64,000 nt of DNA from Ostreococcus lucimarinus (lineage: Eukaryota): NCBI GenBank assembly GCA_000092065.1, contig CP000591.1; one strand, written 5' to 3'. The stretch's first letter is position 1; the number at the start of each line of letters is the position of its first letter. Both the position numbers and the translations under genes were made by a program. Below are positions 1 through 64,000 of this stretch, piece by piece. The notes under the pieces are model-generated. The model made no database searches. It saw only the letters and a list, made by a program, of their open reading frames with translations, and was not told where the DNA came from.

Positions 1-36
1 AGACGGAGAGGTCGACGCGCGCGCGAACGACCGCCC

Positions 37-849
37 ATGGCGTCGACGTCGAAATCGCCGCGTGATGATCCCATATGGACGTCCCTGCGCGCCGGCGCGC
101 AGGCGTTGGTGGATAAAGAACCGTTGATGGGTGGGTTCGTGTACGCCACGATCCTGAACCAACCGACGTTCGAGCGCGCGTTGGGGTTCTTGTTGGCTTC
201 TAAAATTGCAAACGCCACGATACTCGCGGGGCAGTGGAACGATTTGATTATGGATGCCATGAACGCGACGAACGAGGGAAAAAATCGAGAATATAACGGA
301 CCTGGAACGGGTTCGATCGGGGACGCCGCGCGAGCGGACCTCAAGGCGATCGTCGAACGCGATCCAGCGTGCCCGTCGTACACGCACGCGTTTTGCTTCT
401 TCAAAGGGTTTCAGGGACTGCAGGCGCAACGCGTGGCACACTGGCTTTGGGGACATCAGCGAAAAGTTTTGGCGTGTAAGATGCAAAGCTTGATTTCAGA
501 GGTGTACGGGATGGATCTTCACCCGGCGGCGAGATTCGGGCGAGGGATCATGATCGACCACGGGCACGGAGTCGTCGTCGGCGAGACGGCGGTCGTGGAC
601 GACGATTGCACGCTCTTGCACGGGGTGACCTTGGGGGGGACAGGGAAAGTGCGAGGTGATAGACATCCAAAGCTCGGCAAGCGCGTCGTCGTCGGGTCGA
701 ACGCAAGCGTACTCGGGAATATTAAAGTTGGGCACGACTGCAAAATTGGCGCGGGCGCCGCCCTCATGCACGACTTACCACCGAGAACAACAGTCGTTGG
801 TCACAAAGGACGCGTGGTGACGAAGAAGCAGATAACATCGAAGCTTTAA
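37..849 (+). CDS. serine O-acetyltransferase (hexapeptide-repeat acyltransferase, CysE/SAT family)
   Basis: ORF-track protein has the N-terminal SAT domain motif (DPIW) and the C-terminal left-handed beta-helix hexapeptide repeats (IHPAARFGRGIMIDHGHGVVVGETAVVDDDCTLLHGVTLGG). It is followed by an AT-rich 3' region. Confidence 0.85.
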   Translation: MASTSKSPRDDPIWTSLRAGAQALVDKEPLMGGFVYATILNQPTFERALGFLLASKIANATILAGQWNDLIMDAMNATNEGKNREYNGPGTGSIGDAARADLKAIVERDPACPSYTHAFCFFKGFQGLQAQRVAHWLWGHQRKVLACKMQSLISEVYGMDLHPAARFGRGIMIDHGHGVVVGETAVVDDDCTLLHGVTLGGTGKVRGDRHPKLGKRVVVGSNASVLGNIKVGHDCKIGAGAALMHDLPPRTTVVGHKGRVVTKKQITSKL

Positions 850-942
850 TCGGCGCTAGTTATTCCTAAATCTATTAGTTCGTAGCCTAACATAACCTAT
901 TTTTCATGTAATTGTACATACCACTGACTGCTTTCATTTTGC

Positions 943-3858
943 TCATTTCAAATGATCCGCGTTTGGTTCGGCACTGACGTTCTCCCACGCAAGATTACCT
1001 CCCGGGCGCCGCACTGTCCCTTGTAGCCAAAATTCGGCCTTCTCGCTGATTTTCGATCTTGCGCTGAGCGTAGACGCTCCACTCGCTAAAGTTTTCCACG
1101 CGTTCACATCGCCAAGCTTGCCGCGCGCTGGTCCTCCAATGGCCCGCTTCAGGCGCACGCAGACGACGCCGGCCAGGGTTTTGGAATCAATGAACTCCGT
1201 CATTGGAACCATCTTCGACGAAACGTCCCAAAACGGTAGTTTTGGGATGGCTGGCAACCACTGTGGCACTTCGCTCCTCCAGATGACAGAGAACAGAGCG
1301 ATGAGACGGTCCACGAGCGATTCGCCCGCAAATGATTCGGCTACCAAATCTTCCTCAGACTCCTCGACGATCGTTTTACCGATAAATGAGTCGAGGACTT
1401 CGACAATGAGCTGCAAAAAATCATCTTTGAGTTCATTGGACATGAGCACGTAACCAATCAACGGGATGAGTGTTAGAATCTGCACCCAAATGAGGAGTAG
1501 TTTGTGCGAAACGTCTCGCGTCGACAGAGCCAATTCTTTGAGCTGTTGAATCGCACCCTTGACGATTCCTATCGCCGCGTCACGCTTGCGTTTGACGATA
1601 TTATGTAGTAAACATAGCCGAAATTCGACAAGGCTCTGAGCGATTTCCCATCGACGCGCAGCGTTTGAGTCATCCCAGTAAGCACCTTGAAGTACGCCGT
1701 CAACATTCGCATCATCGCAAACTCTGCCACCGACGTACGAAAGGACATCCGTTGTGACGTCGTCGCCTATTCCACCCACGAGTTCGGCAAGTAATCTGAC
1801 TCGAGAGGGCTTTAGCACTAGCGCACCGACAACAACTCGCGAAAAGACTGAGTGCGCATCTCGCGAACATTTGAATTCATCGTGCACACACTTCAATTCC
1901 TCCAGCTTGGAAAGCAAATCAGCGTAGGTGACCGCGTGAAACAATTCAAGCAGTCGCTTTTCCTCGTCTGTAGAGATTTCAAAATGCTTTGACACATCTG
2001 CCGTAGAGTGAGGCGGGGTGAGCGCCCTCGATATTGTGGCGTCTGACATTTCATTCGCCGATTCGAGGAGTTGTTTCAGAGTGCGCACCATCGAGTCGTC
2101 CAGTTTGGACTCTCGCTCGTCATTGTTTCGCACGATCTGGCTCATGTATTCGCGAAACGCCGCGAGCGATTTCTGCGACGCGCCTGAATCTTTGTGCTCG
2201 ACGATACCCTCCACCATAATGAAATTCAACAACTGAGAAAGGTCCACGACTTTGCCCCACAGCAACTCAATCAGCAGTTCTGAGATGCACTTGGTGTAAT
2301 CTTCACGCGCTACTATCATGGTTCTTTCTTTGATCCAGTCAAACACGTATATATTTAATCTAGAAGAAGTTTCCGCGAGTTCGACGAAAAAGATTCGTAC
2401 CGCTGTGCGACGCTTCATTGCCTCGTCTTCCGAAACATCCATGCACCAATCGCACGAAGTCTTCACCATAGACTTCATCGCAAGCTCTTCACTTTCCTCT
2501 CGATCAATGTACTTTCGCGCGATCGTACGCGACGCTACTTGGTCTAGATTACTTTCCAGCAACTTGTGTAACGTCTCAATAAGATTTCGGGCCTTTATGG
2601 TGATCAATTCTGGGCTCGCCGCTTGCGCGAGCGATTTCACGCGATTGTCGACGTCGTCGAGCACACTGCACAGTCGTTGTGACAACGGCATTTTCTTTCT
2701 CTGAAAGTCACGCCGCAAATTAGTGATGATGTTCAGGCCTCCGTCCCGCGGTGCGGCGACGAACGCATCCATATTCGCGGCGGCGACGGAGGCCACGACA
2801 TCACTTAAGCTTATCACGAGATACTTGTCCGACTGTCCCCTCTCTTTCAAAATCTCCTGTAAACACCACGAGACTCTGTCCACCAGACCAACTGAATCTG
2901 CGTGCGACTTTGAAGCCTGAGGCACGAGCGTGCGTAAAGCTGGGCTCAGCGCCCGAGCAAAATCATGAGCGCTTCCAGTTCTCTGCCGCTTTTGTTCATT
3001 CATAAATCGCAGAAACTCGTGCAAGTACTTTTGCTGATCCACCAAGTCTTCCTCGACTGAATAGTTCGCTAACGCTAGGACGTACTTTAATTCCGTCTCG
3101 ACACCTTCGCCACTTTGTGCCACCATTTCCTCGTCGCGCAATACATCGAAGATGTGCGCGAGTAAGTCCTCCGTCCACGCGCGTCGACACGCGTCAAAAT
3201 CTCGTTTACACTGCGATAGATAGTTCACCTTCACCATCCACATCGCGCGATGAATCGGAACGTTGTACCCATGCAAGGTTTCAAACAAATTTCGCTTCCG
3301 CACGCCGTGTGGCACGCGTCGCTCGAGCGCGTGCAATCCGACGTCGCTCGCCAAATCCCGAAAAAACGCCGCCGACTCCTCCGCGCGCGCGTGCACCAAC
3401 TCGGGCGCGCTCCACGTCTTCAACGCCTCCCCGCGTAACTCCACGTCGTAACTCCCATCATCTCTCCGTCCTCGTTTCGGCACTCTGCGCGTTTCCTTCG
3501 CCCCCTCGTTCGCATTCGCTCGTATCGCTTTCAGCGTCTCGCTCGTCGCCATTCGCGTCAACATCTCTTGCAGCGCTCGCGGCGACATAAACGTCCCGTC
3601 ATCGAACGTCGTCTTCCCATCGATCGTCTTCACCGTCCGCGCGATTCGCCACTCGCGATGCTTTTCTTCGTCGTACCCTCGTCTCACCAGCTCTCGCGTC
3701 AGTTTTTCGCTCGGAAATCGCGTCCCGTCTCGCGCCTCCGCGCGCGTCCTCGGCGGCGGTTCGACGTGCGCGCGCACGGGTCGACCGAGCGCGATCGCGG
3801 GTCGCGACGACGACGACGCGCGCGCGCGCGTCGTCGTCGTTTCGCGCGGTTTCGTCAT
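943..3858 (-). CDS. large conserved-looking hypothetical protein (about 971 aa, alpha-helical, no family recognised)
   Basis: The long minus-strand ORF is 943..4416 in the track. Its first 186 codons are Arg-rich translation of the antisense of (ACG)n and overlap the Toc64-like gene, so I place the start at the in-frame ATG at 3858. The remainder has normal complex amino-acid composition. Confidence 0.5.
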   Translation of the reverse strand: MTKPRETTTTRARASSSSRPAIALGRPVRAHVEPPPRTRAEARDGTRFPSEKLTRELVRRGYDEEKHREWRIARTVKTIDGKTTFDDGTFMSPRALQEMLTRMATSETLKAIRANANEGAKETRRVPKRGRRDDGSYDVELRGEALKTWSAPELVHARAEESAAFFRDLASDVGLHALERRVPHGVRKRNLFETLHGYNVPIHRAMWMVKVNYLSQCKRDFDACRRAWTEDLLAHIFDVLRDEEMVAQSGEGVETELKYVLALANYSVEEDLVDQQKYLHEFLRFMNEQKRQRTGSAHDFARALSPALRTLVPQASKSHADSVGLVDRVSWCLQEILKERGQSDKYLVISLSDVVASVAAANMDAFVAAPRDGGLNIITNLRRDFQRKKMPLSQRLCSVLDDVDNRVKSLAQAASPELITIKARNLIETLHKLLESNLDQVASRTIARKYIDREESEELAMKSMVKTSCDWCMDVSEDEAMKRRTAVRIFFVELAETSSRLNIYVFDWIKERTMIVAREDYTKCISELLIELLWGKVVDLSQLLNFIMVEGIVEHKDSGASQKSLAAFREYMSQIVRNNDERESKLDDSMVRTLKQLLESANEMSDATISRALTPPHSTADVSKHFEISTDEEKRLLELFHAVTYADLLSKLEELKCVHDEFKCSRDAHSVFSRVVVGALVLKPSRVRLLAELVGGIGDDVTTDVLSYVGGRVCDDANVDGVLQGAYWDDSNAARRWEIAQSLVEFRLCLLHNIVKRKRDAAIGIVKGAIQQLKELALSTRDVSHKLLLIWVQILTLIPLIGYVLMSNELKDDFLQLIVEVLDSFIGKTIVEESEEDLVAESFAGESLVDRLIALFSVIWRSEVPQWLPAIPKLPFWDVSSKMVPMTEFIDSKTLAGVVCVRLKRAIGGPARGKLGDVNAWKTLASGASTLSARSKISEKAEFWLQGTVRRPGGNLAWENVSAEPNADHLK

Positions 3859-4077
3859 GTCCTCACGCGCGCATCGAGGGTCGTCGACAAAGTGACGACC
3901 GGGACGCATCGCGACATCCCGATGGATCCATCGGGACGCCACGTCCAGCGGGACATCGCGACGACCATGGGGCGCGTCGCGCGAGGCGCGCGAGGCGCGG
4001 TGGCGGCGATCGTCGCCCTGGCGATCGAACTCGCGCGAAGGCGAAGGTCGAAACGGGCGACGACGACGACGACGACG

Positions 4078-4147
4078 ATGGAAAAGACGACCGAGGCGGA
4101 CGAGCTCGGGGCGTTCGTCGAGGCTGCGGAAGATTTGAGCGAAAGGC

Positions 4148-4186
<39 letters not shown>

Positions 4187-5841
4187 ATCGACCGTTGAAG
4201 AACGTGAAGTTTGTGGTGAAAGATATATTTGATATCGAGGGACGACGATGCGGGTTCGGGTCGCCGGCGTTTAAGCGGACGGGAGGGAAAGGCGGGACGG
4301 CGGGCGCGAAGCGACACGCGCGGTGCGTGCGAACGCTCCTGGAGGCGGGAGCGAGCGCGGTGGGGATGACGACCATGGATGAGCTGGCGTACGCGATTAA
4401 TGGGGAGAACGCACACTATGGAACGCCTATAAACCCGCGAGCGCGAGCGTTAGTGCCGGGAGGGTCGTCCTCGGGATCGGCGGTGGCGTGCGCGGCGGCG
4501 CTTCGAGGATGCGAATTCGCGCTCGGGACGGATACCGGGGGATCGGTGCGAGTGCCGGCGTCGTATTGTGGGGTTTACGGGATACGCACGAGTCATGGAT
4601 CAGTATCTATGCGTGGTGTGCAAGCTTTGGCTCCGAGTTTTGACACCGTGGGGTGGTTTGCGCGATCAATAGATGTCTTGCAGCGCGTGGGAGACGTGTT
4701 GTTGCCAGAGCCCGACAAGCACGCGCCGACGGAACCGAGCCGCTGGCTTTTGCTGGAAGACGCTGTGAGTGCGAAACGCTCTACACCACACTCGCAGTGT
4801 GCTGCGGTTGCCGCGGTGACGGCGCTCCACGAGATTGCGCCGGCGGATTTCAAGCGAATGAATCTCACAGAGCACTTGCTCGTCGGTTGCCCAAAGTTCC
4901 GGTCGCTCGTAAACGGTCGCGAAGACTACGGCTTGGACTGCCTCAGAGAGATGGTTCGCGTGCTCATGGGGGCGGAAATCTGGGAAAATCTGGGAAAATG
5001 GTACACTGAGGAAAAGCCAAAGCTCGGTGCCGCGGTCAAGGCGAGGATGGAAGCCGCGTCAAAGCTCGACGCGGACGAAGTCGAACGCCTCAAGGAAGTG
5101 CGAGAGGAAGTGCGAGAAGAAGTGGATCGCATATTAGACGGTGGCGCCATATTCATACTTCCCACGACGCCTGGCAAGGCCCCTAAACGTGGTCAAAGCG
5201 ATCAGGCGACCGAATCTTGGCGAAGAAAGTGTTTTGAGCTGCTGTGCATCGCGAGCCTGTGCGGTTTGCCGCAGGTGTCGATACCTCTCGAGGCTCCAAA
5301 CATCGAAGGTCCGCAAGGGCTGTCACTAATCGCTGGATACCAAATGGACAAAATGTTGATCGGAGCCGCTCGTCAAATCGTTCCTGCGCTCGTCGAGGCG
5401 TATCCAGATATCCTAGAAGCTGAGTTAGAGCGCCTGAATCCACCCGAGGCTCCTGGCGAATCCGAAAAGACCAAAGGAAATGAAGCCCTGAAGCAGGGCA
5501 AGTATCAAGACGCGATCGAATATTACTCGGTGGCGATTGGAAAGAATCCTAAGAGCAAGATTTTCGTAGCAAACAGAGCCATGGCGCACCTAAAGCTTGG
5601 GAACTACCAGCTCGCCGAAGATGACTGCACTGAAGCCATCAAGCTTGATGCGCGGTACGTGAAGGCGTACCTTCGCCGGGCGGCGGCGAGGTCGGTGGCG
5701 GGGAACTATCTCGAAGCATTGATGGATTACGAAGAAGCGTTACGCTTCGAGCCTAACAACTCGGACGCGAAGAGAGAAGTGTATAGAATGAAAAAAATCA
5801 TAGGAATGGCCGATCCAGGCATGGACGTTGGCGATATGTAG
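4078..5841 (+). CDS. TOC64: Toc64/OM64-like outer-membrane receptor: amidase domain plus C-terminal TPR repeats
   Basis: An amidase-signature region (GGSSSGSAVACAA, GTDTGGSVRVPASYCGVYG) is followed by three TPR motifs whose C-terminus (CTEAIKLDARYVKAYLRRAAA...LRFEPNN) aligns closely with plant Toc64. The track ORF starts at 3568, but its 5' part is low-complexity. The likely start is the ATG at 4078, just before a poly-Thr tract encoded by (ACG)n. Confidence 0.8.
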
Positions 5842-5875
5842 AGCTCGATACAGTCAGTTGCAATTAATAAGTGAA

Positions 5876-8105
5876 CTAATTCGTCGAACGTCTTGAGAAC
5901 GTTTTACTCGCTAATTCTGACAACCACGACTTCTTGATCGACGAAACGTCGCGCGCGTACATTTTATTCGTCCTAACTAACTCGTTGAAAAGAATCTGCG
6001 CCGCAAGAAAAATTGTCAGCGTGAAATAATTAATTGTAAGGAAATAATTACTCACCGTCTCTGGAGGCGATTGAAACATCACCGAGCTCGGGTGAATCGT
6101 TAGCTTCTGGCCCGTTGTAAAGACTTTGAACGATCCATCCATTTCCTTCGAAGCCGTATTCATGAAAAAGCCCGATACCAGCGATCGTAGCACGAGCGTG
6201 AAGTCGTCTTCACATGAAGTCAAATTAATTCCCTGCGACATTGCTGCTCGTGTCAATTGCTCGTTGATCTTGACCGCTTTTGTCATCGCTCGATGGTTAA
6301 TCTGGTGCTCTCTGCACCAATCGCGACTTCGCTTCGGACTGCAGGCCGAAAATTCGTTGAACACGCGCAGCAACGTCAAATGATCGCCCTCCTGAAATAA
6401 TTGTGTAAGAAAATATTAAATTATTTTTTCTTGGTCGACTCACCTTTCGCTTCAATTTGTGTCTTGCGACATTCTTTTGCCCGTCTGCCTCCCTGGAAAA
6501 CTGAAACACGCTATCTGTTGACAGCATGGACAAAACAGCGAGTGTTTCGATAGCGCACCCTTCGATTTCAGCGGCAATTACGCATCGTGCAGCCATGGGC
6601 TCGAGGGGAAACCTCGCCATTTTTTTTCCGACGTCGTTAAGCTTTCCATCGTCGTCTAAAGCGTCCAGCGAGTACAATAATTCAAGTGATCGTAATAACG
6701 CCTCTTTAGGCGGCGGATCGATGAAAGGAAACGACAAAATGTCGTCAACTTGCATTGCCTGCGAAATAAATAAATAATTCAGTTAATTTTTAATTGTCTC
6801 AGGAAAGCGCTCGATTCGGGCGCGACAGATCCTTACCTTTAGCTGAAGAACTACTCCACTTAAATTTGTACGCAGCAGTTCCGGTTTAACGTATTTTTCC
6901 AGGCTCGGCATGATTTCTTCGGTGTAGAGTCGAAAGCACTTACCAGGCGCTTCGCGCCCGGCTCTACCGGCGCGCTGTTGCGCCTGACTCTGCGCAATCG
7001 GGGTGACCAGGAGCTCGTCCACGCCGCTTCTTGGATGATGCGTTCGTAGTTTACTCAGTCCTGAATCCACAACGTACCGAATCCCATTGATCGTCAACGA
7101 TGTTTCGGCGATATTCGTCGCCAAGACGACTTTGCGCGTTCCCAGAGGCGTCGGCTCGAAGACCTTCATCTGCTCCTCCGGGGGCAGCGCAGCGAACAAG
7201 AGTACCACGTTGAGTTTCAGCACGTTTGAGGGAAGTTCAGACGCTTTCTCTCGCAACATCCTTCCCAACGACTCGATCTCCTCTTGACCAGTTAAGAATA
7301 CTAAGACATCTCCCGCCGCCTCTTCCTCGTTCACTTGAAGCACCGTCCACATCGCGGCGTCCAAGTAGTCCTCCTCCGGCTCCTCTGTGTAGAACATTTC
7401 GACGGGAAACGTGCGGCCACGGGAGTAGATTACGGGCGCACCATCGAAGAATTTACTAAAACTCGACGCTTCAAGCGTAGCAGACATGACGATGACGCGT
7501 AACGGTGGCAACGCGCGTCCGTACTGGTCCTCGCCGAGCGATTCGCGTCGACGACGTTGCACGCCTTTGATCGTGCCCAACAGGAAATCGGTCTGCAACG
7601 TGCGTTCGTGCGCTTCATCAATCATGATAACACCGTACTTTGACAGTAAAGGATCTCCGACCGCCTCTCGCAGGAGCATACCGTCGGTGAGAAACTTTAT
7701 GCGCGTCTCTTCGCTCGAGACATCTTCGAATCGAATGGCGTACCCCACGAGCGTGCCGTGCGCCGTACCGGTTTCATCGGCCACGCGACGCGACACGGAC
7801 ACTGCCGCCACCCGTCTCGGCTGTGTGACGCCTATCATCAACCCATTCGTCAGCGTCATGTCTTCGTACACGTATTGCGGAATTTGCGTCGTCTTCCCGC
7901 TTCCGGTTTCGCCGATGATGATGACGGTTTCGCTCTTCCTAATCTCCTCCATCAATCGATCCTTCGCGCGATATATCGGCAGTGACTTTCGCACTCGGTC
8001 GATTTCTTCTCTCTTCGCTCCCGTGGGTGCCCCGTTCGCCTTCCGCGCGTCGGACGTCGACGCGTCTCCGCCCCCGCGTTCGCGTCCCTCGCGAAGCGTC
8101 TCCAT
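5876..8105 (-). CDS. DEAH-box ATP-dependent RNA helicase (DHX33/DHX35-like), four exons
   Basis: Exon 1 is 6837..8105 (GETGSGKT, DEAH, SAT, QRAGRAGR motifs). Exon 2 is 6444..6758 (HA2 domain, ...LQLK|AMQVDDILSFPFIDPPP). Exon 3 is 6046..6391 (EGDHLTLLRVFNEF..., OB-fold). Exon 4 is 5876..5997 (ILFNELVRTNKMYARDV...). Introns are 6759..6836 (78 nt), 6392..6443 (52 nt) and 5998..6045 (48 nt). All are GT..AG and phase 0, and the joined protein matches the DEAH helicase C-terminal architecture without gaps. Confidence 0.8.
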
Positions 8106-8109
8106 GGCG

Positions 8110-8322
8110 TCACCCGCGCGTCTCGTCCAGCGCCTCGATCGCCGCCTTGACGTTCGCCGTCGCGCGTTTCTTATCGCTCAGAAAATACAAATCCCCACGT
8201 TTTTCGTACACCTGCTTTGTCGCGCGAGCCCGGTCGTCGTCGTCGTCGTCGTCGTCAGTCTCGCTCGTCGTCGTTCTCGGCGGTTGGTCCGTCGTCTCTT
8301 CACCGTCGCCGTCGGGTCGCAC
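8110..8322 (-). other. 70-codon acidic upstream ORF (uORF or small separate gene) ending 4 nt before the helicase start codon
   Basis: The track ORF MRPDGDGEETTDQPPRTTTSETDDDDDDDDRARATKQVYEKRGDLYFLSDKKRATANVKAAIEALDETRG has a non-repetitive C-terminal half. Its stop TGA lies immediately upstream of the helicase ATG (GGGTGACGCCATGG), in a different frame. Confidence 0.25.
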
Positions 8323-8473
8323 GCACCGCGCGCGCGGACGCTCGCGTCGACTTCGGCAGGCTTTGTAATTCGCTCAGCGCCACCTCGAGGGCGTCTCTCG
8401 ATTCCGTCGTCGTCGTCGTCGCTCGCGCGCGTTCGCTCGCCATGCGCTCGAGCCGCCGACGGGCGGACGCCTT

Positions 8474-9265
8474 GTGCGGCGACGGGCGACGGGCGAAGGG
8501 CGCGATCGATCGGTCTCGCGTCGCAACGCGGCGCGACGCGAAGGGATGTGGACGATTCGTCGCCGACTGAGAACGACGCGCATCGCGTCGCTGACGCGCG
8601 ACGCGCTCGCGCGCGCGCTCGCGACCGCGCCCGCGGGCGACGACGCGCGCGGCGTCGTCCTGCGATGCGCGCTGAGGGTTGACGGTGGGACGGCGTCGTC
8701 GACGCGCGCGAGGCGCGAGGGACGCGTGCCGGGCGTCGTGTTCGCGCCGGGAAGCGAACGAGGGACGATGATCACGGTGTGCGAGCGAGAGATGAACGCG
8801 GCGGTGCGCAAACACACGCTGGCGGGGGTGGCGTGCGAGGTGTTCGACCTGGAGGTGCAGACGACGACGGCGACGGGCGAGGAGAGCGGGGAGACGAGAC
8901 GAGTGCGAGCGTTGGCGAAGCAAGTGCAGATGCACGCGTATAATCAAATGGTAGATAACGTGTGTTTCTTAGAGGTGAAACCGGAGACGGAGGTCAAGGT
9001 GCGCGTGCCCGTGGCGACGCAAGGCGAAGACGTCAGTCCGGGGGTGAAGCGAGGCGGGTTCGTGCAGATTATGCGACAGACGGTTCCCGTGAGATGCAGG
9101 AGCGATTCCATCCCGAAACGATTTTTGATGGACGTCTCCACGCTCGATGCGGGCAAGGTCATCAAGATTGGCGATGTGACCGTGCCAGAGGGGGTGAAAC
9201 TTTTAGACGCCGACTTGAATCTTCCTTTGGTTCGAATCGGCGGCAGAGTCAAGAGCGCGGAGTAG
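8474..9265 (+). CDS. organellar ribosomal protein bL25 / general stress protein Ctc family
   Basis: The N-terminal L25 domain (RARREGRVPGVVFAPG, HAYNQMVDNVCFLEV) and the C-terminal TL5/Ctc domain (IKIGDVTVPEGVKLLDADLNLPLV) are both recognisable. The N-terminus is Arg/Ser/Ala-rich and transit-peptide-like, and the true start may be the internal Met near 8546. Confidence 0.65.
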   Translation: MRRRATGEGRDRSVSRRNAARREGMWTIRRRLRTTRIASLTRDALARALATAPAGDDARGVVLRCALRVDGGTASSTRARREGRVPGVVFAPGSERGTMITVCEREMNAAVRKHTLAGVACEVFDLEVQTTTATGEESGETRRVRALAKQVQMHAYNQMVDNVCFLEVKPETEVKVRVPVATQGEDVSPGVKRGGFVQIMRQTVPVRCRSDSIPKRFLMDVSTLDAGKVIKIGDVTVPEGVKLLDADLNLPLVRIGGRVKSAE

Positions 9266-9348
9266 ATGAAGACGAGCAGAATTAGCGATAGCGTAGCAAA
9301 TTTCAATACATGTATCGTGTTGGTACAAATGTTCGTCGAAAAAGTCAA

Positions 9349-11001
9349 TCAATCAGTTTTGTCTATGTTTCTAGCGCCGAGCAAACCTTTAGCCATTTCC
9401 GAAACCAACGTATCCGTGAACTTGCGCAACACGGCAGTGGTGTCGATGAGTCGAGCTTTGTATAGGGCAAAGTCGTTTTCCAGACTCTCTTGCTTTTCGG
9501 GTGCGTACTGGTATTTCCCATCTTGAAGTTCATCAGTTAGCGTCGACGGCGGCGACACGTTTTGTTTCTGTTCATCATCTTCCGGCTCTGGCGGAAGGAA
9601 TGGTTTGATGTCTGATTCAATCATGCGAGACAGGAGCTCGAGACAACGCTCCATGTCACCTTGAATGTACTCAAAGAACTCTTTCTTGCTCTGATCGTCG
9701 GCAAATTCGTAATACGCGTACGCGTAAGTCCATTTCAAAATTTTCCTGCACTCGGTCACTTGCCTGAGCGCATCCATGATGAAAACAACTTGTTGCTTGG
9801 ACGTACGCTGTAAATCGATCAATATGTCAAGCACGCTGTCTTTGAATCTCTCGACGTCTTGTTCGGCTTTTTTACTCGCATCCTCGTGCGCTCTATAGCG
9901 TTCATAGTAGAACACGTAGCGCTCGAGAGAATCTCTGGCTCGTTTCCGCCTGTTTTCGTCGCCGGTTTTGTCTCCACTGTATTTGTTGCAGCGTCTGGCG
10001 CAGGCGTACGGCCCGGAATCCCAAGGTCCGAGACAAAGCCAGCAAAACGAGCAATGGCACTGTGAGCAGTGCATGTGCATACATCCTCCATTCTTCAAGA
10101 TCGGTCGATGACACTTCGGACATCCCTTCGTGTTAGCTAGCATCCACTCCGAGTTCACACCGTCGGAGTTGATTTTGTCCATCCACTTCTTCGCGACTTC
10201 ACAATCATTCACAGGCACGTGGGGCTCACTCTGGCACGAAAAGCAGAATTCGGCACCACAGTTGCATTTCACACTCACGGGATTGGTCGGCAGTTGCTCG
10301 ACGGCGATGGCACATTCGCAATCGACGCCAATGCAAGGGCGCAACTTGGCGTTGTTTTCCAAAAACGACCGCCGCAAGAATGTATCAAACTTCGTTTCAT
10401 CTTCATCACTAAGAAACTTTCGAATCATGGACTCGGGGACTTTGGCAGGACACATAGGACACCGCGTGTTGACCACGGAAAGCCCATCATTCACCTTGCT
10501 CGTCACCCATCCCGACCAACACTCGTCGCAAAATTCATGCGCGCACCCGACCGTCGTCAAAGCATCCCCTGGAAAGTCCTCGAAGCAAATCCCGCACCCT
10601 CGCGTTCCACCCGACGACATCGCTGCTTCGCTATTTTCGCGTCTCGTCTTTGCATCGATCAACCCCGACGTCTCGCGCACCTTTCTCGTGTCCTCGAACC
10701 ACGCCGTCGCGGCGGCTTCGAAATCGTACGAGAAGTGACTCAACAAGGCCTCCGCCTCCTCTGTGCGCACGTCCAGGAGCGCTTTTGCCCGCTCGATCAT
10801 CGTCGATCGCACGTCTAATTGCTTCGTCGCCTCGATGCACACAATCGTGGTCTCATTCGCCGGCTCTACGGGTTGCGACAGCGCGGCGAACGCGTCGTCC
10901 GATGCGCCCAAGATGGGCGTGCCGTCGTCGGAATCGTCGCACCACGCGCAATCGTCGTCGGAATCGCCCGCACCGAAACTATCGTCGGCGTGAAGGGTCA
11001 T
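9349..11001 (-). CDS. RBR-type E3 ubiquitin ligase, ARIADNE (ARI) family (RING1-IBR-RING2 plus Ariadne domain)
   Basis: The cysteine/histidine spacing is typical of RING1 (CGICFEDF...CAHEFCDECW), IBR (CPMCPAKV...CNCGAEFCFSCQ) and RING2 (KGCPKCHRPILKNGGCMHMHCSQCHCSFCWLC). An acidic N-terminus and an Ariadne helical C-terminal domain are also present. Confidence 0.85.
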   Translation of the reverse strand: MTLHADDSFGAGDSDDDCAWCDDSDDGTPILGASDDAFAALSQPVEPANETTIVCIEATKQLDVRSTMIERAKALLDVRTEEAEALLSHFSYDFEAAATAWFEDTRKVRETSGLIDAKTRRENSEAAMSSGGTRGCGICFEDFPGDALTTVGCAHEFCDECWSGWVTSKVNDGLSVVNTRCPMCPAKVPESMIRKFLSDEDETKFDTFLRRSFLENNAKLRPCIGVDCECAIAVEQLPTNPVSVKCNCGAEFCFSCQSEPHVPVNDCEVAKKWMDKINSDGVNSEWMLANTKGCPKCHRPILKNGGCMHMHCSQCHCSFCWLCLGPWDSGPYACARRCNKYSGDKTGDENRRKRARDSLERYVFYYERYRAHEDASKKAEQDVERFKDSVLDILIDLQRTSKQQVVFIMDALRQVTECRKILKWTYAYAYYEFADDQSKKEFFEYIQGDMERCLELLSRMIESDIKPFLPPEPEDDEQKQNVSPPSTLTDELQDGKYQYAPEKQESLENDFALYKARLIDTTAVLRKFTDTLVSEMAKGLLGARNIDKTD

Positions 11002-11184
11002 TTCTTACGCGCCGTGTCGGTGCGCACGCGAGCGCGCGTCACGGACGCGCGCCGCGATGTGATGCGATGGTGCTCCGACAGTTGACAAGACGCGCGCGCG
11101 GTGAGAGCGGTTTTTAATGGTCTCCATGTTTGATATTTCAGAGCTAACCTCCTATTCGCGCACCGAGAATTAATGTTTACGAGT

Positions 11185-12131
11185 CTAGAAAGACGGAACG
11201 CTCACGCGACCGGCGATGCGATCGAGATCCCGTTGACCGGACGGAGTGATGCGGCGACCACCCTTCGCATCCTTCTCGACGACACCGATGGATTCGAGCT
11301 GCTTGAGCACAGCGCGCGCGACGCTACCGGAACCGATTTGGTGGTGGTGACGACGAACGCCCTTGTTACCCGCACCGCAGTACGACTTGCGCAACGCACC
11401 CACACCCATGTTACCCTTCGTGTAGAGCTTGCGAGCGACCGAGGCAGCGCGAATGTAAAACCAATCCGGGTCGTACGGCGCGAGCTCCTTGTACGTCGCA
11501 GTCTTCACGGTGTCGACCCACTGCGGAACCTCCATCTGTTACGAGCGAACGAAATCATAGCCACGGTCAGTGTCAAATCACGATGGCGCTCTCGCCTCGG
11601 CCCCGACGCGCGCGCGCTCGCGAGGGTTGGCCTCTGAGCCACCGTCGGTCGATCGCGACGTCTCGGTCGCCTGCGTCGCGCGACGTCGCGCACGCGCGCC
11701 GACGAACGCGCACGCGATCGCATAAATGCGATCGCGCGCATCTCTCGTCGACGTCGCACGACGGCACGCGCGCCGTCGCCCTCACAGCGCCGGCCCCCGA
11801 CGCGCGCGGTGAAGCCCTAGCGCTCGACTCGACGCCCACGTCGCGCGCCTTCGTCGACGCCCAAACGCCCGCGCGTCGTCTCGCGCGACGACGATCGATG
11901 CGCACGAATACGTTCGCATTCGTCACCGCCGACGTCGTCGCGTTCGATCGTCCATCGCCGCGCCGTTCGCGCGCGCGCGTCGTCGCTCGATCGCGCCGCG
12001 ATGCGCGAGCGTCGTCGTGCGTTCGATTCTTCGCGTACCTTGCCGGTGGATCGGAAGTATTGCGCCAGAGCGATGACGAACTCCTGCGCGGGGACGTCCT
12101 TGACCGTTCTCGGGGCGTTCTTGGTGGCCAT
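11185..12131 (-). CDS. RPS19: 40S ribosomal protein eS19, two exons
   Basis: Exon 1 is 12039..12131 (MATKNAPRTVKDVPAQEFVIALAQYFRSTGK) with a GTACGC donor. Exon 2 is 11185..11535 (MEVPQWVDTVKTATYKELAPYDPDWFYIRAAS...GGRRITPSGQRDLDRIAG). The intron is 11536..12038 (503 nt). The joined product is about 147 aa and collinear with eS19. Confidence 0.85.
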
Positions 12132-12301
12132 CTTTCTCTCGTCCGCGGCTCGAAAAGACGGATCGCGCGCGTCGAGCATCGAACACATCACAATCGATCA
12201 TTAGGGTTTTCACGCCCCATCCCGTCGGGCCGACGCGCGCGCATCGAGACGCGCGAGCCGTCTTTATCGAGCGCGCAACGTAGCCTAGCGAGCGTCGAGC
12301 G
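12132..12301. promoter_or_regulatory. shared bidirectional promoter of head-to-head RPS19/RPL29 genes, containing a perfect telo-box (TTAGGGTTT, reverse complement of AAACCCTAA) near 12203..12213
   Basis: The two start codons are about 170 bp apart on opposite strands. The motif cattagggttttca is seen directly in the sequence. In Arabidopsis the telo-box is a known ribosomal-protein promoter element. Confidence 0.5.
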
Positions 12302-12876
12302 ATGGCGAAGTCTACCAACCACACCGCGCACAACCAATCGTACAAGAACCACCGCAACGGTACGCACGACGCGCGACAAAGGCGCGGTTGCGAGGACACG
12401 GGACGACGCGCGCGAGGGCGACTTTGGGGAGACGTCGACGACGCGTGACGGCGCGGCGAGGGCGTCGAGCGCGATCGACGGCGAACGAAACGGACGATTG
12501 AAATGCTTGACGTCGATCGATGGGGGACGAACGGGCAAACGGCGAGAAGGACGGCGCGAACGGCGAACGAATCGAACGCCGCAAGACCCAGAACCAAACC
12601 CACCAAAACCGCGGCGCGAGAGACTGACTGAGTTGATTTTGCGCGCATCAGGTATCAAGAAGCCGAAGCGCGTTGGGAAGCCGTCCACGAAGGGGGTACG
12701 TATCGCCTTGCTTCGTCGTTCGCGCATCACGGTTCGAAACGCGCTCGCATCGACCCGCCCCGCGCAACCGATCGCTGACCATTTACGTCTCTTCCGCCTC
12801 GCAGATGGATCCGAAGTTCCTCAAGAACCAAAAGTTCGCCAAGAGAGGTAGCTTGAAGGCGGCCGGCAAGAAGTAA
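12302..12876 (+). CDS. RPL29: 60S ribosomal protein eL29, three exons
   Basis: Exon 1 is about 12302..12359 (MAKSTNHTAHNQSYKNHRNG, phase 1). Exon 2 is about 12652..12695 (IKKPKRVGKPSTKG). Exon 3 is 12805..12876 (MDPKFLKNQKFAKRGSLKAAGKK*). Both introns use GTACG donors and CAG acceptors. The product is about 57 aa and a close match to plant eL29 (MAKSKNHTAHNQS...GMDPKFLRNQ). Confidence 0.75.
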
Positions 12877-13262
12877 CGGGGGCGTGTAGAGAGTCACTAG
12901 AGTCTGAAAGGTGTATAGCACGGAGGAGGACGTTGCGATGGTTGGCTAGAAGTTGTAGTGAGTGCGCAGACAACTTTAACCGCGTCGCGCGCGCCAGCCT
13001 CTCTCACCGTCCGTTCGCGTCGTCGCTCGCGCGCGCGGCGATGACCGCGCACGCGCGCGTTTATTTTCCCGCGTCCTTTCGCCGTGGTCCCGATCGCGCC
13101 GTCTGAAACGTGCGCGATCTCCAAACTCTCTAACCCTGGCGCGCGCGCGTTTGCCCGATTTGATTTTTCGTTTCTGTTGGACGGGAAAGAAGCCCAGCTG
13201 GGTGGTTTCGACGATCGATCGCGCGCCGCAGTCGCTGACGCTCGAAGTCGCGCGCGCGCGGT

Positions 13263-14339
13263 ATGGGTGACTCCGTGCCAAACTTCTTCGGTGGCCAAGG
13301 CGGCGGTGCCTCGGGCCTGAGCTTCGGCGGCGGCGCGTCGTTCGGCGCCGACGCCGGTCCGTTGTTTGAGATGAAGTGTGGGAAACTCGTTCGCGATGGG
13401 GCGAAAATGCGCGCAGATCCGCGTCGAGGGACGCTGAAAATCGTGAAGAGCGAGGTCGATGACACGTTGAAACAGATTCAGTGGGGAGTACGAGATCCAT
13501 CGACCGCGTTCGAGGCTGAGGATGATTTCATCATCTTGCCAGACGAGGCGGTGCTGAAGACGATGAAGCGCGACGGATGTTTCATGTTGGCGTTCATCGA
13601 GGAACGCGATCGAGACATGTACTTTTGGTCGCAAGAGAGCGATGGAAAAGACGCCATGGAGGCGAAATTGCTGAAGTTTAATCGCGCGGTGAACACGAAC
13701 GTCGGCGAAGCGCTCGAAGAGAATATCGCCGCCTCGGAAGCGCAAACGGCGATGGAGACTGGCGATGCCCCGAATGCGGTACCCTCGGAAACTCCTGCGG
13801 CAACGACGTTGATGCCACCGCCGGCGAACGTGATTCCTTCGCCCGTGGATCCGACGCCCGCGCCGACGTCGTTTCCCGCGCAAACGCCGGCGGCGCCCGC
13901 CAAGGTGAGCGAAGGTATGCGAACGCCCGCGAGCGCGGGGAACTTCACTCCGATTGTGAGCAGCGATGCTTTGAAGGGTGTGTTCGCTAGTCTCGGTGGG
14001 GCGACGCCGCAGACGCCTCCCGTTGGTTTGCCTGAGATTTTGACACCAGAACTTGTCGGGCCTTTGCTTCGAGACGAACAAATTCGAGGACGCTTGTTGG
14101 AGTATCTGCCGGAAGAACATCGCGAGACGCAAGACTTGGAGGAGCTCATTCGCACTCCACAATTTCGCAGTCAGTTAGAAACGTTTAGTCAGGCACTGCA
14201 GAGTGGAGAGATGGACATGGCGCAGTTTGGGTTGAAACAAAATGGCGTGGCGAACCTGGAGACCTTTTTAAAGGCGATTCAAGCCGAGGTTGATGAATCT
14301 AGCGGTAAGAACGAAGAAGAGGACGCGATGGAGAGTTGA
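13263..14339 (+). CDS. RPN13: proteasomal ubiquitin receptor Rpn13/ADRM1 (N-terminal Pru domain plus C-terminal DEUBAD domain)
   Basis: The Pru-domain signature is present (LFEMKCGKL...TLKIVKSEVDD...DDFIILPDEAV...GCFMLAFIEERDRDMYFWSQE). The C-terminus (LPEILTPELVGPLLRDEQIRGRLLEYLP...TPQFRSQLETFSQALQSGEM) matches the DEUBAD region. A low-complexity Gly/Pro/Ala linker separates them. Confidence 0.8.
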   Translation: MGDSVPNFFGGQGGGASGLSFGGGASFGADAGPLFEMKCGKLVRDGAKMRADPRRGTLKIVKSEVDDTLKQIQWGVRDPSTAFEAEDDFIILPDEAVLKTMKRDGCFMLAFIEERDRDMYFWSQESDGKDAMEAKLLKFNRAVNTNVGEALEENIAASEAQTAMETGDAPNAVPSETPAATTLMPPPANVIPSPVDPTPAPTSFPAQTPAAPAKVSEGMRTPASAGNFTPIVSSDALKGVFASLGGATPQTPPVGLPEILTPELVGPLLRDEQIRGRLLEYLPEEHRETQDLEELIRTPQFRSQLETFSQALQSGEMDMAQFGLKQNGVANLETFLKAIQAEVDESSGKNEEEDAMES

Positions 14340-14760
14340 GTAGTTGAGGCGATTAGATTTAATCATGAGCTCACAAATTCGAATCAAAAAGTCAACGCGC
14401 TCGATTCAAGCCGTTCCGACAAACGGCGTCGAGAGTTTTGAGCGCGCGCCGTGCCTTCAATCATCCCTCGGCGCGGCGATGCGCTCCGAGACGAGTCCAC
14501 AAAGAATTTTGTTCGGCATACCGACGCATCCGCGCGAATTCATCCTCCATCACGTCACCGTACGACCTTCTCGCCGTCAACGCCTCTTCGCATCGCCGCA
14601 ACGCCCCGCCGAGCGCTCGCGCGAACGTCTCGTCGTCCAACACCTCCCCATCGCCGTCGCTTTCATCCGCACACGCCACGCCAGCGTTCACGAGCCCTCC
14701 TCGTTCGCTCTGCACCCCTCTTTCGACGGTCTCGTTCTCCACCTGCGCCCCTCTCGCGCG

Positions 14761-15190
14761 CGTCGTCTTCGTCGTCTTCGTCGTCTTCGTCGTCTTCGTC
14801 GTCTTCGTCCCGTCCACCGTCGTCGTCTCCGCTCTCACCGAGACGCCGTCGGCGTCGGCGTCGCGCATTTCGCGCCCCGATCGCGCGCGCCCCGTTCGCC
14901 CCGAACGCGCGCGTCGCCCTCCCGCGTCGCCCTCGCGCGCGTCGCCGCGCGTCCCGACGATTCGCGTCGCCCGCGTTGACTCGACGGTCCGTCCGAATGT
15001 CCGAATGTCCGAATGTCCGAATGTCCGAATGTCCGAATGTCCGAATGTCCCAGGGTTGTCTTCTGTTGCCCGGCGCCGCGGCGACGGCGAAGCGCGACGC
15101 GCGATGCTGCGTCGACCGCGGCGGAAGGCGCGCGCGCGAGCGACGCGTCGCGACGAAGACGACGATCTCGATCTCGATCTCGATCTCGAC
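14761..15190. repeat. three perfect minisatellites in the 5' region of the carrier gene
   Basis: Read directly from the sequence: (GTCGTCTTC)x5 at 14761..14805, (CCGAATGT)x7 at about 14993..15050, and (GATCTC)x4 at about 15166..15189. Confidence 0.85.
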
Positions 15191-15381
15191 CGAGGCGCGG
15201 TGCGCGTGCGACCGGCGCCGCGCGCGAGCGAAGACGACGAAGAATCCGCGCGCGCGCGACGGGCGTGGACGTTACGCGGCGACGAGGGGGGCGCGACGCG
15301 CGATGGACGGCGAACAGCGACGGGAGGACGCGAACGCGCGAACGATGGGACGCGGACGCGACATCGCGGATTCTTAGCCAA

Positions 15382-17090
15382 GATGGAATCGACGAAGATG
15401 GACGCCGAGGCGCTGCGAGAGAAGCTCGTCGCGGTGCGAGAGAAGACGCAGGAAGCGATGAAGAAGATCGAGGTGCCCAAGGTGGAAGATTTGAGAATGC
15501 TCATAGAAGACATACGACAAGAGCAAACGGAAGCGAAATATCATCCAGATCGGCGAAGACTGGAGAGCGTGGCGGATTTTTTTGCGTACACGGAGGAAGA
15601 AGGTGATTCTCGCAATCGAATCGAATCGCAACGCGCGCGCGGCGACGCGACTTTGACGCTCCCGATGACTGACTGGTGACGACGCACGAACGTTCGAATG
15701 AGCAGGAAGAAAGTTTTTCGACGAAGTGGATCGATCGAAAAAGGGCAAGCTGACGTTGGATGATTTAAAGTTTGCGATGAAGAAGAGGAATTTGCCGCAG
15801 TCGTACGCAAAGTCATTCATGGAAAAGGCAAAGGGGCCCAAGATTTTCGCGCGAACGATCACGTGGGGCGATTTTCAAAGCGTGATGAACGAGCGAGAGT
15901 CGACTATGTTGCGTACGTTTAACTCGATGTCCGCCTCGCGGAACGGGCTGTTAAAGACGTCCGACGTAAAGCAAGTGCTCGAAGGTTTAGGTTTGGCCGC
16001 CACGGACGAAAACGCACGAGCAATGGTGCGGCATTTGCGAGGAAGTTCGGAGTATTCACGACAGGGCTACGTGACGTACGGTCAGTTTCGTAACTTTTTG
16101 ATGCTCATGCCCCACGAAGTTGCGCGCGAAACTGATCCGTCGAGATTATGGTTCGAGGCGGCGACGATTGTACAGTTCAGCGCTCCGCCAAGAACTGGTA
16201 GCATAGCTATGGCGGCTCGCGCGGCGTTCGCGGGTGGCCTAGCTTCAGCGACGACGACGAGTATGATGCATCCCTTAGATACGCTGAAGACTCGCTTACA
16301 AGCCGCAGTCGGGAAAGGGCCATCGCTCTTGGATTTGATCAAGAGTGTGCCAAAACTCGGTCCTCGGAAAATGTATCAAGGTATCATTCCATCGGTGACT
16401 GGAAACTTTGCCGGGCATGGCTTACGAACGGCTACGTACGAAGTCGTTTGCTTGGCTCTCGCACCGGCAGTCGCGCTTCCGATGATAACAGAGACTACGA
16501 TTCAAGGCGTGGGATCAGGTTTGGGAACGCTATTCGGAACATGCGTGCGGATCCCTTGTGAGGTTTTGAAGCAACGTTTACAAACGGATCAGTACCCCAA
16601 TGTCTTATCCGCATTTAAGGGTATCACATCGACGAATCCGCGTGCGCTGTACGCAGGAACAGCCGCTACGCTGACTCGGGAAATTCCATTTTACGTAACT
16701 GGTCTTATGATTTACGAAAACTTGAAAAAAGGCGCAGTCGCGCTCAAGGGGGGACGCGAACTCGAAAACTATCAGGTAATCATGGTGGGCGCGTGTGCTG
16801 GTGCGCTCGGATCCGTCATGGTGAATCCATTCGACGTTATGAAGACGCGCACGATGACGGGGTCGGTGCCACTCGGACAGTCACTTTGGGTGTCGATGGC
16901 ACACATCGTCAAAACTGAAGGACCACTCGCGCTGATGAAGGGTGCCATACCTCGCATGGCCTGGATCGCACCTCTCGGTGCGATGAACTTTGCGGGCTAC
17001 GAACTTGCAAAGAAGGCGATGAACGCGCCGGAGGGAGAAAAGAAGGCAGAAAAAGAAGAGTCGATGCGCACTGCGCCTCCGGAGGAGTAG
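15382..17090 (+). CDS. Ca2+-binding mitochondrial carrier (two EF-hands plus tripartite mitochondrial carrier domain; SCaMC/APC-like), two exons
   Basis: Exon 2 is about 15706..17090. It has EF-hand loops (DEVDRSKKGKLTLDDL and NSMSASRNGLLKTSDV) followed by three mitochondrial-carrier repeats (PLDTLKTRLQ, PCEVLKQRLQ, PFDVMKTRTM). The first EF-hand helix begins upstream of any in-frame Met and is preceded by an in-frame stop. This implies a 5' exon, proposed at about 15382..15602 (MESTKMDAEALREKLVAVREKTQEAMKK...FFAYTEEE, phase 1). The intron is about 15603..15705 (103 nt, GTGATT...CAG). The exon-2 domain call has confidence 0.85 and the exon-1 join about 0.55. Confidence 0.7.
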
Positions 17091-17170
17091 CGATGATGAA
17101 GCATATTTATAGACCGTCGAGCGACTTTTAGACTAAACACTACGATTTTAATGTGGTTACCTAAGCTAAA

Positions 17171-18433
17171 CTAAAGTTCAATCTCATCCGGATCTGCGAC
17201 TTTCGGCGGCGGCGGCGCACGTCTGGGCGGCGCGTTTCCGAACGGTCCAGGCCGAGGGACGGCGTAATACTTCACGTCGTCGTTGTTCCCAGCCCCACTA
17301 GGAGTAGTGATTTTCAGATCAAGCTCGAGTAAATCCATTAAAGCTTTCGTCTGAGGGTTGACGTCGACATCAGCAGGTGCACGCCCTTTACGACGGGTTT
17401 CTGAGGAAGGATCATATGCCGGCCGCGTGGCGACAAACTCGGGCGGAACCGTCGCCGATGATCCAGCCGCTTGCAAACGCTCGCTCACCCATTTCTTGTG
17501 TGGCTCTAAGTCAATTGCCTCGGGAGTTCCGTAGGCTGGCAGCTGTGCCGGTCGATGCGTCACGGAATGGTACTCATGATTGGCCTTTAAAATAGCGAGC
17601 CATTCCTCGTCGAGAGCAAAACCGCCTTCGGCGCTCTTCTCTGGCAAATCAATCACTTGTAAAAAGTCTCTGTGAGGCAAGCATTTATCTAAGGCCAAGA
17701 ATTTTGTCGTTTTTTCGTCTTCGTGTTTGACTAGTGCCGCATACTTGACATGTAAATGCGCGGAGAACCAGTACTTTGGCTTCAACCTTTTCAAAAGTTC
17801 CTCCGCCGGCGGCGAGCCAAGGGTGTTGCTTTCGATCTCGTCCTTCAAAAACTTCTTCTTACGAAACAACTCGTGCTTGTTCCCAAACTGCGCGATCCCA
17901 CGCGGCCAATCGTGGCTAAGGAAGACGTCTATCTCACTCTTTACTTGCTTCAGCTTGAAGACATCAAACTCTCGAACGTGATACGCCGTCTTCACTGCGT
18001 GTCCAGAATACGGCGGTCGCTCGTGATGCCCTTTCTTGTAATCGTGCGTCTTAAAGATCCCAGATAACCCACCGATACGTAAATCACCAAAGTTTACAAC
18101 CCCTGAGTGCCCGACGTAGTAGATATTTGGTGCCACGTAGCCGCCGTAATACAGCTCCCACAAGTAATTGGACGCTTCGTGATTGCCTCCGATGAAAAGT
18201 GTCGGTATAGGCGCCGTCTTCTCACCGCTGTAGTACTTATAAAACGTCCCGAGCTCCTTGTACTTGTCCGGCACGGACATGCATTCCAAATCGTCCAAGT
18301 TTCGCACGGCTTGGAAATCGCCGCAACAAATCAGCAAATCAATTTTCACCTTCTCCACCACCTCCAAGTGCGCGATCGCGGCGTATATCGCATCGAGCTC
18401 GCCGTGACAGCACCCTTCGATCGCGATCTTCAT
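17171..18433 (-). CDS. DBR1: lariat debranching enzyme (metallophosphoesterase)
   Basis: The protein is collinear with DBR1 (MKIAIEGCCHGELD, GDFQAVRN, GGNHEASNYLWELYYGGYVAPNIYYVGHSGVVNFGDLRIGGLSGI, SHDWPRGI). The track ORF extends to 18544, but the homologous start is the ATG at 18433. Confidence 0.85.
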   Translation of the reverse strand: MKIAIEGCCHGELDAIYAAIAHLEVVEKVKIDLLICCGDFQAVRNLDDLECMSVPDKYKELGTFYKYYSGEKTAPIPTLFIGGNHEASNYLWELYYGGYVAPNIYYVGHSGVVNFGDLRIGGLSGIFKTHDYKKGHHERPPYSGHAVKTAYHVREFDVFKLKQVKSEIDVFLSHDWPRGIAQFGNKHELFRKKKFLKDEIESNTLGSPPAEELLKRLKPKYWFSAHLHVKYAALVKHEDEKTTKFLALDKCLPHRDFLQVIDLPEKSAEGGFALDEEWLAILKANHEYHSVTHRPAQLPAYGTPEAIDLEPHKKWVSERLQAAGSSATVPPEFVATRPAYDPSSETRRKGRAPADVDVNPQTKALMDLLELDLKITTPSGAGNNDDVKYYAVPRPGPFGNAPPRRAPPPPKVADPDEIEL

Positions 18434-18614
18434 CGCGACGTAGTGACACCGACCGATCGAGCGTTTCGACGCCGCAACACGCGCACGAGTGTGCGGGTCG
18501 TCCCCGGGTTTGCTTGGGACAAACGTGGGACAAGTAGTTTGCAACGGTCGCAGGAAGATGATTTAAATCGCGCATGTGCGTATTCTATCGCAATCACTAT
18601 TTTCTAACGTGTGT

Positions 18615-21338
18615 CTAGTTTGACTTGTTCATGATCAATCGATGGCAATGACATAAGAACTCGACGTAGCTCATGCCCGCCGGACTGCGGTCCTCGCTAA
18701 GTCGGTTGTAAAACAATGCCTCGAGCGTGTCCCCGCGTTTGAGGATGCGAGCCCGCATGAAAGCGCCGCGTTGCTTACGAATGGCGTTAATAAAACTATT
18801 CAACGCCTTCGAAGCCGGAGTGTCGAGATTCGGAATCGTCGCTCGCGTAGAGACGATGTCGTCGACGTTTTCGGTGCCAAATAAATCTCGCAACGTCTCG
18901 ACAGGAAGCTGTCGACCGATCCAGATTAAGATTTCTTGGCCATCTTCCAACAAGTACGCGCCATCTTGGTTGAGTTTCTCTGAACTTAGCCACATGCACG
19001 GAGGAATGGGCGGGAACGAAGAATCTTGAGGCAAGTCGTGGATGGAGAAGAGCCGCGGGTACACGGCGGGCGTCGCTAGCTCGGGCGGCGCGTGCAAAGC
19101 TCGGTAGAGCCATGCCGCTCGATCGTCCGGCGACGCGTCCGAGCGTAAGCCGTATGATTTGTGCAAACCCAAAGTGTAAAGCGGAAGCGTCTTCAAACCT
19201 TCGGGTAAGATGAGTTGGCCGCTGCTGTTGTTGCTTGCGCAGAATCGACGATATGCAAACAACGTCGCGATGCACTGTTGCAAAGATGCGTCTTTCGCCG
19301 AGGCGAGCGTGCCGTTCCCCGAAAGTAAGGCGTTCGCCGCTTTACGAACAGCCCAGTCGCTCTGTGCATCCAGATCTGCCGACCGAAACAGCGCACCGAG
19401 AACAGATGTAATCGGAAGAGCGATTGTGTGCACTCGAATTCGACGTTCCATCGACGTCGTTGAGTACAAGAGCGCGCACTGCACGTACGCCTCTCTACCG
19501 TCCACCAACTTATCTTCGTATCTCAGCGTCACCGCAATTGTCTTGTCGCTATCGATAGCCGGTAAATCTATGTCCGTCATCGTTCGTTTGCAGAAGAATC
19601 CATTATAATCTTGAACGCCCAGACCCGAACTCGCTCGAACGCGCATCACGGCTTCGAGTCCTTGCGGGCGGATGAAGTTCCACCTCAAGTCGTTGTGCAG
19701 TTGGGCGAAGTCTTGCTGGACGTTGAACCCTGGGTATCTGTATAACGAACCTCCGGTCAAGCGCGGTAGCACTCCGAGCGTGGCGACATCCACCGCCGAG
19801 GACACGCAGAGGAAGAGATCGATGCAAACTTGATGCTCCGCGGCGTACGTAGCCATGGTGTGATACGCCTTGTCAGCCGGCGCCATACACTTCAATGGCT
19901 CCTTTTCGATGTTCCCAGTGCGCTGCCCGGCAGTGCCCGTGCGAGCTTCGAGCTTGCCAAGGCCGACGTTCGGGATTGTCGCCATGAAAGCCATCACCTT
20001 GCCGCCCGTCGGTTTCAAACACTCAATTCCCGCCTTGATGGCCGCCGTCGACGCATTCGGACCAGGTGCGGTCGACGAGAACGTCTCCGGAATCATCTTT
20101 AGTAGACTTTCAATCGCTTCTCTATTTTTGGCCAAGGAGACGACGAGACCACTCTTCAGCGGCGCGTACGAGTCTTCCACGTCGGGAACGATGAGCATCG
20201 ACGGTTTCTCGGCTCCATCCTTGAGGTGATAGAAGTGAATCGCTGAGTCAACGGTGGCGATCCCCACCTGAGCATCTTTGGGAACGCTATCTAACGTTCG
20301 CATGATGACTTCGCACGCGCTCGTGGTGACACCGCTGTGAATGGCTTGGGACGTGACCTCGATTAAGAATAGATACGTCGGCGCCATGGGCGGTCGCACC
20401 ATGTACTCTTGCGGCGCCACGTACTCAACCGTCCCTCTACACAGCTCTTGTCGCTCCGTCCAATCCGTGCGCTTACCGTTCGCTCCTAAGTTACACATGT
20501 ACTCGTGCGGAACTTCGGTGACGAAATAGCAAAAGTTGCATTCAAATCTCAAGTGGTCCAGGAAGCGCATGTACGGGTTCATGTACGCCTTGCACCGACC
20601 GCATCGAATCGGACCCGTCTTGCCGTTATCTATCAAATGAATCGGCGCTTCCTCGGGATGCGGTAGCGCTAAAGGACGAGTCATGATGCTCAGCGGCATT
20701 CCGCTCGTCGTCAGCAAGTCTCCCGTGTTCGGTAAGCTGCTCAGCGTCGATCGCATGTATCTCGGGTTGGCGCTCCCCAAGTCGCATCCGACGTACTCCA
20801 ACGTCGCCGAAGGCGGATGCGTGGCCTGATCCATCTCGCTTCTCGTGTTATACGTCACCCTTTCCTCGTGACTCGCGTACTGCGGTCGCGGAATCTGCGA
20901 CGGATCTATCCTCGACGTCGCCCCCGTCGCGCTCGCCGCGCCCGGCATCGGCCTGTGCGGATGCGACGCCGGTACCGGCGCCGCGGGTGGCATCACTCCC
21001 ATCCCCACCGCGCCTCCTCCCGCGGGCATCATCATCGTCGGCGCCGGCGGCGCCGTCGTCGTCGCCGTCGTCGTCGCCGCCGCGCCGTCGCCGCGCCACC
21101 CGTACCCCCCGTGCTCCGTCCGATCCGTCGGAATCTGCATCTGCGGGTACGTCCGTCGCTGCGGCGCCGCGCTTCGCGCGTCTCCCGGTCCCATCGTCCC
21201 GTTCGTCTGCGCGCAGATTTCGGTCAGACTTCTATTCAGATTTCCGACGCGTCCCGACGCGCGTCTCCGTCTCGAATCGTTCGACCGCGATCGCGCGACG
21301 CGCGCCCTTCGTTCGCCGCCGTCGCGCGCGTCGCGCAC
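18615..21338 (-). CDS. SEC24: COPII coat protein Sec24 (zinc finger, trunk, beta-sandwich, helical and gelsolin-like domains)
   Basis: The N-terminus is Pro/Gly/Ala-rich and low-complexity. A Sec23/24 zinc finger is present (CGRCKAYMNPYMRF...CNFCYFV), followed by a long collinear Sec24 core. The true start may be an internal Met near 21194. Confidence 0.85.
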   Translation of the reverse strand: MRDARDGGERRARVARSRSNDSRRRRASGRVGNLNRSLTEICAQTNGTMGPGDARSAAPQRRTYPQMQIPTDRTEHGGYGWRGDGAAATTTATTTAPPAPTMMMPAGGGAVGMGVMPPAAPVPASHPHRPMPGAASATGATSRIDPSQIPRPQYASHEERVTYNTRSEMDQATHPPSATLEYVGCDLGSANPRYMRSTLSSLPNTGDLLTTSGMPLSIMTRPLALPHPEEAPIHLIDNGKTGPIRCGRCKAYMNPYMRFLDHLRFECNFCYFVTEVPHEYMCNLGANGKRTDWTERQELCRGTVEYVAPQEYMVRPPMAPTYLFLIEVTSQAIHSGVTTSACEVIMRTLDSVPKDAQVGIATVDSAIHFYHLKDGAEKPSMLIVPDVEDSYAPLKSGLVVSLAKNREAIESLLKMIPETFSSTAPGPNASTAAIKAGIECLKPTGGKVMAFMATIPNVGLGKLEARTGTAGQRTGNIEKEPLKCMAPADKAYHTMATYAAEHQVCIDLFLCVSSAVDVATLGVLPRLTGGSLYRYPGFNVQQDFAQLHNDLRWNFIRPQGLEAVMRVRASSGLGVQDYNGFFCKRTMTDIDLPAIDSDKTIAVTLRYEDKLVDGREAYVQCALLYSTTSMERRIRVHTIALPITSVLGALFRSADLDAQSDWAVRKAANALLSGNGTLASAKDASLQQCIATLFAYRRFCASNNSSGQLILPEGLKTLPLYTLGLHKSYGLRSDASPDDRAAWLYRALHAPPELATPAVYPRLFSIHDLPQDSSFPPIPPCMWLSSEKLNQDGAYLLEDGQEILIWIGRQLPVETLRDLFGTENVDDIVSTRATIPNLDTPASKALNSFINAIRKQRGAFMRARILKRGDTLEALFYNRLSEDRSPAGMSYVEFLCHCHRLIMNKSN

Positions 21339-21936
21339 TCGCGCGCGCGCGCGGTCGCGTCGCGCGAATCGCCAATCGCCAATCGCGCGTCGATCGTCGC
21401 GCGGTGTCCCTCAATCGACCGTTCGTGACTCAAAGCGACGATGCAGCGTATGCGCAAACAGTTCGACAGTCATTTGAATGCCGTCGCGACGCGCGAATCG
21501 TTCGATTCGCGGCGCGGCGTCGGCGCCGCAGACGTCGCGCGTCGCGCGTCGCGCGTCGGCGAGCGCGCGTCGAGCGCGGGTTCGATCGAGGCGTCCATCG
21601 GCGCGCTCGCGATGGCGCGCGCGATGGGACGGCGGCGCGGGACGACGACGAAGGACGACGGCGCGATCGCGACGCGGGATTCGCGACGCGGGATTCGGGA
21701 CGGCGGGACGCGCGGCGACGCGGCGACGCGGGCGCGGCGACGGCGAAAAGCGATGCGGTGCGAACGCCGACGAGGCGACGCGAACGCGCGACGAGGCGAC
21801 GACGCGACGCGACGGGAGGGAGGGATCGGGGATTCGGGACCGAGGCGAGCGCGGGACGCGATCGCGATCGGGCGAGCGAGGGCGCGGACGAAGACTGACG
21901 GACGCGACGCGCGCGACGCGATGACGCAGAGGGCAA

Positions 21937-23517
21937 ATGGTGTGGATAACCGGGGGGGTGTTGGCGGTGGTGGTGCTGGCGGCGCTGGCGCGAGATTGGA
22001 CGCGAGGGGGAGGCGGGGCGAGCGCGGGGGCGAACGGGAGGAAACTCTTGAGCGCGAGTTCGACGTGCAAACCGACCAAGGATTGGGAATTACCGGGAGG
22101 AATATTTGCGTACTTGGTCGGGGTGATATATCTGTTCATCGGGATCGCGATCGTGTGCGATGACTTCTTCGTCGCTTCGTTGGAAAAGATTTGCGAAGCG
22201 TTGGGTTTGAGCGACGACGTCGCGGGGGCGACGTTCATGGCGGCTGGTTCGTCCGCACCCGAGCTCGCTTCGAGCGCCATGTCGTTGATTAATAGTGGTA
22301 CCGATAACGCTTTGGGCGTCGGTACCATCGTTGGAAGCGCGGTGTTTAACATTCTCGTCATCATCGGCACGACGGTGATCTTCGCGGGGCAAACTTTGAA
22401 GCTGGATTGGAAGCCTCTCGCTCGAGACTGCAGCTTTTACTTCGCCGCCATCGTCGGCATCGTCGCCACTTTCAACGGAGGCAGAGTGAATTGGTGGGAA
22501 GGACTCATTTACGTCTTTCTTTACTGCTTGTACATCGCCTTCATGTGGAAGAATGTGTACTTTATGAAACTTTTGGACGACAAATTCGGCGACTATCTCG
22601 GCCGCCCGGACGCGGCGGTGGAGATGGAAGAAGCTGCGGGCGGCGGTCTCGGTGCCCAGTCGGCGTCTAAGGCTACGACTTCTGCCATGAGTAAGGAACT
22701 GTCTTTCACGGGCTCAATCTACGTCGGCTTCGCCGCGCAGCGATTCAAGGCTGGCTTGGGGAACAAGCAGCACAGGGCAAAGGCGCTGAGTCCCGGGCAA
22801 CTTCGAGCGATTCGAAACGCTACGGAAAAGGTGACTTGGAGTCATCATCACGTGAAGCACGCTCCGACCGAAGATGGCGTGGCGAGTGAAGACGGAGATG
22901 ACGAGACGAATCCGTTCGTCATGCCGGCGGAGTGGAAGGATCGACCGATTTGGGCGCTCAGCCTCCCGTGGTACGCTTTGTTTACGATCTCGATTCCGCC
23001 GTGTCACAATCCGAAGTGGGAGAAGTGGTATTTTGGATCCTTCTTAGCGTCCATAGGTTGGATCGGAATCATTTCGCACTTCATGGTGGAGTGGTGCGCG
23101 AGAATCGGTTGCTTACTGAAGATTCCCGCCATCGTCATGGGGACGACGGTGCTCGCCGCCGGGACGTCGATTCCTGACGCGCTCTCGTCCATCTCAGTCG
23201 CGAAGGATGGCTTCGCAGACATGGCAGTCGCGAACGCGGTGGGATCAAACGTGTTTGATATTTGGCTGGGTTTGGGTCTTCCGTGGCTGTTATACCTTTC
23301 GTGGCAAAAACCGAGCTACATCACCGTGAGTACGACGGAACTCCTGCCGTCGTCGCTCATTCTCCTCGGCGTCTTGATTCTCTACGTCGGCACGGTAGCG
23401 TCGAAGGGATTCACGATAACGAGACAGATGGGTTTCATGTACATAGGCTTTTACATGTTGTACGCCTTCTATAATATCGTCCTCGTGTGGGTCGTGGATA
23501 TCTATAAGCTCGAGTAG
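21937..23517 (+). CDS. Na+/Ca2+ (K+-dependent-type) exchanger, CaCA superfamily
   Basis: Two alpha-repeat signature regions are present (GATFMAAGSSAPELASS and GTSIPDALSSISVAKDGFADMAVANAVGSNVFDI). Each sits in a cluster of predicted TM helices separated by a hydrophilic loop. Confidence 0.8.
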   Translation: MVWITGGVLAVVVLAALARDWTRGGGGASAGANGRKLLSASSTCKPTKDWELPGGIFAYLVGVIYLFIGIAIVCDDFFVASLEKICEALGLSDDVAGATFMAAGSSAPELASSAMSLINSGTDNALGVGTIVGSAVFNILVIIGTTVIFAGQTLKLDWKPLARDCSFYFAAIVGIVATFNGGRVNWWEGLIYVFLYCLYIAFMWKNVYFMKLLDDKFGDYLGRPDAAVEMEEAAGGGLGAQSASKATTSAMSKELSFTGSIYVGFAAQRFKAGLGNKQHRAKALSPGQLRAIRNATEKVTWSHHHVKHAPTEDGVASEDGDDETNPFVMPAEWKDRPIWALSLPWYALFTISIPPCHNPKWEKWYFGSFLASIGWIGIISHFMVEWCARIGCLLKIPAIVMGTTVLAAGTSIPDALSSISVAKDGFADMAVANAVGSNVFDIWLGLGLPWLLYLSWQKPSYITVSTTELLPSSLILLGVLILYVGTVASKGFTITRQMGFMYIGFYMLYAFYNIVLVWVVDIYKLE

Positions 23518-23571
23518 GACACAGTAGCAGCGATGTTTCTTTTTAATATCGAGAGAGAAACCTAAGTCGCA

Positions 23572-24807
23572 TCAATAGGGCTTGTGTCGCACGCTCGACC
23601 CTCCCTTCGCGGCTAATCGAGCAGAGATGGCTGCTGCGCGCGCCGCGGCCTCGCTCTGCGCAGCCTTGGCGTCGATGTCAACTTTCGCCGGCGCCGGCGC
23701 CAGGCTAAACGAGCGCGGGTTCAAGAGCTTGGGCGTCTTCGCCAGCTCCACCCGAAGATTCCTCCCGCCCACTTGCATGCCGTTCAAAGCGCACGCCGCG
23801 AGCGCTTCTTTGTTTGATTCAAACTCGATGAAGCAAAAGTTCTTCCCCGGTCCCCCCTCTCGACACTCCGCGATGGAGCCGCAAAACGAAAACAACTGCT
23901 TCACCTGCTCCGTGGTGAGCCCGACGGGGTAGTTGGACACGTGCGCGGTGCGTCTGAGCTCCTCCGGCACGGGCGGCGGCGGCACGTTCACCACGCCCAC
24001 CGCGTCCCCTCCGCTCGCGCCGGGCGGCGGCGGCGGCGGCGGCGGCGGCACGTCGTGCTTGAACTTGCAAATCACCCTGTCGCAGTTGCCGAGCAAAAAG
24101 TCTCGACACACCCCCGCCGGCGCCGGCTCCCCGCGCGCCAACAGAGGCACGCCGCGCGCGCGACGCTCGTTCACCAGCGGCCCGTCCAACGGCGCGCTGT
24201 AAAACACCTCAAACGGCGACCCCTCGATCTCGACCCCGTCCATCCTCACCGTCACTCGATACTCCCCTCGCTCTCGCACCGCGTACGCGCACGCGTGCTC
24301 GCCGTCGCCCTCGTCCCGTCCCTCTCCCGCCGCCACCACCTCCCCCCCTCGCCCCACGACCTCGAACGTCACCCTGTGCGCCCCATCGTTCGTTCGTTCT
24401 CCCTCACCGTCGCGCACGCTTACCGTGAACCCACTTTCCCGTCCCGCCGCGCCGCCGCCGACCCCCGCGCCTCGCGCCGTCGTCCGCCGCGGATCCGCCA
24501 CCCCTCGCGCGTACCCGCTCCCCGTCGTCGCCGGCCCGATCGCCCGCGTCGTTCCCAAAGCGTCTGGGTCCACCCCCCGCGCGCGCAGCGCCTCGCGCGC
24601 CGTCGCGTCGTCGTCGAACCGATCGAATTGTTTCGCATCGCGCACGCGCCGTCCCGTCGGCGCGAGCGTCGGCGGGACGCGATGCGCGCGCTTGAAGGTG
24701 GCCTCGAACGCGGCGCGCGCCTCGGCGTCGCGCTCGGCGGTGGCTTTCTCGGTCTCGCGAAGCGCCGCGGACTCGGAGGGGCCGACGCCGAAGCGACGAA
24801 GCGCCAT
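23572..24807 (-). CDS. putative RNA-binding protein with filamin-type Ig repeat, CCCH zinc finger and C-terminal RRM
   Basis: A filamin repeat motif is present (GEYRVTVRMDGVEIEGSPFEV). The C3H1 finger is CRDFLLGNCDRVICKFKHD. The RRM is LFSFCGSIAECR...NFCFIEFESNKEALAACALNG. The track ORF runs to 24852; the likely start Met is at 24807. Confidence 0.55.
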   Translation of the reverse strand: MALRRFGVGPSESAALRETEKATAERDAEARAAFEATFKRAHRVPPTLAPTGRRVRDAKQFDRFDDDATAREALRARGVDPDALGTTRAIGPATTGSGYARGVADPRRTTARGAGVGGGAAGRESGFTVSVRDGEGERTNDGAHRVTFEVVGRGGEVVAAGEGRDEGDGEHACAYAVRERGEYRVTVRMDGVEIEGSPFEVFYSAPLDGPLVNERRARGVPLLARGEPAPAGVCRDFLLGNCDRVICKFKHDVPPPPPPPPPGASGGDAVGVVNVPPPPVPEELRRTAHVSNYPVGLTTEQVKQLFSFCGSIAECREGGPGKNFCFIEFESNKEALAACALNGMQVGGRNLRVELAKTPKLLNPRSFSLAPAPAKVDIDAKAAQSEAAARAAAISARLAAKGGSSVRHKPY

Positions 24808-25019
24808 GGCGGCCGACAGTGGGGACGCGGACGCGCGCGCACATGTGCACACGTCGCTTTATTTGCTGACATTTTTTATATAGCGTCATTGGAGGTATTC
24901 TAGTACCTCAGCGTTCATATAAGGACGGTGCGTATACCTATTTACCAGAGAAATGGCAAAGGCCCTTTCGTCAACACGTGCGTCTTTCGCGGGACGACGG
25001 AATCATTCATGTGAGCGAG

Positions 25020-25080
25020 GGACGAATGCGTGCGTGAATGAATGAATGCATGAATGAATGAATGAATGCATGAATGCGCA
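25020..25080. repeat. (TGAA/TGCA)n microsatellite in the WRKY 3' flank
   Basis: The sequence tgaatgaatgaatgcatgaatgaatgaatgaatgcatgaatg is read directly. Confidence 0.8.
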
Positions 25081-25163
25081 ATGAATGGGCGCGATGCGTG
25101 CGATGACAAACTGACAAACGACGGCGCGATGGCGACGACGGCGACACAACGCGAGCGGCGACG

Positions 25164-26528
25164 TCAACCGAATAAGGAAAAGGAGCACCGCGGACGACGC
25201 GCGGGCGAAGGCGCGCCGGGCGAGGGCTCGCGCCGACCGCGAACGGTTTTGGAGAGCGACGCCAGGAGAGGGGTGCCGGTGACGATGGCCTCGAGGGGAG
25301 ATTTGAGGAGATCGCCGATGGACCAGTCGTCGCGGGGGGAGCGGCGCGCCGAGGGGTCGTCGGCGACGACGCGAAGCGCGGGGGGACGCGCGGGAAAGTC
25401 GTCGCGGCGGCGGCGGTCGAGAGATGATCTCGGCGGTGCTGAGGTGCGATCTTCCGCGGTCGGCGGATGGGGGGACGATTGGAGCAATCGAGCCTCGAGA
25501 TCGGCGTCGCCGAACGGCCACGTGGGCGAGAGAGGCGACGCGGGCATGAAGTCAAACCAATGACGCGGCGTCGGCGCGGAGCGATCGGCGACGGCTTCGC
25601 GATGGACGCGGGCGGCGTCGTCCATTCGCGTGCGCGCGTGCGCGTGAATGAGCGCGTTTTCCAGCGCCAAGGCGTCGTAATCCGAGCTCCATCGCTCGCT
25701 CGCGGTCAAGTACTCGTCAAAACACGTCAAGACGTCACCCATGGCGGCGAACGACGGGCTCAGCGGATTCACGGCGCGTCTCGGCTTCTTCGCCGCGACG
25801 GCGCTGCACGAGGATTCTCGGCGCTCGCGCGCGGACTGTCCGGATCCGCTGGACGTCGTCAGTAATCGACGACCACTTCGCGATTTTCCTGACGCCGAGC
25901 GCTTCGGTTTCGTCGTGCTCGACCGCGGTTCGAGTGGAATCTTCTTCGCTCGCGGCGGAGTCTTCGGCGTCGCTCTCCGTCGCTTGCCCGCTCGAAGATT
26001 TTCCTCCTCCTCCTCCTCCTCCGCAGACGTCGTGAAATCGCTATTCATCGTCGTCAAGTCACATTCATCTTGAACGTCCGCGCCTCGTCGCACCGTCGTC
26101 CCTCGTCGCGCGTTCGTCGCCGTGGAATCTCCGCTCGCGCGCGTCCCGAAAGATTTCGTCGACCCGGGCGCGAGCGTCTCCGCCCGACCGCCACCCCCGC
26201 TCGGTTTCGCGTGCGTGTGTTCGCCCTCGTAGCACACCACCGTCTCCATTTCTCCATCCTCACTCGCGCGTCGCAATTCCGTCTTCTTCCTCGCCGGACA
26301 CCCTCGCTCCGTGCACCGGTAATACGACCGCGGAAACGACGATCCCTTGATGTTCTTTTGCCCGTACTTGCGCCATCGGTACCCATCGGCGTGCGCGCTC
26401 GACGGCGCGTGCGCCGCGACCGTCGTCGTCGACCTCGACGTCGAGTGCGGATACGATCGTCGCGGTCGATCGCCGGCGTCGTCGTCGTAAACGCGCGTCC
26501 CGTGCGTCGTCGTCGTCGCCATCGTCAC
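25164..26528 (-). CDS. WRKY-domain transcription factor
   Basis: The WRKY core and zinc-ligand pattern are canonical ([37 protein letters not shown]...CYEGEHTH). The rest of the protein is Ser/Thr/Arg-rich and low-complexity. Confidence 0.8.
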
Positions 26529-26944
26529 CGAGAAAAGTCAACCCGCGCGCCCTCGCCTCGATTCGATCGCCGTTCGTCGCGCGTCGCGCGTCGCGCGTCG
26601 CGCGTCGCTCGCGCGCGCGTCGCTCGCGCGCGTCGCGCGCGTCGATCGCTCCCGCCGTCGCCTCGCCGTCGTCCGCGCGCGTCGCTCGACGACGCGACGC
26701 TCCACCGCCGCGCGCGCGACGTTCTGTCGTCCGCCCGTCGTCGCGCGCGCGCGCGTCTCCGGGCGCCCTCGCGCGCGCCTCGCGCGCGCGCACTCACGCG
26801 CCAGCGCCGAATGTCTGTTTTTGCCCCGCCCCGCCCGATCGTCGCGCGCGCGCGATCGCCGGCGTCCCGGCGCGCGGTCTCCGGGCAGACGAATCGCCGT
26901 TCGCGCGTCCGAGTCATCCGTCCGCGGCGACGGGTCTACAGTTT

Positions 26945-27185
26945 CAGAGAGTCCCCCGACTGACGAGTCATGATTCGTCGACGGGGACTCTCTGAACCGG
27001 GACGTGGGATTTTTACCGTATGGGTCACGACTCCTCGTTCGGGGGTACTCGTATGAAACGCCGTAATTTTATTGATGCTAGGGTTTAGAAATTAGGGTTT
27101 ACACGTCAAAAATCGCCGAGGTTCGATTACAAACGTGTCAAAAACGTGGCTTTTCTGAAACTCGATTTTTGCTAGGGTTTAGCGA
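26945..27185. promoter_or_regulatory. divergent-promoter region with a 49-bp near-perfect palindrome and three telo-box-like motifs
   Basis: The palindrome cagagagtcccccgactgacgagtcatgattcgtcgacggggactctctg lies at about 26945..26993. Telo-box-like motifs ctagggtttag, attagggtttac and gctagggtttag lie at about 27078, 27094 and 27171. All are read directly. Confidence 0.5.
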
Positions 27186-27218
27186 CTCCGGTTTTCCGGC
27201 GGAATTGCGTGCGGGCGG

Positions 27219-27959
27219 TTGGGGGCGGCGGCGTCGTCACTCCTCGCCGACGTGTCGGCAAAAGACAGAGAACAGTTCGCCCCCGTCGAAATGAGCGACG
27301 GTGCGATGCGCCCGTGGTTTCTTCGCGACGAGGATAGGCGCAGGAGCCTCGTATACGGCGTGGGTGCGGTCGCTTTCGCCCTCTTGGGGTTGGTCGTGAC
27401 TACTGGTTCGAGGACGGAGTATAAGGTGGTTGCGTACAAGCCAAGTCTTTATGAACACGTCGGGTCGCATCAAGTCAAAGCCCACTATGACATTTACCCG
27501 GATACACATGACATTCACCAGGCAGATCACCCTTCTGAGGATCCTGCAGATCCTGAAGAGGAACTAGTTTACAAATATAATGGTAAGCATGTTTCTTCAG
27601 CAAACGAGAATCGGATTCGGGCACTGTACTCGCCATCAGGCTCGTCCTTCATAGATGTGGTCAAACGGGAAGGTGTGGACGACGCTACCATTTTCGAGAC
27701 GTGTCTGTATCCAACAGTGACAGCTGAATTCAGGACGTACTACGGCCACGATCTGACAATCGAACCAGATACGACGAGCAAGGATCTAGGGAAGCCGGTG
27801 AACCAAGTCGAAGCACACCAATTTGGTTGCGTGTGGGAGAAGTTGTTGAATAAACTAGCGGAGTCGAACTGGAAATTCGTCACGTCCGAAACGATTATGA
27901 CTGAAAAGACGTTCTATGAGATGCATATGATTACGTTCTCACGAAAAAAGACTACGTAA
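27219..27959 (+). CDS. hypothetical protein (N-terminal MG..., one predicted TM helix), AT-rich relative to neighbours, no recognisable domain
   Basis: The track ORF is 246 aa, starts MGAAASS (Gly2) and has a hydrophobic segment LVYGVGAVAFALLGLVVTT. Codon composition is strikingly AT-rich compared with adjacent genes, and the gene is followed by an AT-rich 3' region. Confidence 0.45.
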   Translation: MGAAASSLLADVSAKDREQFAPVEMSDGAMRPWFLRDEDRRRSLVYGVGAVAFALLGLVVTTGSRTEYKVVAYKPSLYEHVGSHQVKAHYDIYPDTHDIHQADHPSEDPADPEEELVYKYNGKHVSSANENRIRALYSPSGSSFIDVVKREGVDDATIFETCLYPTVTAEFRTYYGHDLTIEPDTTSKDLGKPVNQVEAHQFGCVWEKLLNKLAESNWKFVTSETIMTEKTFYEMHMITFSRKKTT

Positions 27960-28664
27960 AATAGTTTTGATGTTGTTTAGATTGTCGTATGGGCAAACAG
28001 TTAGACATTCTCCACAGCTTCCATTCGCGCGACCAGAGCGTTGACGCGCTCTTCGAGTTCGTCGATGCGGCGCCTTGCGGGAACCTAAACCGGATACGCG
28101 CAAACCCGTGGGACAAGATTCGTCTCGCCGCGGCGAGACGAATCGGACCGCCCGTTTCGAATTTCTAGGAACCCCCTAGGGTTGTGACGGGGCGGTCCGT
28201 GTTTCGTCGTCAGTCTCGAAGGCGGGCGCCCCTCGGCGCGCGCGCGACGCGCGCGCGCCGTCTCTTCGTGACGCACATAGACGCATCATGGTGCGTGCGA
28301 CGCGCGACGGCGACGAGGCGACGCGCGCGAAATAGACGCTCGATGCGCGCGCGCGCGATCGGGCGTCGGCGCGCGATGGACGGCGCGGACGACGCGCGGA
28401 CGACGCGCGATGGCGATGGCTCTAGGGCTTGAAGCGCGATCGCGCGTTCGGGACGCGCGCGCGCGGAGAGAGACGCGCGAAGGGCGATCGCGCGTCGCGA
28501 GCGCGAGCGGTGATATCGTCGTCGGCGGCGGTGCGGTGCGAGCGGTGATGGGGGGGTCGACGGCGCGGGGAGCGCGGGGGAGACGGGACGACGCTGGCGC
28601 ACTAGGGTCGCGCGAGTGGATGATGAAAGAGAGACGACTGACGATCGAGCGACGACTTGGCGCG

Positions 28665-28886
28665 ATGCGAAAACAGCCTAAAGAAATTAGCGAAATTAAG
28701 GACTTCTTGCACACGGCGCGCCGGAAGGATGCGCGATCGGTGAAGATCAAGAAGACGGCGGGCGTGACCAAGTTCAAGGTGCGCTGCTCCAAGTACTTGT
28801 ACACGCTCTGCGTGAAGGACTCCGATAAGGCGTCCAAGCTCAAGCAGTCGTTGCCCCCGGGACTTCAAGTGATGGAGGTCGCTTAG
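28665..28886 (+). CDS. RPL38: 60S ribosomal protein eL38
   Basis: [73 protein letters not shown] is 73 aa and collinear with eL38. The track ORF 28410..28886 has a spurious 5' extension. Confidence 0.85.
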
Positions 28887-29053
28887 AGTTTGAAGGTCAC
28901 ACACACTAGTCGGAGTTATTAGCGCGAGAATGGAAGACGGCGCGAAGCGCCTTGTAAAGAGAGTTCGATCCGTCTCACATTTCATTTCGTTTACTCATTC
29001 GTTCGGCTATCGCTCTCACAATGCGCTAAGCGTAATTCACGACTCGGCTCGAT

Positions 29054-30227
29054 TCACGCCACGACGCTGGTGCGACGCGGAAGGTTGAACATGAAATCGA
29101 CTTCGAGCTCGCCGTCTTCCGTCAAGTCGGCGCAATGCACGGCGTTGCGCTGTTTGTCCTCCCCGAAACGCGCGCGAAGGGATTCGGGACGTAACACGCG
29201 GGCAATTTCGGGGTCTCTCGGTCCGACGATTTCTCTGATGTCGTCCACGAGCGTCTCCGGGGACCTCAAGCGCGAGAGTTGCAGCGCCACGCAAGCGCCG
29301 CAACTCAGTTCATCGATCATCATCTTCACCTCTTCCTTGTCTAAAACGTCCACGTAAACGGCGTAAAATGCCTCTGCCTCGAGGCGCGTTAGCGCTAATG
29401 TTCGAGCCTGGATTAAATCCAGTCCTTTCTTCTCGCACAGGAAATCTAAAATCGCTCCGAGATGCGCCATACCGCTGGGTTTGACCACGACGAGCGACGA
29501 ATGCTCGGTGGGTGATTTCGACGACGATCCCGTCGCCAGCTCTCCTAACGCTCGAGCGTGCTCTTCGTCCATCGATCGCACCACATCGTTCGTGTGAGCG
29601 AATAATCTGGCCAAAATTGCATTCGCCTCGCATCCAATCGCGCGTATCGCGCACGACGTCCCAGACGCGAGCGCCCTCGCGTTCCTCGGCAGCGCCGTCT
29701 CGAGCTCTTCCAACCGACTCGTCCCGAACGCCACCGTCTTCATCTCTGCGATCGTCAACCCGTTCTCCTGCATCGCGTGCACGATTCTACCGATGCGGCA
29801 CACGTTTTCACTCGACACCAAGGCGAACGATTCCTCGCGCTTCGTCTTCATCGCCGTCGCCGTGCGTTCGTCCGCGTACCCGCGCACGGTCAACCGCCTC
29901 GACCAAATCGTCACCGTCGCGCCTATGAATAGCTCGTCCAGCGCGATCGGCGTTTCCGGCGCGCATTTCCGCAAAAATGCTTTCTTTCGTTTATCCTCAA
30001 TCTGCGCCGCGTCGTCGCGTCGCCTCCGTCAGTCATCGTCGCGCTCGCGCGCTCGCCTCCCACAGAGCACCAACCATCCATCCAGACGTCGCGCTTTACT
30101 CGCGCGCTCAACGCACCAATTCCACGTCGCCATCCTCGGGGTAATAAAACAACGTAAACGCTCGCTCGAAGTCTTGCGCGGGGTCCACCCAGACCGCCTG
30201 AAATCCAAGTCTGGACTCGGTGCGCAT
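29054..30227 (-). CDS. NME7: NME7-like nucleoside diphosphate kinase with N-terminal DM10 domain (flagellar/centrosomal type), two exons
   Basis: Exon 1 is 30117..30227 (MRTESRLGFQAVWVDPAQDFERAFTLFYYPEDGDVEL, matching the NME7 DM10 start) with a GTGCGT donor. The intron is 30002..30116 (115 nt, CAG acceptor). Exon 2 is 29054..30001 (IEDKRKKAFLRKCAPETPIALDELFIG..., then NDK domain with NAVHCAD signature). The track ORF 29054..29974 lacks the first half of DM10. Confidence 0.75.
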
Positions 30228-30344
30228 CGAAAGATTTAAACTCGCGAGCGTCAGAGTGGGGTGTATTTTTAGCGCGCGGCGAACGCGGTCGGTGAAATCG
30301 AACGCGGACGCGTCGCGAACGCGGATGAAGATGACGATTGATTA

Positions 30345-31673
30345 TTATTTCAAAATGGATAAAAATCGGAGGTAGGCCTCGGCGGCGCGCTTGCGCGAGG
30401 CGCGGTAGCGCACGGCGAGCAGCGCGCGAGGCGAGAGCGACGCGGCTTCGGCGGAAGCTAATAAGGCTTCGTCCTCGGCCAGTGTCGTCGGACAGGCGGA
30501 TAAGTACGAATCAACGGCCTGACGTAAGGCTTGAATGACTTCAGGGTCGGTTTCTGGGGGAGCTGGGGCGTCAGCGACGCCCGGGGGCGGACCGCGCGAG
30601 GCGACCATGAGGAGATTGGAACCCGCGAGCGCGGCGGCTTTGTCGCCGGCGTCGTCGAGGGCTTTGCATGCGTCGGCAACGCGAGATCCGTGCACACGTC
30701 GAGCGCCCGGGGCGATAAATTCCATGGGCAATCGTTCGTTACGATTTTCATCGTCGATGAAACCGTAGTGAAGCATGAGCAAGGCGTTGTTCATTCTGTC
30801 GCCGTACGAGATGAAAACCTCGGTGTTCGCCACCGGCGTCGGGCCCTCGATTGAATCTTCGTTCCACGTGAGCTCGAAGTTCTTACCATCCGCGCTGACG
30901 CCATACTTTGCCGTAGATTCCACTCTGTGATTCGCCAAATCGATCGTCGGCGCCAAGAACGCGCAATCCGCGTCGCCCAGTTTACCGCTAATCGCTCGCG
31001 TGTGCACCCACGAGCGACACCATCGGAGTTCGTCTTCGCTCGACGTCCCCAGCGCGGCTTTCACGTCCGGAAACGCCTCCATCGCGGCGTTCCAAGTCGC
31101 TTCGTACCCAGCCTTCGAGCGTTCGGCCATGACGCGTATCTCAGCGTCTTGCAACATCTCCAACTCCTCCTCGTTCGCCAAGTACCCGCAATCGAACGCC
31201 GCCGGCACCACCTCCGCGCCGTACGCCCGCCACGCCTCCGCGTTCTTCACCGCCCACGCCAGCATCGCCGCCAATCGCACGTCCTTCGCGAACGGCGCCG
31301 ATATCACGAATTCAATCAGGCACTCCGGCACGTCCACGCCGAAATGTCTTCGCCAGCCCTCCCGATACGTCTCGCGAATCGCCGTCGCCGCGCGTCCCTC
31401 CGCGCCCTCCCCGACCGCCGCCGGCGCGCACACCAGTGCGTCGATCGCGACGCTCACCAGCGCGCTTCCGGTGCCGGTGACGAACAGTCCGCGCCCGTGC
31501 GCGCCGACGTCCACGCGCGCGTGTCGCAGCGTCGACGCCGGGTCGAACGTCGTCGTCCCGCGCGCGTCCGCGTCCGCGACGGCGCGGCGCGTCGACGCGC
31601 GTCGCGCGCGCGTCGATCGCGCGCGAGAGGGGCGCGCGAGGCGCGCGTCGACGCGAGCGGCGGTCGCGGGCAT
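30345..31673 (-). CDS. SET-domain protein-lysine methyltransferase (Rubisco LSMT / SETD6-like)
   Basis: The C-terminal SET signature is present (LANHR...TEVFISYGDRMNNALLMLHYGF), preceded by a Rubisco-LSMT-type substrate-binding region. The N-terminus is Arg/Ala/Thr-rich and transit-peptide-like. Confidence 0.7.
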   Translation of the reverse strand: MPATAARVDARLARPSRARSTRARRASTRRAVADADARGTTTFDPASTLRHARVDVGAHGRGLFVTGTGSALVSVAIDALVCAPAAVGEGAEGRAATAIRETYREGWRRHFGVDVPECLIEFVISAPFAKDVRLAAMLAWAVKNAEAWRAYGAEVVPAAFDCGYLANEEELEMLQDAEIRVMAERSKAGYEATWNAAMEAFPDVKAALGTSSEDELRWCRSWVHTRAISGKLGDADCAFLAPTIDLANHRVESTAKYGVSADGKNFELTWNEDSIEGPTPVANTEVFISYGDRMNNALLMLHYGFIDDENRNERLPMEFIAPGARRVHGSRVADACKALDDAGDKAAALAGSNLLMVASRGPPPGVADAPAPPETDPEVIQALRQAVDSYLSACPTTLAEDEALLASAEAASLSPRALLAVRYRASRKRAAEAYLRFLSILK

Positions 31674-31861
31674 CGTCGCGACGCGCGCGCGCGAGTGGGG
31701 GCGCGACGCGCCGGGCGCGACGGTGGGCCCTTGAAAACACCCGGAAATTGTGTCGGCGACGAGCGCGGCGTCGGCGTCGAGCGCGGCGTCGGATTCGCGC
31801 GGTTCGGTGCGATCGAGTTCGGTGGATCACGCGGTGGATTAAAACAAGATTACACGGAGAG

Positions 31862-33082
31862 TCACGCGATGGGGGTGCGCGGGCGAGGGGCGACGGCGGG
31901 AATGACGAAGGCGTGCGACGCGCGCTCGAGAGCGGCGACGAGGAAAGCGTCGGGGGCGGCGGCGGACGCGCGCGCGACGGCGGCGGGGCGACGCGCGCGG
32001 CGGCGGTCGGGGAGAACCGGGACGAAGTGATGCTCGCACCAGGAACAACGACCGTCGGCGGAGACGAGGACGACTTGAGACGTGCGAGTGCCGCAGTTGG
32101 GAAGGCCGGGGAGCTCGCCGGGACGGACGAAGGAGCGCTCGCTTTCGCACGCCTCGATTTGCTCGACGACGAATTCTTCGTCCTCTTCGTCGTCTTCGTC
32201 GACGTCGATGTCGATGGAGGCGTCGACGTCGTCGTCGCAGTCCACGTGGCTTTCGCGTCGCCGCCCGCCGGCGACGAAGGATTGCTGGTGTCGCCAGAGC
32301 TCTCGCGCCGCCGCGGACGGCGCGGGAGCGTCTCTGTCGCTCGATGAGTACGACAGCCGCTCCGCCGCGTCTATCGCCAGCGGTCGTGCATCCAGAGGAG
32401 CATGTAAGACATCGCGAAGCACTTGTTCCTCTAACGCGCGCGTGGGAAGCGCGTCGGCTGAGTACCGCGAATACGCTCGCAAAATCTCCTCGAGCTTCGC
32501 CTTCCCGCGCACAACCTTTGGCCACGGCGCGTCCAACACATCGTTCGCCAATCCATACACCCTACCAGCGCGTAACTCCATCGGCGTTTCCGCGTTCGCC
32601 GACCCGCGATTTCCGACGTAGTGCGCCGTTCCGCGAGACGCGTCGCCGACGACGAGATTAAATCCGTCAAACCGCATGCGTTTCGCGAACACCTCCATCG
32701 CGTACTTTCCCGAATCGATCTCCGGCGACTTTAAATAGTCCGTCACCAACATCCCTCTCGTGACGTACGCACTCACCGTCTTCTTCGGCGACTTGGTCGT
32801 CCCGCCGTTCGTCGTCGTCGTCGTCGTCGTCGTCGTCCCGTTCGCGGCGTTCGTCACCAGTCCCCATCGTCCCGTCTTTCGACACATCGCGAACCACGTC
32901 CCACCGCCCAGCTCGTCCCGCGCGCCGAAGATTTCGTACGCCTCGTCGTCGCGCTCGCTCGGCCACGCCGCGCACGCCTTGGTCGGTCGCGCGTAATCTT
33001 CGTCGCGATTGAATGCGACGAGGAGTTTTATCGGCGCATTCGCCGACGTCGTGCGCACGAGGGCGATGAACGCGACGCACAT
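31862..33082 (-). CDS. TANGO2: TANGO2 / NRDE-family protein (DUF833)
   Basis: The N-terminal nucleophile motif starts at Cys2 (MCVAFIALV...LLVAFNRDEDYARP...GGTWFAM...GRWGLVTN). The protein is collinear with TANGO2 through the C-terminal VVLVSADGRCSW block. A poly-Thr insertion encoded by (ACG)n is present. Confidence 0.75.
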   Translation of the reverse strand: MCVAFIALVRTTSANAPIKLLVAFNRDEDYARPTKACAAWPSERDDEAYEIFGARDELGGGTWFAMCRKTGRWGLVTNAANGTTTTTTTTTNGGTTKSPKKTVSAYVTRGMLVTDYLKSPEIDSGKYAMEVFAKRMRFDGFNLVVGDASRGTAHYVGNRGSANAETPMELRAGRVYGLANDVLDAPWPKVVRGKAKLEEILRAYSRYSADALPTRALEEQVLRDVLHAPLDARPLAIDAAERLSYSSSDRDAPAPSAAARELWRHQQSFVAGGRRRESHVDCDDDVDASIDIDVDEDDEEDEEFVVEQIEACESERSFVRPGELPGLPNCGTRTSQVVLVSADGRCSWCEHHFVPVLPDRRRARRPAAVARASAAAPDAFLVAALERASHAFVIPAVAPRPRTPIA

Positions 33083-33336
33083 GCGCGCGAGGACGCGAAC
33101 GTTCGCGCGTCACCGCTCGCGTCGCGTCTCGGTGGCGGCGCGCGCGCGCGTGTGAAGCGGCGGACGATGGCGATCCCATCGGTAGTATCCACGTCAGCCG
33201 AAGATGAAAGATATTTTCCGACGCGCGGCCGGCGAGTTCGCGAGTTCGCGAGTTCGCTCGACGCGACGCGGCGGCGCGAGTGGATCGGGCGCGGCGAAAA
33301 TAGAGACTGCATCGTCGACGACGTGGATATTAAACG

Positions 33337-34779
33337 TTAGACGTCGAATTGACGCTCGAGGACGTCGCGGTTGAGTTCTAGGATGACTTTGGCTAAGGCC
33401 TCGTCCTCTCGCAGGGCGAGACGGGCGGCTTCGACCGGGTCGCCGGATTCCCACGCGAAATCGGGCGTGGGAGCGTTGATGGAGTAGGAAGAACTGTCGT
33501 CGATCTCGACCGCCGCGAGTTTGGTCGTGGCTTTCCAGTTTTCGAACGCCACGAGGGCGTCGAGGGCGTCGCGGCGGTAGCCGCTGTGATAGAGCAAAAC
33601 GCCCATATCGCGTTGCTCGTATCCGACGTTTTCATCGAGCTCGGCGAGTCTTTCGGTGACTAACAGGGCCATTTGAAGGTCCCCAAAAGGTCTACCGGTG
33701 GGCTGGATGATTCCCACCACTCCCGCGGCGGTGTTCATGCGATCATCCTTGCCGTACGCCGCGGCTTCGACGGCGAGAAGGAATCCCGAGTCTCGCGAAT
33801 CGTCCCATTCCCACGGCCAAAATGCGCGCTTAAGCGCCATGAGCTGCATGCGAACGACCATGTCTGGCGTGCAAACCACCGATCCATCGGGCGCGGCGTC
33901 GCTGGCTTTGATTCCCTGCGGTCGGCGCGGCGTTGGGTCCGCCCCGCGTCGCACGCGAAGCAACACCTTGATGTCTCCGCACGCGTCGAGTTCGCCTTTG
34001 GCTTTCAACCTCTCCAAAAATCCGATGTAAATCGCCGCCAAGGTGGCGGGAATACCAACCTTTTGCGCTATAACGTTATGAAAATAAGTCCTGTACGGCG
34101 AAAACGCCTCCCTCCACCCAGTCGGTGTGCGATATTGCTGCTCCTCGAACAGGTATCGCTCGACGGCTTCAATCATCTTGTCCGCGTCCGCCTTATCTTC
34201 CGCGCTCATGTACGACAAATCTCTCTGCACGAACTCATTCACGAGCTTATCCATGCGCTTCGTATACGCCTCCCTCGGCAGACACACGCTCGTGCGGCCT
34301 TGCACCGCGTCATCCTCCACCGCCAGGTGCATCGACGCCGTCACCGCGTCGCCCTTCGCGCCGCGTCGATACTCCTCCACCAACCCCATCCTCGCCTCCC
34401 TCGCGAACGGTTCCCACGTCTCTTTCGGCGATTGCGGTTTTCCAAACGCATACTGCCTCCCCGCGCTCTTCGCCAGCGTCTCCGCTTCCTTCTCCGCGTA
34501 GTTCTTCGCGATCGACTCCGCGTCCCCCGTGCGTCGTCCCGTGCGTCCCAGAAACGTCCGCCCCTCCTCCTCCCCGTCCTCGCTCGTCGCGCCGTCCGTT
34601 CGCGCGTTCGCGCGTCCCCGTCGTCGTCTGAACCCCCCCTCGCGCTCGAATCGCGCCGCGCGCGCCGTCGCGCCGCGCCCGCGCGCGCGCGTCGCCGTCG
34701 TCGTCGTCGTGGATAGCGCGCGCCGCCCTCGTCCTCTCGTCGCCGTCGTCGCCGTCGTCGCGGTCGTCGTCGTCGTCAT
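33337..34779 (-). CDS. hypothetical protein with possible transglutaminase-like (Transglut_core2) fold
   Basis: The N-terminus is poly-Thr/Arg low-complexity. The central region has a weak motif match (GIPATLAAIYIGFLERL). The body has a complex, coding-like composition. Confidence 0.4.
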   Translation of the reverse strand: MTTTTTATTATTATRGRGRRALSTTTTTATRARGRGATARAARFEREGGFRRRRGRANARTDGATSEDGEEEGRTFLGRTGRRTGDAESIAKNYAEKEAETLAKSAGRQYAFGKPQSPKETWEPFAREARMGLVEEYRRGAKGDAVTASMHLAVEDDAVQGRTSVCLPREAYTKRMDKLVNEFVQRDLSYMSAEDKADADKMIEAVERYLFEEQQYRTPTGWREAFSPYRTYFHNVIAQKVGIPATLAAIYIGFLERLKAKGELDACGDIKVLLRVRRGADPTPRRPQGIKASDAAPDGSVVCTPDMVVRMQLMALKRAFWPWEWDDSRDSGFLLAVEAAAYGKDDRMNTAAGVVGIIQPTGRPFGDLQMALLVTERLAELDENVGYEQRDMGVLLYHSGYRRDALDALVAFENWKATTKLAAVEIDDSSSYSINAPTPDFAWESGDPVEAARLALREDEALAKVILELNRDVLERQFDV

Positions 34780-34948
34780 GACGGCGCGCGCGCGTCGAGC
34801 CCGATCGGTCGACGCGTCGAGCGCGTCGTCGCGTCGTCGACGCGTCTCGCGCGTCGCCCGGTGCGGCGCGCGTCGCCCGGTGCGCCGCGCGGCCGAAGCG
34901 CCGCGACCGACCGTCGTCGTCGCGCGTCGTTCGTGTGGCGTTCAGTGA

Positions 34949-34990
34949 GGACGCATGTATGGGGTTTATCTGTTATTCTGGGGTTTATCT
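34949..34990. repeat. 21-bp tandem duplication (ggggtttatctgttattctgt x2)
   Basis: Read directly, in the 5' region of the phosphatase gene. Confidence 0.8.
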
Positions 34991-35133
34991 GTTATTCTGT
35001 GGCTTCAATACGGGATTTTCTAAGGTGTACGGGCGTGTGTGCGCGTTCCGTGTGTACGCTCGTAACACTCGACGCGCGCGCGACGGACAATTCGACGGAC
35101 GTCCGCACACGGCGCGCGCGCTCGACGACGCCG

Positions 35134-37488
35134 ATGCGCGACGACGGCGCGAGAGACGACGACGACGACGACGACGACGCGACGGCGCGCGCGGACGACG
35201 CGGTGACGGCGACGACGACGACGCCGTCGCGAGAATCGTCGAGCGATGGACGAACGACGGCGAACGTCGAGGGGGGGCGCGCGACGAGCGAGGGCGCGAC
35301 GGCGCGAGCGCTGATGCTGGCGTCGACGAATAGCTTTCGCGCGCCGCGAGCGGGGACGAAGGCGGCGCTGGAGGTGCACGTGTCGACGTGGAACGTGGGG
35401 AATAAGGCGCCGCGAGCGGATGCGGCGAGCGGGTGGTTGAGGGACGCGCGGAGGAGCGATATCGTCGCCGTCGGGGCGCAGGAGGCGAGTTACGTGAAGA
35501 CGAGAAAGACGATAAAACCCGTCGCGGTGAGCGCGGCGTGCGGGGACGAGGCGAATTTCAAATCAAGATTTCGGAAGGGATTTTTCAAATCGACGAAGTG
35601 GACGCGAGTGGGCATGGTCGCGGGCGGCGCGTTCGCGGGAGGGGTCATGGCCGCGCCCGTGGCGCCGATGGGAGTGATGTGCGGTATGTTCACGGGCTGG
35701 TTCGCGAGCAAGAGGCTGGTGCAAGAGATCAAGGTGCGCATACATTGGTTTGATTTCTTGCACTCGGCGTTGGGCCACGAATTCGAGCTCTTGCAGACGC
35801 AAATATTACTGCAAATGCGGCTGGCGGTGTTTGTGAAGAAAGAGCTCGTCCCGAGAATTCGCAGCGTCAAGGTTGGCTCGAAAGCCACCGGGCTCGGAAA
35901 TCTGGTCGGGAACAAGGGCGGGTTGTTGGTGCACATTGAACTCGAAAACGGGGAAACCATCGCCTTCTTGTCGTGTCATCTCGCCGCGCACGAACAACCA
36001 AAGTATTTGGAAGCGCGCAACCACATGGTGCATGAGATCTTAGAAGGGACCTGGATAGATTGCGTGGAAAAGCCCAAGTGCGCGTTGCCCGTGGTAACCG
36101 ACGTGAACTCGGCGTTGTTTGACGCCGGATCAGAAATGATAAACAAGATGAAGGGGACGTCGAGACAGGTGTATGAAAGGACTTCGGACGCGTTCCAGGG
36201 CGCCACGGGGGCCAGACTCGCAATTGGTTCCGGTATGGCTCCGCGAAAGAATCAAGCACCTGAGTTATTGGACGTCGCCACCCACGTCTTCTTCTTTGGG
36301 GATCTCAACTACCGCCTCGATCCCGGGAAAGTCGTCGGGAACGAGTGGGATACTCACTGGGATAAGACGGCGCCGGAAATGACGTCTACAAAATTAGCGA
36401 ACAAATACGACGTCGATAAAGTTCCCCTGAGCAAGTTCCCCGCGGCGAGGCCGGTGGCGCAACCCGGCATGATTGAAGAAGAAAGCGACGACGAAATCAC
36501 CGAGTCGTCGCCATTCCAGATCGGGCGCACGGCCGTAATCGAGTCCGTGGGCGCTCAGGAATTCGATCAATTGGTCAAGGCAGACCAGTTGATCAAATCC
36601 ATGAAGGAAGGAAAGGTGTTTGCAAACTTTCATGAAATGCCCCTCAAGTTTTTCCCGACATTTAAGCGCGCGTCGAACAACTTGAAGGATGGGAAAGGCA
36701 AGAAAGCACCCGCGCAAGAACAATCTGTCGCGGAGCCGGGTTCGGCAGAATATTACAATGAAAAGCGCGTGCCTTCCTGGTGTGATCGCGTGCTTGTACA
36801 CTCGTTAACTGGCGCCAAAGACTCTTGCTCGCCTCTCGAGTACGGGGCGCGTCACGACGTCACGACGTCAGATCACGCACCGGTTTACGCGCGCTTTCGC
36901 GTGCGTCTCCGCGATCTTCCTCCATTGAAAGCACTTCCACGAGCCAAGTTGACGCTCACGAATTTGAGCGTCACTCGTAACACCATCGAGGACGATTTCC
37001 GGGGTTCGAGCGTTTACGTGCACTTGTTCGTTCCGCACACGCGCACAGTCGTTCCAGAGGCTAGAGAAGTGAGCTCGGGGCACGTCGCTCGAGACGAATC
37101 GCAGCCAAAAACGATTGGGAAGTATACTTTCTCTGGGGATGTTCTTCCCTCCTGCATCGTCGGTTACGACGCCGCCGACGAAGTCACCTTTGCTGAGCAA
37201 GAAAAGGCGGCGGCGCGCTTCGCGCTGCTCACCACGGAGGAACGAATCGCGTTGAAGGAAAACGAAGATGCCGAAAAGTCTGAAGAATTACCCACTCCCG
37301 TTGGCATGGACGCGTACGGTAAGTTTGTGGGCATTATCACTCTCGTCGACAGTCGATACGGCGACAAACTAGGAACGTGCACGGTGCTCCTCCCCTCCAA
37401 GGGCTCATCCTCGTTCGACGTCCCCCTCCTGTTGCGTTCTGCAAACGTCGGCCGAATCAAGGGATCGTGGGAGCTCTCTAGTATTTAA
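35134..37488 (+). CDS. inositol polyphosphate 5-phosphatase (IPPc, endonuclease/exonuclease/phosphatase fold) with C-terminal extension
   Basis: Catalytic motifs are present (HVSTWNVGN, AFLSCHLAAHEQ, FFFGDLNYRLD, SWCDRVLV, TTSDHAPVY). The track ORF starts at 34861, but the acidic, coding-like region begins at the Met at 35134. Confidence 0.75.
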   Translation: MRDDGARDDDDDDDDATARADDAVTATTTTPSRESSSDGRTTANVEGGRATSEGATARALMLASTNSFRAPRAGTKAALEVHVSTWNVGNKAPRADAASGWLRDARRSDIVAVGAQEASYVKTRKTIKPVAVSAACGDEANFKSRFRKGFFKSTKWTRVGMVAGGAFAGGVMAAPVAPMGVMCGMFTGWFASKRLVQEIKVRIHWFDFLHSALGHEFELLQTQILLQMRLAVFVKKELVPRIRSVKVGSKATGLGNLVGNKGGLLVHIELENGETIAFLSCHLAAHEQPKYLEARNHMVHEILEGTWIDCVEKPKCALPVVTDVNSALFDAGSEMINKMKGTSRQVYERTSDAFQGATGARLAIGSGMAPRKNQAPELLDVATHVFFFGDLNYRLDPGKVVGNEWDTHWDKTAPEMTSTKLANKYDVDKVPLSKFPAARPVAQPGMIEEESDDEITESSPFQIGRTAVIESVGAQEFDQLVKADQLIKSMKEGKVFANFHEMPLKFFPTFKRASNNLKDGKGKKAPAQEQSVAEPGSAEYYNEKRVPSWCDRVLVHSLTGAKDSCSPLEYGARHDVTTSDHAPVYARFRVRLRDLPPLKALPRAKLTLTNLSVTRNTIEDDFRGSSVYVHLFVPHTRTVVPEAREVSSGHVARDESQPKTIGKYTFSGDVLPSCIVGYDAADEVTFAEQEKAAARFALLTTEERIALKENEDAEKSEELPTPVGMDAYGKFVGIITLVDSRYGDKLGTCTVLLPSKGSSSFDVPLLLRSANVGRIKGSWELSSI

Positions 37489-37593
37489 TCGCGCACGTAC
37501 ATCGTCGTTTTAAGTAATAACAATATACTCGCAACCTCCGCAGCCGTCGCCCGCAACCTCACCGCGCGACGCGCATCGCGCGGTCGAATCGCG

Positions 37594-38451
37594 ATGCCGC
37601 TTCGCGCGCACGAAGAAATCACCGCCGGCTTTCTCGCGGGGTGCGCGGACGCCCTGGCGTGCCACCCCGTGGACGTGGTGAAGACGCAAGCGCACGTCAA
37701 CAGGGGTGCAAATGTCCCATTCACGCAAGCTTTAGTCGCCCAGGCGCGCGCGCACGGCCTCCCGTCGCTGTATCGCGGTGTCTTACCCGCATGCTTACGA
37801 CCTCAGGCGCTGTGCATGTACGTCGGGTACGAATGGAGCAAGAAAGCGGTGTGCGAGGACGCGAAGAAGATGACCACCAGAGAGGCATTCGTCGCGGGCT
37901 GGTTGACGGCATACGTGGAATCGGCGTGCGTGACCCCGTTCGAGACGGTCAAGGTGCGAATGCAAACGAAAGAAAACATGTCGAGGTATGCGTCGTCTTT
38001 GGGGTGCGCGCGAGAGATCGCGCGAACGGAGGGAATGAAAGGATTGTACGCGGGATTTTGGCCGACGTGTTTACGAAACAACGTGTTCAATTCATTTTAT
38101 TTCGGGACGATTCATTACTGTAAGGACGAGTATTTGTCCGCGCCAGATTCGTTGGTAGAGCAAGCAGCGCAAAACGTCGGCGTCGGCATCATCGCTGGGC
38201 TCGTCGCGACGGTGTTTAAGATGCCTTTTGATATATTAAAATCGCGAATGCAAGGACAAGTGCCAAACGCGAGCGGGGCGCTGGAATATCCAACAATGAT
38301 GGAAGCCGCTGTGCGTATATTTCGCAACGAAGGCGTGGGAGCGTTTTATAAAGGCACAGGCGTGACCGCAGCGAGGATAACGCTAGGCTTTCCCGTTTCA
38401 TTCGTAGCCTTCGAAGCCGTAGCTTCGATGTTTGAAAACGAAATCCGATGA
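37594..38451 (+). CDS. mitochondrial carrier family protein (285 aa, three repeats)
   Basis: Three repeats with the Px[DE]xx[KR] signature are present (HPVDVVKTQ, TPFETVKVRMQ, MPFDILKSRMQ), with six predicted TM helices. Confidence 0.85.
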   Translation: MPLRAHEEITAGFLAGCADALACHPVDVVKTQAHVNRGANVPFTQALVAQARAHGLPSLYRGVLPACLRPQALCMYVGYEWSKKAVCEDAKKMTTREAFVAGWLTAYVESACVTPFETVKVRMQTKENMSRYASSLGCAREIARTEGMKGLYAGFWPTCLRNNVFNSFYFGTIHYCKDEYLSAPDSLVEQAAQNVGVGIIAGLVATVFKMPFDILKSRMQGQVPNASGALEYPTMMEAAVRIFRNEGVGAFYKGTGVTAARITLGFPVSFVAFEAVASMFENEIR

Positions 38452-38543
38452 TTTGATTTGTCAATGATGGATTTATTAGAAATTTAGTCTTCAAGTCATA
38501 GCTCTAGATCTAGCGAGTGACGAATAACAGCTGTAGTGAGAAC

Positions 38544-40163
38544 TTAAGGCGTCAAGCGTTTCGGATCACGCGGAAACATGGAGGTCTTGCGAATGTTGGG
38601 CAAGTTGAGGAACAGCATGGCGACGCGTTCGAGACCGACGCCGCAACCACCGTGCGGCATGGCGCCGTATTTGAACGAATCAATGTACGGTTGAATCGTG
38701 GGAAGCTCGATACCACACGCCTCGGCGCGTTCAGCGAGGAGCTTAGGATCATGAATACGCTGCGCCCCAGAGATGATCTCTTGACCGCGAATGAAGATAT
38801 CAAAAGAGTTGGTGTAGTTCGGATCGTCAGGCGCCGGCATTGTGTAAAACGGTCGGGCGTTGAGGGGATACCGCGTGAGCATGTAGAAGTCCGTGCCGTA
38901 CTTCTCCTTCACCAATCTCCCGAGCACGCGTTCGGTTTCGGTGCCGATGTCGCCGAGCGGATCGACTTCTTCACCCGCCTCCTGGAGCATCTTGACCCCT
39001 TCCTCAAACGTCAATCTCAAAGACGGCCGGCAGTATTGCAGCGGCTCGAACGGGTGCTGCTCGTTCACCACACCGATTTCTCTCTTAAATCGCTCGTTCA
39101 AGCCGTCGAACATGCTCACGAACAACTCATCGAGGACATCCAACACTTCGTCGTAGTGCTCCTTGATGGTCATTTCCATGTCCAACCCGGTGAACTCGCA
39201 CAAGTGTCGGTGCGTGTTCGAGTCTTCGGCGCGGAACACCGGTCCAATCTCAAACACACCCTCCAAATCACCCATGATGGCCATTTGCTTGTATAATTGC
39301 GGAGACTGCGCCAAGCACGCCGGGCCGACTTGCATGTAATCGAGCTTGAAGACGGCGGCGCCGCCTTCGGACGCCCCCGCGATGAGCTTGGGCGTGTGAA
39401 TCTCGGTAAAGTTTCTTCGCAACAGCGCCTCGCGGAACAGCGTCCCGACCCCGGACTGAATCTTAAAAATCGCATTATTCGCCGGCGTGCGCAGATCCAT
39501 CACGCGATTGTTCAATCGCGTGTCCTGCAACACTCGAACGAATTGCGTATCCTCCGCCTCGAACGCGCTATCCGGTCTCGACGCGTCTTCAATCAAAAAC
39601 GGCAGCTCCGGATCCGATCTCGAGATGCAGTGAATTTCCCGACACACGACTTCGACCTCTTTCTGCGTGCACGACTCGATCGGGACCTCGGGATGGACGA
39701 CCAACCCTTTAACGTCCACCACGCTTTCCCGCGCGAGCGCGCTCGCCCACTTCACCATCCCTTTACTCACGTTGACGTCATCCACGAACAGCGTCACCTG
39801 CACCGTCGCCGTCTGTTGTCTCAGCACGATGAACGCGCTCTTCCCCTTCCCTCGCACGTTGTGCACGCGTCCTCGCAGCAGCACCTCTCGATCCTTCAGC
39901 GTTTCGTTCAGCGCGTCCACCCGCGTCCACGCGCGTCCCGTGATTTCCTTCGATTGCACCATCTCCGCGTCACCGTACCGGTGCGCCAGCGCGTCCGGCG
40001 CCGCTTGCAGCGCCGCCATCTTCGCCTCGAGCGCCGCCGCGCGCTCAGCCTTCGATCGCGCCTTCTCGGCCGCCGCCGCCGCCTTTTTCAGCGCCTTCTT
40101 CGACGGGCCTCGGTCGTCGCCCGCCGGCGGCGGCGCGCTCGCGCTCGCGTCGGCGTCGCTCAT
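38544..40163 (-). CDS. aspartyl-tRNA synthetase, cytoplasmic-type (class IIb)
   Basis: The protein has a lysine-rich N-terminal extension, an OB anticodon-binding domain, and class II motifs that are nearly identical to eukaryotic AspRS (FREALLRRNFTEIHTPKLI...QSPQLYKQM...FRAEDSNTHRHLCEFTGLD...RYPLNARPFYTMP...GGCGVGLERV...FPRDPKRLTP). Confidence 0.9.
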   Translation of the reverse strand: MSDADASASAPPPAGDDRGPSKKALKKAAAAAEKARSKAERAAALEAKMAALQAAPDALAHRYGDAEMVQSKEITGRAWTRVDALNETLKDREVLLRGRVHNVRGKGKSAFIVLRQQTATVQVTLFVDDVNVSKGMVKWASALARESVVDVKGLVVHPEVPIESCTQKEVEVVCREIHCISRSDPELPFLIEDASRPDSAFEAEDTQFVRVLQDTRLNNRVMDLRTPANNAIFKIQSGVGTLFREALLRRNFTEIHTPKLIAGASEGGAAVFKLDYMQVGPACLAQSPQLYKQMAIMGDLEGVFEIGPVFRAEDSNTHRHLCEFTGLDMEMTIKEHYDEVLDVLDELFVSMFDGLNERFKREIGVVNEQHPFEPLQYCRPSLRLTFEEGVKMLQEAGEEVDPLGDIGTETERVLGRLVKEKYGTDFYMLTRYPLNARPFYTMPAPDDPNYTNSFDIFIRGQEIISGAQRIHDPKLLAERAEACGIELPTIQPYIDSFKYGAMPHGGCGVGLERVAMLFLNLPNIRKTSMFPRDPKRLTP

Positions 40164-40409
40164 CGGAGGCTCGCGTTTCGGCGCTCGCGATGCCGCGCTC
40201 GCGTTTCGCGACGCGTTCGGCCGAGGGCGCGCGCGCGTGTGCGGGACGCGCGGCGATCGAGACCGAAAGGCGGACTCGGGGGTGGATGCCCTATCCGCGC
40301 GGGACGCGCGGGACGAGGCGCGGAGCGAGGGCGAGGGACGAGGGACGAGGGCGTCTCGATGTCTCGATGTCTCGAGCGCTGTCGCGAGGAACGATGGTGG
40401 TAATACATA

Positions 40410-41948
40410 TTAAGCGCTAGGAGGGGCGAAGACGGCGCACGCGGCGCGAATGACGTCGCATCGAAACGGACCGTACGGGAACGCGGCGGCGGCGGCGGCG
40501 CGAAACCGCCGCGAGGCGAGGACTTCGCCGTCGACGGCGATGTAACCGCCGCCGCCGGGAGCGGTGGCGTTGGTCTCCGAGGATGCGTCGACGATGGCGG
40601 CGGCGGTGGCGGCGGCGGCGGCGGCGGCGGCGGGGTAGATTTCGAAGGATTTGGCTTTGATGTAACGGACGGCGCGATTGCGCGCGTGGTCGCCGGCGTC
40701 GAAATCGAGCAAAAGTTTGAGCATGTTCTTGCGATTGGTGACGTTCACCAGGACGACGTCGATGGAACCGTCGTCAAACTTCGCGTGAGGAGCCGCTAAG
40801 GTGGACTCGGTGCCCCAAGGCACGTTGAGCGCCCAGAGACCGAGGACGTCGCCGGCGACGCGGCGCCATCCCGGTCGACCCGGCACCGGTTCGCCGTGCG
40901 GCCCGTCGCAGTGTTGGGCGTTGTACGCCTCGCCCTCTTCGGTGGTTTCGTATAAAAGTTCGCACTGGTACTTTCTTCTGGCTAATATCCGCACGATGGC
41001 CTGCAGCGTGAATCGCGCGCCTCCTAGAAATCTAAACCGCTCGCTCTCGATGTCGACGTCGGAGAAAAATCCCCACGAAGTCGACAGCAGCGAGTGCGTG
41101 ACTTTCGAGTCATCCCCCCAACCCGATGCGGTTTTAGAATCTTGAAACCGCACTTCCGATCGATCGAGCGCGCGCGTGCGCCACCGCGCGATCGTCAGCG
41201 CGCAACTCACCGGATCGCACGGTTCGCCGCCGGCGTGCTGAATCGACTTGCACAGCGCGTTCCCCGAACCCGCCGGCACGATTCCGATCGGCATCTTCGC
41301 GTAAATCTCCTCTCGATCCTCGCGTTCGCTCAGCCCTTGAAACAGCTCCGCCACGGTCCCGTCCCCCCCCACGGCGACGACGCCGTCGTACAGACTCGCG
41401 TCGAGCTCTCGCGCGATGTTCGTCGCCTCTCCTCGCGCCTTCGTCGTCCGCGTCGCGCACTCGATGTTCGCCGCCTCCAACACCGCGCGCGCCTTCGTCT
41501 CCCATATCTTCGTCCCCTCGCCTCGTCCGCTTCGCGGATTCACGATCACCAGCACCCGCCGCCGTCTCTCCCTCGCCGTCCCGCTCGCGTCCGCGTCGTC
41601 GAGCCCGCACGCCTCCGCGCACCGCGTCCTCGCCTCGTTCGCCACCGCCGCCGTCGCGCACGCCGTCTCGTGCGTCTTCAACCGTCGCGCGCTTCTCTTG
41701 CGCGTCGATATTCCCGGGAATCCGCGTCGCCGCGCGATCGCCGTCACCGCGAGCGTCCGCGCGTCGTCGTCTTCATCTCGATGATGCCGATGCCGACGAC
41801 GTCGACGCCGAACCTCGACGCGCACGACGTCCTCGACGCGCACGACGCGCGTCCCGTCGCCCAAAACCAACGTCGCGCGCCCGCGCCCGGTCGTCGCGAC
41901 GCGCGCGACCGCGTCGACGGTCGCCATCGACGATCCCGCGGCGCGCAC
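40410..41948 (-). CDS. sphingosine (long-chain base) kinase, DAGK-catalytic-domain family
   Basis: Collinear SphK blocks are present (VLVIVNPRSGRG, GVVAVGGDGTVAELFQGL, IVPAGSGNALCKS, FSDVDIESERFRFLGGARFT, YIAVDGEVL). The N-terminal roughly 130 aa are low-complexity. Confidence 0.7.
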   Translation of the reverse strand: MRAAGSSMATVDAVARVATTGRGRATLVLGDGTRVVRVEDVVRVEVRRRRRRHRHHRDEDDDARTLAVTAIARRRGFPGISTRKRSARRLKTHETACATAAVANEARTRCAEACGLDDADASGTARERRRRVLVIVNPRSGRGEGTKIWETKARAVLEAANIECATRTTKARGEATNIARELDASLYDGVVAVGGDGTVAELFQGLSEREDREEIYAKMPIGIVPAGSGNALCKSIQHAGGEPCDPVSCALTIARWRTRALDRSEVRFQDSKTASGWGDDSKVTHSLLSTSWGFFSDVDIESERFRFLGGARFTLQAIVRILARRKYQCELLYETTEEGEAYNAQHCDGPHGEPVPGRPGWRRVAGDVLGLWALNVPWGTESTLAAPHAKFDDGSIDVVLVNVTNRKNMLKLLLDFDAGDHARNRAVRYIKAKSFEIYPAAAAAAAATAAAIVDASSETNATAPGGGGYIAVDGEVLASRRFRAAAAAAFPYGPFRCDVIRAACAVFAPPSA

Positions 41949-42284
41949 TCCGGCGCGCGGCGTCGCGCGCCGTGACTCCCGTCTTTCGCACGTATTATAC
42001 GAAAGAATCGTACGTACTGACGTACCACTTTAACCGATCGAAAAGGACCACGAAACGCGCGCGACGAAAAAGCGCGCGCGCGTGCAAAGAGATTTTTCGA
42101 CGTCGCGCGTTCGGCGATCCGACCGACCGCGCGTGTGCGATCGAACGGGACTGTTTGCGCATAGGACGACGAAGCACGAATCCCGACGACGGCGCGCGCG
42201 CGTCGGCGTCGCGACGCTTTTTCGCGACGCGCCGGGATCGAATCGCATCGAATCGACGCGACGCGACGCGAAGCGCGAGACGCG

Positions 42285-42851
42285 ATGCGGGCGGTGACGC
42301 GGATGACGCGAACGACGGTTCGCGCGATCGCGCGGCGCGCGTCGATCGCGACGACGGCGCGCGCGGCGGACGCGCCGGCGACGATCGGCGGGAATCGCGA
42401 CGATCCGCGTCAGCACGCGAACGGCGCGACGGCGCGGCGCGGGGGGACGCGCGATCGGTGGTTCGCGGCGGCGAAGAGCGAGGAGATGCCGATGCGAGCG
42501 ATCGCGGACGCGATCGGGGACGCGTTCGGGCCGGCGCTGGACGCGATCGCGGAGGAACGGCGACGACGAGGCGAGGCGAGGCGGGACGGGGGCGAGACGG
42601 AGGACGAGACGGAGGCGGGACTGTACGTGCCGGACATACCGGCGTTTTTGTGCGCGACGCGATTGGCGAGGGATTCACCGATGGTGAGGAGCGTGCTGGT
42701 GGTGGACGAACGCGCGCCGAGGACGAAACCGAGGTTGTCGTGGTACGACGTCGACGACGAAGGCTGGGCGCCGCGGGGGTGGTGGGAGGACGGCGTCAAG
42801 GCTGATTTCGCGTATTACTTTGGCGAACGGCGAGAATCGTCGACGAGATGA
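42285..42851 (+). CDS. hypothetical protein (188 aa)
   Basis: The track ORF has a low-complexity N-terminus but a non-repetitive, Trp-rich C-terminal half. No homology was recognised. Confidence 0.2.
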   Translation: MRAVTRMTRTTVRAIARRASIATTARAADAPATIGGNRDDPRQHANGATARRGGTRDRWFAAAKSEEMPMRAIADAIGDAFGPALDAIAEERRRRGEARRDGGETEDETEAGLYVPDIPAFLCATRLARDSPMVRSVLVVDERAPRTKPRLSWYDVDDEGWAPRGWWEDGVKADFAYYFGERRESSTR

Positions 42852-43116
42852 GCGCTTCTCGTCGACGATCGCGCGCGTCGCGATCGTCGACGTTCGCGAC
42901 GCGTCGCGTCGCGCTCACGAGGAGGACGCGTCGTCGTACCCCCGCGCGCCGACCGCGAAACGCAGCCCGCAAAACGCATGTACACCGCACCGATACCGAT
43001 ACCACTCACTACTCTTGTTGTTGTTGTAACCAAGAAACACTGTATGTACACAACTACTACGTCGACGGATCGTCGTTCATCGACCGCGCTAAAAAACTAA
43101 CTAACTATCGAGCGTT

Positions 43117-43656
43117 CTAATCGCCGAGCGCGCGTCGAACGCCGTCGAGCGCGCGCTCGACCGCGGGCGCCACCAACCGACTCGCGAGCTCGGCGGTCGA
43201 TCGCAACTCTCGACACGACGCCTTCAACGCCGCCACGTCCGATTTCACGCGCTCGATCGACGGATTCTCGCGCGAGACGGACGCGCGCTCGACCGCCCAC
43301 GACGCCTTGTCCACCTCGTGCGCGGCTCGCGCCTCCGCCGCCATCTTTCGATATCGCTCCACCCTTCGCGTCCACTCAGAATCCCTCTTTATCAACGCTC
43401 GTCGCAGCGCCGCCATCTCCGCGCTCCACCGCGCCTCGAACTCGCGCTCGGCGTCCGCGATTCGCGTTCGCAACCGCGCGTTCTCTTCCTCCAGCGCGTC
43501 GATCGTCCGCGCCGTCGCCGCCGCCGTCTCGTCGCCTCGCCGACGTCGACGCGCGTCGTCCTCGTCCTTCGCGCGTCGTCCCGCGGCGATCCACGCCGGC
43601 GTGCGTTCGAGCGCGACGTTTTCGTCGTCGTCGTCGGAATCATTCGCCCCGCGCAT
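43117..43656 (-). CDS. hypothetical coiled-coil protein (179 aa)
   Basis: A heptad-like charged pattern with E/R/A repeats is present. No domain was recognised. Confidence 0.3.
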   Translation of the reverse strand: MRGANDSDDDDENVALERTPAWIAAGRRAKDEDDARRRRRGDETAAATARTIDALEEENARLRTRIADAEREFEARWSAEMAALRRALIKRDSEWTRRVERYRKMAAEARAAHEVDKASWAVERASVSRENPSIERVKSDVAALKASCRELRSTAELASRLVAPAVERALDGVRRALGD

Positions 43657-43751
43657 CAGCGCCGACTGCGCGTCGGAATCGTCGCGTCGTCAGTCGCGCC
43701 GCGCGTCGGCGAATCGAATCGCATCGCGCGCACCGGCAGCGACCACATGGA

Positions 43752-43782
<31 letters not shown>

Positions 43783-43811
43783 CGCATCGCGACGTCACAG
43801 CGCGTCGCGCT

Positions 43812-44446
43812 GTGTCGATGCGCATCGCCACCGCCGTCGCGCGCGCGCGCGCGGCGTCGGCGCCGCCGCGCGCGGCGCACCGCGCGCGCGCGAACGCGTC
43901 GCGCGTTTCGCGCGCGCGTCGCCGCCGCGCGTCGACGCCGGCGGCGTCGTCGACGAGGTTTGATTTAATTCTCCCGGGCGACGACGCGTTCGAGCGCTTG
44001 CGACCGCGCGACGACGACGAGGACGACGACGACGAGGACGACGACGACGAGGACGAGGACGACGCGACGGCGCCGCGCGCGCCGACGGTCGGTCGCACGG
44101 GTCGCGCGCTCGTGGCGCGGTGGCGCGTGGACGCGCGGTTCGGACGCAAGGCGGCGGCTCGGGACGCGCTGAAGCTCTGGGCGCGCGCGATCGGCGCCGA
44201 GGCCGGCGTGTCGAGCGATAGGTTTACGGTGTGCTCTGGGTACATCGGTGGACGGGAGGGCGCGCTGGAGCTCAGGGTGGATGGGTTCGGGACGCTCGGG
44301 GAGGTGGAGGCGTTTCTGAGCGGCGTGCCGCGGGAAAAACACGCGGCGTGGGGGAACGCGTTCGCGGAGAACATCGTCGATGGGACGCCGGAGTGGGTGA
44401 TCATGGACGTGAGTGGGGTCGGGGAGAGCGCGGGAGGGGAAACCGG

Positions 44447-44482
<36 letters not shown>

Positions 44483-44630
44483 CGCGCGGACGCCGAGGAA
44501 AAAGTACGAAGACGTCGACGAGAGCGAGCTCGTGCCGGGAACGACGCTTCCGGACGGACGCGTGGTCGTGGAAGATTGGAAGGGAGACCCGATGGTTTTG
44601 AACCCGGGAGATAGGATGCCGAGGTTCTAA
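43812..44630 (+). CDS. hypothetical protein (272 aa) with acidic tract
   Basis: The central region is non-repetitive (TVCSGYIGGREGALELRVDGFGTLGEVEAFL). It is flanked by poly-Asp/Glu and poly-Ala tracts. Confidence 0.3.
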
Positions 44631-44789
44631 TTTTTGCTCGGACGCGCGCGATGCGGGCGCGAGGGATTTCTTTCTATGTGCGTGTAATGTTTTCAACAAG
44701 TTTTCGTCTAAAATTTCAACTGTTTCTCGTCGGCGCGCGCGGCTATGTTGATTGTCGTGTCGTTAGCGTGGAATCACCTCGTCGTCGCA

Positions 44790-45605
44790 TCACTGCGTCA
44801 TAGTGATAAAGAATTCATCGTCTCCGCCGCTCTCGCTCGTGGGAGAACGAGTGAGAGGCGAATACGGGTGCGCGCGAGAGCTCGACGACGCCTCTCGCTC
44901 CGCCGCGAACCGCGGCGCTCGCGGAGGCAAACCCGCATCGTACGCGTCCGTACCGGTGTCTTGACTCAGCGACACCATACCGGGCGTTCCAGGCGTTCGC
45001 GCGGAATCGCTCATCGAACCCATTCCTGGGCTCAGCGTACCGTTCGCGATCGCTCGCGCTCGCGCCAAACGAATCGCATCCGTCGCCCGTCGACTGCGCG
45101 CGATGATTCGATCGCGAATCCTGTGCTTCTCCCGCTCCTCGCGCACGTTCTCCGGCGTGAACCCTCTAGGTAACGGCGCTTGACACGTCGGACACTTTTG
45201 AATATTATGTTCCCTGCACTGCACCAAACAGCATCGATGAAACACGTGTCGGCACGTCAACCCGGTGACGAGTTCCACTTTATCTGGATTATCGCTCGCC
45301 TCCGGCCTCGTTCGATCCAACGGGCTCTGACACACCGCGCAATCGCTCTCACCGTACGCATACCTCGGCGTCTTCACGCTCCCCGGGGTTTTCATCACCA
45401 ATCCTCGTCCGCCGCTCGTCGCCTTGGGCGTGGCGAACAGCAACCCGTCCCGAATCGCATCCGCCAGCATTTCCGCCGCCTCCTCGCTCGACGCGCTCCC
45501 GACCGACGCTCGAGAGAGCGGCGGTGACGAAGAAAATATAGAATCGCGCTCCCGAGACGTCGTCGACGTCGGCGTCGACGTCGGCGTGCGCATGATATCC
45601 GTCAT
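44790..45605 (-). CDS. RING-H2 finger protein (putative E3 ubiquitin ligase)
   Basis: The C3H2C3 spacing is present (CAVCQSPL...CRHVFHRCCLVQCREHNIQKCPTCQ). Confidence 0.65.
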   Translation of the reverse strand: MTDIMRTPTSTPTSTTSRERDSIFSSSPPLSRASVGSASSEEAAEMLADAIRDGLLFATPKATSGGRGLVMKTPGSVKTPRYAYGESDCAVCQSPLDRTRPEASDNPDKVELVTGLTCRHVFHRCCLVQCREHNIQKCPTCQAPLPRGFTPENVREEREKHRIRDRIIARSRRATDAIRLARARAIANGTLSPGMGSMSDSARTPGTPGMVSLSQDTGTDAYDAGLPPRAPRFAAEREASSSSRAHPYSPLTRSPTSESGGDDEFFITMTQ

Positions 45606-45849
45606 TTCGCCGTCGATTCCAAAACCAAACGCCGCGCTCTCGAACGAATCGAGCGCCGCTCGCGCGGTCGTCGCGCCCGTTCCGACGCGTCGCCGCGCGC
45701 GCAGAACGCGCGGTGACGCGCGTTACGTTCGCCGACCGCGTCTCGCGCGGCACCGGGCGACGTCGGCGTCGTGGACTGACGCGCGCGTCTCGACCGGGAC
45801 GCCGCGTTTGAATCGGCGCCGTCGTTCCCCTCTGCGATCGAGCGACGCG

Positions 45850-46641
45850 TCAGAGCAATATCGAGACGCGAGTGAGCACGGCAACACCGATGGCGAGCAA
45901 AATGAAGGCGAACACACACGACCTGTGCGCGCAAAAGGCGTGAACGATGGCGTACGCGCACGCCAACGGAGCGCACGCGTACAGGCAGCACCGCTCGCCG
46001 CGCGAGACGTCGCCGATTCGCTCGGCGCCGATTTCCAAGTCGCGCGCGCGCGCGTCGTCGTCTCGCGCGTCGTCGTCCCTCGCGCTCGCGCTCGACGACG
46101 ACGACACGGTTCGAGCGCGATACTTCTCGCGACGTAATCGTCGCTCCTTTCGCAGCTCGGCGCGCGTCGGCACGTTCGTCATTCGCTCGAGACAAATTTC
46201 GCAGTCGGCCGACTTGCGCGGCGCGCGCAGCACCCACGCCTCTAGACACTCGGCGTCGACGTGCACGACTCCCGAAACGCACGCGCACCCCAGTCGTACC
46301 GCGCGCGCATCGCGTATATCTTCGCGCGTGACGTCGAACAAACAGACCCGACACGCACCGACGAAGTCTTCTTCTTCTTCTTCTTCGTCGTTCGCGTCGT
46401 TCGCGTCGTCCCCGTCGTCCCGAACTCCATCGCCCGCATCGTCCCCATCCCGCGCGCTCGCGCCCATCGCCCACCCCCCGGTCTCGCGTACGACCACGAC
46501 CACGTCGTCGCCGCTTCCGCGATCCCTCCGCGCCGCTTCCGCGTCGTCGTCGTCTCCCGTCTCGCGTCCCTCGCGTCCGTCTCGCGCCCGCGTCGCCGCC
46601 GCGCGCGTCCTCGTCGTCACCGCGTCGTCCTCGGCGCCCAT
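45850..46641 (-). CDS. RING-CH (MARCH-like) zinc-finger membrane protein
   Basis: The RINGv pattern is present (CRVCLFDV...LGCACVSGVVHVDAECLEAWV...CEIC), with C-terminal TM segments. The acidic N-terminus is of uncertain extent. The overlapping 45602..46807 ORF is Arg-rich and was rejected. Confidence 0.5.
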   Translation of the reverse strand: MGAEDDAVTTRTRAAATRARDGREGRETGDDDDAEAARRDRGSGDDVVVVVRETGGWAMGASARDGDDAGDGVRDDGDDANDANDEEEEEEDFVGACRVCLFDVTREDIRDARAVRLGCACVSGVVHVDAECLEAWVLRAPRKSADCEICLERMTNVPTRAELRKERRLRREKYRARTVSSSSSASARDDDARDDDARARDLEIGAERIGDVSRGERCCLYACAPLACAYAIVHAFCAHRSCVFAFILLAIGVAVLTRVSILL

Positions 46642-46800
46642 CGCGCGCGTCGTCTCCCCGCTCGCGTCGGGTCCTCGCGTCGTCGACCGGTCGTTCGACC
46701 GCGCGTCGCTCGTCGTCGCGATGTGACGCGCGCGCCGTCGTCGTCGGACGCGCGTCGCGCGCGAAAACGGCGGTTCGAATCCCCGAGCCTCGGCGCGTCG

Positions 46801-46830
46801 GTATCAACCCTAAACCCTAAACCCTAAACC
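46801..46830. promoter_or_regulatory. (CCCTAAA)x4 interstitial telomere-like / telo-box array about 70 bp upstream of the DEAD-box helicase start
   Basis: The sequence aaccctaaaccctaaaccctaaaccct is read directly. It contains the AAACCCTAA telo-box three times. Confidence 0.6.
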
Positions 46831-46899
46831 CTACTCGCGAGGCGACAACCGCCGCCGCCGCGCGCGCGACGGCACTCCGACGCGCGCGGCGCCGTCGCG

Positions 46900-47223
46900 A
46901 TGGCGCTCGACGACGACGACGACGGCGCGTTCGTCCTGAACCTCGCCGACGACGGCGACGCCGGCGTCAGGGCGCGCAAGGGCAACCCGCGGCGACGCAC
47001 GGTGGCGCGCGCGTCCAAGAAAGGATGGCGCGGCGGCGGCGACGACGGCGCGACGCGCGCGCGCGAGGGACGGACGAGAGAAAAGCGCGCGCGAGACGAA
47101 GGCGAATGGAATCGCGGACGGGCGCGGACGAAGCGGGAGACGACGCGGGACGGCGCGAGGGGAGGGCGAGGGGCGGGACGCGGGACGCGCGCGCGGGACG
47201 CGGGAGAAGGACCGAAGACGCGG

Positions 47224-47255
<32 letters not shown>

Positions 47256-49233
47256 GGGGGATGCGTTCGAAGTCGTCGGCGCGCGCGATGGTGGGGAAGA
47301 CGACGGGGAGGCAGAGCGCGCGCTGACGTTCGATCCGCGAGATTGGGCGAGTTTGATGAAGCGCGCGGCGGGGACGTCGACGCGCGGCGAAGACGACGGC
47401 GAGGGCGAAAGCGAGAGCGATGGTGAGAGGGACGGCGCGGAGAGACATCGCGCGCGGGTTTTCGGGAAGGAACCGACGTCGTTCGAAGAGTGCGGGCTTC
47501 CGGCGTCGATGGTGAAGCACTTGATGGAGAATGTGGGGTTCGGCGCGCCGACGGCGGTGCAGGCGAAGACGATTCCGCGATTGTTGGCGGGACGGGACGT
47601 TTTAGTGCGCGCGGAGACGGGGTCGGGGAAGACGCTGAGTTACATCGCGCCGTTGTATAGTAAAATTGGAGGGATCACGCCGCGAGTGACTCGAGAGGAA
47701 GGCACGCGAGGGTTGGTGCTCGTGCCGACGAGAGAGTTGGCGACGCAAGTCGAGGACACGGCGCGGCGCGTCGGACGGCCGTTTCATTGGGTGGTCACGA
47801 GCTCGATCATGGGAGGCGAAAATCGGGCGAAAGAGAAAGCGCGATTGCGCAAAGGCGTTTCGCTGTTGATCGCCACTCCGGGTCGGCTTTTGGACCACTT
47901 GCGCATGACGGAGTCGTTCAACGTCGACAACTTGCGATGGCTCGTCCTCGACGAAGCCGATCGACTATTAGATTTGGGATTTGAAGAGGATTTGAACGCG
48001 ATTCTCAACGAAATCGGTCGACGCACCGAGGGCGCGAGTCTGTGCACGGCGCTGTTGTCCGCCACGCTCACGCCCGGGACGGCGCGTTTGGCCGAGCGAA
48101 TGACGGATCCGGTGACCATCGTCGTCGAGCCGGAAAAGGACGATTTGGAAATCGTCGGCGCCGACGGGAGCGATGACGAGGAAGGAGGCACGATGGACGT
48201 CGATGGATTAAAGCGCATGGCGAAAATAATGGCTGGTGGCGAGCGCGTGCGCATGCCCGAAGGGTTGAATCACACCGTGGTCGAAGTTTCCATGAAGGCG
48301 CGACTGCCCGCGTTGGCCGGTTTACTCGCTGGTTGGATGCAAGGATCAATTTCCAAAGCGATCGTGTTCTTTTCCTCGTGCGAATCCGTGGAGTATCACT
48401 ACAAAACCTTGCGCTGGCTCGCCGCGGGAGGCAAAGGAAAGGTGAAAGACGACGATGATTCGATTCAAGGGCCGTACGAAATTTTCCGCCTCCACGGCTT
48501 GCTCAGCCAGGGCGACCGCGCGAGCGTGTTTAGGAACTTTGCCAACACCAAAGCGGGCGTGTTACTGTGCACCGACGTCGGTGCGCGCGGCTTAGACTTC
48601 GTCGGCGTCGGAGCAACGGTGCAAGTCGACGCTCCGACGGACGCGACGACGTACATTCACCGCGTCGGGCGCACCGCCCGCCTCGGATCTGAGGGCGAAG
48701 CCGTGCTCTTTTTACAACCCAAGGAGCGGGAATTCGCAGAAGTGCTCACCGAAAAAGGCGTAAACTTCGCCAACGGTTCCGTCGTCGCGATGTTAGACGT
48801 CTTAGAAGACTCCAAAGACGCGAGCGAACGAGACAAATCGATGTTCAAGAGCATGCCCCATCTCCATCCCGCGTCCCAGCGCATGCTGAAGAAGCTCGTC
48901 GCCAAAGTCGCGAGCGACAAGCAGTACGACGTCTTGGCCAAGGACGCGTTCCGCGCCCACGTACGCGCCTACGCCACCTTCCCTTCCGCATTCAAGCACA
49001 TCTTTCACGTCAAGCGTCTCCATCTCGGTCACGTCGCCGCCGCCTTCGGCTTAAAAGACGCCCCTCAACTCATCGGCGCGAGCGCCACGAAAGCCGCGCT
49101 CAAGGCGCAAAAAGACGCCGCGAGGAAGAAATCCAACGTCGACGCCAGGCGCAAGAAGGATCAGCGCCAGGCCAAGCGCGCGAAAAAGCTCGCACCGCGC
49201 GCCGCGAGTTCTCTGCCCATCGGCGCCGCCTAG
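46900..49233 (+). CDS. DEAD-box ATP-dependent RNA helicase, DDX31/Dbp7-like (ribosome biogenesis type)
   Basis: Helicase motifs are present: Q motif and motif I (PTAVQAKTIPRLLAGRDVLVRAETGSGKTLSY), DEAD (VLDEADRLLDLGF), SAT, motif V (LLCTDVGARGLDF) and motif VI (YIHRVGRTARLG). The N-terminus is charged and low-complexity and the tail is basic. Confidence 0.85.
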
Positions 49234-49370
49234 CGACGCGATCGCCGCGTCATGTAATCATCCGCCGCGCGCGCGCCGCGCGCTGACTGTACCGCGCAGA
49301 CCTCGACCGACGCGTCCACCGCGCTCGACCGCGCTCGACCGTCACACGCGCGCGCGCGCACGAGCCCGAC

Positions 49371-50468
49371 ATGCGCGCGCACGCGCTCTCGCTCTCGCTC
49401 TCTCTCTCTCGCGCGCTCGATGGACGCCGCGCGCGCGCCCCGCGTCGCGCGCGCGTCGACGATTCGACGGCGCGATCGACCTCGACCTCGCGGGGACGCA
49501 TTCGCGCCGTTGGCGGCGACGCGGGACGCGGCGCGCGCGCGATCGAGACGCGAACGAGCGCGCGAAAGACGCGAGACTGCGCGATGGAGGCGTCGAGCGC
49601 GTCGAGCGAACCGCCGAGCGAGTGCGAAGCGAACGGAATCGGGTGCGACTTGGAATTCATGAAGATGGTGCGGGACGACGCGGACAGACCGACGACTGGG
49701 TACGCGCTGCAGGCGACGATATTGGGGTCGTGCGTCCTGATGGGATTGATACTGTACATCTCGTTGGATTTAGGGTCGACGACGTTCGTGAATAACGCGT
49801 GGCAAAAGGTGGTGAACGCGACGGCGAAGAGCGGGTTCACGGCGGCGTTCGCGCTCATCTTCGTGAGCGAGCTCGGGGACAAGACTTTTTTCATCGCGGC
49901 GTTGCTAGCGATGCGCTTAGGAAGGTTGCGAGTGTTGGTAGGGGCGACGAGCGCGTTGGCGGCGATGACGGTGATATCGGTGGCGATCGGGAGGGCTTTT
50001 CAGCGATTACCGAGCTCGTTGATGACGACGCTGCCGGTGGGAGAGTACGCCGCGGTGGCGATGCTCTTGTTTTTTGGGATAAAGACGTTGAGAGACGCGC
50101 TGAGCATGGATCCGAGCGGGGCGACGCCCGAGGACCACGGAGAGTTAGCAGAAGCCACAGAGGTGGTGTGTAAGTCTACGAGCGCGCAAAAGCGCTCGCC
50201 AGGCTTGGCGGCTTTGATCGAGACTTTTTCGTTGATTTTCATCGCCGAGTGGGGCGACAGGAGCATGCTCGCCACCGTCGCGCTCGGCGCGGCACAAAAT
50301 CCCGTCGGCGTCGCTTTCGGCGCGTCGCTCGGACATTTTATCGCCACCTCGATCGCCGTCGTCGGCGGATCGTTACTATCGAAGAGAATCAGTGAACGCA
50401 CAGTCGGCATCGTCGGCGGTTCCCTCTTTCTCGTGTTCGCGTTGTTCACCGCCTTGGGCGTTTTTTAG
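49371..50468 (+). CDS. UPF0016 / GDT1 / PAM71-like cation (Mn2+/Ca2+) transporter with N-terminal transit-peptide-like extension
   Basis: Two E-x-G-D-[KR]-[ST] motifs sit in duplicated three-TM halves (VSELGDKTFFIAALLAM and IAEWGDRSMLATVALG). Confidence 0.8.
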   Translation: MRAHALSLSLSLSRALDGRRARAPRRARVDDSTARSTSTSRGRIRAVGGDAGRGARAIETRTSARKTRDCAMEASSASSEPPSECEANGIGCDLEFMKMVRDDADRPTTGYALQATILGSCVLMGLILYISLDLGSTTFVNNAWQKVVNATAKSGFTAAFALIFVSELGDKTFFIAALLAMRLGRLRVLVGATSALAAMTVISVAIGRAFQRLPSSLMTTLPVGEYAAVAMLLFFGIKTLRDALSMDPSGATPEDHGELAEATEVVCKSTSAQKRSPGLAALIETFSLIFIAEWGDRSMLATVALGAAQNPVGVAFGASLGHFIATSIAVVGGSLLSKRISERTVGIVGGSLFLVFALFTALGVF

Positions 50469-50546
50469 TTAGACCGATCTCGAGTTATTAAATAAATAAA
50501 TTACGAAAGACGATGAATGTGTGTATTACGTATTACGTCGACGCAG

Positions 50547-51497
50547 TCACGGTGGAACCATGCGCGTGAGAAAGAAGATCAATAAAACACCCGCGAACGC
50601 GCCGCCGAGGTGCGCGACGTGATTGACGTTGCCCGCGCCGACGCCGCTCCCCGCCGCGGCGACCATTTTCGCCTCACTCAGAAATCTATCGACCACGAAT
50701 TGCCCGAGAATCACCACTTCTAACAATCTTCGCCAGTTCCAGCTCAATTTCACCAACACACTCACCGCGAACAGCCCGAACACAGCGCCCGAGGCGCCCA
50801 AACTCACCGTCGCCGCGCCGCCGATGCCGAGCACGCCTCCGACGCTCTTAGGCAACAACAACCACGACGCCACGTTCGCCCCGATCCCGGTGACGAGATA
50901 CGACATCCACACCCCGAAAGCTCCCTCCTCTTCCTCCACCAGCTTCCCGAAGATGTACAAAAAAAAGATGTTCGAACTCAAGTGCGCCCAGTTCGCGTGA
51001 CAAAACGTCGACGTCGCGAACTGCCACCACGTCGGTTTCGCGTGATTCAAATACAGCGTCTTCACGAACGCCATGTGCGCCCAGTGATCGCACGCGAACA
51101 ACGCAAAGTTTATGAACAGCAGCGCGAACACGCCGTCGTACGCCGCCGTCCGTCGCGACGGTCCGGCGCCGCGCAGCGCGCCCTTGGCCGCCCGCGCCGC
51201 CCCTCGCGCCGCGTCCCCGGCGTATTTCGCCATCAGCGCTTCCGCGTCCGGCAGCCCCGGGACGTCTGGGAACGAATCGTTTCGTCCCCCTTTCGCCTCG
51301 ACGCGCGCGTTCGCCCTCGCGCGCGCCGTTTCGCGCGTCCGAGGCGCGGCACTTTTGCGCACCTCGACGCGCTTGTCCCCCTCGACGCGTTGAAACGCCC
51401 TCGCGACGCTCTCGCGCGCCCTCGCGCGCGCGCGCGACGTCGACGGCGTCGCGACGCAGCCCCTCGACGCGCTCGCGCGCGCGCGCGCGATCGCCAT
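50547..51497 (-). CDS. rhomboid-family intramembrane serine protease
   Basis: The catalytic GxSG motif (GASGAVFGL) and a downstream catalytic His in a TM helix (NVNHVAHLGGAFAG) are present, with multiple TM helices. The N-terminus is Arg/Ala-rich. Confidence 0.8.
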   Translation of the reverse strand: MAIARARASASRGCVATPSTSRARARARESVARAFQRVEGDKRVEVRKSAAPRTRETARARANARVEAKGGRNDSFPDVPGLPDAEALMAKYAGDAARGAARAAKGALRGAGPSRRTAAYDGVFALLFINFALFACDHWAHMAFVKTLYLNHAKPTWWQFATSTFCHANWAHLSSNIFFLYIFGKLVEEEEGAFGVWMSYLVTGIGANVASWLLLPKSVGGVLGIGGAATVSLGASGAVFGLFAVSVLVKLSWNWRRLLEVVILGQFVVDRFLSEAKMVAAAGSGVGAGNVNHVAHLGGAFAGVLLIFFLTRMVPP

Positions 51498-51837
51498 GGC
51501 GCGCGCGCGACGAACAGTGCCGAAAACACGAATCCAAAAGCGTCCCGAAAAGCGTTAAAGCGTTCGATCCGGAATGGACGCGTCAGAACGACGCGCGACG
51601 TCGGGCGGCGATCGATCGCGCGCGCGACGTCGCGCGCGCGGCGATCGATCGCGCGCGCGCGGACTCGGCGTCGCCACCGCGCGATCGCGCGCGTCGCCGC
51701 CGCGAGAGGTCGCGATCGAGGCGCGAAAACGCCGCCGACGTCGACGGAAAGCGGCGGCCGAGCCCTGATCGGATTGCTCGGAGAATCCGCGCCGTCGCGC
51801 GCGACCGCGGGCGCGCGAGGACGCGAGCGAACGAGAG

Positions 51838-53505
51838 ATGATGCTCGAGAGTCGCGCGGTGATGAACGAACGCGCGATGACGAGCGCGCGGTGCGCGTCG
51901 ACGAGCGGAAAGGCGAGGGCGGGACGAGGGGGCGCGAGGCGGGCGCGAGGGCGAGGCGGACGCGCGAACGCGTTCCGACGAGACGCGTCGCCGTCGAGCA
52001 CGTGCGCGTCGACGCGAGGGAAAAACGATGGAAAGAAAGACGAGAGCGATCGGGGGAAGGCGGAGGGAGGGGCGTTCTCGAGGTATGGGAATAAAAGGTT
52101 GAACTACAGCGACGCGGGGCTTGGGCGGTCAAGGTCAAAGGCTCGAGACGGCGTCGCGAGAGCGTTGGTGGACGTCGAGGGTTATTCCTCGGATCCGAAG
52201 AGTTTTTATAACAGCGTCGATGAGGATGATGAATACAAAGTCGGGGTGTTGCTGCTGAATCTCGGGGGACCGGAGACGTTGGATGACGTGCAGCCGTTTT
52301 TGTACAATTTATTCGCCGACCCGGATATCATTCGTCTGCCGCCTCCGGTGCAGTTTTTACAAGGGTTTTTGGCGAACACGTTGAGCGCGTCGCGGGCGCC
52401 GAAGAGTCGTGAGGCGTACGAGTCCATCGGTGGTGGCTCTCCGCTGCGGAGGATCACCGAGGATCAGGCGAACGCGCTGCAGGCGGCGATGCAAGCGAGA
52501 GGGATCCAGGCGAAGACGTACGTGGGGATGCGATATTGGAAACCGTTCACGGAAGATGCGATCGATGCGATCAAACGAGACGGAGTGACTCGATTAGTGG
52601 TGTTGCCTTTGTACCCGCAGTTCTCCATCAGCACGTCCGGGTCGAGTTTGCGATTGTTGGAGCAATACTTCGCGGAGGACGAAGAGTTGGCGTCGGTTCG
52701 GCACACGGTGATTCCGTCGTGGTATCAGCGTCCAGGGTACGTCAAAGCCATGGCGGTGATGATCGCGCAGACATTGAAGACAAAGTTCGAGGATGACAAG
52801 GAACCGCTCATCTTTTTCTCCGCCCACGGTGTCCCGGTGTCGTACGTAGAACAAGCCGGGGATCCGTACAAGGATGAGATGGAGGCATGCGTGCGTCTCA
52901 TCACGGAGGAGCTCGGCTCGATGGGCGTCAACAACGAGCACGTATTGGCGTATCAATCGCGTGTCGGGCCGGTGGAGTGGCTCAAGCCGTACACCGACGA
53001 CACCATTCGCGAGCTCGGGAAGAAGGGGACAGAGGCGTTGTGCGCCGTGCCGATTTCCTTTGTCAGCGAACACATCGAAACCTTGGAAGAGATCGATATG
53101 GAGTACCGTGAATTGGCCGAAGAGAGCGGCATAAAAAAGTGGGGCAGAGTTCCCGCGCTAGACACCGATCCACTCTTCATCGATGACCTGGCCGACGCCG
53201 TCATCGAGGCTTTGCCGTACACCACGCGCATGAGCAAAACTCGCGCCTCTGCCTCGGGACTCAACGTCCCTCCAGCCGAAGTCGGCGAGCTCCTCGCCTC
53301 TTACGACCGCGCCAAGCTCGCCATCCCCGTGCCCGACAGCTCTCTCCGCACCACCTCGAGCACGAAGCGCGCGGATCAATTCAACGGTTCCTCCGGCGAC
53401 CTCGTCAACGTCGCCATCGTCGTCTTCTTCGTCTTCGTGTTTCTACAATATGTTGCCGGCGCCAACGGTTTATTCGGCCAATTCGGCGTCTTTAGCAACT
53501 GGTAG
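51838..53505 (+). CDS. ferrochelatase with plastid-type C-terminal hydrophobic extension
   Basis: The protein is collinear with HemH ([34 protein letters not shown]...). A C-terminal TM-like tail is present ([17 protein letters not shown]). The N-terminal roughly 110 aa are basic and transit-peptide-like. Confidence 0.85.
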
Positions 53506-53667
53506 ACGAGCAATCATAGCTTAAGCATAATCATGAAATTTTACAGCATCACGTAGACCTTTCTTCCGCTTTCGTTCCTCCTTCCCTTCGCCCTCGCGTT
53601 CGGTCGGTCGGTCGGTCGGCGAATCGACCGCGTCACCGTCACTCGTCGCCGCGCCTTCCCGACGCCG

Positions 53668-55407
53668 ATGCGCCACGCGCTCGCCCGCGCGCGCGTCGCC
53701 CTCGCCCGCGCGTCCGCGCGCGCCCCTCGCGCGCGCGCGAGCGTCCGTCGCGTCGTCGCGCTCGCGCCGCCGTCGAATCCGCGCGCGCACGCGCAAAAAT
53801 GTTTCCTCGCGCGCGCCGCGCTCGCGCCGTCGAGGGCGCTCAGACCGACGGCGCGGTCGCGCGCGATGGCGCGAGCGACGTCGAGCGGCGCGCGCGCGCG
53901 CGACGAGGCCGAGGCCGAGGCCGAGGACGAGGACGGGCTGGATGACGAATTCGCGGAGAGCTTTTACGTGGGCGAGACGGAGTGCGCGTGCGACGTCATG
54001 ATCATCGATGAGGACGAACACGAGCCGCGAGTGGTTCGAGAGGAAAACGTGGACGTGAGAACGCTGCGTCGAGAGATGGAGGAAGACGCGATGGCGGTGA
54101 TGACGCTGTTGTTGACGAATGAAGGGAAATCAAAGGCGGTGGCGCGAGCGCGAGGAACGCTGCCAAAGTCGATGTCGCACTGCGAGTTGAGCGTGGCGCT
54201 GTGCTCGGATGAGTACATTCGAAGCTTGAACGCGGGGTATAGAGAGAAAGATAGCGCGACGGATGTTTTGAGCTTTCCTGCGGAGAGTTTCGGGCCGATG
54301 GCAGTGCTCGGGGACGTCATCGTGAGCGTGGACACGGCGAGCGCCCAGGCGCGGGAGGTGGGGCATTCTTTGCGGGATGAGTGCCGAGTTTTGCTCGTGC
54401 ACGGGACTTTACATTTATTAGGTATGGATCACGAAGTCAGCGAAAGCGAGGCGGAGGTAATGGCGGCGGCGGAGCAAGAGGTCTTGAAGGCGCTCGGATG
54501 GAAAGTCACCGGGCTCACGAGACGCGCGTCGGGAGAATCGACGTCCGACTCTTCTTCGACGACGCTCACGACACAGAGAAGTGTGCTCGTGACGGATTTA
54601 GACGGCACGCTATTAAATGAAAATAGTGTCATCACGCCTCGAGTCGCCGATGCTTTGCGCCGGGCGATGGCGTCGGGAGTCGAAGTTGTCGTCGCCACGG
54701 GCAAGGCGAGACCGGCGGCGATTAAAGCCGCCGCCACGCAAGGATTAGACGGCATTATCGTCGGTAAGAACACACCTGGGGTGTTCTTACAAGGTCTAGA
54801 AGTGTACGGTCGAGGCGGTGCTCTGGTCTATGAAGCGAAAATGCCCGAAGACGTCACGAGAGATGCCTTCATGATGATGGATGACGTCGTGCACGACGGA
54901 TTGGCGCTCACGGCGTTTTGTGGCGACAATTGCGCGACGCTTGCGCCGAGCGTACTCTTGGACGAGCTCCACCACACCTATCACGAACCAGCCAGCGAAA
55001 TCGCCGGATCGGTGGATGAGATACTATCCAATAACACCGTTCGTAAACTATTATTAATGGGACCGAGCAAAGAGAGCATTGACGGCGTTCGATCGATTTG
55101 GGAAGCCGCATTCAGGGGTCGAGCGGAGGTCACACAAGCGGTGGCGGATATGCTAGAAATATTACCCCTTGGGAACGATAAGTCAAAGGGCGTTCGAGCC
55201 GTGTTGAAATCCATGGATGTGAATCCGATGACGGACGTTGTCGCCATCGGCGACGGCGAAAACGATGCCGAAATGCTTCGATTCGTCGGTTGCGGCGTCG
55301 CCATGGCGAACGCCACGGAAAAGACAAAAAGCGGTGCCGCACACGTCCTCGATGCTTCAAACACGCAAGACGGTGTCGCGGAAGCGATTGATAGGTTTGT
55401 TTTGTAA
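53668..55407 (+). CDS. YBEY: YbeY endoribonuclease fused to a C-terminal HAD (Cof-type) hydrolase domain, as in plant chloroplast YbeY
   Basis: The YbeY zinc motif is present (LLVHGTLHLLGMDHE). HAD motifs are present (VLVTDLDGTLL in motif I and IGDGENDAEML in motif IV). An N-terminal transit-peptide-like region is also present. Confidence 0.8.
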   Translation: MRHALARARVALARASARAPRARASVRRVVALAPPSNPRAHAQKCFLARAALAPSRALRPTARSRAMARATSSGARARDEAEAEAEDEDGLDDEFAESFYVGETECACDVMIIDEDEHEPRVVREENVDVRTLRREMEEDAMAVMTLLLTNEGKSKAVARARGTLPKSMSHCELSVALCSDEYIRSLNAGYREKDSATDVLSFPAESFGPMAVLGDVIVSVDTASAQAREVGHSLRDECRVLLVHGTLHLLGMDHEVSESEAEVMAAAEQEVLKALGWKVTGLTRRASGESTSDSSSTTLTTQRSVLVTDLDGTLLNENSVITPRVADALRRAMASGVEVVVATGKARPAAIKAAATQGLDGIIVGKNTPGVFLQGLEVYGRGGALVYEAKMPEDVTRDAFMMMDDVVHDGLALTAFCGDNCATLAPSVLLDELHHTYHEPASEIAGSVDEILSNNTVRKLLLMGPSKESIDGVRSIWEAAFRGRAEVTQAVADMLEILPLGNDKSKGVRAVLKSMDVNPMTDVVAIGDGENDAEMLRFVGCGVAMANATEKTKSGAAHVLDASNTQDGVAEAIDRFVL

Positions 55408-55493
55408 AAGTAATAAATGTTCAATGTTTAATCGATGGTGCGCCGCGTTCGCACCGACGAGGGCGCGACAACTGCCACACAATCTGACGCTCC

Positions 55494-56678
55494 ATGCGCG
55501 CGTTGCTCACCTTGATATGCGCACTAGCGCTCGCGCTATGCAACAAGCTCGTCGCCGCGAGTCCTGTGCGCAAACCGTACATCGTCTCGTACGATGGTGC
55601 CGTCGATGAAATCTGTGACGCCCTGGAGTCGACGACGAAGCATATGAATTTTCATTGTCTGTGGCATTTGAAGATAAAATGTCGTCGGCGAATGCGATTC
55701 GCTCGTTTATTTGCCGTGTTTGCCGACGACAAGGAAGTCAACGCACTTCGCACGTGCGTTCCCGCGCTAGATTTCGAAGAAGACGTTGAAGTGTTTTCAC
55801 AAGGCGTGACAACCTGGTCCAGAGACCGTCTGAACGGTAGAGACGGGCTTGATGGTAAGTTGCTTCCTCGCGATCCCCCTGAAGATGGCTATGGGAGCAT
55901 CGTGCACGTTTATCTGCTTGACACGGGTGTGAGAAGGACGCACGTGGAATTCAAAGATCAAGCGTTTGGGCGCGGCGTCGATTTAGTCGACGATGACGCC
56001 GAACCTGATGACTGCGATGGTCACGGTAGTCACGTGGCTTCGACCATCAATCAAATCGCGTATAGCGGCAAGACAGTTCTCCACTCTGTGAGAGTTCTCG
56101 ACTGTAACGGAAATGGTGAGCTCTCGGGGCTGATTGAGGGACTTGAATGGGTGCTCGGTGTGGCGACGCCGTCCGAGCCAGCCGTGGTCAGTTTAGCGCT
56201 CGGAGTGCGAAATGGAATTTGGTCACGCGCACTCGAACGCGTCGTCCAAACGCTCACTGGACGTGGAGTATTCATCGTTTGCGCCGCTGGTAACCAAAAA
56301 GGAGACGCATGCACGATTTCGCCTGGAAACGTCGCGGAGACGCTGACTGTCGCAGCCAGCGATCAAGCAGACGCGCCGTACGCCTATGGAAACTCTGGAA
56401 GGTGCGTTGATTTATTCGCGCCCGGCGTGCAAATTCTCGGTGCATGCGGTGGAAGCACTGCGTGTGAGCATCCAAGCGACACGGCATATGCATTTCAAAG
56501 CGGTACGAGTATGGCGGTCGCGCACGCCGTCGGCGCAGCGACGCGCCTTCTTATGTTTTCCCCACGCATGAGCCCTGAAAATTTGAAGAAGCATCTCACA
56601 TCAACTGCGTCGCGCGACAAAATTCGAGGTGGGTCATTACTCCCAGGAACTCCGAATCTACTGTTGTACGTGAAATAA
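55494..56678 (+). CDS. secreted subtilisin-like serine protease (peptidase S8, proteinase K-like) with signal peptide and I9 propeptide
   Basis: A signal peptide is present (MRALLTLICALALALC). The catalytic triad contexts are present (VYLLDTGV for Asp, DGHGSHVAS for His, GTSMAVAHAVG for Ser). Confidence 0.8.
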   Translation: MRALLTLICALALALCNKLVAASPVRKPYIVSYDGAVDEICDALESTTKHMNFHCLWHLKIKCRRRMRFARLFAVFADDKEVNALRTCVPALDFEEDVEVFSQGVTTWSRDRLNGRDGLDGKLLPRDPPEDGYGSIVHVYLLDTGVRRTHVEFKDQAFGRGVDLVDDDAEPDDCDGHGSHVASTINQIAYSGKTVLHSVRVLDCNGNGELSGLIEGLEWVLGVATPSEPAVVSLALGVRNGIWSRALERVVQTLTGRGVFIVCAAGNQKGDACTISPGNVAETLTVAASDQADAPYAYGNSGRCVDLFAPGVQILGACGGSTACEHPSDTAYAFQSGTSMAVAHAVGAATRLLMFSPRMSPENLKKHLTSTASRDKIRGGSLLPGTPNLLLYVK

Positions 56679-56790
56679 ATCATTATCACATTTGCTCCGC
56701 CGCTAAGCGCACGGCATCGATCGGGATTACGTGAAATAAATCATTATCACATTTGTTCCGCCGCTAAGCGCACGGCATCGATCGGGATTG
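56669..56790. repeat. 61-bp tandem duplication spanning the convergent 3' ends of the S8 and Deg-like protease genes
   Basis: Two adjacent copies of acgtgaaataaatcattatcacatttg(c/t)tccgccgctaagcgcacggcatcgatcgggatt are present. Each copy carries, on the minus strand, the last 13 codons plus stop of the Deg-like gene (IPIDAVRLAAEQM*). Confidence 0.8.
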
Positions 56791-57526
56791 CGAAGTTCAC
56801 GCCTTGCGGATCTCGCTTTTGCGATCCCGCGTACGCGACGACGTTCAATCCAATCACCCGTCCAGCACTATCGCACAACGCGCCCCCACTCGTAAACTCC
56901 GTGACTTGCGCGTCCGTCTGAATCAAACCTTTCAACCCAACCCCGTTCCTGCTCGGAATTTTCCTCTTCAATCCATTAATAGTTCCAGAGCTCAGCACGG
57001 CCGCGCCGTCCTCTTCAAATCCCAACGAGAACGCGCTCTGCCCGACGCGCAAATTATCGCTCGTCCCGATCTTCGCCGCCACGGGCGCGTCCGCACCGAA
57101 ACTGCCAATAGGTACCTTCAAAAACCCAATATCGGTGCTTCTGTTGACGAAATACGATGCGTCTTTATCCAATGCCGCCGCGGCGCCGCTCGCGAGCATC
57201 ACGACCAACTTTTCGTTTTCATTCCCCTTCACCACGCAGTGCGCGTTCGTCGCGATGTAGGCGTACGCATCGTCGATGTACCACACCACACCACTCCCGC
57301 GGCCGCTAATCTCGCCATTGGGCGCGACAACGGCGACGCGCGCGACGCTTTTCGACGTCTCTGCGAACACTCTGGTCGCCGACGTTTCGTCGACGAGCGA
57401 CGCGCGCGCGGGGCGAACGAGGCAGGACGCGAGCAAGGGCGCGATGAACGTATCACGTCGACGTAATGTGGTGCGCGGCGCGGTCGAAGGCGTCGGGGAG
57501 GCGACGGCGACGATTCGGGACATCAA
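56747..57526 (-). CDS. trypsin-like serine protease, Deg/HtrA-type catalytic domain without recognisable PDZ
   Basis: His (ATNAHCV), Asp and Ser (TSGGALCDSAGRVIGLN) contexts of S1C proteases are present. The N-terminus is transit-peptide-like. Confidence 0.7.
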   Translation of the reverse strand: MMSRIVAVASPTPSTAPRTTLRRRDTFIAPLLASCLVRPARASLVDETSATRVFAETSKSVARVAVVAPNGEISGRGSGVVWYIDDAYAYIATNAHCVVKGNENEKLVVMLASGAAAALDKDASYFVNRSTDIGFLKVPIGSFGADAPVAAKIGTSDNLRVGQSAFSLGFEEDGAAVLSSGTINGLKRKIPSRNGVGLKGLIQTDAQVTEFTSGGALCDSAGRVIGLNVVAYAGSQKRDPQGVNFAIPIDAVRLAAEQM

Positions 57527-57618
57527 TCAACGCCGTCGCAGTGTGCGGCAAACGGTGGTGTCGACGTCGTATTAATTTATTCATACAGTAGCACCGTGCT
57601 ACTGTCTGCTAACGTGTC

Positions 57619-59421
57619 CTACGCCGAACCATCACCCCAAGGATCTGAATCTAACTCTTCATCGAATAACTCGTCGTCGTCAATGGTGTCGTCGGCGGGC
57701 GAGGCGGCGTCCTTGAGCTTGCGAGACCACCTCACAGTGGGCGACGCCGAAGACTCCATATTCGCGACGTCGGTGCGAACGATGACGTCGTCGACGTCGT
57801 CGGCGGTCTTGTCGTTGACTCCTAATTCGGGATCAGAATCTTCCGTGGACTCGCCGCCGGAGTCAGAGGCGCTGTCGTACCTACTTTTGCGCGCGCTCCA
57901 GTCGTGCTTGAAATCGCGCGTTCGCACGACTTGCTCTGGGGTGAGCTTACCAGCACTGATGAGCGCCATGCGCGCGGCAGCGAACGCAGATTCACCCGCA
58001 ATTTGATCGCTATGGCCTAGTTCGTACGAAGGTCGATGATCAAAATCTCCGTCGGGGTATTGCGCGCAATCGATGTCCTCGAGCGCGATGTCCTTGCGGA
58101 GTGACGCTTGACGTCGAAATATTGCGTACTTCTCCGATGGCGACAGCGTGAGCTGTGGTCGAGCGCCGATGTTTTCAGGAGTTTCATCGTCGGTGTCCTC
58201 TTTACCTTCCGTCGCGCTGGTAAATAAATCTGCAGACCCGCTCTCGACGTCCCGGTTCATCGACTCTGGCCGAGGTGTCAGCGGTGAATCCTGCGCATCA
58301 TATCTCGACTTCCCGACCACTGCTGCCGCCTTGACGATATTCCCAGTCATTACGCCGTTATCCTTACGCGGGCTCATGAATAGTTTACTCACCGTGCGCT
58401 GCTCGAGCGGAGTCACGAGCGGGGGTCTGCATCCGCAAAGCCGCGGGCACATGTGTTTCCAACAGCAATCCATCGTCTCCTCGGGCGTCTGCACTTCATC
58501 GATGCGTGTGATCAAGAAAGCGGCCGCACACCACCGCACAGTGAGTGCAAATGGGCTAATGACGGTCAAAGAAAAGCCTTGATATAATCCGAAGACGTAT
58601 ATGTACGCCACAAACGTGTTAAACGCGTCGCCGCATCCGTCGGCAGGATTCGCCAAGTGCGCCCAAAGCGAACATACCAAAACGTTCACAAATGAGAACG
58701 CGACGCACGCTTCAAGAAGACGATACTGAGTCAAATTAAACGCATGCGAAGCCTTGATTCCCATCTCGATCAGCTGCTCCTCGTCTTCCAAGTCTTGAAT
58801 TTCCCCGCTCTCGGCGCACATGAAACCGACGTTTTCCGCCGCTTCAAAACTTACCTTCGTCGCCCCTAAAGTCGCCAATCGCAGCGCGATCCCGAGCACG
58901 ATGTCATACGTCAACAGCAACACGAATACCCATATCTGATTGGTCCAAAACCCACCGCTCACGCGAGCGCTCGTTAAATCCGTCAGCACCATAGAAGCCG
59001 CCGCCGTGCTCGCCAACTCCGTCGCCAAGTGCGCGAACCGCCCTCGCTGCGTTATGAACGCCGCGTCGCCAGCGAATATATTCAATATGTCGTGTCGCTC
59101 CTTGATGAAATCCCACCACGGCGTCAGCTTCCCCGTGCGCCAATCGAACACCCCGTACCCCAACAACCGCGCCGCCAAGCACCACGGCACGCTCATCAAC
59201 GGTTTCCTCCTCGGAAACACTCGCTGCGGCGGCGGCCACTTCTTTACCGCCACGATCAAGAACACCACCGCCATGCAAAGCATGACTAGCCACGCGATGA
59301 AGCGCATCCATTCGCCACCGGTGTGATTCGAGCTCGCGTGCGCGGCGTCGCCCCAACAGTGGTCGAGTAAAGACCGCCCGCGGCGCGTCGTGAGCGCGCG
59401 CGCGGCGTCAACGGCGTGCAT
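57619..59421 (-). CDS. hypothetical polytopic membrane protein (600 aa) with acidic Ser/Asp-rich C-terminal tail
   Basis: The track ORF has several predicted TM helices in its first 300 aa and a Cys-rich motif (CCWKHMCPRLCGC). No family was recognised. Confidence 0.45.
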   Translation of the reverse strand: MHAVDAARALTTRRGRSLLDHCWGDAAHASSNHTGGEWMRFIAWLVMLCMAVVFLIVAVKKWPPPQRVFPRRKPLMSVPWCLAARLLGYGVFDWRTGKLTPWWDFIKERHDILNIFAGDAAFITQRGRFAHLATELASTAAASMVLTDLTSARVSGGFWTNQIWVFVLLLTYDIVLGIALRLATLGATKVSFEAAENVGFMCAESGEIQDLEDEEQLIEMGIKASHAFNLTQYRLLEACVAFSFVNVLVCSLWAHLANPADGCGDAFNTFVAYIYVFGLYQGFSLTVISPFALTVRWCAAAFLITRIDEVQTPEETMDCCWKHMCPRLCGCRPPLVTPLEQRTVSKLFMSPRKDNGVMTGNIVKAAAVVGKSRYDAQDSPLTPRPESMNRDVESGSADLFTSATEGKEDTDDETPENIGARPQLTLSPSEKYAIFRRQASLRKDIALEDIDCAQYPDGDFDHRPSYELGHSDQIAGESAFAAARMALISAGKLTPEQVVRTRDFKHDWSARKSRYDSASDSGGESTEDSDPELGVNDKTADDVDDVIVRTDVANMESSASPTVRWSRKLKDAASPADDTIDDDELFDEELDSDPWGDGSA

Positions 59422-59529
59422 GACGCGCGTGTCTGTCGTTTGCGCGTCTTTGAGACTCAGCGCCGCGCCATGCGCGTCCGAAGAAGTGTGTCCTCAAGCG
59501 AAGGAATGCGGCGTCGGCGGGACGCGGCG

Positions 59530-61137
59530 TCAACGCGAGACGCTCGCGAGGAGACGGGACATGTACCGGCTTCCAGGTTTCTCGATCGTGTGATGCGCGA
59601 CGAAAGAGAGCAAAACTAGGAAGAACAAAAACACCAAGACGACTACGTTGGGAAGATTTTGCTTTTCGTCGAAGTTGCGGAAACAATCGGCCCAGACTTT
59701 GATACTCGGCGACGTGCGGTCGCAGGCGGGGAATACGCGCATGGTGTCGTACTCGAGGGCGGCCCAAGAGGTGTAAAGGGGAAGGTGTAGGAGGTACATG
59801 GCGTAAGACCACGTACCGATGGCTTGGGCGACGGGATTCCTGAGGACTTGGACGGTGTATGATTTGCGCGTGACGGTTAAACCGTACAGCCAAAACGCGC
59901 ACGGCGCCGTGAGAAAGAATTCGTTAAAGATGCGCACGTTCTTCGAGTCTGCGACCAAGCCGGATGTAATGACGGAGCCAATCAGCCAAGAAGCGAAGCC
60001 CAATGAGAAGTAATCGGTGAACTTTGCCCAAAATCTCTCAGTTTGAGGTGTCACACCGCGCCGCGCTAAACGCAGACGCATCGCGCCGACAAGCATGCCC
60101 ATGAAGAAGAGCGGTATTCGCACAGGGAACCACGCTCGACCGCAAAAGTATGCGCGCATACCATCCATATCACCATCTAACGCGGTCACGACGACGTGTG
60201 CTCGAGACTCGAAATTCGCGTCACGCCACACATTTCGAAACGCTGGAGAGTTAACAGCGCCCATGACGCCGAGTGGGGCCATGTAGGACGCGTGATAGGC
60301 GTACATAAGATACTTTCGGCAAGACTTTTGAACCGAATCGAAGCGAGAAGATTCAGTACTGGATTTATTTTCGAGATCGTCCGCGATGGGAAAGTCGATC
60401 GCCGCTTTCTCCTCGAATTTGCGCACCAACGCGTTGAGCTTGCGCGTCAGCCACGGAAAGCAAAAGTAATACCCCAGTTGACAACTCAGACTCCAGCACA
60501 CAGAATTCCAGTAGCATAGAGAAAATATCCAAGATTGCATCAATAATGGTGTCAGGACGATGCCCATGATCAGGTTCACCTCACCACTCTTGTTCTGCCA
60601 GAAATTGTAATCCGCCACGATTGTTCTATAATTAAACGCCAGGAACGGCGCGAACCACGCAAGCGCAAACCAATGGAGAGGTAGCACTCGAATGTAGCGC
60701 CGTTTGATGAACTCCCAATACTTGAAGCCTTGTTTTTCTACTTTCTCGTGATACGCAATGTACATGACGAATCCAGTGATGAGAAAAAAGATGCTCACGG
60801 CGACGCCGCCTTGAAAGTCCAAGTACGGCGATTCGCTGTTTCCGTAAAAGAGTAACCAGTGCCCGCATGCGATTTGCAACGCCGTGATGGCGCGCAGACC
60901 GGTGATTGCGCTCGTATCAATCTCATCGACGTTTAATACACGCTGCGCCACAACAGGAGCTCCGCCCGACGCCTCATCCGGGCTCTGATCAACCATCTCC
61001 GCGCGCGGGTTCGGTTGACTCTCTCCTGCGGCGTCGCCGTGAGACTCAGCAGCTGTCATTTCAATCTTATCCTCCGCCACCGTGCGCTCATTGACGTCAT
61101 CGCGTGGACGACGAACGATGAACTTCATCATGGTCAA
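59530..61137 (-). CDS. acyltransferase 3 family (membrane O-acyltransferase, OafA/NRF-like)
   Basis: About 10 TM helices are predicted, with the Acyl_transf_3 N-terminal His motif region (GLRAITALQIACGHWLLF). The true start is probably an internal Met near 61059. Confidence 0.65.
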   Translation of the reverse strand: MTMMKFIVRRPRDDVNERTVAEDKIEMTAAESHGDAAGESQPNPRAEMVDQSPDEASGGAPVVAQRVLNVDEIDTSAITGLRAITALQIACGHWLLFYGNSESPYLDFQGGVAVSIFFLITGFVMYIAYHEKVEKQGFKYWEFIKRRYIRVLPLHWFALAWFAPFLAFNYRTIVADYNFWQNKSGEVNLIMGIVLTPLLMQSWIFSLCYWNSVCWSLSCQLGYYFCFPWLTRKLNALVRKFEEKAAIDFPIADDLENKSSTESSRFDSVQKSCRKYLMYAYHASYMAPLGVMGAVNSPAFRNVWRDANFESRAHVVVTALDGDMDGMRAYFCGRAWFPVRIPLFFMGMLVGAMRLRLARRGVTPQTERFWAKFTDYFSLGFASWLIGSVITSGLVADSKNVRIFNEFFLTAPCAFWLYGLTVTRKSYTVQVLRNPVAQAIGTWSYAMYLLHLPLYTSWAALEYDTMRVFPACDRTSPSIKVWADCFRNFDEKQNLPNVVVLVFLFFLVLLSFVAHHTIEKPGSRYMSRLLASVSR

Positions 61138-62816
61138 GGTCGATACCGCCCGCCGTTGTGTGCCTCCTTCGCTCGGCCTTCCAAAAAAAGACTGGTGGAA
61201 GTCAAAACGTTGTTAACCGTGGCGTACGTTTTCCTCCTGCGATTGCTGTCGACGCGCAAGGCGTTGTAAGATGGCTCCGGACGAGGCATGTCGTCATCAC
61301 TCGACGAAGCTTCAGATGCTGGAGACTGTAACGACGAGTGTGTTCGACGACGTAGCCTTCGCCGTGGGACGTTCTCTACGTCTAACATTCGATTATGCGA
61401 CATCGATGGCTCGACACCGTCGTGATCTGAATCACGGTATCGTGCTGAACACTGAGAGCGAGCGAATAGCACGCAAATGGCGAGCAAGACAACCAAACCG
61501 AGTGCAACAGAACCAGCGATACTTGGTGAAACGCCGAGCCACTTGCGAGCGCGCTTTACGATGTTTCCATCGCCAGAGTCCGTATCATTGAGAGGCGGCG
61601 TCGGCGGAGGCGGGGTTGGAGCCGCGGATGCGCACACACCGAACGCCATGAGTTTGCGTCCCGAAGCCGGTGGAAACGAAAACGGCGAAGCTTGATTTGG
61701 CGGCGGACTCGGCGGCGGACTCGGCGGCGGACTGGGTGGTGGACTGGGTGGCGGACTGGGCGGCGGACTGGGCGGCGGACTGGGCGGCGGACTCGGCGGC
61801 GGACTGGGCGGCGGACTGGGCGGCGGACTGGGTGGTGGACTGGGTGGCGGACTGGGCGGCGGACTGGGCGGCGGACTCGGCGGCGGACTCGGCGGAGGAT
61901 TTGGTGGCGGACTCGGCGGAGGATTTGGTGGCGGACTCGGCGGCGGACTCGGCGACGGACTCGGCGGTGGATTTGGTGGTGGACTCGGCGGTGCATTTGG
62001 TGGCGGACTCGGCGGTGGATTTGGTGGCGGACTCGGCGGTGGATTTGGTGGTGGACTCGGCGGTGAATTTGGTGGCGGACTCGGTGGCGGACTCGGCGGC
62101 GGACTCGGCGGCGGACTCGGCGGCGGATTCGGCGGCGGACTTGTTGGCGACGCCGAAGGCGTTGGTGGAAATTGCGGTAGTGGCGGATTTGGCGGCGGAT
62201 TTGGCGGCGGACTCGGCGGTGGATTTGGTGGTGGACTTGGCGGCGGACTCGGCGGCGGACTCGGCGGCGGACTCGGCGGTGGATTTGGTGGTGGACTCGG
62301 CGGTGGATTTGGTGGCGGACTCGGCGGTGGATTCGATGGTGGACTGGGCGGTGGATTTGGTGGCGGACTCGGCGGTGGATTTGGTGGTGGACTCGGCGGC
62401 GGTGGATTCGGCGGTGGATTTGGTGGCGACGCCGAAGGCGTTGGTGGAAATTGCGGTAGTGGCGGATTCGGCGGCGGACTTGGCGGTGGATTCGGCGGCG
62501 GACTGGGCGGCGGACTTGTCGGTGGACTCGGCGGCGGATTCGGCGGCGGATTCGGCGGTGGATTCGGCAGTGCCACCGCCGTAGGCGGCGGCGGCGCATT
62601 TGTAAGAACACCATCTGACGCACAAATTCCACTATCGCATTGATAGTCCGCAAAACACGGCGCTCCGGCTTCCAAAGCGCGCGCGCTGACGAATGAGAAG
62701 ACGTAAACCGTCGCGACGACGCCGAGACGAAGCCTCCATAAATTCCGCGCACTCCACCGCCGCGACCGTCGTCGACGATCGGCCCTTATCATCAATAAAT
62801 ATACCGACGACTCCAA
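61134..62816 (-). CDS. proline-rich HRGP/extensin-like type I membrane protein with roughly 300-residue (S/N)PPP repeat
   Basis: A hydrophobic N-terminal signal-like segment is followed by a Cys-containing module (CFADYQCDSGICASDG). Long (S/N)PPP repeats come in two blocks, each terminated by the linker LPQFPPTPSASP. A single TM helix (SIAGSVALGLVVLLAICVLF) and a basic cytoplasmic tail follow. The repeat DNA spans about 61690..62590. Confidence 0.6.
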   Translation of the reverse strand: MESSVYLLMIRADRRRRSRRWSARNLWRLRLGVVATVYVFSFVSARALEAGAPCFADYQCDSGICASDGVLTNAPPPPTAVALPNPPPNPPPNPPPSPPTSPPPSPPPNPPPSPPPNPPLPQFPPTPSASPPNPPPNPPPPSPPPNPPPSPPPNPPPSPPSNPPPSPPPNPPPSPPPNPPPSPPPSPPPSPPPSPPPNPPPSPPPNPPPNPPLPQFPPTPSASPTSPPPNPPPSPPPSPPPSPPPSPPPNSPPSPPPNPPPSPPPNPPPSPPPNAPPSPPPNPPPSPSPSPPPSPPPNPPPSPPPNPPPSPPPSPPPSPPPSPPPSPPPSPPPSPPPSPPPSPPPSPPPSPPPSPPPSPPPSPPPSPPPSPPPNQASPFSFPPASGRKLMAFGVCASAAPTPPPPTPPLNDTDSGDGNIVKRARKWLGVSPSIAGSVALGLVVLLAICVLFARSQCSARYRDSDHDGVEPSMSHNRMLDVENVPRRRLRRRTHSSLQSPASEASSSDDDMPRPEPSYNALRVDSNRRRKTYATVNNVLTSTSLFLEGRAKEAHNGGRYRP

Positions 62817-63134
62817 CGCGCGCGCGCGCGCTCGAGCGAGGTGTGTCGTCCGATCAACCGTCCCCGAGCCGACGCCGCTATTTATATCGCCGCGCGCCGC
62901 CTAACATCGTCGCGCGCGATACCTCCCAGGACGTCATCTCGCGCGTCGACGCCCGTCACCGCGCGCGACGCTCGCGGGGTAATTTTAATCGCGCGCACCG
63001 CGCCGTCGACCGACGCGCGCGCGGTCGCGCGCGTCCGATCGTTCGATCGTCCAACCGTCCGACGCTCCGCGCCAACCAACTCACTTCCAACTTCACTTCC
63101 AACTTCACTTCCCGCGCCGCGCGCGCACCGCGGG

Positions 63135-64000
63135 ATGAAGATCACCAGCCGCGCGTTCGAGAAGAACGCCAAGGGTTGGATAAAGGTGCGCGCGCGAAGC
63201 CGTCATCGCGCGCGTCCGCGCGACGCAATGGCGCCGTCCCGATCGTCTCGCGCGTCGCGCCGCGCCCGCGCGGGACGAGACGAAGACGAAGACTGACGCC
63301 CCGCGACGCGCGCGCAGTTCGTCCCCGAGAGCGCGGACGACGTGTGGCACGCGTATAATTTGATCGCCGTCGACGACGAGGTCGAGTGCGCGACGATGCG
63401 GAAGCTGAAGAACGAGCACGCGGGCGAGCTGAGGGAGTCGTCGAGCAAGGTGGTGAAGCTGACGCTGCGCGTGCGCTGCGAAGACGTGGAATACGACGCG
63501 GAAGGCGCGACGATCAGGGTCAAGGGACAGAATAAAACGGAATGCGAAGAGGTGAAACTGAACGCGTATCACACGCTGGAGATAGGGATCGGGCGGGCGG
63601 TGAAGATTGAAAAGACGGCGTGGGATAGCGTGGACGTCGGGCGGTTAGAGGAGGCGGCGGATCCGTCGGCGACGGCGGATCTGGCCGCCGTGCTCATCGT
63701 CGATGGCTTAGCGAACGTAGTTTTAGTCGGAGCGACGCAGACGATCGTGAAAGGGAAGATCGAGGCGTCGATGCCTCGAAAGCGAGGGATGGCTTTGATG
63801 GGATACGAAAAGGCGGAGACGAAATTTTTTAGCAACGTCGCGAGCGTCGTCGAGAGACACGTAGATTTCGACAGGGTGAAGTGTTTGGTGATCGCGGGAC
63901 CGGGATTCACGAAAGATACGTTCACGGACTTTTTGAAGCTCGAAGCCGTGCGGAAGAACTGGAAGACGCTTCAAACAAATTTCAGTCGCGTCATCAAGGC
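63135..64000 (+). CDS. PELO: Pelota/Dom34 ribosome-rescue factor, two exons, 3' partial (runs off window)
   Basis: Exon 1 is 63135..63185 (MKITSRAFEKNAKGWIK) with a GTGCGC donor. The intron is 63186..63317 (132 nt, CAG acceptor). Exon 2 starts at 63318 (FVPESADDVWHAYNLIAVDDEV...LRVRCEDVEYDAEGATIRVKGQN...). The protein is collinear with the Dom34 N-terminal and central domains. Confidence 0.8.

Follow-up and report, generated by a model that had tools for sequence, protein, structure and literature searches.

The contig CP000591.1 of Ostreococcus lucimarinus CCE9901 (GenBank assembly GCA_000092065.1) contains an open reading frame (ORF) that deviates in composition from its neighbours. From the letters of the surrounding 64,000 nucleotides, the stretch analysed here and hereafter called the window, it had been read as an AT-rich orphan gene encoding a domainless, possibly N-myristoylated protein with one membrane helix, either recently acquired, e.g. 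from a prasinovirus-like source, or native and fast-evolving. This raises the question whether the gene is foreign to the algal genome and, if so, from which source and by which route it came, and what its product may do.

The ORF corresponds to an annotated 222-amino acid "predicted protein" (Table 1), and its reading frame is open without a break up to its end at 27959. The Met-Gly start and N-myristoylation suggested by the sequence-only reading had to be abandoned. The codon at 27219 is TTG, a start of the bacterial table that ORF callers report, and the earliest in-frame ATG is found at 27291, where the product reads Met-Ser-Asp, in agreement with the NCBI model XP_001420353.1. As the ATG-started product has no Gly2, it carries no N-myristoylation motif. 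The single transmembrane (TM) helix was confirmed (LVYGVGAVAFALLGLVVTT, mean Kyte-Doolittle 2.13), and the positive-inside rule predicts a single-pass type II membrane protein with N-in, C-out topology. The protein has no known domain, as claimed: a Pfam search gave nothing reaching threshold, sub-threshold noise alone being seen (DUF1619_N, TFCD_C), PHROGs gave no match to the protein, and 50,697 phage records contained no tblastn match. The linker following the membrane helix is missing from variant L011 and shows a 12-nt repeat indel in L018, and AF2 pLDDT is below 50 at residues 58-80 and 89-116. A 57-nt in-frame intron at 27583-27639 (GTAAGC...CAG) was considered and rejected; the NCBI model shows no splicing here, and this part of the gene simply is the variable linker. 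The C-terminal domain, with the pattern SSFIDVVKREG...C...CVWEKLLNKLAESNW and two invariant cysteines, reaches AF2 pLDDT values of 74-94 across residues about 120-222. A homologous C-terminal domain is found in viral proteins that we call type A.

Table 1. Features in and around the insertion (window positions; a dot marks features without strand)
Feature	Position	Strand	Evidence
Upstream host gene, WRKY transcription factor	25164..26522	-	WRKYGQK motif; flank 98% identical in L020, L021
Host imperfect palindrome, ending exactly at left junction	26939..26997	.	Present in filled allele and in empty L020, L021
Insertion, 1,108 nt, strain-polymorphic, GC 0.507	26999..28106	.	Missing from L020 and L021
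Upstream region that came in with the gene, putative promoter	26999..27290	+	Telo-box-like motifs; virus contig match
TTG codon read earlier as Met start; not ATG	27219..27221	+	Sequence; ORF list gives TTG start
5' mosaic module comprising the 5' leader, the cytosolic tail and the TM helix, common to type B homologues	27226..27399	+	
CDS, 222-aa protein XP_001420353.1 / A4S4Z3	27291..27959	+	Exact match to NCBI CCE9901 protein
Transmembrane helix, residues 20-38, RRRS just before	27348..27404	+	Hydropathy maximum
Acidic Pro/Glu-rich variable linker	27504..27618	+	Alignments; AF2 pLDDT
Conserved C-terminal alpha/beta domain	27636..27956	+	Invariant columns; AF2 pLDDT; homologues in L002 and L001 insert
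Truncated 3' end of donor's neighbouring fibre-like coiled-coil gene, RRIDELEERVNALVARMEAVENV followed by stop	28004..28072	-	tblastn of L013/L014 ORFs
34-nt filler, right junction	28073..28106	.	Not found in donor-type contigs or empty site
15-nt insertion AAGATTCGTCTCGCC	28115..28129	.	Window vs L020, L021; the empty allele has CCGC in its place
Downstream host gene, ribosomal protein L38e	28548..28886	+	Pfam Ribosomal_L38e on syntenic genes of L020-L024; flank 99.6%

The GC and GC3 of the ORF had been described as markedly lower than those of nearly all neighbouring genes. Both are below the surroundings, yet merely about 1.5-1.9 standard deviations (sd) under the window ORFs. From the ATG onwards, GC is 0.498 and GC3 0.570 (z = -1.85 and -1.49), as compared to means of 0.609 (sd 0.060) and 0.705 (sd 0.091) among 41 non-overlapping window ORFs; the GC is the second-lowest and the GC3 among the lowest. 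The drop is limited to 27399-27959 (GC 0.469, GC3 0.524), the 5' 108 nt of the ORF being GC-rich (0.648, GC3 0.806). Composition alone is weak evidence, since no window ORF has a lower GC than 6297-6755 (0.466), which encodes the HA2 segment of an ordinary DEAH helicase. This segment and a subtilase gene (55494-56678) have GC and GC3 equally low or lower. The modest deviation and these two genes favour a native, fast-evolving, lineage-specific gene with a low GC due to heterogeneity within the genome. A compositional cue of this size is not decisive by itself, which is a lesson for scanning.

The alternative of a native gene is excluded by an empty site. Two environmental contigs, L020 (taken from a contig of 82.7 kb) and L021 (35.6 kb), are devoid of 26999-28128 and match the window at 24000-27009 and 28129-31000 with 98-99.6% identity, the two blocks being joined directly. 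Near-identical wild genomes without the segment exist, and the empty allele is common in nature. Moreover, the same sequence occurs in unrelated contexts, and the segment contains the stump of a truncated foreign gene; we regard a native origin as extremely improbable. The composition of the insert departs from the host flanks (GC 0.507 versus 0.70 and 0.64). Recent acquisition, horizontal or viral, is strongly supported, by evidence that is comparative rather than compositional and comprises the empty-site allele, the cassette in other host contexts and homologues beside a double jelly-roll capsid gene. Paralogues of the ORF were not found within the window.

The filled allele also exists in nature, L017 running across the left junction (100%) and L012 across the right one (99.9%). 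Each of these contigs changes to donor-type sequence at one end, and they may be assembly chimeras. Three metagenome scaffolds (L022, L023, L024) break or have N-gaps exactly at the insertion site. An assembly artefact or a contaminant in the CCE9901 reference would be in keeping with these breaks and with the partly chimeric look of L012 and L017. However, both junctions are reproduced by independent metagenome contigs and bear specific repair scars, and we give an artefact next to no credence.

Concerning the junctions, the palindrome at the left one folds as DNA with -20.6 kcal/mol (z = -3.66 versus shuffles) and is likely a break-prone site. Beyond the filler at the right junction, the last 14 nt of the 15-nt insertion (AGATTCGTCTCGCC) correspond, as reverse complement, to nt 2-15 of the adjoining host sequence GCGGCGAGACGAATC (28130-28144), and from this match the insertion looks like a templated, snap-back repair scar. 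Transcription of the WRKY gene points away from the insertion. A transposable element was considered and rejected, as the segment has no defined termini and its breakpoints differ among the window, L018 and L013. Alignment of the flanks for terminal repeats scored 27 (shuffle mean 19, maximum 33), the junctions contain at most a 4-nt AACC repeat as target-site duplication, and a search for flanking repeats gave CG-rich low-complexity matches only.

The insert holds more than the ORF. Three telo-box-like TAGGGTTT motifs lie in the upstream region (27078-27087, 27092-27101, 27172-27181); the window contains seven in total versus 0.56 expected, and the motif is also found upstream of homologues in L003-L007. 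A 30-nt stretch of this region matches (96.7%) a sequence lying upstream of the packaging ATPase gene on virus contig L002. The captured gene may be expressed from this putative promoter of its own.

The gene itself is a mosaic. Its 5' module is 89% identical to L003-L010, which carry the homologues that we call type B, over 174 nt, and 95.6% identical over 27264-27399; the similarity ends sharply at 27399. Type A homologues instead begin with an N-terminal module of about 50 aa (NRVTL..DGDVYLESTGE..VRVDGDVY), which is also found on fibre- or adhesin-like proteins with an FG-GAP propeller, DUF285 repeats or long coiled coils. The window protein is without this module, has the type B tail and TM in its place, and has only the C-terminal domain and a TEYK.V.YKP segment in common with type A.

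At the far end of the insert, the stump represents the last 23 codons of a gene which in donor-type contigs is part of an ORF of 168-249 aa. The longer ORF, in L014, shows a Peptidase_S74 match (23.4 bits versus a 22-bit cut-off, no stretch being significant singly), a sub-threshold SlyX coiled-coil match and weak PHROG matches to tail-fibre C-termini.

The supposed lack of homology proved to be incorrect: a word-seeded search gave 21 homologues, and an exhaustive HMM search of a representative protein library gave 72 clusters (counted at E<=1e-3). A literature search by accession numbers found nothing. The segment 26998-28066 is about 97% identical to the contig group L013-L016 and L019. As these contigs extend past both its sides and contain the stump as part of a longer ORF, the insert is a fragment of a larger element. 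The contig L018 (13.7 kb, GC-rich, with C2-domain, rhodanese and sulfotransferase genes) contains window 27152-28011 at 98.4% with other breakpoints; it is a cellular-type contig with the cassette at a different locus. In a further cellular contig, L001, a type A homologue and a methylase fragment lie on a low-GC insert of 1.35 kb.

In the group L013-L016 and L019, a dynamin-like gene adjoins the cassette; its relatives in L032 and L033 sit among cellular genes (citrate synthase, patatin, Snf7, PheRS). L013/L014 had been considered as a free donor virus, and this reading was revised once the dynamin-like neighbour proved to belong to a cellular family. For the same reason, contigs of the L013/L014 type are probably another host locus and a possible source of the window copy. 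Repair of the break could accordingly have used an intragenomic or between-strain segmental copy from such a locus, which would place the viral origin one step back and is favoured by the longer version of the segment that L013/L014 hold beside this gene. Against such a copy, among the members listed of the 90% cluster one protein only has a CCE9901 accession. Furthermore, the fibre-like gene in the L013-type segment is itself truncated, and the segment shares its upstream region with type B genes adjoining viral primase/helicase genes, which indicates that it is an insert as well. We consider the segmental copy possible, though on the unlikely side.

Homologues are encoded in virus genomes, and the homology searches with protein and HMM queries found relatives, some of them on virus-type contigs. 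In L002, the homologue lies between a packaging-ATPase-like gene, with a P-loop and a PHROG terminase match at 3.9e-10, and a C5 methylase; a penton-like ORF (327 aa) and a 446-aa protein are also present, and a double jelly-roll major capsid protein is encoded on the same contig as this type A relative. Capsid genes were seen together with the type A relative in L002; no contig with capsid genes was seen to carry the exact donor sequence. In L008, a 4.5 kb low-GC block carrying a C5 methylase, an N6 methylase plus a D5-like primase/helicase, and a type B homologue is joined to host genes at least 90% identical to O. lucimarinus. Scans of IMG/VR with the alignment of the family and with the type A protein gave no confirmed locus, a scan with the L013 dynamin-like protein gave none, and seven IMG/VR contigs recovered by a capsid alignment showed no target homologue. 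The searches recovered no complete genome of a virus with this gene.

The low GC of the ORF may resemble that of Ostreococcus viruses, and the telo-box-like promoter motifs could be common to algal viruses. Both would speak for the prasinovirus-like donor proposed before. On the other hand, word-seeded and HMM sequence searches contained no named prasinovirus protein among their matches, and comparison with the BFVD viral protein structures gave no significant match. The capsid family of L002-type virus contigs is mostly found on contigs not exceeding 25 kb, roughly a tenth of the size of prasinovirus genomes, which fits polinton-like viruses (PLVs). We therefore withdraw the prasinovirus-like donor, and an origin from prasinoviruses appears very unlikely. 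From gene content and contig size, the source looks like small PLVs.

Taken as a whole, the ORF is very probably the cargo of a very recent, strain-polymorphic, virus-derived insertion (26999-28106 plus the scar 28115-28129). The inserted DNA would be a fragment of a low-GC element whose gene pool is that of small polinton-like viruses with double jelly-roll capsids, which would infect, and integrate into, Ostreococcus-type algae. It would have been captured by end-joining at a chromosomal break beside the palindrome, in the divergent WRKY/RPL38 promoter region of CCE9901, bringing along a single complete gene, the upstream region with its telo-box-like motifs and the remnant of the fibre-like gene next to it in the donor. 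The gene would have been mosaic already before capture, a type B-like short basic cytosolic tail and TM having been fused at about 27390-27400 to the linker and a domain of about 100 aa, an alpha/beta domain which in type A homologues follows a fibre/adhesin-type N-terminal module. The product would be a type II single-pass membrane protein in which a flexible acidic stalk carries a domain of the viral fibre-distal type.

Concerning function, a young passenger, neutral or nearly so, is the likeliest outcome, and we hold it to be somewhat probable. Copies differ by only 2-7 substitutions, so the intact ORF says nothing on selection. A domesticated antiviral gene, whose anchored fibre-distal domain would block or mask a receptor or otherwise hinder a small virus or its helper giant virus, is by analogy conceivable and in our view doubtful. 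It would agree with the recurrence of a gene-sized cassette, each time with complete ORF and upstream region, at several loci with differing breakpoints (window, L018, L013-type; type A in L001), with the TM anchor in place of a virion-attachment-type N-terminus, with the two invariant cysteines, with the variable linker and its non-synonymous excess, and with a type B homologue whose complete transcript is present in a culture transcriptome of MMETSP (P0054). As compared to variant L011, 23 non-synonymous and 2 synonymous changes are observed, a ratio that is not purifying; however, these 25 changes are clustered and a recombination tract is equally likely. Against domestication, the insertions are young enough for an intact ORF to be expected by chance, and the empty allele is common. 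Solved fibre heads included no detectable fold relative of the C-terminal domain, and neither sequence nor fold linked it to any known receptor-binding domain. If selection has kept the gene, its product may be a membrane-anchored decoy or receptor-masking protein acting against attachment or entry of related viruses, a role to which we assign a rather low probability.

Virus-derived DNA in an algal nuclear genome is in line with the integrated PLVs and virophages of protists, and Ostreococcus genomes have been reported to contain one or two capsid genes of polinton-like or virophage type (Bellas et al. 2023, PMC10120064). As in integrated PLVs, relatives of the gene adjoin a double jelly-roll capsid gene, packaging ATPase, primase/helicase and methylases, and one relative is part of a viral block that continues into host genes resembling those of O. 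lucimarinus. In contrast to these elements of 14-40 kb, the window has a 1.1 kb single-gene fragment and contains neither a capsid or integrase gene nor a terminal repeat, and the insertion is polymorphic and shows end-joining scars instead of integrase-type ends. Exchange of genes between prasinoviruses and their hosts has been described in Mamiellophyceae (Moreau et al. 2010, as cited in PMC10385804). The present case is alike in that a compositionally deviant gene with viral relatives occurs in an Ostreococcus genome; it differs in that the gene pool apparently is that of small double jelly-roll viruses and that the direction follows from the empty site instead of phylogeny.

The architecture of the family recalls other viral proteins. 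Modular fibres and adhesins, such as the adenovirus fibre, PRD1 P5 and Peptidase_S74 phage tail fibres, combine a conserved N-terminal attachment module with exchangeable distal domains. The type A module shared among otherwise different proteins is alike, as is the donor neighbour gene, which ends in an S74/coiled-coil tail-fibre-type C-terminus; by contrast, the window protein has a TM anchor in place of the N-terminal module. Genes of endogenous viruses, e.g. Fv4 and enJSRV env, act by receptor interference, which serves here as an analogy only. A host-encoded, membrane-anchored viral surface-type domain, as predicted, and its recurrent capture would be alike, whereas the source is a DNA virus fragment and not a retroviral env.

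The capture is of rare youth, with the filled site, the empty site and donor-type sequence all extant at 97-100% identity. Therefore its direction and its mechanism, end-joining marked by palindrome, filler and templated scar, can be read. The data suggest an association between polinton-like small DNA viruses and O. lucimarinus-type hosts, a partnership which we found mentioned earlier in the literature solely as counts of capsid genes (PMC10120064). They also expose a modular, fast-varying viral surface-type family with swappable N- and C-terminal modules, one cassette of which is present at several host loci. Ostreococcus populations may even, improbable as we consider it, repeatedly capture and keep this PLV gene as a heritable decoy or receptor mask, which may act on the small viruses or on the giant viruses accompanied by them.

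The gene lies in an insert that is missing from environmental alleles of the same locus. Contigs with a 90%-cluster relative of a gene next to it led to syntenic environmental genomes. In L020, part of an 82.7 kb contig, the blocks matching window positions 24000-27009 (98.0% identity) and 28129-31000 (99.6%) are adjacent, and L021 is likewise empty, with 26998 joined to 28129. To the right of 26998 the empty allele reads CGTGGGAC-CCGC-GCGGCGAGACG; the filled allele has the inserted bases first (Table). The sequence-only reading had also considered a fast-evolving, lineage-specific native gene, which the empty site in both contigs excludes. The last inserted bases match neither donor nor host and thus constitute filler. 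The palindrome ending at the break is common to filled and empty alleles, folds as DNA at -20.6 kcal/mol (z = -3.66) and may be a fragile site. Neither terminal inverted repeats nor a meaningful target duplication were found by flanking-repeat search and flank alignment, and transposition was rejected for this reason. Taken together, empty site, filler, reverse-complement scar, palindrome and lack of terminal inverted repeats form the signature of end-joining capture, from which we infer that foreign DNA would have been captured while end-joining repaired a chromosomal break.

The filled allele occurs in nature, since metagenomic contigs cross its left (L017, 100% identity) and right junction (L012, 99.9%). 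Both, however, turn into donor-type sequence at the far end and are possibly chimeric in part. Three further scaffolds of the same species break or have N-gaps exactly at the insertion site (L022, N-gap 1749-1853; L023 and L024, at their starts), which agrees with assembly failure at a presence/absence polymorphism that is repeated elsewhere. The stretch 28107-28144 differs even between empty alleles, CGTGGGACC being present in L020 and absent from L021; this variability and the 15-nt insertion suggest repeated break and repair at the site.

Coordinates of features in the window and on compared contigs
Feature	Location	Strand	Remarks
DEAH-helicase HA2 segment	6297-6755	-	ORF with the lowest GC in the window (0.466); GC3 0.464
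Palindrome	26939-26997		imperfect, 59 nt, WRKY / RPL38 intergenic region
Host sequence left of junction	ends 26998		...GGGGACTCTCTGAACC
Donor-type similarity	26998-28066		~97% identical to L013-L016, L019
Inserted bases	26999-28106		1,108 bases
Telo-box-like motifs of insert	27078-27101 (two), 27172-27181		TAGGGTTT
Part held by L018	27152-28011		98.4% identity
Type B DNA similarity (L003-L010)	27226-27399		89% identity, stops sharply at 27399
Best part of type B similarity	27264-27399		95.6% identity
Type A DNA similarity (L001, L002)	from 27389		
Window gene	27291-27959		222 aa from first ATG
Stump of 168-249 aa ORF	28004-28072	-	last 23 codons only
Filler	28073-28106		last 34 inserted bases
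Return to host sequence	28107		CGTGGGAC
String replacing CCGC	28115-28129		15 nt; all but the first nt reverse-complementary to nt 2-15 of the host sequence downstream
Host motif cluster	46811-46834		three tandem copies, upstream of gene at 46900
Direct repeat around L001 insert	L001 9282-9325, 10474-10518		~45 nt, CCCACGAGGGGTCTGAAAAAACGCACATCCA.AATCAGAC.TCCCG
Telo-box-like motifs in L002	L002 590-597, 2110-2117		TAGGGTTT / AAACCCTA
Dynamin-like low-GC pocket	L032 1000-3000, L033 6000-8600, L013 1804-4080		GC 0.45-0.51
Short palindrome GGGTAGTTTACTGTACAGTAATCTACCC	L013 170-270, L012 21-48		also in upstream regions of L003-L007

The ORF matches XP_001420353.1 (ABO98646.1, UniProt A4S4Z3; "predicted protein" at NCBI) exactly; this gene sits on a 593,542-bp chromosome, and the window is nuclear DNA of O. 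lucimarinus CCE9901. A start at 27219 with Met-Gly, and with it a possible N-myristoylation site, had been proposed, but the codon there is TTG, which counts as a start only with the bacterial table that ORF listers and gene callers for metagenomes use. Met-Ser-Asp opens the eukaryotic product, hence without Gly2 and without the motif, and both proposals fall. The single transmembrane (TM) helix was borne out (LVYGVGAVAFALLGLVVTT, residues 20-38, mean Kyte-Doolittle 2.13). RRRS precedes it, and by the positive-inside rule a type II membrane protein (N-in, C-out) is predicted. The protein has no match in PHROG, phage genomes or Pfam, in agreement with the earlier statement that it holds no known domain. 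The AF2 model is confident only at residues ~41-50 and ~120-222 (pLDDT 74-94), the latter being a small alpha/beta domain with two invariant cysteines; the linker is acidic, disordered and prone to indels. No fold relatives were found, and BFVD viral structures gave no significant match.

In the gene, GC is 0.498 (z = -1.85) and GC3 0.570 (z = -1.49), where the 41 ATG ORFs of the window that do not overlap average 0.609 ± 0.060 and 0.705 ± 0.091. Both values are low, as had been noted; the composition is atypical, not extreme, and other, ordinary genes undercut it: a subtilase ORF has lower GC3, and the DEAH-helicase segment shows that in this window a low GC is no diagnostic sign by itself. 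The deficit is confined to 27399-27959 (GC 0.469), and the first 108 nt of the gene are GC-rich (0.648). Composition by itself could not have decided the origin. Across the whole window, intergenic GC (0.70-0.80, CGCG-type low complexity) is far above coding GC (0.50-0.65), the reverse of the usual pattern, so that simple GC windows flag genes rather than islands.

Nor is the protein an orphan lacking homology. Among 5.8 billion proteins, a word-seeded search found 21 homologues; when 1.84 billion representatives were searched exhaustively by profile, 72 clusters reached E<=1e-3. The homologues sort into four kinds: near-identical copies, which form a 90% cluster with 47 members; a variant (P0002 on L011) without ~115 nt of linker; type A proteins, ~40-45% identical across the C-terminal 85% with a different N-terminus (MERDDTLNRVTLNNHDGDVYLESTGEHSEIVFKTQKVRVDGDVY...); and type B proteins, whose first ~45 residues (tail and TM) are ~88% identical and whose remainder is only 25-30% identical. 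The gene is, by DNA alignment, a mosaic of a type B 5' part and a type A-related remainder, joined in the conserved TSGS.TEYK.V.YKP segment. All near-identical copies have the identical mosaic, which is therefore older than the capture. Copies are 2-7 substitutions apart. The window copy differs from L011 by 23 non-synonymous and 2 synonymous changes, grouped in the linker, too few and too likely recombinational for a claim of positive selection. The type A N-terminal module (~50 aa) is also N-terminal in proteins with FG-GAP propellers, DUF285 repeats, long coiled coils or EGF-like segments; this is how viral fibres and adhesins whose distal parts can be exchanged are built. The window protein, unlike type A, has a membrane anchor in place of this module. 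In P0021 (348 aa, on a 1,429-nt contig) the type B tail and TM are followed by PF00487 (fatty-acid desaturase / AlkB-like); the fusion is an assembly chimera or a further case of shuffling of the type B module.

The donor-type contigs (GC ~0.49) extend on both sides of the shared region. After the gene they carry an opposite-strand ORF of 168-249 aa with a Peptidase_S74 intramolecular-chaperone match (23.4 bits, cut-off 22 bits; no single stretch significant), a SlyX coiled-coil match (29-30 bits, not exceeding the cut-off of 30 bits) and weak PHROG matches to tail-fibre and tail-spike families, at the C-terminal ends of these. Of this ORF the window retains only the stump, and the insert is thus a piece of something larger. 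In L013/L014 the next gene is dynamin-like, with relatives in L032 and L033 that have ordinary cellular genes as neighbours, so these contigs most likely represent a second host locus with a longer fragment and not free virus. This cellular gene forms a low-GC pocket in GC-rich DNA in three genomes; viral fragments sit right beside it in L013-type contigs. L018 (13.7 kb, GC-rich, with C2-domain, rhodanese and sulfotransferase-like genes) holds most of the insert with different breakpoints on both sides. A cellular contig (L001; DnaJ, mitochondrial carrier; GC 0.62) has a low-GC insert of 1.2-1.35 kb that contains a type A gene together with part of the methylase gene next to it. The direct repeat bracketing it is unlike the window junctions and may reflect another integration route, e.g. 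single crossover of a circular molecule. From the copies in the window, L018, L013/L014 and L001 it follows that gene-sized pieces entered host chromosomes several times.

A viral context is given by L002 (7 kb, GC 0.485), which encodes, in order, a P-loop packaging-ATPase-like protein (PHROG terminase large subunit, 3.9e-10), a Lys/Glu-rich protein, the type A homologue, a C5 methylase, a 327-aa penton-like ORF and a 446-aa protein. Its capsid family occurs mostly on contigs of <=25 kb (IMG/VR relatives 7-23.5 kb), with few copies in contigs of 185-318 kb, sizes that fit polinton-like viruses, some of them integrated. Ostreococcus sp. genomes hold 1-2 such capsid genes (Bellas et al. 2023, PMC10120064). 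In L008, a 4.5 kb low-GC block (C5 methylase; N6 methylase with DUF5906 / D5-like primase-helicase; type B gene) is joined to host genes, one in the same cluster (>=90%) as O. lucimarinus XP_001420873.1; in L003 a fragment from this primase family lies close to a type B gene. The word-seeded and profile searches brought up no named prasinovirus protein, and on this ground and the BFVD result a prasinovirus donor seems very unlikely. Of the recent, possibly prasinovirus-like acquisition first proposed, the recent viral-type acquisition stands, while the donor pool looks polinton-like.

The telo-box-like motif has 7 matches in the window against 0.56 expected, three of them in the insert. One motif lies in a 30-nt stretch that matches, at 96.7% identity, the sequence 30-60 nt ahead of the L002 ATPase gene, and tandem copies stand just upstream of type B genes (L003-L007). 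Small virus and Ostreococcus may thus share a promoter element, or one may mimic that of the other. As the insert brought its motifs along, expression of the captured gene is plausible; a type B homologue was found as a complete MMETSP transcript. Outside the window insert, the short palindrome GGGTAGTTTACTGTACAGTAATCTACCC recurs ~250 nt upstream of window-type and type B genes in donor-type contigs.

Concerning function, we lean slightly towards a neutral passenger; retention in an interference or decoy role appears rather unlikely, and other roles take the remaining probability. Endogenised viral DNA in algae is already a known kind of case. What makes this captured cassette notable is its youth, its readable junctions and its recurrence at several host loci.
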